DNA of 64,000 nt from an uncultured Candidatus Thioglobus sp. (GCA_905612405.1 CAJQRX010000012.1:29351-93350), one strand, 5' to 3'; shown: positions 1-64,000, numbered from the stretch's first letter. Translations and numbers: made by a program. Notes: generated by a model from the sequence alone, not told the origin.

Positions 1-666
1 TCTAGTGAATTCTGTTGATTTAACTTTGATCTCTTCATCCAAATATATTTTATGTCTCTGAGGATAGGGATTCGTAAATTCAGACCAATACTTAAGCTCG
101 ACAAGAAGCTTGTGAGCATTTTCTGGAGTATTCTCAATAGATAAAGCATTCATTGCCTTACTATGCTTTGATTGATTTAGAGCGACCTGCTCGATTTCAT
201 GGATCCAAATAATGTCATCATTATCAAATACATTGTTATTTAAGTTGGCTATGCAGCTTTCTAAACTTTCTACTGCCAAAGCTTTTTCATTTCTTTGTGT
301 TTCAATTAATTTAACTTGCTCTAAAGGGCGAAGTACTAAAGAATCTTTAGACCAATAGAAATATAAACCGTCTTCAGACATTAAATAAACGCACCAAGCA
401 TTTTGGCTAGTAAAGTCATCATAAATCCACTCGGTTATTTCTTGAAGTGATAGTGACTCTTCTTCAAGATCATTGAGGATAATCATATCAGCTTGATTGC
501 ATTGGTCAGATACGTTTGAGAACTCTGGATGAATATAACGAAAGTCTTTTTCTCTCACTTTTTGTGATGATCCATCAGAAAAACTAACTTCGTACTTGTG
601 GGTAGTTGAGGCAACAATCTTTGCAGGCTTACCTTTGTATGCAACGAGTGCACCAATTATTGACAA
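1..666 (-). CDS. Probable ribonuclease II/RNB-domain family protein, N-terminal part (runs off window start)
   Basis: Not in ORF track. Open frame from TTG at 666 preceded by GGAG (MSIIGALVAYKGKPAKIV...KVREKDFRYIHP...TPENAHKLLVELKYWSEFTNPYPLR), resembling N-termini of RNB-family proteins; the catalytic domain lies outside the window. Confidence 0.55.
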   Translation of the reverse strand, partial: MSIIGALVAYKGKPAKIVASTTHKYEVSFSDGSSQKVREKDFRYIHPEFSNVSDQCNQADMIILNDLEEESLSLQEITEWIYDDFTSQNAWCVYLMSEDGLYFYWSKDSLVLRPLEQVKLIETQRNEKALAVESLESCIANLNNNVFDNDDIIWIHEIEQVALNQSKHSKAMNALSIENTPENAHKLLVELKYWSEFTNPYPQRHKIYLDEEIKVKSTEFTR

Positions 667-714
667 GAATTACTCCAATGTAAAGAATTTAAATACTCAA
701 AAATAGAGTTTATT

Positions 715-1377
715 TTAGAGCTTTGTCTGCTTTTCTTTAATATGTTTACTAATTAGTAATACAGTAATAACTATTAGTATCACAGTCAGACCAAGAGCTC
801 CAAATACTTTAAAGTTTACCCATTCTGCTTCAGCTTGTTGAGCAGCTAAACATAAACTCTCAATCGGCATTTGATTGCAATCTAAAGGTTTTAATTCTAT
901 TTTTTGACCAATTAGATTTGCACTTTCCATAAATTGCTCCTTTAAAGCAACTGCTGGGATGACATAAATATAAGCATTTACAAAAGCTATCCCCATAAAA
1001 CCAAAACCCCAAATCCATGATAGACGACTCCAAATAACTCTAGGAAGCTCAAGCTCTTTACCCATCATTCTTTCAAGCAATGTCTTACTTCCAACCCAGT
1101 TACTTCCAATCATTACAAGTGCAAATATTACGTAAGTGACACTCACCTTCCACATTAAGTATTTTACATCTCCTGTAAAAAGAGAAATTCCACCAAAAAC
1201 TATCAACAAAACAAAAGTAAGCACCTGAGAGGTCACAAACTTTCCGGTTGATAATCTTGTGTAGATGATTTGAGCAAGCGTTGATGCGATCATTGCGATT
1301 ATTGCAACATGCAAGTCATAGACTTTATAAGCTATAAAGAATATAAAAATTGGGCCAAAATCTAATAGAAACTTCAT
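715..1377 (-). CDS. yciB: Inner membrane protein YciB (intracellular septation protein A)
   Basis: MKFLLDFGPIFIFF start, GGISL..D..YLMWK, WVNFKVFG motifs. Confidence 0.9.
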   Translation of the reverse strand: MKFLLDFGPIFIFFIAYKVYDLHVAIIAMIASTLAQIIYTRLSTGKFVTSQVLTFVLLIVFGGISLFTGDVKYLMWKVSVTYVIFALVMIGSNWVGSKTLLERMMGKELELPRVIWSRLSWIWGFGFMGIAFVNAYIYVIPAVALKEQFMESANLIGQKIELKPLDCNQMPIESLCLAAQQAEAEWVNFKVFGALGLTVILIVITVLLISKHIKEKQTKL

Positions 1378-1381
1378 TTAG

Positions 1382-1588
1382 TTACTCCGAATGCTCTTTT
1401 GAGCAAAAAATTTTACCATTTTTAATAATCGCATCTGACTCTGGAACGTGGGTATTGCAAACAGAACATGCAAGCATTTTTTGTCCGGCTTCAGTCTTTA
1501 CATATTTAGATGAATTAGGATTAATAAACTTTTTAAAAAGAGAAATACCAACCCAGCCCAAAAGTAATACTAATATTAGTTTAATCAA
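1382..1588 (-). CDS. PP0621-family small membrane-anchored Cys-rich protein
   Basis: N-terminal TM helix, then MLACSVCNTHVP...FCSKEH. Confidence 0.7.
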   Translation of the reverse strand: MIKLILVLLLGWVGISLFKKFINPNSSKYVKTEAGQKMLACSVCNTHVPESDAIIKNGKIFCSKEHSE

Positions 1589-1768
1589 AGGAACAGCCTC
1601 AAGAAATTTGAATCGATAAAAAGATAAATTTTACATAAATAATTTATCTTTCTGGGTTAAAGGTTAAATAGTGCCATTAATATTTACTATTTGACAGCTT
1701 TTCTTAATGAATAATTGATAAAAAAATATTATCGATAGTATATAATTTCTCGTTCTTAATACCTCTTA

Positions 1769-1856
1769 GCCCGGATGGTGAAATTGGTAGACACACAGGA
1801 CTTAAAATCCTGCGCCTTTAACGGGCGTGCCGGTTCGATTCCGGCTCCGGGCACCA
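1769..1856 (+). tRNA. tRNA-Leu (TAA)
   Basis: GCCCGGA/TCCGGGC acceptor stem, anticodon arm CAGGA-CTTAAAA-TCCTG, long variable arm, GGTTCGATTCC T arm, encoded CCA. Confidence 0.97.
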
Positions 1857-2367
1857 TCTACTTGATCCTACCTAAACTTCTCCTAAATAAACCACCTATA
1901 GAAAATTCTTTTTAGTAGTTCAAAATTAACTATAAAAAATATAAAATAATGGTAATATCATAATCGTTTTCAACTATATGACTGTTCTTATGGGTGAAAA
2001 AGTAGAAGACTAAAAAATGTTTTTCTTGAAAAGGATAGCTTTAAACTGTTCTTTATTTTATGGTCACCTTAAAATATATAATTAAATTTTTGATTAGCTC
2101 TTTTCATACTAAATAAAATTCATCTATATCTAATTCATAATATGATTTGAAGTGATATTAGAAACATTCATTTAATTATGTATGGTATATTTCATTTATA
2201 TTATGTAAATTTCAGTTGGATTAGGCTCAATTTAGCCTCTATCCAGGGCTCTAAATAGGTAGTATAGATAAAACCCATAAGCTTAATATAACGTAATTAT
2301 TTAGTAACTAAAACTGACGGTCACAAGCCGCCTTTTTGTATTTTTTTTGTTTAAAAAGTGTCTATTT

Positions 2368-3492
2368 ATGAGTAAAGATAAAACAAGTAAAGAGCCAAAG
2401 TTGAAAAGCATGGAAGAACCGCTAGTAAAGTTTAAAAATGTACAAAAAAGTTATGATGGAGAAATACTTGTTGTTAAAGATTTCAACTTAGACGTCGCAC
2501 CTGGTGAGTTTGTTACAATGCTAGGGCCATCTGGCTCTGGAAAAACAACCTGCCTAATGATGCTTGCGGGCTTTGAACCAACAACTAATGGCACAATCTA
2601 TTTAAAAGGAAAACCAATTAATAACGTACCTCCTCACAAACGAGGTATTGGTATGGTATTTCAAAACTACGCCCTCTTCCCACACATGACGGTTGCTGAA
2701 AATTTATCGTTCCCGCTTGAAGTTCGTAAAATGGGTAAGACTGAAAGAGAAGCAAAAGTTAATCGTGCTCTTGATATGGTTCAGCTCGGTGAATTTGGTC
2801 AAAGACGGCCAATGCAGTTATCAGGTGGTCAGCAGCAAAGAGTTGCTGTTGCAAGATCTCTTGTATTTGATCCTGATTTAGTTTTAATGGACGAACCTTT
2901 AGGTGCACTTGATAAAAACTTAAGAGAGCAAATGCAGTATGAAATCAAGCACCTTCACGAAAGTCTTGGATTAACTGTCGTCTATGTAACACATGACCAA
3001 ACTGAAGCGCTGACAATGTCGAATCGTATTGCAGTTTTTAATGATGGCGTGGTTCTTCAATGTTCTTCCCCAGAAGATCTTTATGAAAAACCTGAAAACT
3101 CATTTGTTGCAAACTTCATTGGTGAAAATAATCGCCTAATGGGAACTGTTGAAGCCATCAAAGGAAATATAGCCACAGTAAAGACAGACTCTGGAGATGT
3201 TGTTGTTGCCACTAAGGTTAATGTTGGCAAGGTTGGAGATCGCGCCACATTATCATTAAGGCCAGAGCGCATAATAGTTGCGCCAAAAAAAGGTAAAACT
3301 CCAAACACTTATTCAGCCAAGGTAGAGGAACTCATCTATCATGGTGACCATATTCGCACGCGCTTTAGTGTGTGTGGACACGACGATTTTATCGTCAAAA
3401 TTCCTAATTCAATCGATAATGTTGACCTCAAAAAAGGTAAACAAGTTGATATTGGTTGGATGTCGGAAGATTGTCTAGCTCTAGATGGTTAG
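2368..3492 (+). CDS. potA: PotA-family (polyamine-type) ABC transporter ATP-binding protein
   Basis: GPSGSGKT, LSGGQQQR, MDEPLGALD, FQNYALFPHMTV; start uncertain (ATG 2368 or 2410). Confidence 0.88.
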   Translation: MSKDKTSKEPKLKSMEEPLVKFKNVQKSYDGEILVVKDFNLDVAPGEFVTMLGPSGSGKTTCLMMLAGFEPTTNGTIYLKGKPINNVPPHKRGIGMVFQNYALFPHMTVAENLSFPLEVRKMGKTEREAKVNRALDMVQLGEFGQRRPMQLSGGQQQRVAVARSLVFDPDLVLMDEPLGALDKNLREQMQYEIKHLHESLGLTVVYVTHDQTEALTMSNRIAVFNDGVVLQCSSPEDLYEKPENSFVANFIGENNRLMGTVEAIKGNIATVKTDSGDVVVATKVNVGKVGDRATLSLRPERIIVAPKKGKTPNTYSAKVEELIYHGDHIRTRFSVCGHDDFIVKIPNSIDNVDLKKGKQVDIGWMSEDCLALDG

Positions 3493-3520
3493 AGATTAGA
3501 CTTAACTTTAGGAGAAATAT

Positions 3521-4606
3521 ATGAAAAATGTAATAACAAAAACTCTTGTTGCGGGTGCTATTTCAACAGCGATGTTGGCTGGTGCAGTCCAAGCAGAAGT
3601 AACTTTGGTTTCTTGGGGTGGTGGCTATTCAGCTTCACAACAAAAAGCTTACGTTGACACTTACTCAAGTGGAGATGTAAATATGATCAGTTACAACGGT
3701 GGTTTGGGTGAGGTTCGTGCTCAAGTTGAATCTGGTAGTGTTCAGTGGGATATCGTTGACGTACTTGCGTCTGATGCTCGTATTGGTTGTGATGAGGGTC
3801 TTTTCGAAGAGCTAGATCGCAGCATGTTCCTACCTTCGCCTGATGGCGTATCAATGGATGATGATACTATGGTACCTGTCCCAAATGATTGCGTAGTTCC
3901 GCAAATTTGGTGGTCATACGTACCTTTCCACAAGGCTGATACTTTCTCAGGTGATCAACCATCAACTATGCAAGACTTCTTTGATGTAGAAAAGTTCCCA
4001 GGCAAGCGTGGTATTCACACTTGGGCTAGTGCTATAACAGAGATGGCATTGTATGCTGACGGTGTTGCTATTGATGATATCTATGATGTATTAAGTACTC
4101 AAGCAGGACAAGATCGTGCTTTCGCTAAACTTGACACAATCAAAGATCACGTAGTATTTTGGTCTTCAGGTGCTAAGCCACTAGATCTAATTAATTCTGG
4201 TGAAGTTTCTATGTCACTAGCTTATAACGGTCGTATTGGTGGTGCTGTTCTTAATGATGGCGCTGACTATGTTACTGTATGGGATGGACAAGTACTTGAA
4301 GAGGAATGGTTAGTTCTTCTTAAAGGTGCTCCAAACCGTGCTGCAGCTATGCACTTCTTAGTTCATGCTTCTAGTTCTCAAGCACAAGCAGATCAAGCTA
4401 AATGGATCAACTACGGTCCTATGCGTACATCTGGTCTTGATATTATGCAAGCAGGCGAGCCATGGTTCAATACTGGTGTGACTATCATGGAGCATATGCC
4501 TAATACTGATGAGCATATGGCTGGTGGTATTCTTGCTAATCCTGAATGGTGGGCAGATAATGGTCAAGCGGTAAATGATCGTTATGCAGCTTGGATGGCT
4601 CAATAA
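3521..4606 (+). CDS. PotD/PotF-like ABC substrate-binding protein
   Basis: Signal peptide, SWGGGYSASQ, DFFDVEKFPGKRG, AYNGR; GGAG RBS; substrate not established. Confidence 0.85.
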   Translation: MKNVITKTLVAGAISTAMLAGAVQAEVTLVSWGGGYSASQQKAYVDTYSSGDVNMISYNGGLGEVRAQVESGSVQWDIVDVLASDARIGCDEGLFEELDRSMFLPSPDGVSMDDDTMVPVPNDCVVPQIWWSYVPFHKADTFSGDQPSTMQDFFDVEKFPGKRGIHTWASAITEMALYADGVAIDDIYDVLSTQAGQDRAFAKLDTIKDHVVFWSSGAKPLDLINSGEVSMSLAYNGRIGGAVLNDGADYVTVWDGQVLEEEWLVLLKGAPNRAAAMHFLVHASSSQAQADQAKWINYGPMRTSGLDIMQAGEPWFNTGVTIMEHMPNTDEHMAGGILANPEWWADNGQAVNDRYAAWMAQ

Positions 4607-4618
4607 GTAGCTGACCAA

Positions 4619-4680
4619 AAAACGAGTTTTATTAATCTCGTTTAATAAAACAGGTCGGTTTTTATAACGACCTGTTTTTA
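4619..4680 (+). terminator. Two tandem hairpins (terminator/mRNA-stabilising) after the substrate-binding gene
   Basis: AAACGAG..CTCGTTT followed by AAAACAGGTCG..CGACCTGTTTT. Confidence 0.7.
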
Positions 4681-4725
4681 TTTCTTAAAAACTAACAAGC
4701 AAGTTATAGATTTAATAAATACTTT

Positions 4726-6120
4726 ATGAGTGATACTTCGATAACAAATTCTCAAGAGCTATTACTAACGAACGATGGCGTCCCTCTTAAAGTAAGCTTA
4801 CGCAAATCTTTACGTAGAACAAAAATTCGCTCTTTTCTGTTAATTCTACCCCCACTATTATTCCTATTATTAATGTTTGTAACGCCTATAGGCTCGCTTC
4901 TATCAAGAAGTGTTGATGACATCGCCATTAATAAAGTATTTCCACAAACATTTGCTCAGTACGAGTTATGGGAAGATAAGTCCCAACTCCCTAGTGAAGA
5001 AATGTTTGCCGCAGTTGTAAACGATATTAGAGTCACAATCAAAGTTAAAGATGATGAAGGAATTGATATTGGTAAGAATTTACTTGGTAGATCTGGTACT
5101 CGGATGACTTATGAGTACTCTGGATGGAAAAGTTTAATATCAAAGACAATTAAATCAGCTTTAAAAGTTGATAAAAAATCAAAAGAAGAAGTAAAGCCCT
5201 TTATATGGGAAGCGCCTTTCAAAGATAAGATGATTAAAAGAGACAAGCGTTGGGCTAAAGTTGAATTCTGGCAATCATTAGGCGCTATGAAAGATCCCTA
5301 TACAATGGGTTATTATCTTAATGCTGTTGACTTAAAGTTTGATGCTAATAAAAATATTATTCAGAAGGAAGAGTATTTAAAAATTTATAATACAATTTGG
5401 ATTAGAACTCTCCAAGTGAGCTTAATGGTGACTATTTTCTGTTTACTGCTTGCCTATCCAGTTGCTTATTTACTAGCAACACTTCCAATGAAAACATCAA
5501 ATCTACTAATGATATGCGTATTGATGCCATTTTGGACATCGCTCCTAGTAAGAATTGTTGCTTGGATGATTATGCTTCAACAAAATGGTGTTGTTAATGA
5601 CACTTTAATGTACATCCTACCTTGCTTTGAGGGAATGGTGAACCTGCCATTTTTTGGTGCTACCAATATTGATCTTTGTTTTAGTGATGAAGATCGACTA
5701 CCTATGATGTACAACTTTACTGGAACCATTATTGTAATGACGCAGGTACTTCTGCCATTTATGATTTTGCCAATCTATAGTGTTATGAAAGGTATTCCAC
5801 CAAGCTATATGAAGGCAGCTCAAAATCTGGGCGCCACTCCTACTCGAGCCTTTATTCGTGTTTATATGCCACAATCAGTTCCAGGTATTGGTGCTGGATG
5901 CATATTAGTATTTATTGTTGCTATTGGCTACTACATCACTCCAGAATTGGTTGGCGGAAAAGATGGAATAATGATTGGTAACTTTGTTGCGCGTGAAATG
6001 CAGCGAACATTGAATTGGGGTCTTGCCGCTGCTATGGGAGCAATTCTTCTAGCTGCAGTTTTGGTTCTATATTGGGCATATGATAGACTCATTGGCCTTG
6101 ATAACTTAAAAATGGGTTAG
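4726..6120 (+). CDS. PotB-like ABC permease with large periplasmic insertion
   Basis: PFWTSLLVR, LPFMILPIY, AAQNLGATP (EAA loop), NWGLAAA. Confidence 0.87.
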   Translation: MSDTSITNSQELLLTNDGVPLKVSLRKSLRRTKIRSFLLILPPLLFLLLMFVTPIGSLLSRSVDDIAINKVFPQTFAQYELWEDKSQLPSEEMFAAVVNDIRVTIKVKDDEGIDIGKNLLGRSGTRMTYEYSGWKSLISKTIKSALKVDKKSKEEVKPFIWEAPFKDKMIKRDKRWAKVEFWQSLGAMKDPYTMGYYLNAVDLKFDANKNIIQKEEYLKIYNTIWIRTLQVSLMVTIFCLLLAYPVAYLLATLPMKTSNLLMICVLMPFWTSLLVRIVAWMIMLQQNGVVNDTLMYILPCFEGMVNLPFFGATNIDLCFSDEDRLPMMYNFTGTIIVMTQVLLPFMILPIYSVMKGIPPSYMKAAQNLGATPTRAFIRVYMPQSVPGIGAGCILVFIVAIGYYITPELVGGKDGIMIGNFVAREMQRTLNWGLAAAMGAILLAAVLVLYWAYDRLIGLDNLKMG

Positions 6121-6122
6121 TA

Positions 6123-7028
6123 ATGAAATTTCCTGCTTACACAACACCTCGAGAAAAACTTTGGCACTATTCTTATAGAATATTTTGTGGTCTTGTACTA
6201 TTTTTCCTAGTTGCGCCGCTCATTGTTGTTATTCCACTATCATTTACTAATTCAGTTTTCCTCCAATTTGGCCCCGAAATGAAATTCTTTAGCTTTGAGA
6301 CTTGGTCTTTTAACTTTGATGGCTATGGAACTCGTTGGTACAAAGAAATGTTTGGTATTTGTTCTGAAAATTCAGGAACAACAGTGTGCACAGACAGATG
6401 GATGATTGGCTTTAAAAATAGTGCTATCATTGCAATTTTTGCCACTTTCTTTGCAAGTGTCTTAGGCACATTAGCTGCTCTTGGTTTGTCTAATAGACAT
6501 ATGCCGTTTAATCGATTAATAATGGCGCTCATGATTTCTCCAATGATCGTCCCGCTCATCATTACTGCAGCTGGAATGTTTTTCTTTTTTGCTAAAGTTA
6601 ACCTAGTTGCAACATTACCAGGGCTTATTATTGCCCATACTATTTTAGGAATACCATTTGTTGTCATAACAGTCTCTGCCTCACTATCTGGATTTGATAA
6701 TAACTTGCTGCGCGCTGCTTCTAGCTTAGGCGGAACACCGTTAAGAAATTTTTTCAAAATTCAAGCGCCTCTAATTGCTCCAGGTGTTATTGCAGGTGGT
6801 CTATTTGCATTTATTACCTCGTTTGATGAGGTCGTTATTGTTCTTTTTGTTGGTGGCCCTGATCAATACACACTGCCAAGACAGATGTGGTCAGGAATTC
6901 GTAATGAGATAAGTCCGACGATTCTAGCTGCTGCTACTCTTCTCGTTATTTTCTCTATTGTCTTGCTTTCCACACTTGAATGGCTTCGCCGTCGATCTGA
7001 GAAAATTCGCGGTATTACTCCCCACTAA
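6123..7028 (+). CDS. PotC-like ABC permease
   Basis: SPMIVPLII, AHTILGIPFV, AASSLGG, FITSFDEVV, TLPRQMW. Confidence 0.87.
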   Translation: MKFPAYTTPREKLWHYSYRIFCGLVLFFLVAPLIVVIPLSFTNSVFLQFGPEMKFFSFETWSFNFDGYGTRWYKEMFGICSENSGTTVCTDRWMIGFKNSAIIAIFATFFASVLGTLAALGLSNRHMPFNRLIMALMISPMIVPLIITAAGMFFFFAKVNLVATLPGLIIAHTILGIPFVVITVSASLSGFDNNLLRAASSLGGTPLRNFFKIQAPLIAPGVIAGGLFAFITSFDEVVIVLFVGGPDQYTLPRQMWSGIRNEISPTILAAATLLVIFSIVLLSTLEWLRRRSEKIRGITPH

Positions 7029-7077
7029 AGCTTTTAATTTTTATCCCGTTGTTGATTCTTAATGTATAGTCTCATTA

Positions 7078-8262
7078 ATGAAAAAAAACACTTCTTCTAA
7101 AAAGAATAAACAATCTTTAGTTTTTATTTCGTGCCTATTAATTACTTTTTGTATGGGCTCTATTCATGCATTTAGCACCCTAATAGAAAGTATTGAATTG
7201 CAAATTAATGCGGGAAGAATGGCATCAAGTCTTATCTATTCAACTGGGCTAATCTGCGTTACAGTTGCTGTTTTTTTTGGGCACACTATATACCGCAAGC
7301 TTTCTCCATCAATCATCATAGCTTTGATTGCAGCCCTCCCTTTAATTGGCGTCCTGATAACAAGTTCAAACAGCTGGATTGGGTGGATAGTTGGCTATGG
7401 TTTTTTCTTTGGATTTGCAAGTGGCTTAGGCTATGGTTTTTCACTTTACGCAGTATCCTCTATAACCTCAAATAATAAACTGGGCTTAGCACTTGGAGCT
7501 ATAACAGCATCCTATGCATTTGGCGCAGTTATTTTCTCTATGCTCTATCCATTACTATTTAGTTATTTTGACTTTTCAACTGGTTATTTGATTGGCGTCA
7601 TGGCCTTATCAGCACTAGTTATTATTGGCTTATTTATTTTTCGATTAGCAAATAAAAGCCTGGTTACAGAGACTAAACCCATTAGTAAAAATCCCAGTTT
7701 TAATGCAAAAATTATTAAGCTATGGTTCATTTTTTTCTTGGGAGTTTTTGCTGGCCTTATGACAATAGGACATGCAGTGCCAATTATTAATGCATCAGGG
7801 GGCTCACCCACCATTGCAATAACTGCTATCTCACTAATGGCTTTTGGAAGTGGAATTGCAGGCATATATGCTGGTTGGCTTGCAGATCGATTTGGCTGTA
7901 AGCGTCCTATTTTAGTATTATTAATTATTAATTCTATCGCCCTCTTAAGTCTTTTAATATTTACAAGTATTAACCTTTTACTAATTTTATTAGTTCTTAT
8001 CGCTTCTCTTTATGGAGCATTAATTGCAATTTACCCAACTCTAGTAAATCAAATATTTGGACCTGATTACTCGACATGGGCCTACGGAAGAATTTTTACT
8101 TCCTGGGGATTTGCAGGATTAGTTTCACCTTCTCTTGCTGGCTGGTTATTTGATCAATACAGCAACTACAATTCATCACTACTTATTGCATTTATTTTAT
8201 CCGTTATTGCTGGTTTAATGATTTGGAGTTTTAAATATGAGTTAAATAATTCATCACAATAA
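7078..8262 (+). CDS. MFS transporter, oxalate/formate antiporter (OFA)-like
   Basis: About 12 TM segments, GWLADRFG motif, GLGYG, YGRIFTSWG. Confidence 0.75.
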   Translation: MKKNTSSKKNKQSLVFISCLLITFCMGSIHAFSTLIESIELQINAGRMASSLIYSTGLICVTVAVFFGHTIYRKLSPSIIIALIAALPLIGVLITSSNSWIGWIVGYGFFFGFASGLGYGFSLYAVSSITSNNKLGLALGAITASYAFGAVIFSMLYPLLFSYFDFSTGYLIGVMALSALVIIGLFIFRLANKSLVTETKPISKNPSFNAKIIKLWFIFFLGVFAGLMTIGHAVPIINASGGSPTIAITAISLMAFGSGIAGIYAGWLADRFGCKRPILVLLIINSIALLSLLIFTSINLLLILLVLIASLYGALIAIYPTLVNQIFGPDYSTWAYGRIFTSWGFAGLVSPSLAGWLFDQYSNYNSSLLIAFILSVIAGLMIWSFKYELNNSSQ

Positions 8263-8335
8263 CTATTAAAGAGTTCTCCAAAAAAATACCCATCCATAAT
8301 ATAATTAAACTTATTAACTATTACGATTATTTATC

Positions 8336-8743
8336 ATGAAAAAACATATTATTTCAACTATCAAGGCGCCTGCTGCGGTGGGCACATATTCACAAGCTGT
8401 TGCTGTTACAGGAGGAACTACGATCTATCTTTCAGGTCAAATTCCCTTAGTTCCTGAAACAATGGAAGTAGTTGAAGGCGGCATTGAAGAGCAAATTCAT
8501 CAAGTGTTTAAGAATTTATCAGCCATGTGTCAAGAATCAAAAGGCAACTTAAGTGATATAGTTAAACTTAATATTTTCTTAACGGACCTAAGTAATTTTG
8601 CTACATTAAATGAAATTATGGCCACCTACTTTACGGAGCCTTATCCAGCGAGAGCAGCTATTGGTGTAAACGAACTCCCAAAAGGAGTGAGCGTTGAAAT
8701 GGATGGCGTAATGGTCACAAATTCAGACTCCTACAGTTTCTAA
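8336..8743 (+). CDS. ridA: RidA family enamine/imine deaminase
   Basis: [30 protein letters not shown]. Confidence 0.9.
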
Positions 8744-8747
8744 TTTT

Positions 8748-10814
8748 ATGCCTTCACTCTCTGATCCAATTATTTCGATTAGTGGATTAGGACAGAAAAC
8801 TTCGGACAGATTAAATCAGCTAGGGATTCATACGCTTGAGCATTTACTGTTTCACTTGCCGAGTCGTTATCAAGATAAAACAACCATTACCCCACTGTCT
8901 AGTGCAAGCGTTGAAGATGAAATTCTAATTGAAGTATCTATTGATAGAATTGAAGTTATTCCTTCAAGGCAAAGGCAGCTTCTTTGTTACTTATCAGATA
9001 ATCAAAATCAAAGGGTTATATTGCGATTTTTTCATTTTACACAGTACCAGAAACAAGCTCTTGTTCGCGGCGAGACCATCCAGTGCTTTGGTGAAATAAA
9101 AATCGGTCGTCAAGGCCTTGAAATGCATCATCCTGAATATCGAATTATTTCTCAAGATCAAAAACCGCTTCTTGAGTCAACCTTAACACCGGTTTATCCT
9201 CTTTGCGCTGGTGTTAGTCAAAATAAAATGAAACAATGGGTAAACAATGCTTTAGACGTCTTAAAAGCTAGCGTTATTGATGATTATTTTGAAAAGATAA
9301 CACAAAGCGCCATGCCAAGCTTAAAAGACTCTTTATTCTTGCTTCATCACCCTAATAAAGATGAGGATCTATCAAAAATTGAATCCTTTAAACACATTTC
9401 TCAGCAGAGATTAATTATTGAAGAACTTGCGGCCCATCAATTGAGTCTTTTGAAAATTAAAGAAGCAAGAAAAAGTAAAGAATCAAAAACCTTTTCTATT
9501 AAAAGCACATTGAGCAATAAACTTATAAGCTCCCTAGAGTTTGATTTAACTTCCGCTCAATCACGTTGCATTAGCCAAATTAATGAAGATCTATCGACCT
9601 CTGAGCCTATGCATAGATTACTTCAAGGTGATGTAGGCTCTGGAAAAACAATCGTAGCAGTATTTGCACTTATTCAGGCAGCGGAAAATAACTTCCAAAC
9701 TGCAGTAATGGCTCCCACTGAAATTCTAGCTCGTCAGCATCTGCAAAATTTTAGTAATTACCTAAGCCCCCTTGGTATTCAAATTGCTTTTCTATCAGGC
9801 TCACAAAATACTCAAGAAAGAAAAGAGAATTTAAGCCTTATAGAAAATGGACAAGCAAAAGTTATTATTGGAACACATGCGCTATTTCAAGAAAATGTTT
9901 ACTTTGAGGACCTTGCATTAGTGATCATTGATGAGCAGCACAAATTTGGAGTTCATCAGAGGCTGTCTCTTTCTAAGAAAGCAAGCTTAACCCCTCATCA
10001 GCTAGTCATGACCGCTACGCCAATTCCGAGATCATTAACAATGAGCGCTTATGCTGACTTAGATACTTCAGTTATTGATGAATTGCCACCAGGCCGTCAA
10101 AAAATTGAAACTGTTGCACTTAGTAATGCCCGAAGAGATGAATTAATTACCAAAATTAAACAAATTTCAAAGGAAGGACGTCAAATTTATTGGGTGTGTA
10201 CTTTAATTGAAGAATCTGAGGTTCTTCGTGCTGAGTCAGCTGAAAAAACATTTACATACCTCACAGATAATCTTAAAGATCTAAAAGTGGTGATGATTCA
10301 TGGACGCTTAACAAAGTCAGAAAAAGAAATTATTATGTCAGACTTTTCAACAGGAAAAACCAACCTTCTTGTCGCTACAACTGTAATTGAGGTTGGGGTT
10401 AATGTTCCTAATGCAAGCCTTATGATTGTTGAGAATGCAGAGCGCCTTGGGCTAGCTCAACTTCATCAGTTAAGGGGCCGGGTTGGCAGAGGGTCTGAAA
10501 AAAGTGCTTGTGTTTTATTATATCAATCACCCCTAAGCCAAACAGCCAAAGAAAGACTTGATATTCTTCGTCAGAGTAACGATGGATTTTTGATTGCTCA
10601 AAAAGACCTCGAGCTGCGTGGTCCGGGTGAAATTTTAGGGACACAGCAAACTGGAATTGCATCAATGAAAATTGCAAATATTGTTAGAGATGCTTACCTA
10701 CTTAAGCAGGTGGGATACTATTCATCAAAAATGCTAGAAGCAGAGCATAATAGTCAAAATGCTTTAATGACTCGCTGGATTGATGAAGAAAAAACTCACT
10801 ATTTCGATGCCTAA
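8748..10814 (+). CDS. recG: ATP-dependent DNA helicase RecG
   Basis: LLQGDVGSGKT, IDEQHKFGV, MTATPIPRSL, QLRGRVGRG. Confidence 0.97.
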   Translation: MPSLSDPIISISGLGQKTSDRLNQLGIHTLEHLLFHLPSRYQDKTTITPLSSASVEDEILIEVSIDRIEVIPSRQRQLLCYLSDNQNQRVILRFFHFTQYQKQALVRGETIQCFGEIKIGRQGLEMHHPEYRIISQDQKPLLESTLTPVYPLCAGVSQNKMKQWVNNALDVLKASVIDDYFEKITQSAMPSLKDSLFLLHHPNKDEDLSKIESFKHISQQRLIIEELAAHQLSLLKIKEARKSKESKTFSIKSTLSNKLISSLEFDLTSAQSRCISQINEDLSTSEPMHRLLQGDVGSGKTIVAVFALIQAAENNFQTAVMAPTEILARQHLQNFSNYLSPLGIQIAFLSGSQNTQERKENLSLIENGQAKVIIGTHALFQENVYFEDLALVIIDEQHKFGVHQRLSLSKKASLTPHQLVMTATPIPRSLTMSAYADLDTSVIDELPPGRQKIETVALSNARRDELITKIKQISKEGRQIYWVCTLIEESEVLRAESAEKTFTYLTDNLKDLKVVMIHGRLTKSEKEIIMSDFSTGKTNLLVATTVIEVGVNVPNASLMIVENAERLGLAQLHQLRGRVGRGSEKSACVLLYQSPLSQTAKERLDILRQSNDGFLIAQKDLELRGPGEILGTQQTGIASMKIANIVRDAYLLKQVGYYSSKMLEAEHNSQNALMTRWIDEEKTHYFDA

Positions 10815-10864
10815 TGATTTCTAGAACTCATTAAAATTCAGGATTCTTGTAAAATACTTAATCT

Positions 10865-11341
10865 ATGTTCAATCCAGACAAGTTTCAGTGGCGAATTTTT
10901 AATCCTCAAGAAGGCGTGCCTGAGCACGTCTGTAACTGGCTGCTAGATGGTCAATCATTAACCACTAAACTTAGAGATAAATATCAAGACTTCAAAGTTA
11001 ATGTCCTCTCTCAAGAACAGGATAACCCCTATGATTGTGAATTAAAACTACTTGAAGCTCATAGTAATCAAACTTTTATTGTTAGGGAAGTAGAGCTTAT
11101 AGGGTCCCAAATACCGGTTGTTATTGCTCGCTCATTAATTCCTCTCTCAGAGGATACGAATGAAATTTTGAAAATTGGAGCTAAGCCATTAGGAGAAATT
11201 TTATTTAATGATCCAGAGATTAAACGTGGCCATCTTGAAGTAGGAAGCTTTAATGAATCATGGGCTAGACGCTCAACTTTTAAAATTGGGAAAACCAAAT
11301 TACTCGTTTCTGAAATTTTTTTGGAGTCACTTTATGCGTGA
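10865..11341 (+). CDS. ubiC: Chorismate pyruvate-lyase
   Basis: WLLDGQSLTTKL, VREVEL, PLGEILF, WARRS, LLVSEIFL. Confidence 0.88.
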   Translation: MFNPDKFQWRIFNPQEGVPEHVCNWLLDGQSLTTKLRDKYQDFKVNVLSQEQDNPYDCELKLLEAHSNQTFIVREVELIGSQIPVVIARSLIPLSEDTNEILKIGAKPLGEILFNDPEIKRGHLEVGSFNESWARRSTFKIGKTKLLVSEIFLESLYA

Positions 11342-12047
11342 TAATTTATTTGATAATAATATTGATATAGCTGATTTTCGTTTCGATGAAGACGTAGTTA
11401 AGGTGTTTGATGATATGGTTAGAAGATCTGTTCCTGGATATGACTCTATGATTCAAATGGTTGGACTGGTTGCCAGAATGTATGGCCAAGATAATACTAA
11501 CTATTATGACCTTGGCTCTTCGACAGGAGCAATATCACTTGCAATAGCGCTCAATAATAAAAATAAAAATAATCAATTTATTGCAATTGATAACTCAGCT
11601 GAAATGGTAAAGAAATGTCAAACAAACCTATCCAATAAAATTGATAACTTGCAAGTTCTTTGTTCAGATATTACTGACGCTGAAATTAATAATGCATCAA
11701 TTGTTGTATTGAACTTAACCCTTCAATTTATTAATGTTGGTTCAAGAGTAGCGCTCCTTAAAAAAATATATGATGGACTAAATCCTGGAGGCGTATTAAT
11801 AATTAGTGAAAAGATACACTTTGAAGATTCTGAAACACAAGATCATATTACAAAGCTCCACTTAGATTTCAAAAGAGAAAATGGCTATAGTGAACTTGAA
11901 ATTGCCAATAAACGCCAAGCTATTGAAAATGTAATGATTACTGAAACTAAAAAAGCTCATATTGATCGCCTTAAGGATTGTGGCTTTATCGAGACGAGCT
12001 GCTACTTTCAGTGCCTCAACTTTGTATCATTTTTATCTGTAAAATAA
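11334..12047 (+). CDS. cmoA: Carboxy-S-adenosyl-L-methionine synthase
   Basis: [42 protein letters not shown]; start moved to ATG 11334 (MRDNLF), overlapping the ubiC end. Confidence 0.92.
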
Positions 12048-12081
12048 ACATCGTTTAAATTGCTTTAAATTAGGTTTTTCT

Positions 12082-12666
12082 ATGTTGCTAATGATCGACA
12101 ACTACGACTCATTTACTTATAACTTGGTTCAGTATTTTGGTGAACTTGGTCAAGAAGTTGTCGTCTATAGAAATGATGAAATCTCTATTAATGAGATTGA
12201 AAGTTTAAACCCTAACTACATCGTAATATCACCTGGTCCATGCACTCCAAATGAAGCTGGAATTTCTTTAGAATTAATCAAAAAGTTTGCTGGAAAGTTT
12301 CCTATACTAGGAGTATGTCTAGGCTTTCAGGCAATTGTTCAATCATTTGGTGGAAACATTATTGGTGCCCAAAAAATTATGCATGGTAAAGTTTCACCAA
12401 TTCATCACACCTCTAAGAGCGTTTTTAAAGGCCTTAAAAATCCTCTTAACGCAACTCGATACCACTCATTAGTAGCAGAAAAGACAACCTTGCCAGATTG
12501 CTTTGAGGTAACAGCTTGGACCAATACAGAATCAGGAGATGTTGAAGAAATAATGGGTGTTCGTCATAACTCTTTCCCAATTGAAGGTGTTCAATTTCAT
12601 CCCGAATCCATTCTCACAGAACATGGACATCAAATGCTAAATACTTTTTTACAGGACAATCAATAA
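12082..12666 (+). CDS. trpG: Anthranilate/aminodeoxychorismate synthase glutamine amidotransferase (TrpG/PabA)
   Basis: [32 protein letters not shown]. Confidence 0.88.
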
Positions 12667-12668
12667 TC

Positions 12669-13124
12669 ATGGAATTAATTCAATTTTTACAAGGTGAACT
12701 TTTACTCACTGGAACCTTACTTGCTCTTATTATTCTTCTTATAGTAAATCTCTACGGAGACAAATTTAAAAAATATGCAGTAGTTGACACTAATGCCGCA
12801 GTTTCTTTGATGGATGATGATGAGCTAATAATTTTAGATGTACGAGAAGAAAAAGAGCGCTCTGCTGGATTTATTAGTAATGATATTAATATTCCCATGA
12901 GCCAAGTTAAAAATAAAATGGACTCACTTGATAAATCAAAAAATATTCTTATCTATTGTAAAAGTGGCACCCGATCTGATCAAATTTCAGGCTTACTTTC
13001 TAGGAATAAATTTGAAAATGTATCTAGCCTAAAAGGTGGCTTTAATGCTTGGAAAAAAGCTGAATTACCAATTCAATTGCTAGTTAAAGCCAAAAAATTA
13101 GCTTCAAAAAAGATCAAAAGATAA
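12669..13124 (+). CDS. Membrane-anchored rhodanese-domain protein (YibN-like)
   Basis: N-terminal TM, LDVRE, YCKSGTRS, LKGGFNAW; upstream of gpsA. Confidence 0.85.
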   Translation: MELIQFLQGELLLTGTLLALIILLIVNLYGDKFKKYAVVDTNAAVSLMDDDELIILDVREEKERSAGFISNDINIPMSQVKNKMDSLDKSKNILIYCKSGTRSDQISGLLSRNKFENVSSLKGGFNAWKKAELPIQLLVKAKKLASKKIKR

Positions 13125-13129
13125 TTAAT

Positions 13130-14104
13130 ATGAAAACATCTTTAGCTATTATTGGAGCTGGCGCATGGGGAAGCGCACTTGCAATTGCTCTTAGTGATAA
13201 ATTTGTTCAAATTTTTCTAATTACAAAAGATAAAGCAAACACAAAGAGACTTGGTAATCAGCATGAAGCATTATCCGTCCCGTTTAATACTAACATTTCT
13301 ATAAGTAGCAGCTTTGAGGTGATTGAAGGCTCAGAGGCTGTTCTTATTGCAACTCCAAGCTCTTCATTTAATAGCGTACTTAAAAACCTTAGCCCTCAAG
13401 TGAAAAAAATGCCTATTGCCTGGGTGACAAAGGGCTTTGATCCAGATAATGGAAAACTTCTTCATGAATCTTTTAGTCAAAAATTTCCTGATCATCATCC
13501 CTGCGTAATATCTGGCCCAACTTTTGCTGCTGAAATCGCTGAAAAAAAACCTGCAGCTATAGTTGTAGCATCTAAAGATAAAACGACAAGAGATTTTTGG
13601 GCTGAAACAATACAAACTAGAAATTTACGAACTTATACAAATTCTGATATTGTTGGCGTACAAGTTGGTGGCTCTGTAAAAAATATTCTAGCAATTGCTG
13701 CTGGGATTGCAAATGGACTTGGTTTTGGTGCAAATACACAAGCCGCTCTTATTACTAGAGGTTTAGCAGAAATGACTCGACTTGGCGAAGCTCTAGGTGC
13801 AGATAAAGCTACTTTCCAAGGCCTCTCTGGAATGGGTGATTTAGTTCTCACCTGCTCAGATGATTTATCTAGAAACCGTCGCTTTGGTAAAGAGCTAGCT
13901 AATAATATATCTACTGATAAAGCTCTAAAAAATATCAACGCTACAGTTGAGGGCTTTAAAGCTTTAAAACTAGTAATTATGATTGCAAATAATCATCAAA
14001 TCGAAATGCCTATTTGCGAACAAGTTCTTGCAGTGACTGAAGGAAGGACAACTCCAAAGGATGCTGTTAATGAGCTGCTTTTAAGAAAGCCTAGCAAAGA
14101 GTAA
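13130..14104 (+). CDS. gpsA: NAD(P)H-dependent glycerol-3-phosphate dehydrogenase
   Basis: GAGAWGSALA, SGPTFAAE, KNILAIAAG, GDLVLTC..SRNRRFG. Confidence 0.95.
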   Translation: MKTSLAIIGAGAWGSALAIALSDKFVQIFLITKDKANTKRLGNQHEALSVPFNTNISISSSFEVIEGSEAVLIATPSSSFNSVLKNLSPQVKKMPIAWVTKGFDPDNGKLLHESFSQKFPDHHPCVISGPTFAAEIAEKKPAAIVVASKDKTTRDFWAETIQTRNLRTYTNSDIVGVQVGGSVKNILAIAAGIANGLGFGANTQAALITRGLAEMTRLGEALGADKATFQGLSGMGDLVLTCSDDLSRNRRFGKELANNISTDKALKNINATVEGFKALKLVIMIANNHQIEMPICEQVLAVTEGRTTPKDAVNELLLRKPSKE

Positions 14105-14141
14105 GCCAATTCAAATAAAACCATTAAGGCATGCCTAAAAA

Positions 14142-15911
14142 ATGAGCCTAAATAACAGAAAAATTTCTAGCACTGAAAATATTCAGAAGCAAGACTTACG
14201 TCTATTGCTTCGATTAGCGCCTTTTTTAAGGCCCTATAAAAAAACTGCCTTAATTGCCATTATTGCGCTCATTTTTAGTTCATTAGCATTTTTATTATTT
14301 GGACAAGGTATTAAATTATTTATAGACGAGGGGATTTATACGATTGATAGTAAAGCAATGCTACTAATTGCACTAGTTTTAATCACTATGGTGATAGCAA
14401 CCTTCATACGCTTTTACTTCGTCTCATGGATTGGTGAAAGAGTCAGTAATGATGTTCGCCTAGCAGTATTTAATCACTTGCTTACTCTTCACCCTCATTA
14501 TTTTGAAATAAACCGAAGCGGGGAAATAAATGCGCGATTGACAACTGACACCACTTTGCTTCAATCTATTTTTGGTTTCTCAATATCAATGGCCCTAAGT
14601 AGTGTCCTTCTATTTTTTGGGGGACTGACAATGATGATTATTACCAATTTAAAACTTGCTCTTATTGTTCTTTTTAGCGTCCCCATTATTCTCCTGCCTA
14701 TGGCGATCTATGGTCGTCGATTAAGATCACTTTCAAGAAAGAGTCAAGACACAGTAGCAGATATTGGAACCTATGCTGGAGAAATAGTACAAAACATTAA
14801 AGTTGTTCAAAGCTTTACCCGTGAACCTGAAGAATCACATGCATTTAGCGCTGAAGTTGAAAAAGCTTTTGCAGTAGCAAAAAAACGAATAATGCAGAGC
14901 TCCTTACTAATTGCAGCAGCAATGATTCTAGTTTTTACGGGCCTAGGATCTATGATATGGGCTGGCGCTAAAGATGTTGCAAATGGGCAAATCACAGCAG
15001 GTGAACTGGCTGCATTTGTTTTTTATGCAATCATGGTTGCAAGGTCCGTCGCTGTTATTTCTGAAATTTATGGGCAGCTCCAAAGGGCTGCTGGCGCAAC
15101 GGAACGGCTGCTTGAATTGTTAGCAGAAAAATCACAGATTTTTGCACCAGTCACTCCAAAAAAATTAAACAATGGCGCCCTCTCACTAAGCTTTAACAAT
15201 GTTCACTTTAGCTATCCATCAAGACCAGAACAGTCAGCCCTTGAAGAGCTTACTTTTAAAGTTAAAGAAGGTGAGACAGTAGCTATTGTTGGTCTCTCTG
15301 GTGCAGGCAAGACAACTATTTTTGAGCTACTTCAAAGATTTTATGATCCGTCTAAAGGCATTATTAAAGTTAGTAATACTAACCTTATTGATCTAGATCC
15401 TAAAGCTCTTCGATCAAGTATTGGAGTAGTACCGCAACAACCAACATTATTCTCAGCTGATGTCACTCATAATATTGGATATGGCAATCCGACTGCAAAT
15501 AAAAATCAAATCAGGGATGCTGCAAAGGAGGCTTATGCGTTAGAATTTATAGAGCAGCTTCCAGATGGCTTTGATAGCTATCTTGGTGAACAAGGTGTTC
15601 GCTTATCAGGTGGCCAGCGCCAACGCATAGCAATAGCAAGAGCAATACTCAAAGACCCATCGATTCTTCTTCTAGATGAAGCTACCAGCGCTCTAGATGC
15701 AGACAGTGAACAAAAAGTTCAGGATGCTTTAAAAGTCTTAATGAAGGGAAGAACTACTTTAATAATTGCTCATAGGCTTGCAACAATTATGCATGCAGAT
15801 CGTATTTTACTAATCGATAAGGGTCGATTAATTGCTGAAGGTAATCATCAAGATTTATTATCCAGCTCGGAGCTCTACAAGAAGCTTTGTGAGCTACAAT
15901 TTAACTTCTAG
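14142..15911 (+). CDS. Fused ABC exporter permease/ATPase (MsbA-related)
   Basis: RLTTDTTLLQ, LQRAAGATERL, GLSGAGKT, LSGGQRQRIAIARA. Confidence 0.88.
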   Translation: MSLNNRKISSTENIQKQDLRLLLRLAPFLRPYKKTALIAIIALIFSSLAFLLFGQGIKLFIDEGIYTIDSKAMLLIALVLITMVIATFIRFYFVSWIGERVSNDVRLAVFNHLLTLHPHYFEINRSGEINARLTTDTTLLQSIFGFSISMALSSVLLFFGGLTMMIITNLKLALIVLFSVPIILLPMAIYGRRLRSLSRKSQDTVADIGTYAGEIVQNIKVVQSFTREPEESHAFSAEVEKAFAVAKKRIMQSSLLIAAAMILVFTGLGSMIWAGAKDVANGQITAGELAAFVFYAIMVARSVAVISEIYGQLQRAAGATERLLELLAEKSQIFAPVTPKKLNNGALSLSFNNVHFSYPSRPEQSALEELTFKVKEGETVAIVGLSGAGKTTIFELLQRFYDPSKGIIKVSNTNLIDLDPKALRSSIGVVPQQPTLFSADVTHNIGYGNPTANKNQIRDAAKEAYALEFIEQLPDGFDSYLGEQGVRLSGGQRQRIAIARAILKDPSILLLDEATSALDADSEQKVQDALKVLMKGRTTLIIAHRLATIMHADRILLIDKGRLIAEGNHQDLLSSSELYKKLCELQFNF

Positions 15912-16037
15912 CAAAGTCATTTAATTAGAAGATTTATTGGCACATTAAAGACTTGTTATTATTTTTAAAATTAGAAAGATAAGACTTTGTATTTACTGGA
16001 TAATAGTATTAAATTTCAACTGTAAATTGATTAATTA

Positions 16038-16763
16038 ATGGTCAATAAGTATAGAAATATCAAAAAAAATCTAAAAAGCTTCTGTCTTTTAGTCACCCTA
16101 TTTTCAGTAAGTACCCTTGTCTCTTCAGCATCACTTTCATCTTTTAAACCTAGTTTTGACTCCATTGAAAATACTGTTGTAAGAAAAGAAGTTTTTTTTA
16201 ATTATCTTCTTCCAGCAATACATCAAAAAAATGCTGAGATAACTAAACTAAGAAATTCTATATTAAATAATGAATTGAGTATCAATGAGCTCGAAAAATT
16301 AGCATCAAAGTATCGCGTCAAAAATCCAGCTACTCAAGAAGAGTTATTAAAAGTAATTGATATTCTTCCGCCTTCTCTTGTGCTTGCTCAAGCTGCAAAT
16401 GAGTCAAATTGGGGAAGATCAAGATTTGCCAAAGAATTTAATAATTATTTTGGAATCTGGTGTTTTTCTAAAGGCTGCGGAATCATTCCTAAAGAAAGAG
16501 CTATGAACGCAACACATGAGGTTGCGAGTTTTAATTCTTTACAAGAAAATGTTGATTACTATATGTTTAATATTAATCGAAGCTATGCCTATGAAGAACT
16601 TCGATTAATAAGAGAAAAGCAGCGCAATGATATGATGCCTATCAAAGGAATCGTTCTAGCAGAAGGTCTAGGTAATTACGCATTTCCTGGTAATGAATAT
16701 ATTGATTCAATTAAATCAGTTATCCAATATAACCAACTTGGTCGTCATGACTATATAAACTAA
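16038..16763 (+). CDS. Bax-like glucosaminidase-domain protein
   Basis: LAQAANESNWGRSRFAKEFNNYFGIWC. Confidence 0.82.
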   Translation: MVNKYRNIKKNLKSFCLLVTLFSVSTLVSSASLSSFKPSFDSIENTVVRKEVFFNYLLPAIHQKNAEITKLRNSILNNELSINELEKLASKYRVKNPATQEELLKVIDILPPSLVLAQAANESNWGRSRFAKEFNNYFGIWCFSKGCGIIPKERAMNATHEVASFNSLQENVDYYMFNINRSYAYEELRLIREKQRNDMMPIKGIVLAEGLGNYAFPGNEYIDSIKSVIQYNQLGRHDYIN

Positions 16764-16783
16764 GTCAAAAATAATTTTGGTAT

Positions 16784-16812
16784 AAAAAAACCCGCAAGTA
16801 GCAGGTTTTTTT
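16784..16812. terminator. Bidirectional intrinsic terminator
   Basis: A7-CCCGC-AAGTA-GCAGG-T7 between convergent genes. Confidence 0.8.
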
Positions 16813-16834
16813 GAAATAGATTTTGTTTGCAAAA

Positions 16835-17230
16835 TTAACGTTTTGAGTACTGTTCACTCTTACGCGCCTTCTTCCTACCAACTTTCTTACGCTCAACTAC
16901 ACGTGCATCACGTGTCACTAGTCCAGCACTTCGTAATCCAGGACGAGTCGCCTCATCATAAGCCATCAAGGCCCTAGTAACTCCAAGTCTAATAGCACCA
17001 GCTTGGCCTGTATCACCACCACCTTTAACCATGATAGTAAAATCAAACTTGTTATGCATTTCAACAACATCCAAAGGTTGGTTTATAATCATTGAAGATG
17101 TCTCTCTACCGAAATATTCAGCCATTGGCTTTTTATTAACTGTAAAAACACCCTTACCTTTTGTCATGTAAACACGAGCAACTGATGTCTTTCTTCTTCC
17201 AGTTGCGTAAAAAACTTCTTTATCTGCCAT
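16835..17230 (-). CDS. rpsI: 30S ribosomal protein S9
   Basis: [34 protein letters not shown]. Confidence 0.98.
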
Positions 17231-17241
17231 AATAATATGCC

Positions 17242-17670
17242 TTAAATATCCAATACTTGTGGTTGTTGAGATTGATGGGTATGTTCACTACCAGCAAAAA
17301 CCTTCATTTTTCTAAACATTTCTCTGCCTAATGGACCTTTTGGCAACATTCCTTTAACTGCTTTTTGAATAACTTCCTCAGGCTTTTTAGCAAGAAGATC
17401 TTTAAATGGAACTGATTTCAAATTACCAACATAGCCAGTATGGTGATGATACATTTTGTCATTATATTTGTTTCCAGTTACGGTTATTTTTGCCGCATTA
17501 ACGATAACAATATAATCCCCTGTATCAACGTGAGGAGTAAATTCAGGCTTATGCTTACCACGAAGACGAGATGCAACTTCGGTTGCCAGACGCCCAAGGG
17601 TCTTACCGTCTGCATCTACTAAAAACCACTCTCTTTTTACTTCTTCAGCTTTCGCACTAAATGTTTTCAT
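17242..17670 (-). CDS. rplM: 50S ribosomal protein L13
   Basis: [35 protein letters not shown]. Confidence 0.98.
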
Positions 17671-17707
17671 AACTCGCTTCTATATGTCGGATCAGAATAA
17701 TCGGACT

Positions 17708-17736
17708 ATTATAATCACTTTTTATTCTTGATGTAA
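17708..17736 (-). promoter_or_regulatory. Putative sigma70 promoter of rplM-rpsI
   Basis: TTACAT-17 nt-TATAAT on minus strand. Confidence 0.55.
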
Positions 17737-17794
17737 GTTTTCATATGGCAATAGTGCTAATTATTCAAGAATAAATAGACACTTTACTTTGATT

Positions 17795-19450
17795 TTATTT
17801 TGCTGTTAAGTCAAGGTCTTTTTTGTAGAGTTCAGATTCAACATCCATTAAACCTAATAAAGTATGAAATAAGCTATCATGAGATTGAGGTAGTTGTGCT
17901 TTTTCTTTGATAGACTCTATGTCAAATATTCTTGATATTGATTCATCAAACCACATAAACGCTGGAATTTTAATCTGCTCATCTGGCGCCATAAAATAAG
18001 GCATTCCGTGCAGATATAGTCCATTCTCCCCAAGAGATTCGCCATGATCACTGATATAGAGCATTGCAGTATCAGAATTAACTGAGTTAGCCTTTAAAAC
18101 AGCAATCACCTTTGAAAGAAAATAATCAGTATATAAGATGGTGTTGTCGTAGGCATTTATTATCTCCTCATCTGTGCACTCGTTTAATTGACTTGTTTTA
18201 CAAGTCGGCATAAAAACTTCAAATTCTGGTGGGTATCTTTTGAAGTAGGCTGGCCCATGACTTCCCATAGTATGCAAAACTATTAATATATCATTATTAT
18301 TTTGTTCATCAATATAGTTTTGAATATCTGTCAACATTCCCTCATCTCTGCATTCAGGATTACATATAGAATTTAGTTTAGATGACCGATAGTCTTCATA
18401 AGGAACTCTCTCTGCTACCCCTTTTGAATCAGAATTGTTATCAAGCCAAAGGACGCTTGCATCTGCCCTACTTATTAAATCAAGAGAATTACTCATATTC
18501 TTACCACTAGTATGATTGTAATTCTCCCTATCAAGCAAAGAGAACATACATGGAACAGACCAAGCAGTATCCGTTCCGCAAGAAACCATCTCCTTAAAGG
18601 AAATAATTTCTTCTTGCTCTAAAAAAGGGTTTGTTTTACGTTCATACCCATTTAATGACATGTGATCACTTCTAGCAGTTTCACCAACTATAAGAATTAC
18701 TAATCTTCTTTGTGCTGACTTTTTATTAATCTTTGCATCAAGACCAATCTCAACAAAAGGCTTAGTAGAAGTAGCTATTTTTGAATTAGTGAACTTCGCT
18801 AAAGAATATAAATAATACGTTGGAATAACATAAGTTCTGAGGTGTTTATTTTCTCTAAAAAAAGATGAGTAATGCTTGCTAAAAGATAGAATAATGACTG
18901 AACTTACGATCACTAGAATTAGAAAAACTTTTACCCTCTGCAAAAATTGTGCGACATGAGGGACATATTGAGGTTTAATCTTTCCAAGAATTTTAGAAGC
19001 AAACTCTGTTTCAAGTTTAGATTGTGTTTTGCTAAGCTTAACTTTCCAAACTGCTGTAGAGGGCAATAAGCCAAGGATTAAAAGATAAAAAAATGACTTA
19101 AAATTGACTAAGTCAAGAAATTCATTTGAGTCAGTTTCAAAGGTATTAGTTATCATATTATGGTCAAAAACAATGCCATAATTATTTGTACTATAGCCCA
19201 CCAATGAAGAAGTTAATAACAATAGGATTAAAATTGGTTTTGTTGTTTTTATATAGCAAACCAGAAGCAGCAAGGAAGCCAAAAAAGTAAATAATAATAA
19301 AAATAAAGACCCTAAAAAAAACAAGTTCTCAGAAAGTGGATAAACCAGCAATGTTTTTTCGAAAAATGTAAAATTACCAGTTAAAGTTAAAAAACCTGCA
19401 ATTAGCAAAACTAGATTAATCTGCGATAATTGATAAGGAAAAAGTTTCAT
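17795..19450 (-). CDS. eptA: Lipid A phosphoethanolamine transferase (EptA family)
   Basis: N-terminal TM domain, VGETAR, CGTDTAWSVPCMFS, HTMGSHGPAY, YDNTILYTD, SDHGESLGE. Confidence 0.93.
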   Translation of the reverse strand: MKLFPYQLSQINLVLLIAGFLTLTGNFTFFEKTLLVYPLSENLFFLGSLFLLLFTFLASLLLLVCYIKTTKPILILLLLTSSLVGYSTNNYGIVFDHNMITNTFETDSNEFLDLVNFKSFFYLLILGLLPSTAVWKVKLSKTQSKLETEFASKILGKIKPQYVPHVAQFLQRVKVFLILVIVSSVIILSFSKHYSSFFRENKHLRTYVIPTYYLYSLAKFTNSKIATSTKPFVEIGLDAKINKKSAQRRLVILIVGETARSDHMSLNGYERKTNPFLEQEEIISFKEMVSCGTDTAWSVPCMFSLLDRENYNHTSGKNMSNSLDLISRADASVLWLDNNSDSKGVAERVPYEDYRSSKLNSICNPECRDEGMLTDIQNYIDEQNNNDILIVLHTMGSHGPAYFKRYPPEFEVFMPTCKTSQLNECTDEEIINAYDNTILYTDYFLSKVIAVLKANSVNSDTAMLYISDHGESLGENGLYLHGMPYFMAPDEQIKIPAFMWFDESISRIFDIESIKEKAQLPQSHDSLFHTLLGLMDVESELYKKDLDLTAK

Positions 19451-19504
19451 TTGTTGTATTTAAAAAAATATTGTTATATTATCCATTAGATTAAAAAGGA
19501 AATC

Positions 19505-20200
19505 ATGCTTAACTCACATATCCACTTAGATTTTGATAATGTTAACTCCCCTTCTAGTGCTACAACAGGTGTTATTGTTCCTTCAACTGGAAAAGATAAC
19601 TGGGATAGCGTAATTGCATGCTGCTCAGCTGACAATAGTAGTCATTTTGCACTTGGAATTCACCCATGGTTTATTGAAAACCACCAAATGATAGACTTGT
19701 ATGATCTTGAGGTTCTAATTGAGGAAAAAAAGCCAGTTGCCATTGGTGAGTGCGGCCTTGATTATATTAAAGTTAAAGATCAAAATACGCAGAGATTTAT
19801 GTTTGATGAACAGATATCTTTAGCAACTCGCTTTGATCTGCCTTTAATTATTCACTCAGTCCAGGCAACTGAAGATGTTACTGACTTACTTAGGTCGCAC
19901 TCTAAATCTAGAGGAGTAATCCATGCCTATTCAGGCAGCGTTCAGCAGGCTGAAAATCTACTTAAAATAAATTTTTCGTTTGGTTTTGGAAATGCGCTAA
20001 CCAATCCACTGGCTTATAAACTTCATGATATTGTTAAGTTTTTACCAATTGAGTCTATAGTGATTGAGACTGATGATCATAAAAATCCTGATGAGTTAAT
20101 TCAAGTAGCTGAAAGGGTTGCAAGAATTAAAAAGCTCACTGTTGATGAGGTAATTGATCAATGTGACCAAAATACACGTAATATTTTTAATATAGACTAA
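19505..20200 (+). CDS. TatD-family deoxyribonuclease
   Basis: SHIHLD, GIHPW, AIGECGLD, IHAYSGS, ETD. Confidence 0.85.
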   Translation: MLNSHIHLDFDNVNSPSSATTGVIVPSTGKDNWDSVIACCSADNSSHFALGIHPWFIENHQMIDLYDLEVLIEEKKPVAIGECGLDYIKVKDQNTQRFMFDEQISLATRFDLPLIIHSVQATEDVTDLLRSHSKSRGVIHAYSGSVQQAENLLKINFSFGFGNALTNPLAYKLHDIVKFLPIESIVIETDDHKNPDELIQVAERVARIKKLTVDEVIDQCDQNTRNIFNID

Positions 20201-20937
20201 TGGCAGGAAGTTGTGCTCGCACTGAAATATTAGTTGGCCAGTTAGGCTTGGCTCAATTAGCAGAGTCACATGTTGTTATTGCTGGATTAGGTGGAGTTGG
20301 AGGCGCCTGCGCTGAATCACTCTGCAGAGCAGGAATTGGAGAATTAACTCTAATTGATTATGATACTATTTCAAATACGGATCTTAATCGCCAGGTAATT
20401 GCTCTGCATTCAACTTTAGGTGGCTCAAAAGTAAAAGTTCTTGCACAAAGACTCAAAGATATCAATCCAGATACTATAGTCAATGAAAAAAATCTTTTTA
20501 TTGATATTAATGAAGCAGAATCAATAGCCAAAAATGAAGATTTAAATTTTGTTGCCGATTGCATCGATGCAATTGCTTGTAAGACAAATTTAATAGATGC
20601 TTGTAATCGGTCAGGAAAGCCAATTATTTCTAGTATGGGAGCTGGGGGAAGACTTGATCCAACCAAGGTTACAATTTCTAGAATGGATAAAACAGAATAT
20701 TGTGGTCTTGCTAGGGAGCTAAGAAGACAACTTAGAAGTAAACATGCATCTTTAAAATTTCCAGTTGTTCATTCGACAGAAGTTCAAATAAAAGCCCTCC
20801 CACATGAAGATTTAGATGAAAATGAATTGTGCCCACCTGGAAGACCAAGAGCTATCAATGGAGCCATATCATATATGCCTAATATTTTTGGATTAATGAT
20901 GGCAGGACACATCATCCAAACTATATTAAAATCATAA
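20200..20937 (+). CDS. tcdA: tRNA threonylcarbamoyladenosine dehydratase (ThiF family)
   Basis: GLGGVGG, DLNRQ, SSMGAGGRLDP, SYMPNIFG. Confidence 0.85.
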   Translation: MAGSCARTEILVGQLGLAQLAESHVVIAGLGGVGGACAESLCRAGIGELTLIDYDTISNTDLNRQVIALHSTLGGSKVKVLAQRLKDINPDTIVNEKNLFIDINEAESIAKNEDLNFVADCIDAIACKTNLIDACNRSGKPIISSMGAGGRLDPTKVTISRMDKTEYCGLARELRRQLRSKHASLKFPVVHSTEVQIKALPHEDLDENELCPPGRPRAINGAISYMPNIFGLMMAGHIIQTILKS

Positions 20938-20959
20938 TTATTAAACTATTGAAAATATT

Positions 20960-21508
20960 ATGGTAAGGACTGAAAGCCCAATTTGTGATTTCGATCTACC
21001 AGCAATTAAATTTGAACTTAAGGGAGTTGATGGTAAGCTTTATGACCTAAATAGCCTCAAAGGTCCTAATGGTTTGTTAGTAATGTTTATCTGTAACCAT
21101 TGCCCTTACGTCAAATCAATCATTAATCAAATAATTCTAGATACAAAAGAGCTTGCTGAATTAGGCATAAATAGTGTCGCTATTATGTCAAATGACCCTA
21201 ATGAATATAAAGAAGATTCGTTTGAAAATATGAAAAAAATTTCATCTGATTTAAATTTCTCTTTTCCATATCTACTTGATGAAACGCAGGAAGTTGCAAA
21301 AGCATTTGGAGCAGTATGTACTCCAGATTTTTTTGGGTATGACAAAAATTTAGGGCTTCAATATCGTGGAAGACTTAACGAATCCAGAAAAGAATCAGTT
21401 GAGGGTGCAAAAAGAGAATTATTTGAAGCAATGAAAGAAATTGCAATTTCAGGAAATGGTCCTCGCCACCAAACTCCCTCAATAGGCTGCTCCATTAAAT
21501 GGTTTTAA
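20960..21508 (+). CDS. Thioredoxin-fold AhpC/TSA family protein
   Basis: FICNHCPYV, ACTPD-like VCTPDFF, PSIGCSIKW. Confidence 0.88.
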   Translation: MVRTESPICDFDLPAIKFELKGVDGKLYDLNSLKGPNGLLVMFICNHCPYVKSIINQIILDTKELAELGINSVAIMSNDPNEYKEDSFENMKKISSDLNFSFPYLLDETQEVAKAFGAVCTPDFFGYDKNLGLQYRGRLNESRKESVEGAKRELFEAMKEIAISGNGPRHQTPSIGCSIKWF

Positions 21509-21607
21509 TTTATTTTTATTAACTTCATCTTGTTGATAAATACCGCTTGTAGATGTAGAATTTCAAATTAAGGTATAATACGCACCTTTTTACTCCCCCC
21601 ACTTCAC

Positions 21608-23428
21608 ATGTCTGAACATGAACCAAGCGTAAATTTTAAAAGTTTTGGCCTTTCCGATGCCTTAATCAAGGTGCTTGATGAAGTTGGTTATGAAACACCC
21701 TCAGCAATTCAAGAGCAGTGCATACCGTATTTACTAAATGGCCATGATGTTATTGGTCAAGCGCAAACTGGTACTGGTAAAACAGCAGCATTTTCACTTC
21801 CATTAATTGATAGAATTGATATCAGCACTAATCAAGTTCAGCTTTTAGTATTAGCGCCTACTAGAGAACTTGCAATTCAAGTTTCAGAAGCTATTCAAAC
21901 ATATGCAAGGCATCTTAAGGGACTTCATGTACTTCCAATTTATGGTGGGCAGTCTTATGATATTCAGTTAAGACCATTAAAGAGAGGAGTTCATGTTGTT
22001 GTAGGTACTCCTGGAAGAGTAATGGACCACATAAAAAAAGGCACTCTCAAGCTAAACTCATTAAAAGCACTTGTACTTGATGAGGCTGATGAAATGCTAA
22101 GAATGGGCTTTATTGATGATGTTAAGTGGGTAATGGAAAAGCTTCCAAAAGAGCGTCAAATTGCACTTTTTTCAGCAACAATGCCCGACGTAATAAGAAG
22201 GGTTGCTGAAAAATTCTTAAACGATCCAAAAATAGTTAAGATAAAAACAAAAACTGCTACAGCACAAACAATTAGCCAAAGTTATTGGTTGGTTAGTGGC
22301 GTTAATAAACTAGATGCATTAACTCGAATTTTAGAAGTTGAATCATTTGATGCTCTTTTAATATTCGTAAGAACAAAAACAGCAACAGTGGATTTAGCAG
22401 AAAAATTATCTGCAAGAGGTTTTTCAGCTGAAGCAATTAATGGAGATATTGCTCAAAATCAAAGAGAGCGAACAATCCAGCAACTTAAAAAAGGGAAAAT
22501 TGATATTCTAATTGCTACAGATGTCGCCGCAAGAGGATTAGATGTTGAGCGAATTTCTCATGTCGTAAATTATGACATTCCTCAAGACCCAGAGTCTTAT
22601 GTTCACAGAATTGGCAGAACAGGTAGAGCAGGAAGAGAAGGAAAAGCAATACTGTTTGTAGCGCCAAGAGAAAGAAGGATGCTTCAGACAATCGAAAGAA
22701 TTACTCGTCAACCAATCACACCAATGCAGCTTCCTTCTGCCAAAATCATTAATGAGCAAAGAGTAACAAACTTTAAACAAAGAATAAGTGATACTCTTAA
22801 TAATCAAGAGCTGGGAATCTTTGAAGAATTAATCCTAAGTTTCCAAAAAGAGCATGAAGTTGATGCCTTTAAGATAGCATCAGCACTGGCACTTATGGCG
22901 CAAGGAACAGAGCCATTACTTCTTAGTGAAAAAGAGTTAAGTCAAGGCTCATTCAAAGAAGGCAGTAAAGCTAAAATTTCTATTTCAGTTCATGCAGATC
23001 CTTTAAAAAATAATCCTTCAATTAAAATGCGAAGGTACAGACTAGCTGTAGGTCGTAAAGACAATATTAAGCCAGGTAATGTATTAGGTGCAATAGCAAA
23101 TGAGGCTGAAATTAGTAGTGAATTTATAGGCGCAATTCAGATATTTCAAGACTTTACCACAATTGATCTGCCCGATGAAATGACAAAAGAAACACTTGCA
23201 ATTTTGAAAAAAACTAGAGTGTTTGATAAAAAACTTAATATTGAAGAGTTGTCAGACAAAAATAACACAACTGCCCCTCATCAAAAAAGTGATGATTTTA
23301 AAAGAGACTCCTCGAGAAGAGGTGGTGAAAGAAAGTTTGAAAGGAAACCTAGGGGTAAGGGTGGAGATAGACCTAATAGACATAAAGATAAGAAATTCTC
23401 ACGAGGCAAGCCAAAAAGAAAAGATTAA
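21608..23428 (+). CDS. deaD: DEAD-box RNA helicase DeaD/CsdA
   Basis: AQTGTGKT, DEADEM, HRIGRTGRAG, DbpA-type C-terminal domain (GAIANEA), basic tail. Confidence 0.95.
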   Translation: MSEHEPSVNFKSFGLSDALIKVLDEVGYETPSAIQEQCIPYLLNGHDVIGQAQTGTGKTAAFSLPLIDRIDISTNQVQLLVLAPTRELAIQVSEAIQTYARHLKGLHVLPIYGGQSYDIQLRPLKRGVHVVVGTPGRVMDHIKKGTLKLNSLKALVLDEADEMLRMGFIDDVKWVMEKLPKERQIALFSATMPDVIRRVAEKFLNDPKIVKIKTKTATAQTISQSYWLVSGVNKLDALTRILEVESFDALLIFVRTKTATVDLAEKLSARGFSAEAINGDIAQNQRERTIQQLKKGKIDILIATDVAARGLDVERISHVVNYDIPQDPESYVHRIGRTGRAGREGKAILFVAPRERRMLQTIERITRQPITPMQLPSAKIINEQRVTNFKQRISDTLNNQELGIFEELILSFQKEHEVDAFKIASALALMAQGTEPLLLSEKELSQGSFKEGSKAKISISVHADPLKNNPSIKMRRYRLAVGRKDNIKPGNVLGAIANEAEISSEFIGAIQIFQDFTTIDLPDEMTKETLAILKKTRVFDKKLNIEELSDKNNTTAPHQKSDDFKRDSSRRGGERKFERKPRGKGGDRPNRHKDKKFSRGKPKRKD

Positions 23429-23604
23429 TTGTTGGTAATTACTCGTAAATAGACCTATTTAATATAAAAATATAGGTTAAAATCTCAGTGCTGGTTAAAA
23501 TACAGCTAATTTAATAGTGTGTTGTTGCTTCGTAGTAAGTCGGTTTCACAGTAATTTGGGTTGGTTGCGTCTTTTCCATGTTTTATTTATTTTTAGGAGA
23601 CGGA

Positions 23605-23811
23605 ATGTCTACAACAACAGGACGCGTTAAATGGTTTGACGCAAAAAAAGGTTTTGGTTTTATTGAGCAAGAGAGTGGTGATGATGTGTTCGTTCACTTC
23701 AGAGCAATCCAAGGTGATGGTTACAAATCACTAGAAGAAGGTCAAGAAGTTGAATTTGAACTTGAAGACGGTGCTAAAGGACCTCAAGCTGCTAACGTAG
23801 TACCAAAATAA
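23605..23811 (+). CDS. Cold-shock protein (CspA family)
   Basis: [19 protein letters not shown]; AGGAG RBS before ATG 23605. Confidence 0.95.
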
Positions 23812-23828
23812 TTTAAGAATTATTTAAT

Positions 23829-23858
23829 AAAAAACCCGGCCTAAGTGCCGGGTTTTTT
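23829..23858 (+). terminator. Intrinsic terminator of the csp gene
   Basis: A6-CCCGGC-CTAAGT-GCCGGG-T6. Confidence 0.9.
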
Positions 23859-23982
23859 ATTGCCTGATTTAAATCAAATTACTACAATTTAAGCCTTTAT
23901 CATCTAATTTTTTACAACAAAATAATATCTCTTTCAATTAATAGTATTTGTTACATATATAATTATTACAAAAAGAGAATCT

Positions 23983-25410
23983 ATGAAAACATTCTATTGG
24001 TACGATTATGAAACTTTTGGATTATCACCAAAAGTTCAAAGAATTGCTCAGTTCGCTGGCATTAGAACTGATGAAAATCTTAATGTTCTTGAAGAGCATA
24101 TGTTTTACTGCAAACCAACTCATGACTGCTTACCAGCGCCTGAAGCATGTGCAGTCACAGGCATAACTCCTCAATTATGTGAGAAAAATGGCTTAATAGA
24201 GCATGAGTTTATTAAAAAGATACATCATGAATTTTCAAAACCTGAAACATGCATTGTCGGCTATAACTCAATAGCATTTGATGATGAATTTACAAGGCAT
24301 ACTCTATATAGAAATTTCATTGATCCATATTCTTGGCATTGGCAAAATGGCAATGCAAGATGGGACATTCTCAACGTTGCACGCTTCTGTTATGCGCACA
24401 AAGAAGAAGGAAGTCTGAAGTGGGTAAAAAATGATAAAAATAGACCAATTTTCAAGTTAGATACACTTGCACCTGCAAATAACATCGAGCATACGAATGC
24501 ACATGATGCTATGGCTGATGTTAGAGCCACAATTGGAATTGCATCTATTATTAAAAAAACTCAGCCCAAGTTTTTTGATTATGCACTTAGCTTGAATGAT
24601 AAAAAAGAAGTTAGCAGGCAGGTTCGCATGCTTCATCCAATGCTTTTGACAAACTCTCCCTTTGGCTATAAATCATCTTTTACTCGCCTAGTAACAGCAA
24701 TATGTCATCACCCTGAGTATTCAGATCGTGCAATCGTCTTTAATCTTAATCAGGATCCAGAAATTATAATGGAACTTGAGATTGACGAATTAAAAAAACT
24801 CACATTTTCTAGAAAGGTAGATCTTCCAAAAGGCGTTAACAAACTGGAACTTAATGAACTAGTTTTTAATAAAAGCCCAATGTTTGTATGCAGCCCAAAT
24901 TCAACTAGCTTTAAATTATCTCCTATGCTTGTTGAAAAGTTTCAATTAAATATGGAGAATTGTTTAAAAAATCTGCTATATATCCAGAATAATATAAAAA
25001 AAATTGAAGAGAAGGTTCAATCAGTTTATAAAAAAGAAGGTGAAAGGAAGCCAAGTAATGATGTTGATCAATCTCTATATGATGGCTTTATAAGTAATAA
25101 TGATAGAACTATATGCAATCAAATTCAAAATCTTTCAGAAGAGGAAATTAAACACTTTAAGCCAGATTTTGAAGATCAGAAGCTCACAAAATTATTCTTA
25201 AACTTTAAAGCTAGAAATTATCCTCAGTTATTGAATGAATTTGAGCAAGAGCAGTGGTTTGAAATTGTTCAGTCTAGAGTACAAAATGGTGAAAACGGTT
25301 TTTTATCGATAGATAGCTTTGAGCGCAGTATATTTAACTTAAAAGAAAGTTCACCTGAGAAACATAGTTTATGTAGAGATCTTGAGAACTATGCCCAGTC
25401 ATTTTTATAA
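23983..25410 (+). CDS. sbcB: Exodeoxyribonuclease I
   Basis: YDYETFG, QFAGIRTD, GYNSIAFDDE, HDAMADV. Confidence 0.93.
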   Translation: MKTFYWYDYETFGLSPKVQRIAQFAGIRTDENLNVLEEHMFYCKPTHDCLPAPEACAVTGITPQLCEKNGLIEHEFIKKIHHEFSKPETCIVGYNSIAFDDEFTRHTLYRNFIDPYSWHWQNGNARWDILNVARFCYAHKEEGSLKWVKNDKNRPIFKLDTLAPANNIEHTNAHDAMADVRATIGIASIIKKTQPKFFDYALSLNDKKEVSRQVRMLHPMLLTNSPFGYKSSFTRLVTAICHHPEYSDRAIVFNLNQDPEIIMELEIDELKKLTFSRKVDLPKGVNKLELNELVFNKSPMFVCSPNSTSFKLSPMLVEKFQLNMENCLKNLLYIQNNIKKIEEKVQSVYKKEGERKPSNDVDQSLYDGFISNNDRTICNQIQNLSEEEIKHFKPDFEDQKLTKLFLNFKARNYPQLLNEFEQEQWFEIVQSRVQNGENGFLSIDSFERSIFNLKESSPEKHSLCRDLENYAQSFL

Positions 25411-25487
25411 TCAAAATAGCTTACTATTGAAAAATAAGCAAAGTTTAAGTATAATATTCGAGCTTAGTTTAAAGGAAAAAGCTCCAA

Positions 25488-26120
25488 ATGAACGCAGAAA
25501 CTAGAAGTGAAATGTTTGCTCGGCTTTTAAAGCAGATTCCAAACCCGACAACTGAACTGAACTACTCAACATCATTTGAATTATTGGTGGCTGTGACATT
25601 ATCAGCGCAAGCAACTGATAAAAGTGTAAATCAAGTTACTGACATCTTATTCCCTCTTGCAAATACTCCTGAAAGTATTTTTGATTTAGGTGAAGATACA
25701 CTAAGAGACACAATCAAGTCGATTGGCTTATTTAATTCAAAAGCAAAACATATTATCCAAACTTGCAGAATACTAATAGACAAATATAGCTCAAATGTTC
25801 CTGAAACTCGTAAAGAATTAGAGGCGCTTCCTGGTGTGGGCCGAAAGACAGCAAATGTAGTTCTTAATACAGCATTTGGACAACCAACTATTGCTGTTGA
25901 TACTCATATATATAGAGTTGCAAACAGAACAGCAATTGCTTCAGGAAAAACAGTTCTAGAAGTTGAAAAGAAATTAATTAAATTCATACCTGATGAATTT
26001 AAGGTTCCAGCTCATCATTTAATGATTCTTCATGGAAGATATGTTTGTAAAGCAAGATCGCCACATTGCAAAGAATGTAAGCTACTAGACTTATGTGAAT
26101 ACGAAGAGAAGAATCTTTAA
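25488..26120 (+). CDS. nth: Endonuclease III
   Basis: LSAQATD, LPGVGRKTA, VDTH, C-x6-C-x2-C-x5-C. Confidence 0.96.
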   Translation: MNAETRSEMFARLLKQIPNPTTELNYSTSFELLVAVTLSAQATDKSVNQVTDILFPLANTPESIFDLGEDTLRDTIKSIGLFNSKAKHIIQTCRILIDKYSSNVPETRKELEALPGVGRKTANVVLNTAFGQPTIAVDTHIYRVANRTAIASGKTVLEVEKKLIKFIPDEFKVPAHHLMILHGRYVCKARSPHCKECKLLDLCEYEEKNL

Positions 26121-26136
26121 AACATAAAGAAGCAAA

Positions 26137-26556
26137 GTGTTCTCACAAGATAGATCCAAACAAAGAAAATTTCTAGCCAACTCATGGCAAAAACATGTCA
26201 CTGCTCAAACACTAAAGCCACTTGAGCTTCAGCTTGCATTAATAGTCCAGAAACACCCAGAGTATCATGCGCTAATTAATGATATAAATTTAGAATATTT
26301 CCCAGAGCAAGGAAAAACAAACCCGTTTCTGCACATAAATCTTCATTTAGCTCTTCAAGATCAGCTCGCACTGCATCAACCAATTGGAATTAACGATATA
26401 TACAAAAAACTAATTGTAATTCATAGTGATATCCACAAAGTTGAGCATATGATGATGGAATGCATAGCTGAAATGATATTCAACTCCCAAAAAAATAACA
26501 CTACTTTAGATCAAGATAATTATTTAGTCAATCTTAAAAATCTAATCAAAAACTGA
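26137..26556 (+). CDS. DUF1841 family protein
   Basis: HPEYH..PEQGKTNPFLHINLHLAL..Q. Confidence 0.8.
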   Translation: MFSQDRSKQRKFLANSWQKHVTAQTLKPLELQLALIVQKHPEYHALINDINLEYFPEQGKTNPFLHINLHLALQDQLALHQPIGINDIYKKLIVIHSDIHKVEHMMMECIAEMIFNSQKNNTTLDQDNYLVNLKNLIKN

Positions 26557-26568
26557 TTTACTATTACT

Positions 26569-27183
26569 CTATGTCCAATTAGCAAAGTTTTTGAGTAGTT
26601 GCAGCCCATCACTTTGAGATTTTTCTGGATGGAATTGAACTGCAAAGAGCTTATCGATTGCAATTGCAGATGTAAAAGTATGTCCATAATCCGTCGTACC
26701 AGCAACACACTCTTTATCGAGCTCTTCTACATAGTAACTATGAACACTATAAAAACGACTGTTATTTTCAATTTTATGCCACAGTGGGTGGTTCTTTACT
26801 TGCTTTACTCTATTCCATCCCATATGTGGTATTTTAAGTTCACTATTTTGAAATTTTATGACTTTTCCTGGAACTAATGAAAGTCCTTGAGTTGTATTAT
26901 TTTCTTCACTATAGTCAAATAATAATTGTAATCCAAGACATATCCCAAGAAATGGTTTTGATTTAGATGCTAATTTAATTTCATCGATAAGTTCATTTGA
27001 AGCAAGAGCGCTCATACATGAACCCATTGCTCCTTGTCCTGGAAACACAACACGATCAGAATCTCTTATGACTTTAGGATTATTAGTAAGAAGGCACTTA
27101 TCATTTGGTGCTATATGCTCAATAGCCTTTTGAACAGAACTTACGTTTCCCATTCCGTAGTCAACAATTGCAATTGTTTGCAT
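26569..27183 (-). CDS. hisH: Imidazole glycerol phosphate synthase subunit HisH
   Basis: DYGMGN, PGQG, GICLGLQ, PHMGWN, QFHPEKS. Confidence 0.96.
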   Translation of the reverse strand: MQTIAIVDYGMGNVSSVQKAIEHIAPNDKCLLTNNPKVIRDSDRVVFPGQGAMGSCMSALASNELIDEIKLASKSKPFLGICLGLQLLFDYSEENNTTQGLSLVPGKVIKFQNSELKIPHMGWNRVKQVKNHPLWHKIENNSRFYSVHSYYVEELDKECVAGTTDYGHTFTSAIAIDKLFAVQFHPEKSQSDGLQLLKNFANWT

Positions 27184-27204
27184 ATTGCTCTTCCTAATTA
27201 TCTT

Positions 27205-27786
27205 CTAAAGTGAACCCTTAGTCGAAGGGATTGTATTTGCTTGCCTCTCATCTGGAGTCACAGCCATTCGAAGCGCTCTTCCAAAAGCTTTAAAAACAGT
27301 TTCTGCTTGGTGATGCGAATTTATACCTTTCATATTATCAATATGCAGAGTAACTAAGGCATGATTTACAAAACCTTGGAAGAATTCTCTAATTAAATCT
27401 AAATCAAATGTACCCACCCTATCTCTAGTAAATTTAACCCCGAGATCGAGCCCAGGTCGGCCAGACAAATCTATAACTACCCTCGATAAAGCCTCATCTA
27501 AAGGAACATAGGCATGACCATAACGTGTCAATCCTTTTTTATCACCTACAGCATCAAAGAATGCTTGTCCAAAAGTTATTCCAACGTCCTCAACCGTATG
27601 ATGATCATCTATTTCATTATCACCATCACATTTAATTGAAATGTCCATTAATCCATGGCGAGCAATTTGATCTAGCATGTGATCCAGAAATGGAACGCCT
27701 GTTTCAATCTTAGCTTTTCCACTTCCATATAGCTCAAGACTAATGGCAATATCAGTTTCATTTGTCTTGCGTTCTTTAGTAATCAT
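27205..27786 (-). CDS. hisB: Imidazoleglycerol-phosphate dehydratase
   Basis: [26 protein letters not shown]. Confidence 0.96.
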
Positions 27787-27800
27787 AATTCGATTTTATC

Positions 27801-28826
27801 TTAAGCAATATAGTCTCTGATGAGTATTTCAGCTATTTGAACACTATTAAGAGCAGCACCTTTTCGAATATTATCTGACACAACCCATAAATTAAGGCCT
27901 TTTTCATGGCTAATATCTTCCCTAATTCGGCTTACATAGGTAGCATCAGTATTAGTAGCCTCTGAAAAAGGAGTTGCATATCCACCATCTTTTCTTTCGT
28001 CCATAACAATAACGCCTTCTGCTTTTTCAAGTAGATTTCGAGCATCAATAGCAGTAATTTTTTCTTTAGTCTCTATATGAACAGCTTCTGAATGGCCATA
28101 TACAACTGGAATTCTAACGGCAGTAGGGTTAACAAGAAGGTTCTCATCCTCAAATATCTTTTGAGTTTCCCAAACCATTTTCATTTCCTCTCTTGTGTAT
28201 CCATTATCTTGAAATGTATCAATATGTGGAATAGCATTAAAAGCAATTTGTTTGGTATAAACCTCTACTTCTACATCATTACCATTTAATAAATTAGCAG
28301 TTTGATTAGTAAGTTCAGTAATAGCCTCTTTTCCACTTCCAGAGACAGCTTGGTATGTTGCAACATTGATTCTAGAGATTCCTACAGCATCATATATCGG
28401 TTTTAAAGCAACTAACATCTGAATCGTTGAACAGTTTGGATTGGCAATAATATTTCGATTAGTATAATCAGCGATTGCATGTGGATTAACCTCTGGAACA
28501 ACTAGCGGAATGTCATCATCCCTTCTAAAATGAGATGTGTTATCGATAACAATACAGCCTTGTGCTGCAGCTAGAGGTACATATTTTTCTGAAATGTCGC
28601 CGCCAGCAGAAAATATACCTATTTGAACTTTAGAAAAGTCAAAAGTATCCAGATCTTCAACAGTCCATGACTTTCCTTGGCATGAAACTTTACTTCCAGC
28701 TGAGCGTTTGGATGCTAGTGGGTACAAATTCTCAATAGGAAATTTTCTTTGATCTAAAATTGAGATAAGCGTCTCCCCAACCGCTCCAGTTGCGCCAACG
28801 ATAGCAACACTATATTTTTTACTCAT
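27801..28826 (-). CDS. asd: Aspartate-semialdehyde dehydrogenase
   Basis: GATGAVG, ANPNCSTIQ, YQAVSGSG, DNIRKGAA. Confidence 0.95.
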   Translation of the reverse strand: MSKKYSVAIVGATGAVGETLISILDQRKFPIENLYPLASKRSAGSKVSCQGKSWTVEDLDTFDFSKVQIGIFSAGGDISEKYVPLAAAQGCIVIDNTSHFRRDDDIPLVVPEVNPHAIADYTNRNIIANPNCSTIQMLVALKPIYDAVGISRINVATYQAVSGSGKEAITELTNQTANLLNGNDVEVEVYTKQIAFNAIPHIDTFQDNGYTREEMKMVWETQKIFEDENLLVNPTAVRIPVVYGHSEAVHIETKEKITAIDARNLLEKAEGVIVMDERKDGGYATPFSEATNTDATYVSRIREDISHEKGLNLWVVSDNIRKGAALNSVQIAEILIRDYIA

Positions 28827-28951
28827 AATATTTCAAGGTACTAAAAAAACTATAGATTATACGAAGGACTGGGACTAATATTCATAAATATATTCAATAA
28901 CTTAGGATATTTATTTCATTCATTCAAAAAAATATTTTTATTTTCACTAAA

Positions 28952-29857
28952 TTAAGGAAGGCGCCATGGCAAAATGCCATCATTAAATGACGCTGTATAA
29001 AGTTCAAACCAAGTCTCACGATCCATCTTAACTTTCAAAGCATCAGAAATTTTTGCTATCCTTTCAAGGTTATTTGTACCCATTATAGGACAAATTTTTG
29101 CTGGATGGGCCAATATCCATGCAACAGCAACAGCCGCCATATCAACATTTTGATTAGCTGCAATTTTTGCTAATGCCTTGCCAAGTAATCCATTATTACT
29201 CATTAATTTCCCGCCTCCAAGCGGTGACCAAGCCATTACAGTAGTTTTTTGCTCCTGATGAAAAGCAAGATCTCCATTTGTAAATGCTTGAGTTGCAGCC
29301 AAAGATAGCTCAATTTGATTTGTTATCAACGGGCATTTCATGCTTGACTGCAACAAACTATAATCCCAAGGCTTAAAGTTTGAAACGCCCACTTCCTTTA
29401 CTTTTCCAGACAACACAAGATCATCTAACGCCTTTCCAGTCTCCAGATGATCCATATAAGGATCTTGACGATGAATTAATAATAAGTCTAAATAATCTGT
29501 AGACATATTCTTCAAGGATGCATCAACAGAGCTAAAGATGTGCTCTCTTGAGGTGTCATAATGACTAAAAGTTGCATTAGAATATTTATCAGAGGGATTT
29601 ACTATGCCACATTTTGATACAATTTCAATCTTATGTCTTAAGGATGGGGTTGCTTTAAGGACACTTCCAAATAAGCCTTCGGCAGTATACAAACCATACA
29701 CTGCAGCTTGATCAAACGTTGTAATTCCTTGATCTAAGCATAAATTAACTTTGGTATTAATATGTTTGGTTGATGTATTAGCATCATTCGCTAATCGCCA
29801 CATTCCGTAAATGATTCTACTAAAACTCAAAGAACTAGAAAAATTTAACCGCTCCAT
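28952..29857 (-). CDS. Aldo/keto reductase (YdhF-like)
   Basis: YGMWRL, TTFD, SKCGI, DLLLIHR, GVSNF, MAWSPLGGG. Confidence 0.88.
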   Translation of the reverse strand: MERLNFSSSLSFSRIIYGMWRLANDANTSTKHINTKVNLCLDQGITTFDQAAVYGLYTAEGLFGSVLKATPSLRHKIEIVSKCGIVNPSDKYSNATFSHYDTSREHIFSSVDASLKNMSTDYLDLLLIHRQDPYMDHLETGKALDDLVLSGKVKEVGVSNFKPWDYSLLQSSMKCPLITNQIELSLAATQAFTNGDLAFHQEQKTTVMAWSPLGGGKLMSNNGLLGKALAKIAANQNVDMAAVAVAWILAHPAKICPIMGTNNLERIAKISDALKVKMDRETWFELYTASFNDGILPWRLP

Positions 29858-29880
29858 ACTTACTCCAAATAATAATTAGA

Positions 29881-30621
29881 TTAAACAGAATTATCGACTT
29901 CAATATATTGATGTTGCAGTTTAAACTGAGAACAAAGATGATTGCATAGAGCCTGCACTCCATATCGTTCTGTCGCATGGTGGCCAGCTGAAATAAATGT
30001 AATGTTATTCTCCTTAGCAACTGCAGGAGTCTGTTCAGATACCTCCCCGCTCAAATACAAATCAACATTAAGGCTGATTGCAGCCTCAATAAAACCTTGG
30101 GCAGCACCAGTACACCAAGCAATTTTTTTAATCTCACCACTCTGTTTACCAAATATTTGAGGCACCCTATCTAGTTTTTCTTCAATCAATTTTGAAAAAT
30201 CACTTAAATTAGTTCTCAGTTCACCTTGCCATAGCAAGCCCCCTTGGACAGGCTCCATATTTTTTACGCCCAAACGCCTTCCCAGCTCAACATTATTTCC
30301 AACCTCACAGTGGTCATCAAGAGGAAGATGAAAACCAAAAAGATTTATATTATGTTTAAGCAATAAGGCAATCTTAGCTCTCTTTGCGCCAGTTATTATT
30401 TTTGACTCGTTATCCCAAAAAACACCATGATGAACAAAAATAGCATCCGCTTTTTCTTCAATAGCTCTCTCGATAAGCTCTAAATTAGCGCTGACACCAC
30501 TTACAATTTTAGTGATATTTAATGAACCTTCAATTTGAAGTCCATTAGGGCAATAGTCCTTAAATTTATCAACATCAAGATAGGTGTCACAGTAATTTTT
30601 TAACTCTTCACGGTTAACCAT
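29881..30621 (-). CDS. Nif3-like dinuclear metal centre protein (YbgI)
   Basis: DYCPNGLQIEG, VHHG, HLPLD, AGHHATERYG. Confidence 0.92.
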   Translation of the reverse strand: MVNREELKNYCDTYLDVDKFKDYCPNGLQIEGSLNITKIVSGVSANLELIERAIEEKADAIFVHHGVFWDNESKIITGAKRAKIALLLKHNINLFGFHLPLDDHCEVGNNVELGRRLGVKNMEPVQGGLLWQGELRTNLSDFSKLIEEKLDRVPQIFGKQSGEIKKIAWCTGAAQGFIEAAISLNVDLYLSGEVSEQTPAVAKENNITFISAGHHATERYGVQALCNHLCSQFKLQHQYIEVDNSV

Positions 30622-31675
30622 AGAATTCCTTGATACATTCTAGAAGAACATTATTCTCTTTTGCCTCACCAACGCTTATGCGTACGAAGTTTTCTAATTG
30701 CGTGCTTATTGCAAAACCCTTTATAAGAATCCTACTATCCTTTAATGATTCCAATAAAAGTTTTGCATTTTCAGCCTTTATTAAAAGAAAGTTAGCTTGA
30801 GATGGATAAACAGTAAGGCTTTGGATTAAAGAAAGCTCGTCATAAAGTCGTCTCCTTTCATTAATAATTATTTTAGCGTTACTCACAATGCGCTGCCTAT
30901 CTTTAAGTAGAAAATTTGCACTCACCTGAGTCAAAATGTTTATATTGTATGGAAGTCGTAATTTATTTAGTTGCTCAATAGTCTCTTGACTACCAACTAA
31001 CAAACCAAGCCTTAAGCCTGCAAAACCAATTTTAGAAATAGTTCGGAGTACTACTAGGTTTGAAAAGTTTTTAATTTCAGCCAAAAAACTCTTCTCTGAA
31101 TATGCATAGTAAGCCTCATCAAGAACAACTAAGGCGTCAGTAGAACGAATAATTTCTTTAATAACATCGTAATCAAAAGAATTACCAGTTGGATTATTTG
31201 GGTACGCTATAAAAATTAACTTTGGCTTTTTACTTTGAATAGCCAAAAGAGTAGATTTTAAATCAATCTCAAAGTTCTCATCAAGTGGCATTCCATGATA
31301 ATTTAACTGTGCAAACTTGGAAACCAACTCGTACATTACGAAACTTGGTTCAAAGCTCATTATCAATTCACCACTACTGCAGGCTAGAGACAATAGTTGA
31401 ATTAACTCATCAGAGCCATTTCCAAGAAGCACACCAAAATCTTTTGGAATATCCATTAAGCTTCTTAAGGTTGCCTGGAGTTCGTTGGCATTTGCATCTG
31501 GATAGCGATTTACTTCTGAATACGATATATACTCTAAAAATTCATCTTTTAATTCTTCAGGAACACCAAACGGACTTTCCATTGCATCCATCTTCAACAT
31601 ATTCTTTGCAGAAGGAACATGATAAGCATTGATATTTCTAATATCAGTTCTTAGCCATTGATCAATAAAAGTCAT
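30614..31675 (-). CDS. hisC: Histidinol-phosphate aminotransferase
   Basis: GNGSDELI, PNNPTG, DEAY, RTISKIGFAGLRLG. Confidence 0.93.
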   Translation of the reverse strand: MTFIDQWLRTDIRNINAYHVPSAKNMLKMDAMESPFGVPEELKDEFLEYISYSEVNRYPDANANELQATLRSLMDIPKDFGVLLGNGSDELIQLLSLACSSGELIMSFEPSFVMYELVSKFAQLNYHGMPLDENFEIDLKSTLLAIQSKKPKLIFIAYPNNPTGNSFDYDVIKEIIRSTDALVVLDEAYYAYSEKSFLAEIKNFSNLVVLRTISKIGFAGLRLGLLVGSQETIEQLNKLRLPYNINILTQVSANFLLKDRQRIVSNAKIIINERRRLYDELSLIQSLTVYPSQANFLLIKAENAKLLLESLKDSRILIKGFAISTQLENFVRISVGEAKENNVLLECIKEFYG

Positions 31676-32451
31676 AATTGTTTTGGAAAAGTTCTATTTG
31701 GATGATACTGCATTTTACCAACCTTTTTTGCGCTTAATAAAGATTGGTAAGTATAGTCAAGCGCCTTTTCACAGGCATCTTCTACTGGAACATCAAGTGC
31801 CACTAAAGCTGCAATAGAACTTGATAATGTGCAGCCAGAGCCATGATATTGGCCTACCAATTTCTTATAGGTAAATTTTCTTATTAAATTAGAGTCGTGA
31901 TATAAGCGATGCTCGACTTGAATTTCAGAGCTATCAGAAGTCGTTAAAAGTACCCAAGGGCAATTTAAACTTGATATTGCTGACTCTTCATTAAGTCCAG
32001 GAGCAAGGGCATTTAATTCTGCTAAATTAGGTGTTAGAATTAAGCACAGAGGAATAAGTTCTTTCTTCATTGCATCAATCATCTCATTACTGCTTAAGAT
32101 ATGTTCTGTGCTTGAACTTATTATTGGATCAAGAATGATATTCACTCCAGACCTGTCACGTAGTAATTTTGAAATAACTTTAACTTGGTAAGGTGAGCCT
32201 AGCAGTCCTATTTTGACTGTATTAAAACTAATATCTTCATCAATTAACTTAAATTGCAACTCTAAAAGGCTACTTTTTGTTGGCTCAAGAGATAGTACTC
32301 GCTGAGTATTTTGAGCAGTAAGCGTAGTAATAATTGGAAGCGGGGTAACGCCAAATTGATTAATAGTTTCAATATCTGCTGAAACTCCTGCTGCTCCAGA
32401 TGGGTCTAACCCTGAGAACAATAAAACTGAATCGGCTTCAAGCCTAACCAT
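31672..32451 (-). CDS. thiD: Hydroxymethylpyrimidine/phosphomethylpyrimidine kinase family
   Basis: SGLDPSGAAGVSADI, LTAQNT, TPNLAE, HGSGCTLSS. Confidence 0.8.
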   Translation of the reverse strand: MVRLEADSVLLFSGLDPSGAAGVSADIETINQFGVTPLPIITTLTAQNTQRVLSLEPTKSSLLELQFKLIDEDISFNTVKIGLLGSPYQVKVISKLLRDRSGVNIILDPIISSSTEHILSSNEMIDAMKKELIPLCLILTPNLAELNALAPGLNEESAISSLNCPWVLLTTSDSSEIQVEHRLYHDSNLIRKFTYKKLVGQYHGSGCTLSSSIAALVALDVPVEDACEKALDYTYQSLLSAKKVGKMQYHPNRTFPKQL

Positions 32452-32456
32452 ATTTA

Positions 32457-33083
32457 TTATTGAGATTCTTTTTGAATTAGATAATCAATTACTTCAAAAA
32501 TTTTCTCTGCACTTCCAGCACTAGTTCCATTAACCATATACTTACCATTTACAATAAAAGCTGGGACTCCAGGAATACGATATTTGTATGTGTTAGCCTT
32601 TGCTTTATTAACAGCAATCTTTAATGGAAATGAGTTATAAACCTTATTTGCCTTTTCTTCATCTACTCCATTAAAAGCTAGCCAAGCAACAAAATCTTGT
32701 TGCGTTTTAAATTGTAATTTTTGAATATGAATTGCATTAAATAGAGCTCCGTGTAATCGATCTACTTCACCTAACTCTTCAAGAATATAATAGAAACTCG
32801 CTCCATATTCCCAACCTGGAAAGACTGCCGGCTGAAGAATAAATTGAGCAGAGCTGTCCATTGTTTTTAACCAATTATCAAGTAGAGGGTGAACAGAGAA
32901 GCAATGAGGACAAAAATACCAAAAAAGCTCTCTAACTTCTACTTGATTACCCGTCTCAGTTTCTATTGCTTTATCTAAGACAATATAATTTTTACCAGCA
33001 ACAAATTCAGCTTGGGTAGTGTTTGTAAAAAACACAAAAACTGAAAGAATGATCAGTGAAGATAATGCAGTTATTTTTTTCAT
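32457..33083 (-). CDS. dsbA: Thiol:disulfide interchange protein DsbA
   Basis: Signal peptide, FWYFCPHC, GVPAFIVNGKY. Confidence 0.92.
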   Translation of the reverse strand: MKKITALSSLIILSVFVFFTNTTQAEFVAGKNYIVLDKAIETETGNQVEVRELFWYFCPHCFSVHPLLDNWLKTMDSSAQFILQPAVFPGWEYGASFYYILEELGEVDRLHGALFNAIHIQKLQFKTQQDFVAWLAFNGVDEEKANKVYNSFPLKIAVNKAKANTYKYRIPGVPAFIVNGKYMVNGTSAGSAEKIFEVIDYLIQKESQ

Positions 33084-33095
33084 AGTTTGTACTCA

Positions 33096-33590
33096 TTAAT
33101 CAAAAAGTTTATTTATATTATACTGGTTTAAGTCAAATTCCTTGCTAGATTGGAACCTCTTCCAAAGATCCAAATAAGAAATTCTTTCCTGAGGATGTAT
33201 GCCATTTGGATTAAGCTCCGCAAGAGGTGCTAGAACAAACGCATACTTTAAAATATCACGTCGAGGAATATTTAATTTATCGTCAATGACGTCATCATAT
33301 AAAACAAGATCTAAATCTATTATTCTAGAAGAGAACTTTGGCAAGGTACGATCCCTACCTAAGGTATTTTCAATATCATGCAAAATAATTACAACATCAT
33401 TAATATTTTTATCTGTCTCAACATTAACACCAATATTATAAAAATTACTCCCAATGAAGCCCTCAGAAGGGCTCTCAAAAAGTGATGACATAGTAATTTC
33501 TGTAAAGTTAGATTCAAGACTATCCAATGCTAAACGAATATTTTTTCGTCTATCTTGATTTGAGCCAATGTTAAAGTGCAGTAAGCTCAT
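33096..33590 (-). CDS. folK: 2-amino-4-hydroxy-6-hydroxymethyldihydropteridine diphosphokinase
   Basis: IGSN, RIIDLDLVLY, FVLAPLAEL; follows folB. Confidence 0.92.
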   Translation of the reverse strand: MSLLHFNIGSNQDRRKNIRLALDSLESNFTEITMSSLFESPSEGFIGSNFYNIGVNVETDKNINDVVIILHDIENTLGRDRTLPKFSSRIIDLDLVLYDDVIDDKLNIPRRDILKYAFVLAPLAELNPNGIHPQERISYLDLWKRFQSSKEFDLNQYNINKLFD

Positions 33591-33943
33591 TAGCCGCTTA
33601 TCCTTTCAATAATTACACCAACACCTTCAGCTCCAGTAATTGCCTCACCTTTATTTAGTTTTAATTTAACCCAACTAACCTCAAACTCATTAAGGATAAT
33701 TTGGCAAATTTTCTCTGCCAAGGTTTCAACAAGTTGAAATTCAGACTCTTTCACAAAACTTATAATACGCTTACATATATTCTTATAGTTTAAAGCTTGA
33801 TCAATATGATCAGTAGCTGCTGCTTTAGCAATATCTGAAGACATCTCTATATCTAATATTATGTCTTGGCGAATTTTTCTTTCCCAATCATAGATACCTA
33901 TAACTGTATCTATCTTAAGTCCTTTAACAAAAACAATATCCAT
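33590..33943 (-). CDS. folB: Dihydroneopterin aldolase
   Basis: IGIYDWER, LVETLAE, VGVIIER. Confidence 0.95.
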   Translation of the reverse strand: MDIVFVKGLKIDTVIGIYDWERKIRQDIILDIEMSSDIAKAAATDHIDQALNYKNICKRIISFVKESEFQLVETLAEKICQIILNEFEVSWVKLKLNKGEAITGAEGVGVIIERISG

Positions 33944-34074
33944 ATTTAATCTACCCTAAAAAAAACTATCATCATACCTTTGAGAAATCCTTTGATTACT
34001 ACAATAAAATGTTTTCATTGATATAATTTGTAAATAGTCCTAAAATTCATTAAGATAAAAAATGGGAGAACTGT

Positions 34075-34656
34075 GTGTTTTACTTTTTAATTGCTAGCTA
34101 TTTACTAGGCTCCATCTCAAGTGCTATTATTATTTGCAAGATTTTGGGGCTTCCTGATCCAAGAACTCAAGGTTCTAAGAATCCTGGCGCAACAAATGTT
34201 CTTAGAATTGGTGGTAAAAAAGTAGCTGCATTTGTTCTATTATTTGATGGTTTAAAGGGTGCTTTACCAGTAATTCTAGCTACTTATTTCTTTGCTGTTA
34301 ATATATTTGAATTAACCATCATTTTACTTTGTGCATTTCTTGGACATATATTTCCAATTTTTTATGGCTTTAAAGGAGGAAAAGGTGTAGCAACTTACCT
34401 TGGGGGATTAATAGGTTTAAGCTTTTTTTTAGGATTAGCATTTGCAATTATCTGGCTTACCGTTGCTAAAATAGTAAAAATTTCATCTATTGCAGCATTA
34501 ACTGCCACATTACTTTCTCCCATTTATTTTTACTTTATTACTAGCGACTTAAAGGGCACTCTAGTAATTTTTCTCATGTCTCTTTTTATTTGCTTTACTC
34601 ATCGCGCAAATATTAAAAGAATTATGAGTGGAGATGAGGACATTGTTAGGTCTTAG
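34075..34656 (+). CDS. plsY: Glycerol-3-phosphate acyltransferase PlsY
   Basis: YLLGSI, GSKNPGATNVLR, GHIFP, GGKGVAT, HRANI. Confidence 0.96.
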   Translation: MFYFLIASYLLGSISSAIIICKILGLPDPRTQGSKNPGATNVLRIGGKKVAAFVLLFDGLKGALPVILATYFFAVNIFELTIILLCAFLGHIFPIFYGFKGGKGVATYLGGLIGLSFFLGLAFAIIWLTVAKIVKISSIAALTATLLSPIYFYFITSDLKGTLVIFLMSLFICFTHRANIKRIMSGDEDIVRS

Positions 34657-34698
34657 CCCATTATTAATAGGAGTTTTAGTGGCTTTAAAAGATTTAAA

Positions 34699-34731
34699 CT
34701 ATTCTGTTTCAATGCATATTCCCGACCTTAA
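34699..34731 (-). repeat. Degenerate copy of the yadH 3' end (att-like)
   Basis: Minus strand reads LRSGICIETE* versus YadH LSRGVSIKTE*. Confidence 0.6.
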
Positions 34732-34897
34732 TCCTATAGATAAAGGAAATCTTTAATATAAATTTAATACTTTTTTGCATTTTTCCTTCTTCTGAGAATA
34801 CTCAGTCTCTTATTAATACTCAGTTGATGCTCACTTTTCAAAACAAATAAGTTACCTCTAGAAAAAGATTGGTTGATCCATTATTTGGCTGAGCATT

Positions 34898-36028
34898 TTA
34901 AATTCTTTCATAAACTATTTTTTTCCAGTCATAATTTTTGAACAATGAATTAATCACTATTATTTTTTGATTATCTAAATCAATCAAAATATTTTGACCA
35001 GCAAATCCACTCATACCTAATATTTTACTATCTTCCATTCCAATGATATCAAAATAAAATTGGCCGCCATATCTTTTTGAATAGGTGGCAATATCATCAG
35101 GTTTTGGGTTGTCATTGTCGTTCTTATCGATTCTTCTATCATAAACTGTTTTTAAATACTTACCAACACAAGTATCATTATTCCAATCATCCATTATTGC
35201 TTTTGCAATTCTAAGATAATCATATCTTGTTGCATAAAAACTATATCTTACTGTCGACTCATGTCCATAACTAGCCTTTCGTGTTAATTCAAAGTAAACA
35301 CTATTTTTAACTTTTGCATTTTCATTAAAAACACTATGTAATAATTTTTCCCAATCATTTCCTGATTTATAAATTACATAATTCATTAAAATATGAGTGG
35401 TTAAGGCGCTATAGTTATATACAGAGTCTGATTTTTGAGTATTCTGTAAATTCGATTCGACTATTGTTTCTAGTGAAGTCATATTTAAATTTACACCACT
35501 ACTCTTCCACTGATTATCTACTTGTGGGTGGAGTCTTTCACCAATATATTTTTGATCTCCTGCTCTCATATTTAAGAGATTAATTAATACTTGATCTTCA
35601 TATAAAGTATTATCAAGTAAGTCCCAATCTAATATTTCATCAACACTACTGATATATCCTTTACAAATTGCATGCCCTGTAACATAAGATACTAAACTTT
35701 TACCTATTGAATGAGAGGGTAACAAATCATCAATTATTTTAGGTGGTATATCAGACTCATCTATTACAATTTTATTATCTTCAAATAATAAATAACTAAT
35801 TAGTCCAGTTTTGTTATTATTTTTTAATTCTTTTAAAATATTCTTATCTTTTTGAAGATTTGATTCAAATTTATAATAATTATGAGCACCTTTAACTTCA
35901 TGCATCTCGTAAATAAATTGTTGGAATGATTCAGGGTAATGCCCTGGGATATACCAAGTATTAGTATTTTTTTGTGCTAATACTGAAACAGATAAAAAGA
36001 CAAGTAATGGTATTAATAATTTGCTCAT
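34898..36028 (-). CDS. Exported serine hydrolase (beta-lactamase/PBP-like fold)
   Basis: Signal peptide MSKLLIPLL.., SxxK motif (SIGK), LLNM, YNYS, SGFAGQ; start set to ATG 36028. Confidence 0.75.
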   Translation of the reverse strand: MSKLLIPLLVFLSVSVLAQKNTNTWYIPGHYPESFQQFIYEMHEVKGAHNYYKFESNLQKDKNILKELKNNNKTGLISYLLFEDNKIVIDESDIPPKIIDDLLPSHSIGKSLVSYVTGHAICKGYISSVDEILDWDLLDNTLYEDQVLINLLNMRAGDQKYIGERLHPQVDNQWKSSGVNLNMTSLETIVESNLQNTQKSDSVYNYSALTTHILMNYVIYKSGNDWEKLLHSVFNENAKVKNSVYFELTRKASYGHESTVRYSFYATRYDYLRIAKAIMDDWNNDTCVGKYLKTVYDRRIDKNDNDNPKPDDIATYSKRYGGQFYFDIIGMEDSKILGMSGFAGQNILIDLDNQKIIVINSLFKNYDWKKIVYERI

Positions 36029-36068
36029 ATATTGATTGTAAATCAACTTGGACTGAAGTCCAAATTTC
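36029..36068 (-). repeat. Upstream module copy A (dyad plus leaderless promoter)
   Basis: GAAATTTGGACTTCAGTCCAAGTTGATTTACAATCAATAT-ATG. Confidence 0.8.
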
Positions 36069-36131
36069 TTGAGATATATAAGGGGTAATTATGAATTATT
36101 GACTAATATTTTTTTAAATATTCTATATTTT

Positions 36132-36410
36132 TCATATTTCCCAAACAACAGTAGGCTCATTATCTTCATCTATATCATCATTTTCTGTCAAGGTAAATTG
36201 GAAAATCTTAATGGGCTTCCAAGCATCAAACTCTAGTTCTCCATAATTCTGACTTGCAAAATCTTCTAGTTCAACTTGTATTTCCATATCTTCTTCTAGG
36301 GTTTTGAATACTTCTTCTAGATCCAGAGCATCAACAATGAGAGGCACATCTGCTTCTTCAATAGCATCTCCTCCACTACTCAATTTTAAGATAACTCCAT
36401 ACTTTGCCAT
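36132..36410 (-). CDS. Small very acidic hypothetical protein
   Basis: 92 aa ORF with strong AGGAGG RBS; Asp/Glu-rich; no motif recognised. Confidence 0.7.
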   Translation of the reverse strand: MAKYGVILKLSSGGDAIEEADVPLIVDALDLEEVFKTLEEDMEIQVELEDFASQNYGELEFDAWKPIKIFQFTLTENDDIDEDNEPTVVWEI

Positions 36411-36466
36411 ACTTACTCCTCCTAACTAAAAACCTCTCCTAACAAAAATACTATTGGCTCACTAAT

Positions 36467-37006
36467 TCATTCATGGGTTACTTTTTGCAGATCATCTAGG
36501 TCGTAACCAAAGGAATCTACCCGAGCTACCAAGTTTGAGTAGTCTTGTTGGGAAATCGTTGGCGTTCGCGCCATAATCCATACATAGTCTCGACTGTTTC
36601 TCCCAATAATGGTTTGTTGGTAGTTATCATCTAAATATACAATTCTATAATCTGCCTTTATTGGCCATACAAACTGCATATCCCAAATCGCGTTAGTGCG
36701 CTTATCTTTAACAAATCCACGGGGTCGATAAATCTTAGTTGGACCGTTCAAACTACCTTTATTAAAAGTGAAGGTTGTTGCAATTGTTCCATCATTATCA
36801 CGCTGATAGGTTTCAATGGAATTGTATGCATCCCTTTCAAGAAACGTTGGGATAGTGGCAATTACGTACCAATCGCCCATGAACCGATCAAGATCAACAT
36901 AGTCCACAACTGGCATAGGCTTGAGTGAGCTACCACCTAACATTTGGTTACTAGAACACCCAATTAAACTAAGAGAAATTAATAAGATTAGAAGTAGTTT
37001 TTTCAT
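36467..37006 (-). CDS. blc: Outer membrane lipoprotein lipocalin (Blc family)
   Basis: Lipobox LIGC, DLDRFMGDWYVIA, YRIVYLDDNY, YVWIMARTP. Confidence 0.88.
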   Translation of the reverse strand: MKKLLLILLISLSLIGCSSNQMLGGSSLKPMPVVDYVDLDRFMGDWYVIATIPTFLERDAYNSIETYQRDNDGTIATTFTFNKGSLNGPTKIYRPRGFVKDKRTNAIWDMQFVWPIKADYRIVYLDDNYQQTIIGRNSRDYVWIMARTPTISQQDYSNLVARVDSFGYDLDDLQKVTHE

Positions 37007-37047
37007 TCTATTATTTTATATCAACTTTAACTTAAGTTGTACATTCG
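37007..37047 (-). repeat. Upstream module copy B
   Basis: GAATGTACAACTTAAGTTAAAGTTGATATAAAATAATAGA-ATG. Confidence 0.7.
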
Positions 37048-37075
37048 AGTTTTCGCTATTACACCGTTTCTTAAT

Positions 37076-37447
37076 CTATTGATCATCGACTGCATATTTT
37101 TTGAGAAGTTCCATTGGAATTATTTCCAATGCTCTTATATGCGTACTTTGTAAATTCAGTCTTGGTGCCATACCACTTTTTTCTGCTTCTAACCAACGCT
37201 CAGCACATACGCACCAACTATCGCCTAATTCCAAGCCTTCAAAGCCATAATCCGGCATAGGAGTAGATAAATCATTACCTTGGGATTTTGTGTAGTCTAA
37301 AAATTCCTGCGAAGTTTCAATACAAACTGTATGAGAACCAAGGTCATCTTTACAGGTATTACAATTACCATCTCGGTAGAATCCAGTTACTGGGTCCAAA
37401 CCACAGATTTCTAATTTTTCACCAAATACGTTAATTGATTCGTCCAT
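37076..37447 (-). CDS. DUF2237 family protein
   Basis: NVFGEKLEICGLDPVTGFYRDG.C..DLGSHTVC, GNDLSTP, WCVCAERW. Confidence 0.88.
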   Translation of the reverse strand: MDESINVFGEKLEICGLDPVTGFYRDGNCNTCKDDLGSHTVCIETSQEFLDYTKSQGNDLSTPMPDYGFEGLELGDSWCVCAERWLEAEKSGMAPRLNLQSTHIRALEIIPMELLKKYAVDDQ

Positions 37448-37493
37448 TGTTATAAATATTCCTTTAATGTTAAGTGTCTGTAAGTGTACTAAA

Positions 37494-37526
37494 TTACTCT
37501 GTCTTGATACTCACTTCCCTACTAAA
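37494..37526 (-). repeat. Displaced copy of the yadH 3' end (att-like)
   Basis: Plus-strand ctaaattactctgtcttgatactcact versus ctaaattactctgtcttaatactaact at 39690; minus strand reads FSREVSIKTE*. Confidence 0.8.
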
Positions 37527-37589
37527 TCGCATAGGTACAACATATCTTTAATCGACATTTTTTTAAAAAAGGTCAGAACTGACTCACAT

Positions 37590-37610
37590 TTAATTGAGTA
37601 GTTTTTTCAT
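37590..37610 (-). pseudogene. Empty cassette stub MKKLLN*
   Basis: ATG AAA AAA CTA CTC AAT TAA; first 5 codons identical to the 39558 gene; preceded by module C. Confidence 0.65.
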
Positions 37611-37657
37611 TCTATTATTTTATATCAACTTAAACTAAAGTCCAAATTTCGTTTGAT
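37611..37657 (-). repeat. Upstream module copy C
   Basis: ATCAAACGAAATTTGGACTTTAGTTTAAGTTGATATAAAATAATAGA-ATG. Confidence 0.82.
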
Positions 37658-37680
37658 GTGTGAGGGAGGGAGGGGGTTAA

Positions 37681-39558
37681 TTACTGACCGAGTTCAGCAG
37701 CCAGTTCTGCTTCAAAAGCCGCGATTTCATCTTCTACTGATTGCTGCTCAGTATCAACAGTATCGGTTTCTGCTGCCTTAGCAGCTTCTTCAGCAAGTTC
37801 CACTGCCAGTTCGGCTTCAAATGCTGCGATTTCATCTTCTGCTGATTGCTCAGTATCAACAGTGTCGGTTTCTGCTGCCTTAGCAGCTTTTTCTGCCTTA
37901 GTACCAATTTTCTCCACACCTACATATACTGCCCTGCTACCAGAGAAACCCTTTGAGTATTTGTGAGTGAAAAAAGCTCTGTAGGCTTCACCTTCAAATT
38001 CGAAGAAATACGATTGTATCTCACAGCCATAGTTTCCAAAGATTCCACTTTGTTCTTTAACTGATGGTCTTCTAAATGTTCCATCACCGTTACCAAAGAA
38101 TATATTATTAATTTGATTATTACACTCAAACGTATGATGTTCATCTCTAAAGGCATAAAAATCCATATAACCATCTTGATTTATATCAAAGTTGTACAAA
38201 GCCGTTGTTGCGCCAGGGTCAATTTCATGGGTATCAGAAACTGTAAACTTACCATTATCATTTCTAAAGAAAATCATTTCTCCAACTGGCTTGCACTGAG
38301 ATGGCCTGTGATAAACTTTTTCTGATGCTAATTTTTTGCAAAGTTGGTTTTCTTTCCAGGTAGCTGTATCAAAGTCGCCATCACCGTCCATGTCGAACTG
38401 ATGAGAACGATAGGATTCACTGATTAACTTAAATCTTTCACTCGTTTTATATCCAGGCACTGCCCACCCTTTCTTTTTTTGTTCCCAGCCTTGCCAGCTT
38501 TTAAATAGCTCCTCTTTATCTGGCTTTTTGCTGGAAATATACTTGTCTAACAGTTTTAATTGTATTCTGCCGTTGATATAAGTCACTTCTGACCAACACC
38601 AATCTAAATACCCCTTGCTACAGTTATGAAATAAGATTCCGCCTTTTTTGTTAGGATAAACAGAGAGTGATGTTTTAGATGTGTGAAGGCTTGGAGGATT
38701 ACTCTGATAAATGCATTCCAAGGTTTTCCCGTTGCAAACCCCAACCCCTCCACCTTGATGACTACCACCCCATGATATATCGATGAATTCATCATAGCCA
38801 TCATCATCTAAATCCCCAGCTACGAAGTCATGGGAGTATAGTGGTTTGCCAAATTTTGAATAGCTTTCTGTCTCAAAGTCATAGATGAAGTTTACCTCTC
38901 TCCATGATGAATCCTGACTCCTACCATCTTCAAGCATTCCTGCAATTACTAATTCAGTTAAGCCATCTTGATTAACATCTGTCAAGACCATTCGAAGAGT
39001 AGAAGTTGGTATTTCTACAATTGGGTTTTTAATGACTTGTACAGAATTTGAGCCAAGTTCTTCTGTAATAACTTCAATGGTTGCAATCTCCATTTGACCA
39101 GGTCGATCTGTTTTCTCATTTGTCTCTACTTGAATATTTTCAGCTTTACCAACTATTTCAAGATTTCCATTTTTATTAACTCGATGGATAAGCAAGCCTG
39201 ATGTTTGCCATACATTTTTGACCCAATGTCCAACTTCGATTTTAAGCTTAGTATCTAGTACAGCAATGATTGAGCACTTATTGGGACTCTTACGATAAAA
39301 ATTTTTATCGAGGTCTTTACAACTTGATGATGTCTCAGTATCCACAAAAGATTCATATTTAACAGCTTTTATTGAAGACCCTGAATTAGAAATAGATGAA
39401 GATGAAGATGATTGTTCATTACCACCATCACAGTTGTATACAAAATATGAACCATCCGCAGAAATACTTTTCACTGGTTCACTGCCATCAGGACAGGAAC
39501 CTGCAAAACTTTGCACTGAAAAGAAAGATAGAATTAAAAGTAAGAGTAGTTTTTTCAT
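37681..39558 (-). CDS. Exported FG-GAP/VCBS-repeat (Ca-binding beta-propeller-like) protein
   Basis: Signal peptide; DVNQDG, DLDDDGYDE, DMDGDGDFD, DINQDGYMD, NGDGTF motifs; Ser-rich linker; acidic C-terminal repeats; start set to ATG 39558. Confidence 0.75.
   Translation of the reverse strand: MKKLLLLLILSFFSVQSFAGSCPDGSEPVKSISADGSYFVYNCDGGNEQSSSSSSISNSGSSIKAVKYESFVDTETSSSCKDLDKNFYRKSPNKCSIIAVLDTKLKIEVGHWVKNVWQTSGLLIHRVNKNGNLEIVGKAENIQVETNEKTDRPGQMEIATIEVITEELGSNSVQVIKNPIVEIPTSTLRMVLTDVNQDGLTELVIAGMLEDGRSQDSSWREVNFIYDFETESYSKFGKPLYSHDFVAGDLDDDGYDEFIDISWGGSHQGGGVGVCNGKTLECIYQSNPPSLHTSKTSLSVYPNKKGGILFHNCSKGYLDWCWSEVTYINGRIQLKLLDKYISSKKPDKEELFKSWQGWEQKKKGWAVPGYKTSERFKLISESYRSHQFDMDGDGDFDTATWKENQLCKKLASEKVYHRPSQCKPVGEMIFFRNDNGKFTVSDTHEIDPGATTALYNFDINQDGYMDFYAFRDEHHTFECNNQINNIFFGNGDGTFRRPSVKEQSGIFGNYGCEIQSYFFEFEGEAYRAFFTHKYSKGFSGSRAVYVGVEKIGTKAEKAAKAAETDTVDTEQSAEDEIAAFEAELAVELAEEAAKAAETDTVDTEQQSVEDEIAAFEAELAAELGQ
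37691..37889 (-). repeat. Intragenic tandem duplication (about 34 codons x2)
   Basis: AAKAAETDTVDTEQ(Q)SxEDEIAAFEAELAxEL twice; DNA copies near 37691-37787 and 37796-37889. Confidence 0.9.
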
Positions 39559-39605
39559 ACTAAGATTGTATATCAACTTGGACTAAAGTCCAAATTTCGT
39601 TTGAT
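39559..39605 (-). repeat. Upstream module copy D
   Basis: ATCAAACGAAATTTGGACTTTAGTCCAAGTTGATATACAATCTTAGT-ATG. Confidence 0.85.
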
Positions 39606-39694
39606 ATATGTGAAAAAAGACTGGTTTTTTAATACACATTTAATACACATATACTTAAAAACCCTATTGGAGTAGTATCTTTAGGGGTGCTAAA

Positions 39695-40456
39695 TTACTC
39701 TGTCTTAATACTAACTCCTCGACTTAAAAGTTTATTAGCTATTAAGGCTAACATCACAATCATAATGCAAGGCACTAAAAAAGCCTTCCATAATTCCACG
39801 GACCCAATACCTAAAAATCCCATTCTAAAGGCATCCATCATATAATATATTGGATTAAAAATTGATATGTTCCTCCAGAAGTTTGGCAATATATCAATAC
39901 TATAAAACATACCACCAAGATAAGTTAGGGGCAGTAATACAAAATTTGGAACGATTGAAATATCATCAAAAGTCTTAGCAAAAACCGCATTGATAAAGCC
40001 AGCTAAAGCAAACATTACTGATGTTATAAGGAAGGTAATAGCAATAACTATAAAACTATTAATTTGAATTTTAACAAAAAATGATATTGTAAAGGTTACT
40101 GCTAGACCAATAGTTAGGCCTCTACAAACACCGCCACTAACAAACCCCAATAAAATCACCCAATTAGGAGTAGTAGAAACCAGTAATTCTTCAAAGCTAT
40201 TATTATATTTGGTCATAAAGAATGAGGAAACTGTATTGGCATAAGACTGCATAATTACTGTCATAAGGATAATTCCAGGAACAATGAAATCTAGATAATT
40301 AACACCCTGCATTTGACCAATTCTACTCCCCATTAAACCACCGAATATTAGTAAATATAAAGAGGTTGTTATAATTGGCGGGATTATCGTTTGAATCCAA
40401 ATTCGCACAAATCTAAGTATTTCTTTTGTAACAATTGTTTTATAAGCAATCCACAT
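39695..40456 (-). CDS. yadH: ABC-2 transporter permease YadH
   Basis: KEILRFVRIWIQT, PPIITTSLY, YANTVSSFF, PLTYLGGMFY, NPIYYM. Confidence 0.9.
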   Translation of the reverse strand: MWIAYKTIVTKEILRFVRIWIQTIIPPIITTSLYLLIFGGLMGSRIGQMQGVNYLDFIVPGIILMTVIMQSYANTVSSFFMTKYNNSFEELLVSTTPNWVILLGFVSGGVCRGLTIGLAVTFTISFFVKIQINSFIVIAITFLITSVMFALAGFINAVFAKTFDDISIVPNFVLLPLTYLGGMFYSIDILPNFWRNISIFNPIYYMMDAFRMGFLGIGSVELWKAFLVPCIMIVMLALIANKLLSRGVSIKTE

Positions 40457-40464
40457 AATAATAT

Positions 40465-41373
40465 TTAACTAGTAATTGATAAAAATAAAGCTTCTAAGCG
40501 ATTTTGTGAGCTACGAAGATGCGAAACGTTAATATTTTGAGCTGACAGACTTAAAACTACATCTGAAATTGAAGTATTTTCTCCTTGTGCAACCTGCAAA
40601 GTAGTATCATCTAATATTTCACAATCACAATTGGCAATAGAAATATTATTTGTCAATTTTTCGACAGTATCTAGAATTATTACCTGTCTCTTTGCCTTTA
40701 GAAGCAGCTTCTTCATATTAGTTTGTTCAACTAGAACACCATCATTGAGAATTGCGATATTTCTACATAAAGATTCTGCTTCTTCTAAATAATGAGTGGT
40801 TAAGATAATTGTAATTCCTTCATTATTAAGTTGAGTTAAATAATCCCACATTGATTTGCGAATTTCAACGTCAACGCCTGCAGTTGGTTCGTCTAAAATC
40901 AATATACTTGGCTTATGAATCAATGCTCGTGCAAGCATCAGTCGCCTTTTCATTCCCCCAGATAGTGATTGGGCAACGTCAAAACGTCTATCCCATAACT
41001 CCATCTTTTTTAAAAGGACTTCAGCTTGAATTTTAGCCTCTACTCGAGAAATTCCAAAGTATCCAGCTTGGTTTATAAGAATCTCCATATTAGGTTCATG
41101 GGGATTAAAGTTAAACTCCTGAGGCATTAATCCAATCATTTTTTTTACTTCATTTATATGTTTATTTTGATCTAACCCATTTATTTTTACCTCTCCAGAG
41201 GTACTTTTTAATAAACCTGAAATAATTCCAATTGCAGTAGTCTTGCCAGCACCATTGGAGCCTAAAAGTGCAAAGAAGTCACCTTTTTCAACCCTTAAAT
41301 TTACGCCTTTCAATGCCTTAAGATTATTGGAATATGTTTTGGTTAAATTTTCTGTAGAAAGCGCTAAAGTCAT
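40465..41373 (-). CDS. yadG: ABC transporter ATP-binding protein YadG
   Basis: GSNGAGKT, PQEFNFN, LSGGMKRRL, DEPTAGVD, TTHYLEEAE. Confidence 0.9.
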   Translation of the reverse strand: MTLALSTENLTKTYSNNLKALKGVNLRVEKGDFFALLGSNGAGKTTAIGIISGLLKSTSGEVKINGLDQNKHINEVKKMIGLMPQEFNFNPHEPNMEILINQAGYFGISRVEAKIQAEVLLKKMELWDRRFDVAQSLSGGMKRRLMLARALIHKPSILILDEPTAGVDVEIRKSMWDYLTQLNNEGITIILTTHYLEEAESLCRNIAILNDGVLVEQTNMKKLLLKAKRQVIILDTVEKLTNNISIANCDCEILDDTTLQVAQGENTSISDVVLSLSAQNINVSHLRSSQNRLEALFLSITS

Positions 41374-41528
41374 AAAAATATCTTACTTAAATTATAAAAA
41401 AATAATTTAGTTATTATATAAAAATAAATTAGTTTTGACATCTAAATTTATTTTCATATTTATCGCACTTGGCAAGCTAAATTTGGGATAATTACAGGCT
41501 TAAAATACAAAGCTATTTAATAGTCTAT

Positions 41529-43073
41529 ATGCCAACCCAAAAAAATGTTGAGTTACCCGATATAGGTGATTTTGACTCCGTTGATGTTATTGAAGTTTTA
41601 GTGAAAGTTGGTGATATTGTCAATGAAAATGACAGCCTCATTACTCTCGAAACTGACAAAGCTACAATGGAAATCCCTGCGCCCTTTTCAGGAAAGGTAG
41701 CTAGTCTTGAAGTAAAAGTTGGTGATAAGATAGCTAAAGGTGAACTCATTCTTACTCTTGAGAGTGATTCTGAAATAGCAGAAGACACTTCTAATCAAAC
41801 AGCTGCTCCAAGCAATTCAAAAACAACTAATAGTTCAAACCATAAGTCAAGCGTTACACAAAAAAATGTTGAGTTACCCGATATAGGTGATTTTGACTCC
41901 GTTGATGTTATTGAAGTTTTAGTGAAAGTTGGTGATATTGTCAATGAAAATGACAGCCTCATTACTCTCGAAACTGACAAAGCTACAATGGAAATCCCTG
42001 CGCCCTTTTCAGGAAAGGTAGCTAGTCTTGAAGTAAAAGTTGGTGATAAGATAGCTAAAGGTGAACTCATTCTTACTCTTGAGAGTGATTCTGAAATAGC
42101 AGAAGACACTTCTAATCAAACAGCTGCTCCAAGCAATTCAAAAACAACTAATAGTTCAAATATTGAGATTAAAAAGCCAAGTACTCCAACTCCAATAACT
42201 GAAAGCCCTCAAGAAGAAATTTCTTTAAATACTGATTCAAATTCTCATGCCTCGCCCTCAATAAGGAAGTTAGCAAGAGAGCTTGGAGTTAGCTTATCAA
42301 AAATAAAGGGTACTGGTAAAAAAGGTAGAGTCCTGGAGGAAGATTTAAAGTCTTTTGTAAAGCAAATAGTTATTCATGGAGATACTGTAAATGAAGTGGA
42401 AATAGTTCCTTTATCCAGAATTAAGAAACTATCTGGAAAACACCTCTCAAATAGCTGGAGCTCAATACCTCATGTAACTCAATTTGATGAAGTTAATATT
42501 GAGCAATTAGAGAAATTTCGCAAGCATCAAAAAGAAAGAAATATTAAATTAAGCCCCCTAGTTTTCATTATGAAAGCTGTTGTTCAAGTTTTGAAGCGTC
42601 ATCCAAACTTCAATGCCTCACTTGATGAAACGGGTGAAAATTTAATAGTAAAAAAATACTTTAATCTTGGGATTGCAGTTGATACTCCAAATGGATTACT
42701 TGTTCCTGTTGTGAAAGATGTTGGCAAAAAATCATTAGTTGAACTTGCTGAAGAGCTCGCTGACATTTCTTCAAGAGCTAGAGAAGGTCAATTACAGGCA
42801 AGTGAAATGAAAGGTGCAGGTTTTACGATTTCAAGTTTAGGTGGAATCGGTGGGACTCAATTTACACCAATTATTAATTCGCCTGAAGTAGCAATTTTAG
42901 GAGTCTCTAGAACTCAAATAAAGCCAGTTTGGAACGGGAGTTCTTTTGAACCTACAGCAATGATTCCACTAGCACTTTCATATGATCACAGGGTTATAGA
43001 TGGGGCTGAAGGTGCAAAATTTATGGCTGAACTAAATCAAGTTCTTAGCAATATTATGGAGATGTTATTATGA
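41529..43073 (+). CDS. aceF: Dihydrolipoamide acetyltransferase (PDH E2), two lipoyl domains
   Basis: Two ETDKATME lipoyl motifs, HASPSIRKLARELG, DHRVIDG. Confidence 0.93.
   Translation: MPTQKNVELPDIGDFDSVDVIEVLVKVGDIVNENDSLITLETDKATMEIPAPFSGKVASLEVKVGDKIAKGELILTLESDSEIAEDTSNQTAAPSNSKTTNSSNHKSSVTQKNVELPDIGDFDSVDVIEVLVKVGDIVNENDSLITLETDKATMEIPAPFSGKVASLEVKVGDKIAKGELILTLESDSEIAEDTSNQTAAPSNSKTTNSSNIEIKKPSTPTPITESPQEEISLNTDSNSHASPSIRKLARELGVSLSKIKGTGKKGRVLEEDLKSFVKQIVIHGDTVNEVEIVPLSRIKKLSGKHLSNSWSSIPHVTQFDEVNIEQLEKFRKHQKERNIKLSPLVFIMKAVVQVLKRHPNFNASLDETGENLIVKKYFNLGIAVDTPNGLLVPVVKDVGKKSLVELAEELADISSRAREGQLQASEMKGAGFTISSLGGIGGTQFTPIINSPEVAILGVSRTQIKPVWNGSSFEPTAMIPLALSYDHRVIDGAEGAKFMAELNQVLSNIMEMLL
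41538..42160 (+). repeat. Direct repeat of 302 bp, period 321 bp (lipoyl domain plus linker)
   Basis: 41538-41839 matches 41859-42160 with no differences seen by eye. Confidence 0.92.
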
Positions 43074-44476
43074 TTAAAACTAAAGTTTTAGTTATTGGGT
43101 CTGGTCCAGGTGGATACACGGCTGCGTTTCGTGCTGCCGACTTAGGGAATGAAGTTACCCTAGTTGAAAGTCATGAAACTCTTGGCGGGGTTTGTTTAAA
43201 TGTGGGCTGTATTCCTTCTAAAACTCTTCTCCATACTGCTGAAGTAATTAATGAAGCTAAGCATGCAAGTGAACTTGGAATTACCTTTGCAAGTCCTAAA
43301 ATTGATCTTGATGGTGTTAGGAAAAATAAAGAAGATATAGTAAGTAAACTTACTGGAGGTATTCAGGCTCTTGCCAAAGCGAGAAAAGTAAACGTAATTC
43401 AAGGCTATGCAAAATTTCTTTCGAAGAATCAAGTATCGCTTGATGGCACTGATGAAGTCATTGAGTTTGAACAATGTATTATTGCGACAGGCTCAAGAGT
43501 AACGAAATTTCCAATGTTCCCATTCGAGGACAAGCGAGTAATGGACTCCACAGATGCGCTCATGTTAGATGACATACCTAAAAGAATGCTCATTGTTGGT
43601 GGAGGTATTATCGGTCTAGAAATGGCTACAATTTACGATGCTCTTGGAAGTGAAATCACTATTGTTGAGCTTGGTGGTCAAATTATTCCTGTGGCAGACA
43701 AAGATATTGTTAATCCTTTATATAAAAAAATAAAAAAGACTTACGCAAATGTCTTTTTAAATACTAAAGTTACCAAAATGACTGCAGCAAAAAAAGGAAT
43801 AAAAGTTGAATTTGAAGGTAAAGATGCGCCCGAATCAGATACATTTGACAAAGTTTTAGTTGCTGTTGGTCGGACTCCTAATGGTCTATTAATTGACGCG
43901 GAAAAAGCTGGCGTTAATATTGATGAAAGTGGATTCATTTTTACAAATAATCAAATGAAAACTAATGTTGATAACATATTTGCTATAGGAGATATTGTAG
44001 GTCAGCCAATGCTAGCTCATAAAGCGACACATGAAGCTAAAGTTGCAGCAGAAGTAATTAGTGGCCAAAAAACTGGATTTGATGCTCTTACAATTCCCTC
44101 AGTTGCTTACACAGATCCAGAAGTAGCGTGGACTGGAAAAACTGAAAAAGAACTCATCGAGGCTGGAATTAAATTTGATAAGGGTGTATTTCCATGGGCC
44201 GCATCTGGCAGAAGCTTAAGTATAGGTAGAAGTGAAGGAGTATCAAAGGGTTTATTTGATTCTGAATCAGGCAAAATTCTAGGTATGGGTATTTGTGGAA
44301 ATCATGCTGGTGACTTAATTTCTGAGGCTAGTTTAGCAATTGAAATGGGCTGTGATATGAGCGATATAGCCTTAACAATTCATGCACATCCTACACTTTC
44401 AGAAACTACTGCTTTCGCAGCTGAAATGGCTGAAGGTACAATTACTGACTTGATGCCGCCACGAAAGAAAAAATAG
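43070..44476 (+). CDS. lpdA: Dihydrolipoyl dehydrogenase
   Basis: GSGPGG, GGVCLNVGCIPSK, HAHPTLSE. Confidence 0.96.
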   Translation: MIKTKVLVIGSGPGGYTAAFRAADLGNEVTLVESHETLGGVCLNVGCIPSKTLLHTAEVINEAKHASELGITFASPKIDLDGVRKNKEDIVSKLTGGIQALAKARKVNVIQGYAKFLSKNQVSLDGTDEVIEFEQCIIATGSRVTKFPMFPFEDKRVMDSTDALMLDDIPKRMLIVGGGIIGLEMATIYDALGSEITIVELGGQIIPVADKDIVNPLYKKIKKTYANVFLNTKVTKMTAAKKGIKVEFEGKDAPESDTFDKVLVAVGRTPNGLLIDAEKAGVNIDESGFIFTNNQMKTNVDNIFAIGDIVGQPMLAHKATHEAKVAAEVISGQKTGFDALTIPSVAYTDPEVAWTGKTEKELIEAGIKFDKGVFPWAASGRSLSIGRSEGVSKGLFDSESGKILGMGICGNHAGDLISEASLAIEMGCDMSDIALTIHAHPTLSETTAFAAEMAEGTITDLMPPRKKK

Positions 44477-44483
44477 GTGAAAT

Positions 44484-45137
44484 ATGGATATTAAACAAGC
44501 TAGAAAAAATGTTATTGAACAGCAAGTAAGGCCTTGGGGTGGTCTCAATGTGAGAGCAAATCAAGCATTAACAGATATCCCACGTGAAAACTTTGTTCCA
44601 GAAGAATATCAAAAGCTAGTATTTGCTGATATTGAAATACCTCTTAATAAGACTGACAAAATGCTTTCACCTAAAATTGAAGGTAGGATTCTTGACAGTC
44701 TTGACCTAAAAGGTCATGAAAATGTTTTAGAAATTGGAACTGGAAGTGGTTACTTCACTTCCGTACTATCTTCACTATCTAATTCAGTTACAAGTATTGA
44801 AGCTAATAAAGACTTACATACTCTAGCAAAAAGTAAGATTAATAAACTTAAGCTAAATAATATAACTCTTAAACATGAAAGCTTTCTTACTTCTAATTTT
44901 GAGCATGGGCAGTTTGATGCAATCGTTCTAGGATGTGCTCTTCCTGAAATTAACAAAGACTTAAAAAAACTTCTCAATTTAGGTGGGAAATTATTTGCAG
45001 TTGTTGGTGAAAAAAATCAAATGCATGCAACTCTTGTTACCCGTTTAAATGATAATGAATGGCACTCCAAATCTCTTTTTGAAACTTATTTAGACATCAT
45101 GAAAGGTTCTGAGCCATCTGTCAAATTTACCTTTTAA
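44484..45137 (+). CDS. Protein-L-isoaspartate O-methyltransferase family
   Basis: EQQVRPW, PRENFVP, VLEIGTGSGY, LFET. Confidence 0.85.
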   Translation: MDIKQARKNVIEQQVRPWGGLNVRANQALTDIPRENFVPEEYQKLVFADIEIPLNKTDKMLSPKIEGRILDSLDLKGHENVLEIGTGSGYFTSVLSSLSNSVTSIEANKDLHTLAKSKINKLKLNNITLKHESFLTSNFEHGQFDAIVLGCALPEINKDLKKLLNLGGKLFAVVGEKNQMHATLVTRLNDNEWHSKSLFETYLDIMKGSEPSVKFTF

Positions 45138-45153
45138 ATTGAACTAGCTAGAT

Positions 45154-47445
45154 ATGCTTAATTCCTTATTGAATTTCTTAATTAAAAAACCAGCCTGGTC
45201 TTTAGTTCTGTTTTTATTTGTTATTGGAGCAACATTACTTCAAATTCAAAATTTCTCACTTGACGCCTCTTCAGAATCATTATCGTTAGATGGTGATAAT
45301 AATCTAGAACTTTATTTTGATACCCAAAAAACTTTTGGCTCTGATGAATCATTAGTAATTAGTTATACGGTGAATGAAGAAACTATACTTGAACCTAATC
45401 AAATATCTCTCCTTCGCTCCTTAAGAGATGACTTGCTCAACATTGAAGGTATTAATTCAGTAATATCAATACTTGATGTTTCTCTATTTCAATCCCCTCC
45501 TCTTTCCCTTATTGAGCTTGCGAGTGATGTTTATACAATTGATAATGGGAAGGCAGATCTGTCTTATATTGAAGATGAATTTAAAAATAGTCCACTTTAT
45601 GCCAACAATCTAGTTAGCGCAGACTTAAAAACTACAGCTCTACTAATACCACTTTCTTCAGATAATCCTGAAATATTGATTAATGATGAAACTTTGAAAG
45701 CATTAATCGAAAATATTCGCTTGATAATGAATGAGTATCGAAATGAAGCAAGTTTATTCTTGGGTGGAGTTCCAATGATAAGAAATGATGCAATTGGATA
45801 TATCAAAAGTGATCTAATAGTATTCAGTCTTGCAGTTGTTTTGGTCATGTCATCAATGCTTGCATTATTTTTTCGCAAAATAAGATGGGTTCTTGTTCCA
45901 ATATCAATTAGCATTATTGGTGCTCTATTTATGACAGGAATAATAAGCGCTATTGGTTGGAAAGTCACTGTAATTTCAGCGAATTTTTTCTCACTTCTTC
46001 TTGTGATGACTCTCTCTGTTACTATTCATTTAGTGGTTCGTTATAGGGAAATATGGAACAAGAATCCTGATGCAAAATCTTCAGATGTAACTAAGCAAAC
46101 TTTAACAGAAATGATAAAGCCATGCGCCTATACAGTTATTACAACTATAGCTGCATTTGCTTCCTTGACTGCCAGTAATGTGAAACCTGTAATTGACTTT
46201 GGCTTAATGATGAGCATAGGTGTGACGATAGCTTTTGTTCTATCTTTTGTAGTTTTTGCAATATTTATGACACTTTTGCCAAAACCTAAAATTGCTGATC
46301 ACCCAGACCAATTCTTAGTTCTACAAAAATTTGCACACACCACTGATAAGTCTGGGAAGAAAATAATAGCAACTCTGACTATAGCTATTATTATTTCCTT
46401 AATTGGTATAAGTAAACTTTCGGTAGAAAATAGCTTTATAAACTATTTTAAAAAGGATACAGAAATTTATCAAGGACTTAACTTTATTGATAAAGAGCTC
46501 GGGGGCACGATACCATTAGAAATTGTTTTTAATGGTATGGCTAATGCTTATTGGGCTGATTCGAACTTAAGAGATGACTTTCATGAAGTTCATAAGTATC
46601 TCGATGGTATACCTAGTATTGGAAAAGTTTTATCAATTGACACATTTATGCAGGTACTTAAAGGATCAAATAATGGCAAGGCTCCTAATGGATTTTTATT
46701 AGTTTTAGGTAAAAATAATATGCCTGAATTCGCTAAATCTCAGGTTTTAAAGCCTCATATATCAGATGCTACTGACCAAATAAGGATAGTTGCAAGAATT
46801 AAAGAAACAACGACTGGACTGAATAGAAATCAATTAATTAATGACATCAATAATGAGTTAATTGAAGAATTTAACTTTAGCCAAGAAGATTTTTATTTCA
46901 CAGGCACATTTTCACTATACAACAATCTTCTTCAGAGTTTATTTAAATCTCAAATCAAAACTATAATTAGTGTCTTTATAATCATTTTTATACTTTTTTT
47001 GTTCATATTCAGGTCAGCAGCTATAGCTCTTATAGCGGTATTACCAAATATAATTCCATCACTAGTAATCCTAGGTGTTATGGGTTTGATGAATATACCA
47101 TTAGATATAATGACAATCACTATAGCTGCTATTGCTATTGGAATAGGTATTGATAATGCAGTGCACTATATCAGCAGGTTTCAAGTTGAGATATTAAAGG
47201 ATGGTGATTACTTGACTTCAATGTACAGGACTCATGAATCTATTGGTATCTCAATGTTTTATACTGCTGCAACTGTTGCACTTGGTTTCTTAGTCCTAAT
47301 ATTATCACACTTTATCCCAAGTATTTATTTTGGTATTTTTATGGCGATTGCTATGTTGAGCGCTGTAATAGTTAATCTCACATTGCTTCCTAAATTGCTA
47401 ATAATTTTTAAACCTGCAATGAATAATCAGAGGCTTATAAAATAA
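45154..47445 (+). CDS. MMPL/RND superfamily transporter
   Basis: Two repeats of periplasmic plus TM domains; GIGIDNAVHY, SFINYFK. Confidence 0.85.
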   Translation: MLNSLLNFLIKKPAWSLVLFLFVIGATLLQIQNFSLDASSESLSLDGDNNLELYFDTQKTFGSDESLVISYTVNEETILEPNQISLLRSLRDDLLNIEGINSVISILDVSLFQSPPLSLIELASDVYTIDNGKADLSYIEDEFKNSPLYANNLVSADLKTTALLIPLSSDNPEILINDETLKALIENIRLIMNEYRNEASLFLGGVPMIRNDAIGYIKSDLIVFSLAVVLVMSSMLALFFRKIRWVLVPISISIIGALFMTGIISAIGWKVTVISANFFSLLLVMTLSVTIHLVVRYREIWNKNPDAKSSDVTKQTLTEMIKPCAYTVITTIAAFASLTASNVKPVIDFGLMMSIGVTIAFVLSFVVFAIFMTLLPKPKIADHPDQFLVLQKFAHTTDKSGKKIIATLTIAIIISLIGISKLSVENSFINYFKKDTEIYQGLNFIDKELGGTIPLEIVFNGMANAYWADSNLRDDFHEVHKYLDGIPSIGKVLSIDTFMQVLKGSNNGKAPNGFLLVLGKNNMPEFAKSQVLKPHISDATDQIRIVARIKETTTGLNRNQLINDINNELIEEFNFSQEDFYFTGTFSLYNNLLQSLFKSQIKTIISVFIIIFILFLFIFRSAAIALIAVLPNIIPSLVILGVMGLMNIPLDIMTITIAAIAIGIGIDNAVHYISRFQVEILKDGDYLTSMYRTHESIGISMFYTAATVALGFLVLILSHFIPSIYFGIFMAIAMLSAVIVNLTLLPKLLIIFKPAMNNQRLIK

Positions 47446-47527
47446 AAAACCCCACCTCGAATAAGAGAGTGGGGTTAGTCTACTATTAAAAGGAGAAATA
47501 AGTTAAATATAGTAGTTTTTAACTTAC
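47443..47527 (-). ncRNA. Candidate small RNA with intrinsic terminator
   Basis: Minus-strand TATAAT (47533-47538), 9-bp hairpin, UUUCUCCUUUU segment, AACCCCAC/GTGGGGTT terminator with U-tract. Confidence 0.5.
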
Positions 47528-47591
47528 GCGAGATTATATACAAAAATTAATTTAGAATTTTTTATTTTGTATCTTTTTTTATCAATAAATT

Positions 47592-49151
47592 ATGACAAAC
47601 AATTATCAATTTGATGTTCTTATAATAGGCTCTGGAGCTGCAGGTTTGATGAGCGCAATTCAGCTCTCTGAAAAACTCTCAATTGCTGTAATAGCAAAAG
47701 ATAAGGTCTTAGAAGGCTCTTCTTATTACGCACAAGGTGGCATATCTGCAGTGCTTGATCCTGAAGATAATTTTGAGTCACATATTTTAGACACAATAAA
47801 TACCGGCTTTAACTTAGGCAGTGAGGAAAGTATTAGGTTTATGGTAGAGCAAGCTCCTTTAGCAATTTCAGACCTTGAAAATGCAGGTGTAAAATTCTCA
47901 CATATTAATAATAACTATGATCTAACTACTGAAGGTGGTCATAGCTCAAAAAGAGTAGCACATGTTGCTGATAAAACTGGTCAATCAATCCAGGTTAACT
48001 TACTAGCAAAAGTTAAACAAAAAAATAATATTACACTTTTTGAGCAATATGTAGCTGTGGATCTTCTTGTAAATGAAGGAAACTGCAACGGAGCTTATGT
48101 TTTCAATAAAAATACCAAAGAGGTTGGTACTTTTTCCTCCCATAAAACTATATTAGCAACTGGAGGAGCATCAAAATCTTACCTTTACACTTCAAACCCA
48201 GACACCTCAACTGGTGATGGAATTGCCATGGCTTATAGGGCTGGTTGTCATATCACCAATATGGAATTTACACAATTTCACCCAACGTGTCTTTTTCATC
48301 CGCATGCTAAATCATTTTTAATCTCTGAAGCGTTAAGAGGTGAAGGAGCAAAACTTCTTCTACCAGATGGAAAAGAATTCATGCATAAGTACGATAGCAG
48401 ACTTGAACTTGCTCCTAGAGATATTGTCGCAAGAGCTATCGATAATGAGATGAAGGTTAATGGATATGACTGTGTTTATCTTGATATCTCATTCAAAGAT
48501 GCCAACTGGATCAAGTCACGCTTCCCAACTATTACCAAGCGATGTCATGAACTAGGTATTGATATATGTAATGAAGCTTTGCCAGTTGTCCCAGCTGCTC
48601 ATTACACCTGCGGCGGTATTGATACAAATTTAGATGCGCAGAGCAATATCAGTAACCTATATGCTATTGGTGAAGTAGCTCATACTGGGGTCCATGGCGC
48701 CAATAGACTGGCAAGTAATTCTTTACTTGAATGCATCGTTTTTGCTAAATCTTGTGCCAAGGATATTAATGAGAGTGTCTTTGAAGAAATATTCCCTGCT
48801 ATTGCAGAGTGGGACGCTTCTAGAGTGGCCCCTTCTAAAGAGAAGGTAGTTCTTTCCCACTTATGGAGCGAAATCAGACTCATTATGTGGAATTTTGTAG
48901 GCATTGTGCGAAGTGATAATCGGCTAAATTCAGCCAATTTAAAAATTCAACAAATTAACAAAGAGGTTGATGAGTATTACCGAGTCTATACCGTAACTGA
49001 TGACCTAATAGAACTAAGAAACTTAGCTCAAACGTCAAAAATTATTGTAGAATCAGCACTCTCTAGAAAAGAAAGTAGAGGCTTACACTATAACCAAGAT
49101 TATCCAAATCAACTTAAAAAAATACATAATACTGTTATGATTAAATCATGA
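47592..49151 (+). CDS. nadB: L-aspartate oxidase
   Basis: GSGAAG, AQGGI, EGGHS..RVAH, QFHPT, GVHGANRLASNSLLE. Confidence 0.96.
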   Translation: MTNNYQFDVLIIGSGAAGLMSAIQLSEKLSIAVIAKDKVLEGSSYYAQGGISAVLDPEDNFESHILDTINTGFNLGSEESIRFMVEQAPLAISDLENAGVKFSHINNNYDLTTEGGHSSKRVAHVADKTGQSIQVNLLAKVKQKNNITLFEQYVAVDLLVNEGNCNGAYVFNKNTKEVGTFSSHKTILATGGASKSYLYTSNPDTSTGDGIAMAYRAGCHITNMEFTQFHPTCLFHPHAKSFLISEALRGEGAKLLLPDGKEFMHKYDSRLELAPRDIVARAIDNEMKVNGYDCVYLDISFKDANWIKSRFPTITKRCHELGIDICNEALPVVPAAHYTCGGIDTNLDAQSNISNLYAIGEVAHTGVHGANRLASNSLLECIVFAKSCAKDINESVFEEIFPAIAEWDASRVAPSKEKVVLSHLWSEIRLIMWNFVGIVRSDNRLNSANLKIQQINKEVDEYYRVYTVTDDLIELRNLAQTSKIIVESALSRKESRGLHYNQDYPNQLKKIHNTVMIKS

Positions 49152-49645
49152 TATTAGATATTTTAAAGTATCCTGATCAACGCTTAAGGACTGTTGCAAA
49201 AGAGGTTGATATTGTTAATACTGAGATCAAGAAACAAGTCATAGATATGTTTGAAACTATGTATGATGCTCCTGGAATAGGCTTAGCTGCAACTCAAGTA
49301 AATTTTCATCAACGTATCATAGTCATTGATATTTCGACTGATTGTAACCAACCGCTATGTCTAATAAATCCAAAAATAATTGAAAAAAATGGAGAAATTG
49401 AATGGGAGGAAGGATGCCTTTCAGTTCCAAATTATTATGAAAGTGTTAAAAGAGCCAATGAGATAAAAGTTAGTGCGCTTAATGAGCTTGGTCAGCTAAG
49501 TGAAATTAATGCAAGTGAAATGCTGGCAGTTTGCATACAACATGAAATGGACCACTTAAATGGCATATTATTTGTAGATCATTTGTCCAAGTTGAAACAA
49601 AAACGTCTAAAAAAGAAAGCAGAAAAAAATACCTTAAAATTTTAA
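49148..49645 (+). CDS. def: Peptide deformylase
   Basis: GIGLAATQ, EGCLS, QHEMDHLNG. Confidence 0.97.
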   Translation: MILDILKYPDQRLRTVAKEVDIVNTEIKKQVIDMFETMYDAPGIGLAATQVNFHQRIIVIDISTDCNQPLCLINPKIIEKNGEIEWEEGCLSVPNYYESVKRANEIKVSALNELGQLSEINASEMLAVCIQHEMDHLNGILFVDHLSKLKQKRLKKKAEKNTLKF

Positions 49646-49649
49646 TTTT

Positions 49650-50618
49650 ATGAATATTGGCCCTTACTCTCTTCCATCTCAAGTTTTACTTGCGCCAATG
49701 GCAGGTACAAGTGATAAACCCTTCAGAATGATATGCAGAGCACAGGGTGCTGGCCTAACAACTTCTGAGATGGTTGTGATGCAGCACCATCTTCTTAATT
49801 CAAATAAATCGAAACATCGTCTAGACTTTACGTCAGAAAAATCTCCTATTAGTATTCAAATAGCAGGTTCAGAGGCTGAAGAATTAGCTGAATCAGCCAG
49901 AAAAGCTGTTGATTTTGGAGCAGATATCATAGATATCAATATGGGCTGTCCTGCAAAAAAGGTCTGCAATAAAGCTGCTGGTTCAGCCTTAATGCAAAAT
50001 GAAAAACTTGTCGAAGACATTATTAAATCTGTCGTTAATGCGGTTGATATTCCTGTTACTCTTAAAATGCGAACAGGATGGAATGATGAAAATAAAAATG
50101 CCCCTGTTATTGCAAAAATTGCTGAAGATTTTGGCATACAAATGCTGGCAATTCATGGCAGAACTAGGTCTCAAAAATATAATGGTGAAGCAGAATTTGA
50201 TACAGTTAAAAAAATTACCAAGATGGTATCAATTCCTGTTGTTGCAAACGGTGATATCATCTCTCCAGAAAAAGCTAAAGATATATTAGAATTCACTGGT
50301 GCAGATGCAGTTATGCTTGGTCGAGCAACCCAAGGAAATCCTTGGCTTGTTGGTCAGGTGAACCATTTCTTAAAAACTGGAAACAAAGCAGAAGAGACCT
50401 CTTTAGATAAAAAAATCCCACTTATCTTAAGTCATATTCTTCAAATTCATGAGTTTTATGGACATAAAATGGGTACACAGCTATCCAGGAAGCATATTTT
50501 TTGGTATTCTATGCACCTTGACCAAGAAAAAGCAACAGCATTTTGGCCAAACATTAATAGAGTGATTGATCACTCTGAACAATATTCAATTTTTCATGAT
50601 TTTTTGTATTCAATATGA
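49650..50618 (+). CDS. dusB: tRNA dihydrouridine synthase B
   Basis: LAPMAG, DINMGCPAKKV, HGRTR, ANGDI; upstream of fis. Confidence 0.94.
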   Translation: MNIGPYSLPSQVLLAPMAGTSDKPFRMICRAQGAGLTTSEMVVMQHHLLNSNKSKHRLDFTSEKSPISIQIAGSEAEELAESARKAVDFGADIIDINMGCPAKKVCNKAAGSALMQNEKLVEDIIKSVVNAVDIPVTLKMRTGWNDENKNAPVIAKIAEDFGIQMLAIHGRTRSQKYNGEAEFDTVKKITKMVSIPVVANGDIISPEKAKDILEFTGADAVMLGRATQGNPWLVGQVNHFLKTGNKAEETSLDKKIPLILSHILQIHEFYGHKMGTQLSRKHIFWYSMHLDQEKATAFWPNINRVIDHSEQYSIFHDFLYSI

Positions 50619-50845
50619 CACAAAGGGGTTTACAGGATTGTATCAAAGATAATCTCGAGAAGTACTTCGCAGATTTGAATGGTGAAACATCAAATGGAGT
50701 TTTTAAGATGGTTACCCAGCAAACAGAGTCAGCTACTATTAAGTTTGTTCTAGATAAAGTCAATCAAAATCAAAGTGAAGCTGCCAGAATTCTTGGTATA
50801 AATAGAGCAACCCTAAAGAAAAAAGTAAGTCTTTATAACTTGTAA
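50615..50845 (+). CDS. fis: Fis DNA-binding protein
   Basis: [22 protein letters not shown]; dusB-fis-purH context. Confidence 0.9.
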
Positions 50846-50892
50846 GAGTTTATGATCGGTCCCTTAAAATATCTACATTCGAATCCTTAAAC

Positions 50893-52434
50893 ATGGCCAT
50901 TAAGCGAGCTTTAATTAGCGTTTCTGATAAAACTGGAGTCATTGAATTTGCTCTAGGCATTTCTTCACTAGATATTGAAATTATTTCCACCGGTGGAACT
51001 GCAAAACTTCTAAGAGATAATAATATCACTGTAATTGAAGTATCTGACTACACAGGCTATCCAGAAATGATGTCGGGTCGAGTTAAGACCCTCAACCCCA
51101 TGATACATGGTGGAATTTTGGCTCGAAGAGGTAAAGATGATGAGGTAATGTCAGAAAATAATATCAGTCCAATTGACTTAGTTGTCGTAAATTTATACCC
51201 GTTTCAACAAACTATTTCAAACCCAAATTGTACCCATGAAGATGCAATTGAAAATATTGATATTGGTGGGCCTGCAATGCTTCGCTCCAGTGCCAAAAAT
51301 CATGAATCAGTAACTGTTATAGTCGATAGCTCCGATTATCAATTAATTTTAAATGAATTAAATAAAAATGGGAATACTACATTTGAAACCAGAAAAGCTC
51401 TTGCTCTCAAAACCTTTGAACACACTGCAAAATATGATGGGGCTATAGCAAATTATTTAGGTCGTGAAAAAGATGGATTTTCAAATACCTTAAATTTGCA
51501 ATATATAAAATCACAAACAATGCGCTATGGAGAAAACCCTCATCAAAATGCTGCGTTCTACAAGGAAGCTAATCTTGCTGAGGCTTCTGTTTCTTCCAGC
51601 AACCAAATTCAAGGAAAACCTCTTTCCTTTAATAATCTGGCAGATGCTGATGCAGCATTAGAGTGCGTTCGAGATTTTGAAGAGCCGAGCTGCGTTATTA
51701 TTAAACATGCTAATCCATGCGGAGTAGCAACAAGAGAAAATATTCACTCGGCTTATCTTAGCGCCTATCAAACAGATCCAACATCTGCATTTGGTGGAAT
51801 TATTGCGTTTAATCGTGAGCTAAATGAAGAGACTGCTCAATCTATTACTAAGCAACAATTTGTTGAAGTAATAATAGCTCCAAAAATCAGCTCTAAAGCC
51901 AAATCCATACTATCTAAAAAAGAAAACATTAGAGTTCTTGAGTGTGGTGATCTTCAAAAGGCTAAACAATCTTTTGACTATAAGAAAATATCAGGAGGCC
52001 TTCTTATTCAGGATAAAGATTTGGCAACTTTGAAATCTTCTGACCTTAAATGCGTATCTTTAATTCAGCCCACTAGCCTGCAAATGCTTGATTTATTATT
52101 TGCGTGGAAAGTTGCTAAGTATGTAAAGTCTAATGCCATTGTTTTCGCAAAGAATCAAATGACTATCGGTATTGGAGCAGGACAGATGTCAAGAATCTAC
52201 TCTGCCAAAATTGCTGGAATTAAAGCTGCAGATGAAAACCTTGAAGTTATAGGCTCAGTAATGGCATCAGACGCTTTTTTTCCTTTCCGTGATGGCATTG
52301 ACGCTGCTGCAGAAGCTGGTATTAGTGCAATTATTCATCCAGGTGGCTCATTAAGAGATGATGAGGTTATAACTGCTGCTAATGAACATGGTATAGCGAT
52401 GGTATTTACTGGCATTCGTCACTTTAAACATTAA
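50893..52434 (+). CDS. purH: AICAR transformylase/IMP cyclohydrolase
   Basis: [43 protein letters not shown]. Confidence 0.97.
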
Positions 52435-52454
52435 AACAAACTAGGAAAGCAATT

Positions 52455-52805
52455 ATGATTAAGACTACAGGTGAGCTAATCACCAAAGCTCAAAATAAAA
52501 TCAATTGTGTTGATGTAATTTCAGCTAAAACTTTATATGATGAAGCTAATCATGCTGTAATTATTGATGTCAGAGAATCAAGTAGTTATGAGAATTCACA
52601 TCTCAAAGAATCTATTAATATTCCAAGAGGTCTATTAGAAATGAAGATTGAAAAGCATTGTGAAAATTCTGAAATTATCATTTTGACACACTGTGCTGGA
52701 GGTGGACGCGCTTCATTGGCAGCTTTGACACTTCACAATATGGGCTATTCGAATGTTCACGCCATTACTGCAACTTTTGACGAGATAAAGGATGTGTTTG
52801 ACTGA
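52455..52805 (+). CDS. Single-domain rhodanese/sulfurtransferase
   Basis: IDVRE, IPRGLLE, CAGGGRASLAA. Confidence 0.88.
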   Translation: MIKTTGELITKAQNKINCVDVISAKTLYDEANHAVIIDVRESSSYENSHLKESINIPRGLLEMKIEKHCENSEIIILTHCAGGGRASLAALTLHNMGYSNVHAITATFDEIKDVFD

Positions 52806-52854
52806 ATGAATTCTTATCTATAAAAATATACCAATTAAACGTACGCTTAAATAT

Positions 52855-53619
52855 TTAGTACCTTAGTGATAAGCAGCTCAATCCTCCATCAAGCTTTTTA
52901 TATTCTGAAACATCTACCTCAAGTATCTTGAATCCTGCATTACAAATTTTTGCCTTTGCTAAAGGGTAGCCCAGTGGGATGATTACAGTATCATTTACCC
53001 ATATACAATTTGCAGCATAACTCTCTTCAACTGGAATTTCAATAAAGTCATACTGCGCAAAAATTGGGTCATTGATAAATTCACCACAAATAATTAACTT
53101 GTTATTCTCGAGATAAGAAAGGCCAGTCTTGAGGTGAAGGACATCGTTTAACTCTACGGTTGACCCCGTTAAACCATATTTTTTCAGTAACGTGATTGTT
53201 TGCTTAGCACCATGAATGTTAGTTCGATCTGATAAACCAATATAATAGTGACTTCCCACCATCATAATATCTCCAGCTTCTATTGTTCCTGGTGCCTCAA
53301 TATATTCAATATTCATAAATTCTGTTTTTAATACAGAATCTATTTGACTCACCTCATTTCTTCTAGTTGGAGCTCCTGGGCGAGTAATTATTACGCACTT
53401 TGGAGTTACTAGAGCGACGTCTTCAATAAATGTTGAGTCAGGATATTCTTCACAAGGCTCAAGTATTTTAACTTTAAGACCACATAATTTTAGGGCCTCT
53501 ATATAAGACTCATGCTGAATAATAGCTTTATCATAATTTGGTAATCCTAGATCCTTTGAATCGCTTAATCCACTAATGAGACTCTTTCCAGGAACTCTAA
53601 CAATCGCATTAGAAAACAT
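52855..53619 (-). CDS. Dimethylarginine dimethylaminohydrolase family
   Basis: PDSTFIED, RPGAPTRRNE, EAGD, HLKTG, DGGLSCLSLR. Confidence 0.88.
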   Translation of the reverse strand: MFSNAIVRVPGKSLISGLSDSKDLGLPNYDKAIIQHESYIEALKLCGLKVKILEPCEEYPDSTFIEDVALVTPKCVIITRPGAPTRRNEVSQIDSVLKTEFMNIEYIEAPGTIEAGDIMMVGSHYYIGLSDRTNIHGAKQTITLLKKYGLTGSTVELNDVLHLKTGLSYLENNKLIICGEFINDPIFAQYDFIEIPVEESYAANCIWVNDTVIIPLGYPLAKAKICNAGFKILEVDVSEYKKLDGGLSCLSLRY

Positions 53620-53646
53620 AATTTAAACCTTAAAATAAAAAATTAC

Positions 53647-54825
53647 TTACTTGAGAATGCCTTGGACCAGCTGAACCCAGTAGCTACTTCCAAGAGGAAG
53701 AATCTCATCATTAAAATCATACTCTGTATTATGAAGCATACAGCCACCTTCAGGGCCATTCTCAGGAACCAGTCCATTACCGATCCAGATATAAGCGCCC
53801 TCTGAGGCATTCAACAAAAAAGAAAAATCTTCAGAGCCCATACTTGGCTGCTCATTTCTCAAAACATTATTACTTCCTACAATCTCTGCTGCAGCAGTTG
53901 CACAAAGCTCAGCATGTTTTGGAGTATTAACTGTTGCTGGATAATTTGGCGTTGAACTGAAAGTTGCTGTCGCACCCATTGAGTGACTTATGCCTTCAAC
54001 AATTTTTTTAATTTTTGCCTTTACTTCATTTCCTACATCTGTTGAAAAGTATCTTAAAGAGCCAGTTAAGTTCATGTCATTTGGAATAACATTAGAGACG
54101 AAGCCTGCATCAACCATTGTAATACTTACGACAGCAGAATCTAGAGGTGCAACATTTCTTGAAACTACACTTTGAAGCGCAGTAATAATTTGAGCCCCAA
54201 TTACCACAGGGTCAACGCACTGATCTGGCATTGCTGCATGACCACCTTTGCCTTTGATAGAAATTTTAAGTGTTTCATTAGCAGCCATCACAGCTGCATC
54301 ATGAACTGCAAATTGTCCTTCAGCCATACCTGGCCAGTTATGCATTCCATAAACAGCTTCACATGGAAACTTTTCAAATATACCCTCTTCAACCATCACA
54401 CGGCCACCACCGCCGCCTTCTTCAGCTGGTTGAAAAATAAAATGAACTGTTCCTGAAAAATTATTATTTTCTTTTAAGTGAACTGCAGCCCCAAGTAACA
54501 TTGTTGAGTGTCCATCATGTCCGCAAGCATGCATTTTGCCATCATGAACTGATTTATGACTAAAATCATTTTTTTCCTGAATAGGAAGAGCATCCATATC
54601 TGCTCGAAGACCAATAACGCGTCCTTCTTTTTTTCCATGAATAGTAGCTACTATTCCTGTAACTGCCAGGCCACGATGCATTTCAATGTCATTGGCCTCT
54701 AGAACTGAAGCTATATAATCACTAGTGAGCTCTTCCTTAAAGCTAAGCTCTGGATGTTTATGAATATGATGACGCCACGTCACCATATTTTTATGTAACT
54801 CTGATTGGTGTTTAATAATAGACAT
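53647..54825 (-). CDS. M20 family amidohydrolase (hippurate hydrolase-like)
   Basis: HPELSF, RADMDALP, MHACGHDGH, FQPAEE, HNWPG, GSEDF. Confidence 0.9.
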   Translation of the reverse strand: MSIIKHQSELHKNMVTWRHHIHKHPELSFKEELTSDYIASVLEANDIEMHRGLAVTGIVATIHGKKEGRVIGLRADMDALPIQEKNDFSHKSVHDGKMHACGHDGHSTMLLGAAVHLKENNNFSGTVHFIFQPAEEGGGGGRVMVEEGIFEKFPCEAVYGMHNWPGMAEGQFAVHDAAVMAANETLKISIKGKGGHAAMPDQCVDPVVIGAQIITALQSVVSRNVAPLDSAVVSITMVDAGFVSNVIPNDMNLTGSLRYFSTDVGNEVKAKIKKIVEGISHSMGATATFSSTPNYPATVNTPKHAELCATAAAEIVGSNNVLRNEQPSMGSEDFSFLLNASEGAYIWIGNGLVPENGPEGGCMLHNTEYDFNDEILPLGSSYWVQLVQGILK

Positions 54826-54831
54826 GCTTTA

Positions 54832-57357
54832 TTAGCTCCTTAGACACTCATTCGTTGAGTCAAAAGGTGACTCTTCTATCACTATAGCTTTATATTTTTC
54901 GCCCAATATTTCAATTTCAAGCTCTGTTCCAAGTACTGAAAGCTCAAGCCTTACAAGCCCTAATGCAAGTGACTTATCACAGCGCCATCCAAATCCTCCA
55001 GATGTAGCCCTTCCAACAATCTTACCATCTTTATAGATTGCCTCTGAGCCACGGGCATCAGCATCAACAACTCCTAAAACCTCCAGAGTGACAAATCCAT
55101 TAATAGGGCCACGATCCTGCCACTCTTTAAGAGCAGATTTACCTATAAAGTCATTTTCTTTATCAAGCTTTACAAAGCGATCAAGGCCAGACTCAAAGGC
55201 AGAGTATTCAATTGACATCTCTCTTGGAATTAATCGGTAAGATTTTTCAAGACGCATGCTATCCATTGCACGAATACCAAATGGTTTAATGTCAAACTCA
55301 GCTCCAGCCTCCATAAGTTGGTCAAATATATAATTCTGCATCTCAATTGGATGATGAAGTTCCCAGCCCAGCTCACCAACAAAGTTAACTCTAAGCGCTT
55401 GAGCCGATGCATAGCCTACATTAATTTTTTTACCTGTTAACCACTTAAAGTTATCATTTGATAAATCAGTATCAGTTAGCTTTTGAAGGACATCACGAGA
55501 CCTTGGGCCAGCTAAAACAAGAACGCCAGTTTGTGTTGTAACTCGCTGGATATTGACACTTCCATCTTTTGGTGCAAGCTTAAAAAGATAGTCATGATCG
55601 TGAGTTTCAAATGCACCTGCTGAAACTAAATAATAACTTTGAGGACCAGTTTTATAGACTGTAAATTCTGCTCTTACCCCACCATTTAAAGATAGCATAT
55701 GAACTAGACTAATTCTGCCTATAGCTTTAGGCATCTTATTTGCAAAAATATATTCTAGCCATTCCTCAGCACCAGGACCTTTAACTACACATTTTGCAAA
55801 AGCAGACATATCTAATAGTCCAACTTTATCATTAACATGTTTGCATTCATTTCCCACATGTTCAAAATAATTAGAACGCCTAAATGAATTTTTTTCTACA
55901 ATTCGCCCATCCTCTAAAGCTGTTGCATGGTTTTTATTCATCAATACTTTTGTTGGATCTTCTTGATTTAACTCCTCTGCAGTGAGAGAATAATCAGCGC
56001 TAGGCATGAACCAATTTGGACGCTCCCATCCATAGACTGTTCCAAATACTGCCCCTAAAGCTTTCATACGGTCATAGCAAGGCGCAGTTTTTAACGGCCT
56101 AGCACCACTTCTCTCTTCATCAGGATAGTGAGTTGTAAAAACATTTGCATAAGCCTCTTCATTTTTTTCTTTCAAATATCCGCGAGTCGCATAAGGACCA
56201 AAACGACGAGGATCTACGCCCATCATGTCAACTGTAGGCTCTCCATCCACAATCCATTCAGCCAACTGCCAGCCAGCTCCTCCGGCCGCAGTTATTCCAA
56301 AGCTATGACCTTCATTTAGCCAAAAGTTTTTTAACCCTGGAGCAGGACCAACAATTGGATTTCCATCAGGAGTGTATGCAATTGCGCCGTTATAAATATC
56401 CTTAATTCCTACTTCTCCAAAAGCAGGAACACGGTTTATACAGCGGTCAATATGTGGCATTATGCGATCAAGCTCACCATTAAATAACTCATATTGACAG
56501 TCATCTTTAGGGCCATCAACATAACATACAGGCGCACCTTTTTCATAGATTCCTAAAATCATCCCGCCAGCCTCTTCACGCAAATAATAGGCTGCATCAG
56601 ATTCTCGTAGAACAGGCATTTCAGGGAGTCCTTGTTTTTTTCTTTCTAAAATTTCTGGATGAGGCTCTGTTACCAAAAACTGATGCTCAACAGGAATTAC
56701 TGGCACATCTAAACCTACCATTTCACCAGTTTTCCTGGCAAAACTTCCTGTACAAGATACAACATGCTCACAAGCAATATCACCTTTATCAGTGGATACA
56801 ATCCAGCTCTGGTCTTTTTGTTGCGTAATTCCTTCTACAAGTGTGTGCTCATAAATCTCAGCACCACGATTTCTAGCACCTTTACATAATGCTTGAGTTA
56901 AGTCTGCTGGCTGTATATATCCATCATCAGGGTGCTGAATAGCGCCCAACAATCCTTCCGTATTACATAAAGGCCAAACTTCTTTAATTTCTTCTGGCGT
57001 TAAAAAATTTACAGTTACGCCCACTGTGCTTCCAACACCAGCATAATATTTATACTCATCCATTCGGTCTTGACAATTTGCAAGGCGGACATTTGAAACA
57101 ACACTAAAGCCAACATTCATTCCAGTCTCTTTTTCTAATTCATGATAGAAATCTACTGAATACTGATGTAATTTTCCTACTGAATAACTCATATTAAAGA
57201 GAGGCAATAAACCAGCTGCATGCCATGTTGAGCCAGAAGTTAAATCTTTGCGCTCAACTAACACAACATCAGTCCACCCTTTTTTTGCTAAATGATATAA
57301 AGTTCCTGCACCAACAACTCCACCTCCGATAACTACTACTTGTGCTTTATTTTTCAT
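54832..57357 (-). CDS. FAD-dependent oxidoreductase with GcvT domain (dimethylglycine/sarcosine dehydrogenase family)
   Basis: GGGVVG, TSGSTWHAAG, YTPDG.P, GWERPNWF, GELGWELH, RLEKSY. Confidence 0.9.
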   Translation of the reverse strand: MKNKAQVVVIGGGVVGAGTLYHLAKKGWTDVVLVERKDLTSGSTWHAAGLLPLFNMSYSVGKLHQYSVDFYHELEKETGMNVGFSVVSNVRLANCQDRMDEYKYYAGVGSTVGVTVNFLTPEEIKEVWPLCNTEGLLGAIQHPDDGYIQPADLTQALCKGARNRGAEIYEHTLVEGITQQKDQSWIVSTDKGDIACEHVVSCTGSFARKTGEMVGLDVPVIPVEHQFLVTEPHPEILERKKQGLPEMPVLRESDAAYYLREEAGGMILGIYEKGAPVCYVDGPKDDCQYELFNGELDRIMPHIDRCINRVPAFGEVGIKDIYNGAIAYTPDGNPIVGPAPGLKNFWLNEGHSFGITAAGGAGWQLAEWIVDGEPTVDMMGVDPRRFGPYATRGYLKEKNEEAYANVFTTHYPDEERSGARPLKTAPCYDRMKALGAVFGTVYGWERPNWFMPSADYSLTAEELNQEDPTKVLMNKNHATALEDGRIVEKNSFRRSNYFEHVGNECKHVNDKVGLLDMSAFAKCVVKGPGAEEWLEYIFANKMPKAIGRISLVHMLSLNGGVRAEFTVYKTGPQSYYLVSAGAFETHDHDYLFKLAPKDGSVNIQRVTTQTGVLVLAGPRSRDVLQKLTDTDLSNDNFKWLTGKKINVGYASAQALRVNFVGELGWELHHPIEMQNYIFDQLMEAGAEFDIKPFGIRAMDSMRLEKSYRLIPREMSIEYSAFESGLDRFVKLDKENDFIGKSALKEWQDRGPINGFVTLEVLGVVDADARGSEAIYKDGKIVGRATSGGFGWRCDKSLALGLVRLELSVLGTELEIEILGEKYKAIVIEESPFDSTNECLRS

Positions 57358-57492
57358 TAAATCTCCAATGCAAACTCATATCAAAAAAAATGAATTATAT
57401 ACCTAAATTATAGCAATTACATCTATTAGTTAATGGTAGAATTTTCCAAAATTTATTCAGGCTATAATTTACTACATTTTTTGGAGAATTAC

Positions 57493-57792
57493 ATGAATTT
57501 AACTATAAAGAAGTGGCGCGATATACCAACAATGGTTATGATTAAAAAAAGCAGAAGAGAAGTTGAAAAAGTTCAACTAGATAATCGCTTTATGGAAGCT
57601 GTTGACTCTGCAGCGTCGGTTGCAGATGCAACAGATGCTGATTCATATCTTACTGATTGGAATGATGAAATAATTGAAATAGCTGATGGTGACCTAAGAG
57701 AGCCAGTAGAAAAGAAAGCGGCAGAACTAGAAATAGAATTTTCTAGTGAGGTGCTTCTTTCTTTCGTCAATAATGGTGGCTACAAACCTTAA
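57493..57792 (+). CDS. Virulence-factor family (PF13769-like) small protein
   Basis: WRDIP..V, RFMEAVD.AA...D.YL..W; GGAG RBS before ATG 57493. Confidence 0.7.
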   Translation: MNLTIKKWRDIPTMVMIKKSRREVEKVQLDNRFMEAVDSAASVADATDADSYLTDWNDEIIEIADGDLREPVEKKAAELEIEFSSEVLLSFVNNGGYKP

Positions 57793-58916
57793 GTAGTATA
57801 TCTGCCATGTAAAAACTTTAAGGTCTCTCGAACCTTTACCTCCTTTAAGAGGTAGCTAATAATATTATTAGAAGATTCTAAACGCTCAGCATAATCTAGT
57901 TCTGCTGGTTTTTGAGAGGCCTTACTGCTAAAAACAACTGAAATAGTTGCCCAATGTCTACTGAGCTTATAAAAACCAAGCTTCTCCTCAAGTTGAGCCA
58001 ATTTATCACTTAAATATACATCGTCATTAAGTAATAATCGCTTTGAGTCAATATGAACCACTCCATCTACGTGGCTTGCAGCTTTATGCTCTAATGCAAA
58101 TTCAATCAAAACCATGCTTTCACGATGAGCAATAGCAACAACCTCTTGCTCGGAAGAATTATTATGATGAATGACTGTTCCCACAGCATCATTAAATGTA
58201 TTTTTAGCAACAATTGGTGTTTTAGATTTAAGCGATGCTTTGATTGCCCTTGGATGAATTACCCTTGAACCCTCATCTGCCATTGCTAGCATTTGTTCAA
58301 CACTAATTGACTCAAGATATCTTGAATTTTCTACCTGTCTTGGGTCACAATTTGCAATACCATCAACATCTGAGAATATTTCTACTTTTTCTGCCCCTAA
58401 CGCAGAAGCTAGAGCAACTGCAGAAGTATCACTACCACCGCGACCAAGAGTGCGAATATCTCCTCTATCATTAACGCCTTGAAAGCCAGCGACAACTGCA
58501 ATACTTCCATTATCAAGAGCTTCTTCAATGCGTGAAGGATCGATATCAATTATCTCAGCATTTCCAGCATTATCATCAGTCAGAATACCCGACTGACGGC
58601 CATTAAATGAAATAGCAGGAATTCCGTTATGACTTAGAAGGTGGGAAAAGAAAGCTGAGCTAAGAGTTTCACCCACACTCATTACAAGATCAAGCTCTCT
58701 TGGATTAATATTGTGGCCAATGTCTTTTAATAAAGCAATTAAAGTATCAGTTGCATAAGGCTCACCCTTCCTGCCCATAGCAGAAACAACAACTACAATT
58801 CTTTCTCCACTCTCAGCATATCGTTTAATATGTTTTACGGCATGCGCACGGCAATCTTCGTCTCTAAGACTAGTTCCACCAAACTTCATTACGATAGGGG
58901 CTAAACTTTTTGCCAT
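57789..58916 (-). CDS. Aspartate kinase (DapG/AK-I-like)
   Basis: KFGGTSL, VVSAMGRKGEPYATDTL, AGFQG, TLGRGGSDTSA, DPR; start set to ATG 58916. Confidence 0.88.
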   Translation of the reverse strand: MAKSLAPIVMKFGGTSLRDEDCRAHAVKHIKRYAESGERIVVVVSAMGRKGEPYATDTLIALLKDIGHNINPRELDLVMSVGETLSSAFFSHLLSHNGIPAISFNGRQSGILTDDNAGNAEIIDIDPSRIEEALDNGSIAVVAGFQGVNDRGDIRTLGRGGSDTSAVALASALGAEKVEIFSDVDGIANCDPRQVENSRYLESISVEQMLAMADEGSRVIHPRAIKASLKSKTPIVAKNTFNDAVGTVIHHNNSSEQEVVAIAHRESMVLIEFALEHKAASHVDGVVHIDSKRLLLNDDVYLSDKLAQLEEKLGFYKLSRHWATISVVFSSKASQKPAELDYAERLESSNNIISYLLKEVKVRETLKFLHGRYTT

Positions 58917-59020
58917 TACAATCTTCAAAAAAAGAGTGAATTATAGCTTGTGGCTTACAACATAGCAAATTAGCGCTTCATACTTATCCAGCAAATTAAC
59001 TAAACGTGAACGTTGAAATA

Positions 59021-59608
59021 TTAAATGCCAAATGTTTGTTTCATTCCGTCAAGGATTAAGTCTACAGAAACTAACATCAATAAAATTCCCATTAGACGCT
59101 CAACTGCAAGTAAAGCCCTCTCTCCAAGCTTGCGTCCTAAAGTTTCTGAAGAAATTAGAATTACGCCTGCGATAAACCATGCTGCAAATACTGCTAGTGC
59201 CCATTCAGGCCATCTTGTTGGCTCTTGAGCCATTAATAATATAACAGCAGCGATTGCTGATGGACCTGCAATTAGAGGAACTGCTAATGGAACCACAAGT
59301 GGCTCATGAACCTCATCATGAATGACCATAGCATTAACGCCAGGAAATATCATCTTGATTGCAATCAAGAACAGCATAATACCGCCAGCAATTCCTAGAG
59401 AAGATTCTGCAATTTGAAGAGATTGCAATATATATCTTCCAATAAATAAAAAAAACAGCAAGATAAATAAAGCAATTAACAACTCTCTAATAATAATTTT
59501 TCTTCGTCTTTCAACTGGAACATTTTTAAGAACACTTAAAAAAACTGGCACATTTCCAATTGGATCCATAATTATGACTAATAAAAAAATAGCAGATATA
59601 AGGGTCAC
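59021..59608 (-). CDS. MarC family integral membrane protein
   Basis: MDPIGNVPVF, VPLAVPLIAGP, ERLMGILL. Confidence 0.9.
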   Translation of the reverse strand: MTLISAIFLLVIIMDPIGNVPVFLSVLKNVPVERRRKIIIRELLIALFILLFFLFIGRYILQSLQIAESSLGIAGGIMLFLIAIKMIFPGVNAMVIHDEVHEPLVVPLAVPLIAGPSAIAAVILLMAQEPTRWPEWALAVFAAWFIAGVILISSETLGRKLGERALLAVERLMGILLMLVSVDLILDGMKQTFGI

Positions 59609-59716
59609 TTTAAAAACCTATTAGTTAGATACAAAGGAGGTGCATTGTATATGAGTTGTAACTTCAATGCTGCATATAAATTTGAGTAAGATTTATTATT
59701 AAAAGAAGAATATGTA

Positions 59717-59745
59717 TTGCAATTAAATTAGCTACAGGTGATAAT
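59717..59745 (+). promoter_or_regulatory. Sigma70 promoter of 6S RNA
   Basis: TTGCAA-17 nt-GATAAT, about 6 nt upstream of the RNA. Confidence 0.65.
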
Positions 59746-59750
59746 TAATT

Positions 59751-59922
59751 ATCTGTTGTGTTCGTGCTTTGATTTATTTCCCTGAGCCGATTAAGTATAG
59801 AAAAGGAGATGAGATTGGTTGCTATTGTGTAAGCCCACCTTGAAGTGGGAAACCTGCGGTAAACATCGAACTTCCGCCTTGAACCAGAAAGGTTCAGGAC
59901 AATTCAACACGGCACAATGGAC
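59751..59922 (+). ncRNA. ssrS: 6S RNA
   Basis: CCCTGAGCCGAT and CCTTGAACC..GGTTCA segments typical of gammaproteobacterial 6S; complementary ends; directly upstream of ygfA; ends approximate. Confidence 0.88.
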
Positions 59923-59999
59923 CTATCTCAAGAATATTTAACGAAACTGTGTTGCATTATTCTACTAATTAAACAGCTTTTCTCTTAAAATCTTCATTA

Positions 60000-60554
60000 A
60001 TGATAGAACTAAGAAAACAACTCAGACAACTCCGCAAATCCATTGATAAAAAAACACGCAAGGAAGATGGAAAAAAAATCCTGCAACAATGTCAAAAAAA
60101 TGGACTTTTTGAAAATGCCAAACATATTGCAATTTTCATTCCTAATGATGGAGAAATTGAGACAAAAGATACTATTAAATTCTTAAAAAATACTGGTTGT
60201 TTTGTTTACCTCCCAATTCTGGTTGAAGAAAAACTTAAATTTGCTGAAATGGGAGAGCATTTTAGAAAAAATAGATTTGGAATCGATGAGCCAATCCATA
60301 CCCCTATAATGGGTGCTAAACAAATGGACCTTATCTTTATGCCGCTAGTTGGATTTGATAAAAATAAAAACCGTTTAGGAATGGGTGGTGGCTTCTATGA
60401 TAAAACATTAAGTTTCAAACTGAAAAGTAAAAATTATCAAGCACCAAAACTTTTTGGTCTTGCATTTGATTGTCAAGAAGTTGACTATTTGGACTCAAAG
60501 CCATGGGATGTTCCAGTTGATGGAATAGTTACTCCCACCCGCTTCATCAAATAG
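60000..60554 (+). CDS. ygfA: 5-formyltetrahydrofolate cyclo-ligase
   Basis: NRFGIDEP, MPLVGFD..NRLGMGGGFYD, WDVPVDGIVTP. Confidence 0.93.
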   Translation: MIELRKQLRQLRKSIDKKTRKEDGKKILQQCQKNGLFENAKHIAIFIPNDGEIETKDTIKFLKNTGCFVYLPILVEEKLKFAEMGEHFRKNRFGIDEPIHTPIMGAKQMDLIFMPLVGFDKNKNRLGMGGGFYDKTLSFKLKSKNYQAPKLFGLAFDCQEVDYLDSKPWDVPVDGIVTPTRFIK

Positions 60555-61724
60555 TTAGTCATTTTTAGTCTTACCAAGCGCTTGTTTTTGGAAAAATGAT
60601 TTGAGCATTGGAGTCTCATCAATAATGTTCATGCCAAAACCTCTAAGCCATCGAAATGACTCATTATTTTCTTTATAGGCCCAATCAAGTCCTGTCATAG
60701 TTTTTGACATTAATTCATTATCTAGGCGGCGTGCTCTTGCATACTTCCTTAGAACAAGTGGATCACCCAATAATTTGTCAGTATTTTCAACTATTTGCCT
60801 ACTAAGCTCCATTGCATCTGAAAAACCTAAGTTTGCGCCCTGGCCTGCTAATGGATGAATACTATGAGCCGCATCCCCTATTAAAGCAAGATTTGAAAGA
60901 GTATAGTCTTTAGCACTTCTAGAGACTAAGGGGAAAATATTTATTGAGCTTTGTAGCTTTAAATCGCCAAATCTATATTCAACTGCTTCAGATAAAGACT
61001 GGTTAAAGCTACTAACATCCATTTTTTCAAGCTCATCAGCAAGCTCATCTTTGCATGACCATACAATTGAAGCATGATTTTCTGAAAGAGGTAATAGCGC
61101 AACAATACTATCTAACAAAAATCTCTGCCAAGTTGTATTTTCTAAAGACTTTTCACTAACTACATTAGCAACAATAGCTTTTTGCTTATAATCATTTGAG
61201 GATACTTCAATATTAGCAAGATTTCTGACTTTAGACTTAGGTCCATCAGCGCCAATCACTAACTTACAAAACAAGCTTTCTTTAGTATCAAGTGTTACCT
61301 CATACCCAAGATCATTTTTTATTAAATCATCTAATTTTGCATGAATAATTTGTACTTTGGTTTGGTCGATTGCATTGTATAAAGCAGATTGTATTAAATC
61401 ATTCTCTACAATAAATCCAAGATGCTCAATGCCTTCATCTTTTGCATAAAAGCTCAAGCTTCCATGTGAGTTTTGATCCCAAACCTTTGTTGCAACAAAC
61501 CCTTGTTTTCTATAAATATCATCCCAAACATTAATGGAGCTAAGAAAATCTTTTGAAGATGGGGTAATTGCACTGACTCGAGTATGGAATGAACTATTAA
61601 TCTCTGGATTACACTCATTTGGATCAATAATTGCGATTTTAAAGTTTTTTTTTCTTGAGAGTGCTAAAGTGAATGCGAGACCAATAATACCACCACCAAT
61701 AACGATGACATCAAATTCTTTCAA
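60555..61724 (-). CDS. UbiH/UbiI/VisC family FAD-dependent hydroxylase
   Basis: GGGIIG, RVSAI, GADG, GDAAHSIHPLAGQGANLG. Confidence 0.9.
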   Translation of the reverse strand: MKEFDVIVIGGGIIGLAFTLALSRKKNFKIAIIDPNECNPEINSSFHTRVSAITPSSKDFLSSINVWDDIYRKQGFVATKVWDQNSHGSLSFYAKDEGIEHLGFIVENDLIQSALYNAIDQTKVQIIHAKLDDLIKNDLGYEVTLDTKESLFCKLVIGADGPKSKVRNLANIEVSSNDYKQKAIVANVVSEKSLENTTWQRFLLDSIVALLPLSENHASIVWSCKDELADELEKMDVSSFNQSLSEAVEYRFGDLKLQSSINIFPLVSRSAKDYTLSNLALIGDAAHSIHPLAGQGANLGFSDAMELSRQIVENTDKLLGDPLVLRKYARARRLDNELMSKTMTGLDWAYKENNESFRWLRGFGMNIIDETPMLKSFFQKQALGKTKND

Positions 61725-63041
61725 TTATCCTTCCCCAGCAATAGTCATTTCACTTACCAAAGTTGAGCCCACTTTTAGATTACTTCTAATATCAAAATCG
61801 TTACCGATAGAAATCACATTTTTCAACATATCTTTTAAATTACCAGCAATAGTAATTCCAGAAACTGGATATTGGATTTGACCCTTTTCTACCCAAAAAC
61901 CACTTGCACCTCGAGAATAATCACCTGTTGTTGCATTAATGCCTTGCCCCATTAAGTCAGTTACAATGAGTCCTTTATCCATATTCTTTGTTAATTCTTC
62001 AATTCCACCATCATAATTAGAGCTAACACGGCAGTTGCTTACGCCGCCAGCATTTGCAGTTGATTCTAGTCCAAGTTGGTTTGCAGAGTATTGACCCATT
62101 AGGTAACTGGTCACTCTTCCATCTTCGACAAAAAACTGTTTTGATTTTAATACACCATCTAAATCAAACGCCCTTGAGCCAAGTGTTTTTAACTGAAGTG
62201 GGTCTTCATAAATATTAATAGATCCTGGAAGAACTTCTTTACCTAATGAGTCTAATAAGAAGGATGTTTTTTTATACTGTCTCGAGCCGCTGAGAGCTCC
62301 TAGTAATTGCGAAAATAGGCCAGAAGATTGTCGAGCAGTAAATATGATAGGACATTTTTGAGATTTTAAATTTTGAGAACCTAACTTTTGTTGGGCCATT
62401 TTTGCAGCCTCAAGTCCGATTTTAGATGGACTCGTTAAATCTCTAGAGTCAAGAGCAATTGCATACTCATAACCTGTTTGCATTTCAGAGTCTCTTTTTG
62501 CTATCAATGAGCAGTAGAGCGAATGCTTACTATTTTTTGATTTAGTAATTAATCCATTTGAATTGGCATAATAACTTTCGCCTTCAAAACTTGATAATTC
62601 GGCTCCATCTGAATTATCAATTTCAAACTGCTCTAATGCTATTTGCTCACACTCTGTAGCAATTTCAATACTTTCTTTAGCTTCCAGAGTCCAGGGATGG
62701 TAAAGATCTAAATCAGGAATATCCCAAGCCATCCTATCTTTTGGAGCTAGCCCATTAAAGGGATCTTCTTGGGTGTATTTAGCAATTAAGCAGGCAGAAT
62801 CAATAGCCTTCTTTAAGCTCTCTTTACTGAGGTCAACACTTGCTGCCTGGCCTTTATTTTTTCCAATATAGACGCTCACATCAAAACTAGTATCTAAGCT
62901 ATATTGCAAAGTTTCAACTTTTGACAATCTGACTGCGGTAGAAATACCCGAGCTTTTCCCTACAGAAAATTCAAAATCTGTTACTTTGTTTTTTTTAATT
63001 AGCTCTATTGCTAATTGCGTTGTTTGTTCAAGTGAATTCAT
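61725..63041 (-). CDS. pmbA: Metalloprotease subunit PmbA/TldE
   Basis: DLDLYHPW, FDLDGV, GQGINATTGDYSRGASGFWV, ITIAGNL. Confidence 0.92.
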   Translation of the reverse strand: MNSLEQTTQLAIELIKKNKVTDFEFSVGKSSGISTAVRLSKVETLQYSLDTSFDVSVYIGKNKGQAASVDLSKESLKKAIDSACLIAKYTQEDPFNGLAPKDRMAWDIPDLDLYHPWTLEAKESIEIATECEQIALEQFEIDNSDGAELSSFEGESYYANSNGLITKSKNSKHSLYCSLIAKRDSEMQTGYEYAIALDSRDLTSPSKIGLEAAKMAQQKLGSQNLKSQKCPIIFTARQSSGLFSQLLGALSGSRQYKKTSFLLDSLGKEVLPGSINIYEDPLQLKTLGSRAFDLDGVLKSKQFFVEDGRVTSYLMGQYSANQLGLESTANAGGVSNCRVSSNYDGGIEELTKNMDKGLIVTDLMGQGINATTGDYSRGASGFWVEKGQIQYPVSGITIAGNLKDMLKNVISIGNDFDIRSNLKVGSTLVSEMTIAGEG

Positions 63042-63085
63042 AATGCAGGATTATACTAATTGATTGATAACTTTTGATAAAAAAA

Positions 63086-63952
63086 TTAAGAACTAACTTT
63101 ATCTTTTGAGGACTTAATATCTATTATTTGGCGTTGCACTTCAACTAGGAGAAGTCTACGTGTATCAGTTTTTAAAACCTTAAAATCAAAACCATGAAGA
63201 CTAATTTCACTCATTTGCTCTGGAAGGTAACTAAAACCAGAAATAACTAAACCAGCTACAGTATCATAATTATCACTTACGATATTGGATTCAAAAAACT
63301 CATTAAACTCTACAAGAGGTGTATTTGCTTGGAGCAAATAACGCCCATCTCCGTAATCGATAATATTATCTTCTTCCTTATCATGCTCGTCTTCAATTTC
63401 ACCAACAATCTGCTCAATGACATCTTCTAATGTTACCAATCCAGCAATCTCCCCATACTCATCAAGAACAACTGCCATATGTGATTTATTTTGTTGAAAT
63501 TCTCTCAGTAAAACACCTAAAGGCTTACTTTCAGGAACAGATAAAGCATCTCTAAGATACTCTCTATAGTTAAACTCATCCTTATTATCTTGAGCAAAGT
63601 GGGCTAGCAAATCCTTAGCTAATACAATGCCTAGTATTGAGTCCTGCTCAGCATTGTGAATTGGAAAGCGAGAATGGGATGAGCTAACCATGATTTGAAG
63701 TAGGTCCTCAGTGGAGGACTCTGAATTTATCATAGTCATTTTTGATCGAGGAACCATTACGTCTCGAACCTTTAAGCTTTCAACTTGCAATGCGCCCTCA
63801 ATTACAGACCTGCTATATGGATCAATAACTAGGTTTTCTTCAGCCTCCTCTAAGGCTTGCATTAACTGTGCTCGGGGTTTTAAAGTTTGTGGGAAAAGCT
63901 TGTCAAACAACCTATTAAATAATGGCCGACTGGGAGGTTTTTCTGCGCTCAT
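63086..63952 (-). CDS. corC: CBS-domain Mg/Co transport protein CorC
   Basis: VRDVMVPRS, HSRFP, VLDEYG..GLVTLEDVIEQIVGEIEDE. Confidence 0.9.
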   Translation of the reverse strand: MSAEKPPSRPLFNRLFDKLFPQTLKPRAQLMQALEEAEENLVIDPYSRSVIEGALQVESLKVRDVMVPRSKMTMINSESSTEDLLQIMVSSSHSRFPIHNAEQDSILGIVLAKDLLAHFAQDNKDEFNYREYLRDALSVPESKPLGVLLREFQQNKSHMAVVLDEYGEIAGLVTLEDVIEQIVGEIEDEHDKEEDNIIDYGDGRYLLQANTPLVEFNEFFESNIVSDNYDTVAGLVISGFSYLPEQMSEISLHGFDFKVLKTDTRRLLLVEVQRQIIDIKSSKDKVSS

Positions 63953-64000
63953 GCTTATAATTAATGAATTGTAAGTTATCTATTTTACCTTGGATTGGTT

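Follow-up and report, generated by a model that had tools for sequence, protein, structure and literature searches.

An oriented 35-bp repeat separates gene cassettes in Pseudothioglobus islets and may be where they are exchanged

Within a 64,000-nucleotide stretch of DNA from an uncultured Candidatus Thioglobus sp. (the window, meaning the whole stretch analysed), four copies of a dyad, promoter and signal-peptide module stand ahead of unrelated genes, which raises the question of what is exchanged at this locus and at which site. A sequence-only reading had placed the copies on the minus strand (A, 36029-36068; B, 37007-37047; C, 37611-37657; D, 39559-39605), and all were found there, with no further copy in the window. 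Each contains ACTT-N6-AAGTTGAT-TA(C/A)AAT-N6-ATG with no space for a Shine-Dalgarno sequence before the ATG; TTGGAC lies 17 nt upstream of the -10 box in A, C and D, and only A and D hold a perfect palindrome, all as that reading had it. A profile of the four copies (self-scores 66-78 bits) recovered an independent fifth copy from the 1.09-Mb genome (G000:C6:7831, 64 bits); apart from these five, nothing in the 1.09 Mb exceeded 14 bits, and the shuffled genome reached a maximum of 7.6 bits. The conserved unit extends ~26-35 bp further upstream than the module first delimited. This additional element, repeat L, lies just upstream of the dyad and is intact in D and C but eroded in A and lost in B.

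The islet begins at the 3’ end of a core ABC-2 permease gene (39695..40456, minus strand; Pfam PF01061), presumably yadH-like, which adjoins plsY without islet genes in most relatives shown. The last 36 nt of this gene (39695..39730, minus) form an att-like core that is duplicated inside the islet. Between att and L, two tandem 11-bp direct repeats were read from the sequence (39628..39649, minus), and their position makes them likely integrase arm-type sites; in other genomes, similar tandem repeats separate tRNA att copies from L. Copy D of L (L0-L34; 39585..39619, minus; exchange zone L10-24 at 39609-39595) is followed by an optional promoter head, R, which comprises the right dyad half, the -10 box and 6 nt to the ATG (39559..39584, minus) and is predicted to be leaderless. 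Cargo D (37681..39558, minus) is a 625-aa predicted secreted protein with the anticipated FG-GAP/VCBS match and an N-terminal Cys-to-Cys tag common to its paralogs; an 85% identical copy occurs in a tRNA-Met array of G047 (L082). Ten nucleotides past its stop codon, copy C of L (37637..37671, minus; exchange zone 37661-37647) closes cassette D. Downstream of copy C only the described stub of six codons follows, behind an R head that matches the variant in copy B (37590..37636, minus), likely a deletion remnant.

The second copy of the permease 3’ end (37494..37529, minus) matches at 28/36 nt, the next best genome-wide match being 24/36. It also occurs in G002 and G019, where arm-like repeats and L then follow, and from its sequence is likely a scar of earlier integration. 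The adjacent DUF2237 gene (37076..37447, minus) has L at its head in G002 and G019, which is lost here. Copy B retains the promoter head only (37007..37040, minus), with L eroded to a score of -20; in the G011 ortholog the right half of L survives. Cargo B (36467..37006, minus; Pfam PF08212) is a lipocalin lipoprotein with the expected Lipocalin_2 match, and is followed by a 92-aa acidic protein of unknown family (36132..36410, minus) that is also found in G041 at a tRNA-Met array. In copy A the left half of L is eroded (36055..36089, minus; exchange zone 36079-36065). Homology to G019 stops in this region at 36077, and in G002 and G019 an eroded L at the same position lies directly against plsY. 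Behind the R head of copy A (36029..36054, minus) lies cargo A (34898..36028, minus), a 376-aa predicted secreted beta-lactamase-related serine hydrolase that is missing from this locus in G002, G019 and G011. Its assignment as a serine hydrolase held in part: its Atlas neighbours are related to beta-lactamases (score 0.99), 16% of the members carrying PF00144, but no direct Pfam, NCBIfam or PHROG match was obtained at 1e-3. The core gene plsY (34075..34656, plus strand; Pfam PF02660) closes the islet.

Repeat L is 35 bp long and oriented (consensus ACCCTCCCTCACACATCAAACGAAATTTGGACTTT). It is present in 38 of the 42 other genomes of the genus Pseudothioglobus, in up to 33 copies, and in two sister genera (2/2 and 1/1 genomes); it was absent from the remaining 76 genomes of the family (a reversed-pattern control gave 0) and from 400 other gammaproteobacterial genomes of the class. 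There are 434 distinct sites, and 216 of the 218 neighbouring pairs within 6 kb are co-oriented, with a median spacing of 1.16 kb. Genes adjacent to L are accessory rather than core, with orthologs in G000 for 13/102 as against 306/520 distant genes. L lies no more than 20 nt from a same-strand stop codon at 45 sites, and L-only copies end cassettes right past stop codons, as at G000:C6:9367. Conservation is 1.00 at positions A12, A19 and T27 and 0.78-0.91 at positions that vary, figures that are partly circular because the profile itself selected the sites; the mix of near-invariant and variable positions looks like a protein-binding site. The right edge is sharp, conservation falling from 0.79 to 0.47 at L34-35. 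An 80-bp upstream extension with a graded left edge often accompanies L. The proposal that the system is not attC-based was borne out in folding comparisons: neither the extended element (z = 0.29 and 0.26) nor copy C (z = 0.07 and 0.78) was more stable than its shuffled versions, with no sign of the bottom-strand hairpin of an attC palindrome. Only copies A and D gave a structure (z -2.2 to -3.0), via the optional dyad. A literature search, mostly of freely readable papers, returned no description of repeat L.

The module had been proposed as an exchange point for variable cassettes, and neighbour changes do concentrate behind L. Upstream neighbours differed in 76/81 homologous pairs behind L versus 134/1299 control pairs, or 19/21 versus 14/73 by family; the pairs are not independent, only two control pairs came from inside islands, and the loci were chosen for holding L. 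Where the same upstream DNA preceded different cargo, homology stopped within 52 nt past L27 in 43 of 52 pairs. At 95% flank identity, alleles at L0-9 were linked to the upstream flank (42/113) and those from L25 on to the cargo (9/17, then 35/50), while those at L10-24 were linked to neither (5/76 and 5/69). These alignments place the exchange at L10-24, on the upstream side of the dyad. Comparison of G002 (empty) with G019 (filled), in which gain or loss is unpolarised, put one crossover somewhere from L11 to L17. In two further trios it fell close to L0 and ahead of L, respectively, which suggests that the point varies; one of the four trios comes from a single genome and does not represent a genuine empty site. 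Arrays whose cassettes are re-ordered as units between co-oriented sites were found. The distance from L to L is nearly constant within each of 17 cassette families, 12 of which differ in both neighbours; a 678-bp cassette, for example, is shared by the G019 permease locus and a tRNA-Met array in G041. No unambiguous circle junction was seen in metagenome contigs, in which the joints fit paralogous repeats or tandem copies equally well.

Elsewhere in the genus, L lies beside tycheposon-like elements that carry a tyrosine integrase, an excisionase and a replication gene. It sits 80-300 bp inside the att site, by position on the side opposite the integrase, and is preceded in these carrier elements by att copies and arm-like repeats. 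P4-type integrases run antiparallel to L in all 16 distinct loci that contain both (19 rows before 3 duplicates were removed). An integrase at a tRNA or tmRNA gene with a partial repeat at the far end was found in L081, L089, L096, L222 and L224, and excisionase and replication modules with cargo were identified by HTH_17/excisionase, Toprim primase and weak replication-initiator matches. A tRNA or tmRNA piece lies within 600 nt upstream of only 18 of 229 L sites, and eight loci had no L in the stretch examined; the integrase was short and XerC-like in seven of them and of the P4 type in the other. Neither terS nor a capsid gene, which would mark a PICI-type phage satellite carrying its own packaging function, was present among 29 island proteins of relatives (PHROGs). 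Within the window, only the att-like repeats remain of a carrier element. The permease site holds no integrase in any genome examined, and the module was rightly described as integrase-less, since no dedicated integrase accompanies it.

The sequence-only reading took the ACTT-N6-AAGT dyad for a tyrosine-recombinase core with crossover in its 6-bp spacer. All four window copies contain the dyad, as do 35/43 genomes of the genus, but it occurs at only 104/403 L sites; both of its arms are linked to the downstream cargo with which it travels, the left arm is broken in copy-B orthologs, and the empty site of G002 lacks it. Allele linkage and the empty/filled comparisons largely refute this crossover, which is now highly improbable. 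The dyad/-10/ATG/signal-peptide head is instead one optional cassette head, predicted from its sequence to be a leaderless promoter. An ordinary regulon, in which a promoter/operator was copied before functionally related genes and rearrangement is a side effect, would account for the conserved -10 box and spacing (ATG 6 nt downstream, kept in 91/93 leaderless-type sites) and for the palindrome overlapping the -35 region, and unrelated Borrelia erp bodies behind a common promoter/leader module provide a parallel in the accessible text of PMC10016077. R heads, however, occur in only 156/403 L sites, L keeps its orientation where the next gene is antisense, and L-only copies close cassettes past stop codons; the adjacent genes being accessory, with breakpoints mapping to the motif rather than the motif preceding stable core genes, a regulon is very unlikely. 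The label of export header is too narrow, as 46/93 leaderless-type cargos look secreted and 23/102 L-adjacent genes are antisense to L. A site-specific recombinase, host-encoded or supplied in trans by integrative elements, might instead cut within L10-24 and shuffle cassettes as IntI does at attC. The narrow zone with its near-invariant bases and small CAAA-N5-TTTG dyad, the strict co-orientation, the sharp right edge, the exact L-to-L lengths and a fusion of L to an inverted L at L176 all favour such an enzyme, whereas the crossover points vary among trios, 15 bp of alleles are tied to neither flank, and elements with differing integrases carry the same L. The search for a candidate enzyme was also negative. 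Only XerC and XerD are universal, closed genome G019 has L arrays and just two tyrosine recombinases, and G000 has only XerC- and XerD-like matches. In five genomes, four of them closed, IntI (TIGR02249) was never above a cut-off that no control genome passed either; Y1 transposase (PF01797), the enzyme expected for IS200/IS605 or REP/RAYT elements, was in 0/5 (control positive in 6/14), IS91-type PF04986 in 0/5 but with a blank control, and a resolvase in 1/5. As a Xer/dif site, L was rejected, matching what we take to be the XerD arm motif at 7/11 at best, with a normal dif on G000:C24. A dedicated recombinase is judged unlikely.

Less likely again is that L and its upstream extension form a pac-like phage packaging signal on satellite elements, at which a helper-phage terminase would start and pack the downstream cassettes one way, keeping L conserved and oriented; recombination at L would then install the packaged DNA, which is compatible with homology-driven exchange. 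L stands at the element end, is common to elements with differing integrases and has an extension with a graded left edge, and SaPI pseudo-pac sites that steer one-way packaging offer a precedent (available text of PMC6687093). The layout of L with its extension, a G or C run, an AT-dinucleotide run ending in TATAC and then CACAC, recurs in non-coding DNA ahead of the terminase large subunit gene in pelagiphages HTVC010P, HTVC035P, Greip and HTVC100P and in IMG/VR loci L424, L426 and L427, and the pre-terminase window of HTVC010P scores best of 694 windows in that phage. That score of 42, however, is below the best chance score of 44 (HMO-2011), and the phage stretch is itself only a putative pac site. 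The layout is absent from HTVC106P, three other phages, L425 and L428, and nhmmer gave nothing significant. True matches to L or its extension numbered 0 in two IMG/VR searches; further searches there gave 6, 11 and 36 matches, none with flanking similarity, INPHARED gave none, and only 1/8 loose-pattern matches lay before a confirmed terminase. No terminase large subunit family exceeded the cut-off in 43 genomes of the genus.

In these sequence comparisons L separates the cassettes of the flexible Pseudothioglobus islets, and we lean towards homology-driven recombination between co-oriented copies as what adds, removes and re-orders them. Tycheposon-like integrative elements would deposit L at att sites in tRNA and tmRNA genes and at the ends of other genes, in this islet the 3’ end of the permease gene. 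Once two copies are present, RecA (found in 5/5 genomes) or a phage annealase could recombine them, and a cassette made up of the rest of L, its own promoter, a gene and the next L would loop out or be inserted. The integrase may be lost later while the array continues to exchange, and the dyad/-10/ATG/signal-peptide head, as the commonest cassette promoter variant, would be a passenger rather than the crossover. Because ComEC is missing (0/5 genomes), incoming DNA would probably arrive in phage particles or vesicles. A match of 25-35 bp is short for RecA, and homology alone does not explain the sharp right edge of L.

For SAR11, the accessible parts of bioRxiv 10.64898/2026.10.07.757358 and PMC11796062 describe as unresolved the means by which streamlined marine bacteria acquire and shed individual accessory genes when canonical mobile elements are absent, and the available text of PMC12421898 calls for more rearrangement data in SUP05. 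An abundant streamlined lineage with a mappable junction and empty/filled alleles makes the mechanism directly testable, in cultured isolates and long-read viromes, and L can serve as a metagenomic marker for the bounds of the genus's flexible gene pool. A bolder possibility, which we regard as doubtful, is an integron-like system without an integron, in which undescribed recombinases or helper-phage terminases use the short oriented site to load genes into particles and recombine them into any array; if so, a streamlined, non-competent bacterium would have a genus-wide plug-in gene pool.

Several known systems resemble these arrays in part. The pdif modules are Xer-dependent, with gene modules between short, usually alternating sites and no element-encoded recombinase; the present host has XerC and XerD as there, but L is not dif-like, dif exists elsewhere and L copies are in direct orientation. 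The minimal mobile elements of Neisseria, like phage morons, are self-contained units for which homologous recombination suffices and no dedicated enzyme is needed. There, flanking-core homology fixes the locus, whereas L is portable and its cassettes sit at unrelated loci in a host missing ComEC. SaPI pseudo-pac sites are likewise oriented chromosomal copies of an element-borne signal tied to accessory genes (accessible part of PMC6687093), although no element terminase was found here and packaging at L is hypothetical. The Borrelia erp upstream homology box, as far as PMC10016077 is available, puts one promoter and leader on unrelated exported bodies that recombination re-pairs, a likeness that here fits the subfamily with R, signal peptide and Cys-tag; erp loci are single sites on cp32 prophages, and the conserved junction here precedes the promoter, operates where the promoter is missing and borders cytoplasmic and antisense genes as well. 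Prochlorococcus tycheposons share the tyrosine integrase at tRNA/tmRNA, excisionase, replication gene, cargo, partial tRNA repeats left behind and the seeding of islands in a host without competence genes, and the accessible text describes no common internal repeat splitting cargo into cassettes (bioRxiv 10.1101/2020.12.28.424599); here the host is a gammaproteobacterium, no terS or capsid was found, and the likeness is by gene content, not integrase phylogeny. Chromosomal integrons such as the Vibrio VCR arrays are alike in their long arrays of one- or few-gene cassettes between lineage-specific co-oriented repeats, in fixed-length cassettes in different orders and in many small secreted or unknown proteins. 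Unlike the fixed GTTRRRY base of integrons (available text of PMC8876359), the crossover in L differs among trios; the L system is without IntI and shows no attI/Pc platform, its site is a 35-bp element without an attC-type palindrome (z about 0.3), and its cassettes bring their own promoters in arrays at many loci.

The four minus-strand module copies (A, B, C and D) reported by the sequence-only reading, which lie in the permease-plsY islet, were present as described, both on sequence inspection and by profile scan. In the 68%-complete genome to which the window belongs (G000), their profile found one further copy (G000:C6:7831), and no comparable match was returned from the shuffled genome. 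Downstream of this fifth copy lies a paralog of cargo D (an FG-GAP/VCBS protein), whose stop codon is followed by a partial repeat. When 62 sites were aligned on the dyad (ACTT-N6-AAGT), conservation extended ~26 bp upstream of it, and a profile of this upstream part retrieved many sites lacking the dyad. The wider unit, reaching beyond the shared promoter, signal peptide and Cys-to-Cys tag, is a 35-bp oriented repeat, termed L (positions L0-L34). Per-position conservation was 0.76-1.00 over L2-L34 and 0.47 at L35 among 403 sites with enough flank, values that are partly circular given these sites were picked with the L profile. An optional promoter head, R (dyad right half, -10 box and 6 nt to the ATG), was found at 156 of the 403, and an 80-bp extension upstream of L was complete at 46/259 sites, being truncated to varying lengths at others. 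Within the window, L is present at D and C, has an eroded left half at A and is missing at B. The possibility that L closes a small ORF, in a frame ending in TGA, was rejected on substitution counts of 84/115/117 by codon position, with no third-position excess, and a structured RNA was rejected as the Rfam match was to the neighbouring tRNA only and no folding excess was seen.

With two mismatches allowed, L occurs in 38/42 other genomes of Pseudothioglobus, at up to 33 copies per genome, and in the genomes of two sister genera (2/2 and 1/1). It was absent from the other 76 genomes of the family (0/76; reversed-pattern control, 0) and from 400 other genomes of the class (0/400). The dyad pattern was found in 35/43 genomes, with one match in the control. 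The largest arrays hold about 17 L sites in 33 kb, beside tRNA-Met (genome G047). Exact matches also lie on 1.2-5.4 kb contigs (L103, L118, L133, L138, L167 and L173) placed in Dehalococcoidales, alphaproteobacterial and Poseidoniales MAG bins; these are likely mis-binned Pseudothioglobus DNA, or may reflect transfer across taxa. In one scaffold (L234 versus G017:C57), three L sites (1633/2930/4163, plus strand) recur 35 kb away with the same spacing and inverted (37524/38757/40054, minus strand), which would reflect either duplication in inverted orientation or misassembly. The sole head-to-head case seen is locus L176 (about 1500-1560, minus strand), where L joins a partial copy of itself in the opposite orientation, giving a 19-bp perfect inverted repeat with a 15-nt centre. 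At two further loci (L061 9367-9507, in G000:C6, and L095 14202), L is cut after its first 16-17 bases and followed by GAGAGGAT, beside a tRNA-Ser gene or tRNA-like 3' end.

Across 434 distinct L sites drawn from genomes and metagenome contigs, neighbouring sites lay on the same strand in 216/218 pairs, and 23/102 L-adjacent genes were antisense to L. The outcome that would have spoken against the original proposal, a motif mainly preceding stable core genes, was not observed: L-adjacent genes are accessory, 13/102 having an ortholog in G000 vs 306/520 genes more than 3 kb away. Breaks in synteny fell at the repeat as anticipated, with the upstream neighbour differing in 76/81 homologous pairs behind L vs 134/1299 pairs of other genes, a control made up mostly of core genes in which the only two pairs from inside islands were both unchanged. 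The difference held above 92% identity (15/20 vs 4/55 pairs) and when counted by family (19/21 vs 14/73). The 181 L-to-L cassettes include 17 families that recur with near-equal lengths, 12 of which have both neighbours differing in at least one pair. L is a real, genus-wide cassette junction, and genome comparison supports its cassettes as very probably mobile. Metagenome contigs contained joints, such as 39589 to 37644 and 39722 to 34727, that may stem from circular cassettes or equally from paralogous repeats or tandem arrays. In all four metagenome runs, cargos D and A had far lower contig depth than their neighbours, a measure that does not equate to a share of cells and is given no weight here.

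The ABC-permease gene adjoins plsY without islet genes in most of the relatives shown, and islets of differing content occupy this site in G000, G002, G019, G011, G007, G022, G005 and G041. The 3'-terminal 36 nt of the permease gene have a second copy within the islet (28/36 match; next best genome-wide, 24/36); a third candidate at 34678-34731, 61% alike and below 23/36, was not counted. The second copy also occurs in G002 and G019, where tandem direct repeats and then the motif come after it. Integrase-type insertion at a gene end leaves such a duplicate of that end inside the inserted DNA as its scar. By analogy, the permease 3' end would be such an insertion site, which we only infer because no integrase was found there. 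A 678-bp cassette between two L copies at this locus is present in G019 and absent from G002, and the same unit lies inside a tRNA-Met array of G041; no back-joint for it was found in metagenome contigs, where its coverage was almost nil. At copy A, homology to G019 stops at 36077, within L, and an eroded L directly abuts plsY in both G002 and G019. Separately, an exact 300-bp tandem duplication spanning two lipoyl domains lies in the pyruvate dehydrogenase E2 gene (41535-42155), a part whose length varies among relatives.

Minor alleles within L track the upstream flank as far as about L9, the cargo from L25, and neither flank in L10-24. At 95% flank identity, upstream-linked alleles numbered 42/113 at L0-9 and 5/76 at L10-24, and cargo-linked alleles 5/69 at L10-24, 9/17 at L25-29 and 35/50 at L30-34, the pairs not being independent. 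The dyad starts at L30 and therefore rides with the cargo. The suggestion that the dyad forms the recombination core thus fails, as exchange maps upstream of it and it accompanies only 104/403 L sites. In four allele trios, one crossover fell in L11-L17, one near L0 and one in the extension that precedes L, the fourth trio being a within-genome paralog set. Such differing points favour exchange that would be driven by homology over one fixed cut. L also ends abruptly on its right side and has nearly invariant bases, which argues that a protein may read it as well.

Elements beside L arrays encode a tyrosine integrase together with an excisionase and a protein of primase or replication type, and are inserted at tRNA-Met, tRNA-Arg, tRNA-Ser, tRNA-His and tmRNA. 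Three such loci (L081, L089 and L096) share the order att copy, tandem direct repeats, extension, L and cargo, with the integrase at the opposite end pointing away from its att. P4-type integrases were antiparallel to L in 16/16 distinct loci holding both, and short XerC-like integrases were parallel in three and antiparallel in two; no L was found in the stretch examined at eight integrase loci. In the 600 nt upstream of L, only 18/229 sites carry a fragment of tRNA or tmRNA, as expected if most are internal to arrays. No dedicated enzyme for L was found among the genomes checked, because the only recombinases of G000 and the closed genome G019 are XerC- and XerD-like, five near-complete genomes yielded no Y1 transposase and no integron integrase above cut-off, and L is not dif-like (the normal dif site of G000 lies at G000:C24, about 22812, minus-strand offset). 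In the same five, a resolvase was present in one, RecA in all (5/5) and ComEC in none (0/5), the last leading us to reject natural transformation. Homology-driven recombination at L, seeded by integrative elements, would be the most likely mechanism, held with moderate confidence and with a putative enzyme, vehicle and mode of expression. A YqaJ/RecE-like phage exonuclease gene within an L-bearing island of G019 (locus L092, 8645-9181) is a possible source of annealase-type recombination.

A phage packaging signal formed by L and its extension was also considered, and appears improbable. The pre-terminase region of some phages combines a G/C run with an AT run and CACAC. This layout lies ahead of the terminase gene in HTVC010P, HTVC035P, Greip, HTVC100P and three related IMG/VR contigs, but is missing in six other phage loci examined. 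The pre-terminase window of HTVC010P ranks first of 694 windows, yet chance windows in HMO-2011 reach scores at least as high. The viral collections (IMG/VR and INPHARED) held no true copy of L; pattern scans of the former and blastn against the latter returned either no match or short ones whose flanks were not similar, and a phage source was rejected. A looser IMG/VR pattern scan gave eight matches, one before a confirmed terminase, and no prophage terminase above cut-off was found in the genus. In HTVC010P-type pelagiphages, a conserved non-coding block (C run, AT run and CA repeat) with no role annotated in the records precedes the terminase gene (L429 560-720, L431, L432 and L437).

The -10 box of R heads lies at L49, with ATG or GTG 6 nt downstream in 93/156, and 91 of these 93 have TA(C/T/A)AAT as the box. 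The claim that the module heads signal-peptide genes holds in part: 46/93 look secreted by a crude rule, the others being 23 stubs and 24 other proteins. A consensus promoter scan of the islet showed no excess (26 vs 23.6 in shuffles), with copies A, C and D among the listed promoters. The Cys-to-Cys tag is found in 16 proteins. In 26/118 pairs, homology begins inside the coding start, which forms a second cluster of such points. Arrays at L081-L083 (G047:C1:69000-102200) and L098 (G022:C4) hold about a dozen large FG-GAP/VCBS-type paralogs, predicted to be secreted, with a common signal peptide and Cys-to-Cys tag. Several of them end in an acidic tail resembling the C-terminal one of cargo D (37681-37900), which is itself an internal 102-bp repeat. 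The perfect palindromes of A (36048-36063, plus strand) and D (39578-39593, plus strand) score as intrinsic terminators for transcripts opposing the cassette; the commoner T variant would pair on the other strand only.

No description of L was found in the portions consulted of PMC12421898, PMC12379486, PMC11796062, PMC8876359, PMC10016077 and PMC6687093, or of bioRxiv 10.64898/2026.10.07.757358 and 10.1101/2020.12.28.424599. The proposed 'integron-like but not attC-based' character stands for array behaviour, and the tests of integron membership by integrase and by attC-type folding were negative. As far as the consulted portion of the tycheposon preprint describes them (bioRxiv 10.1101/2020.12.28.424599), cargo-carrying tycheposons are matched in description by the carriers of L.
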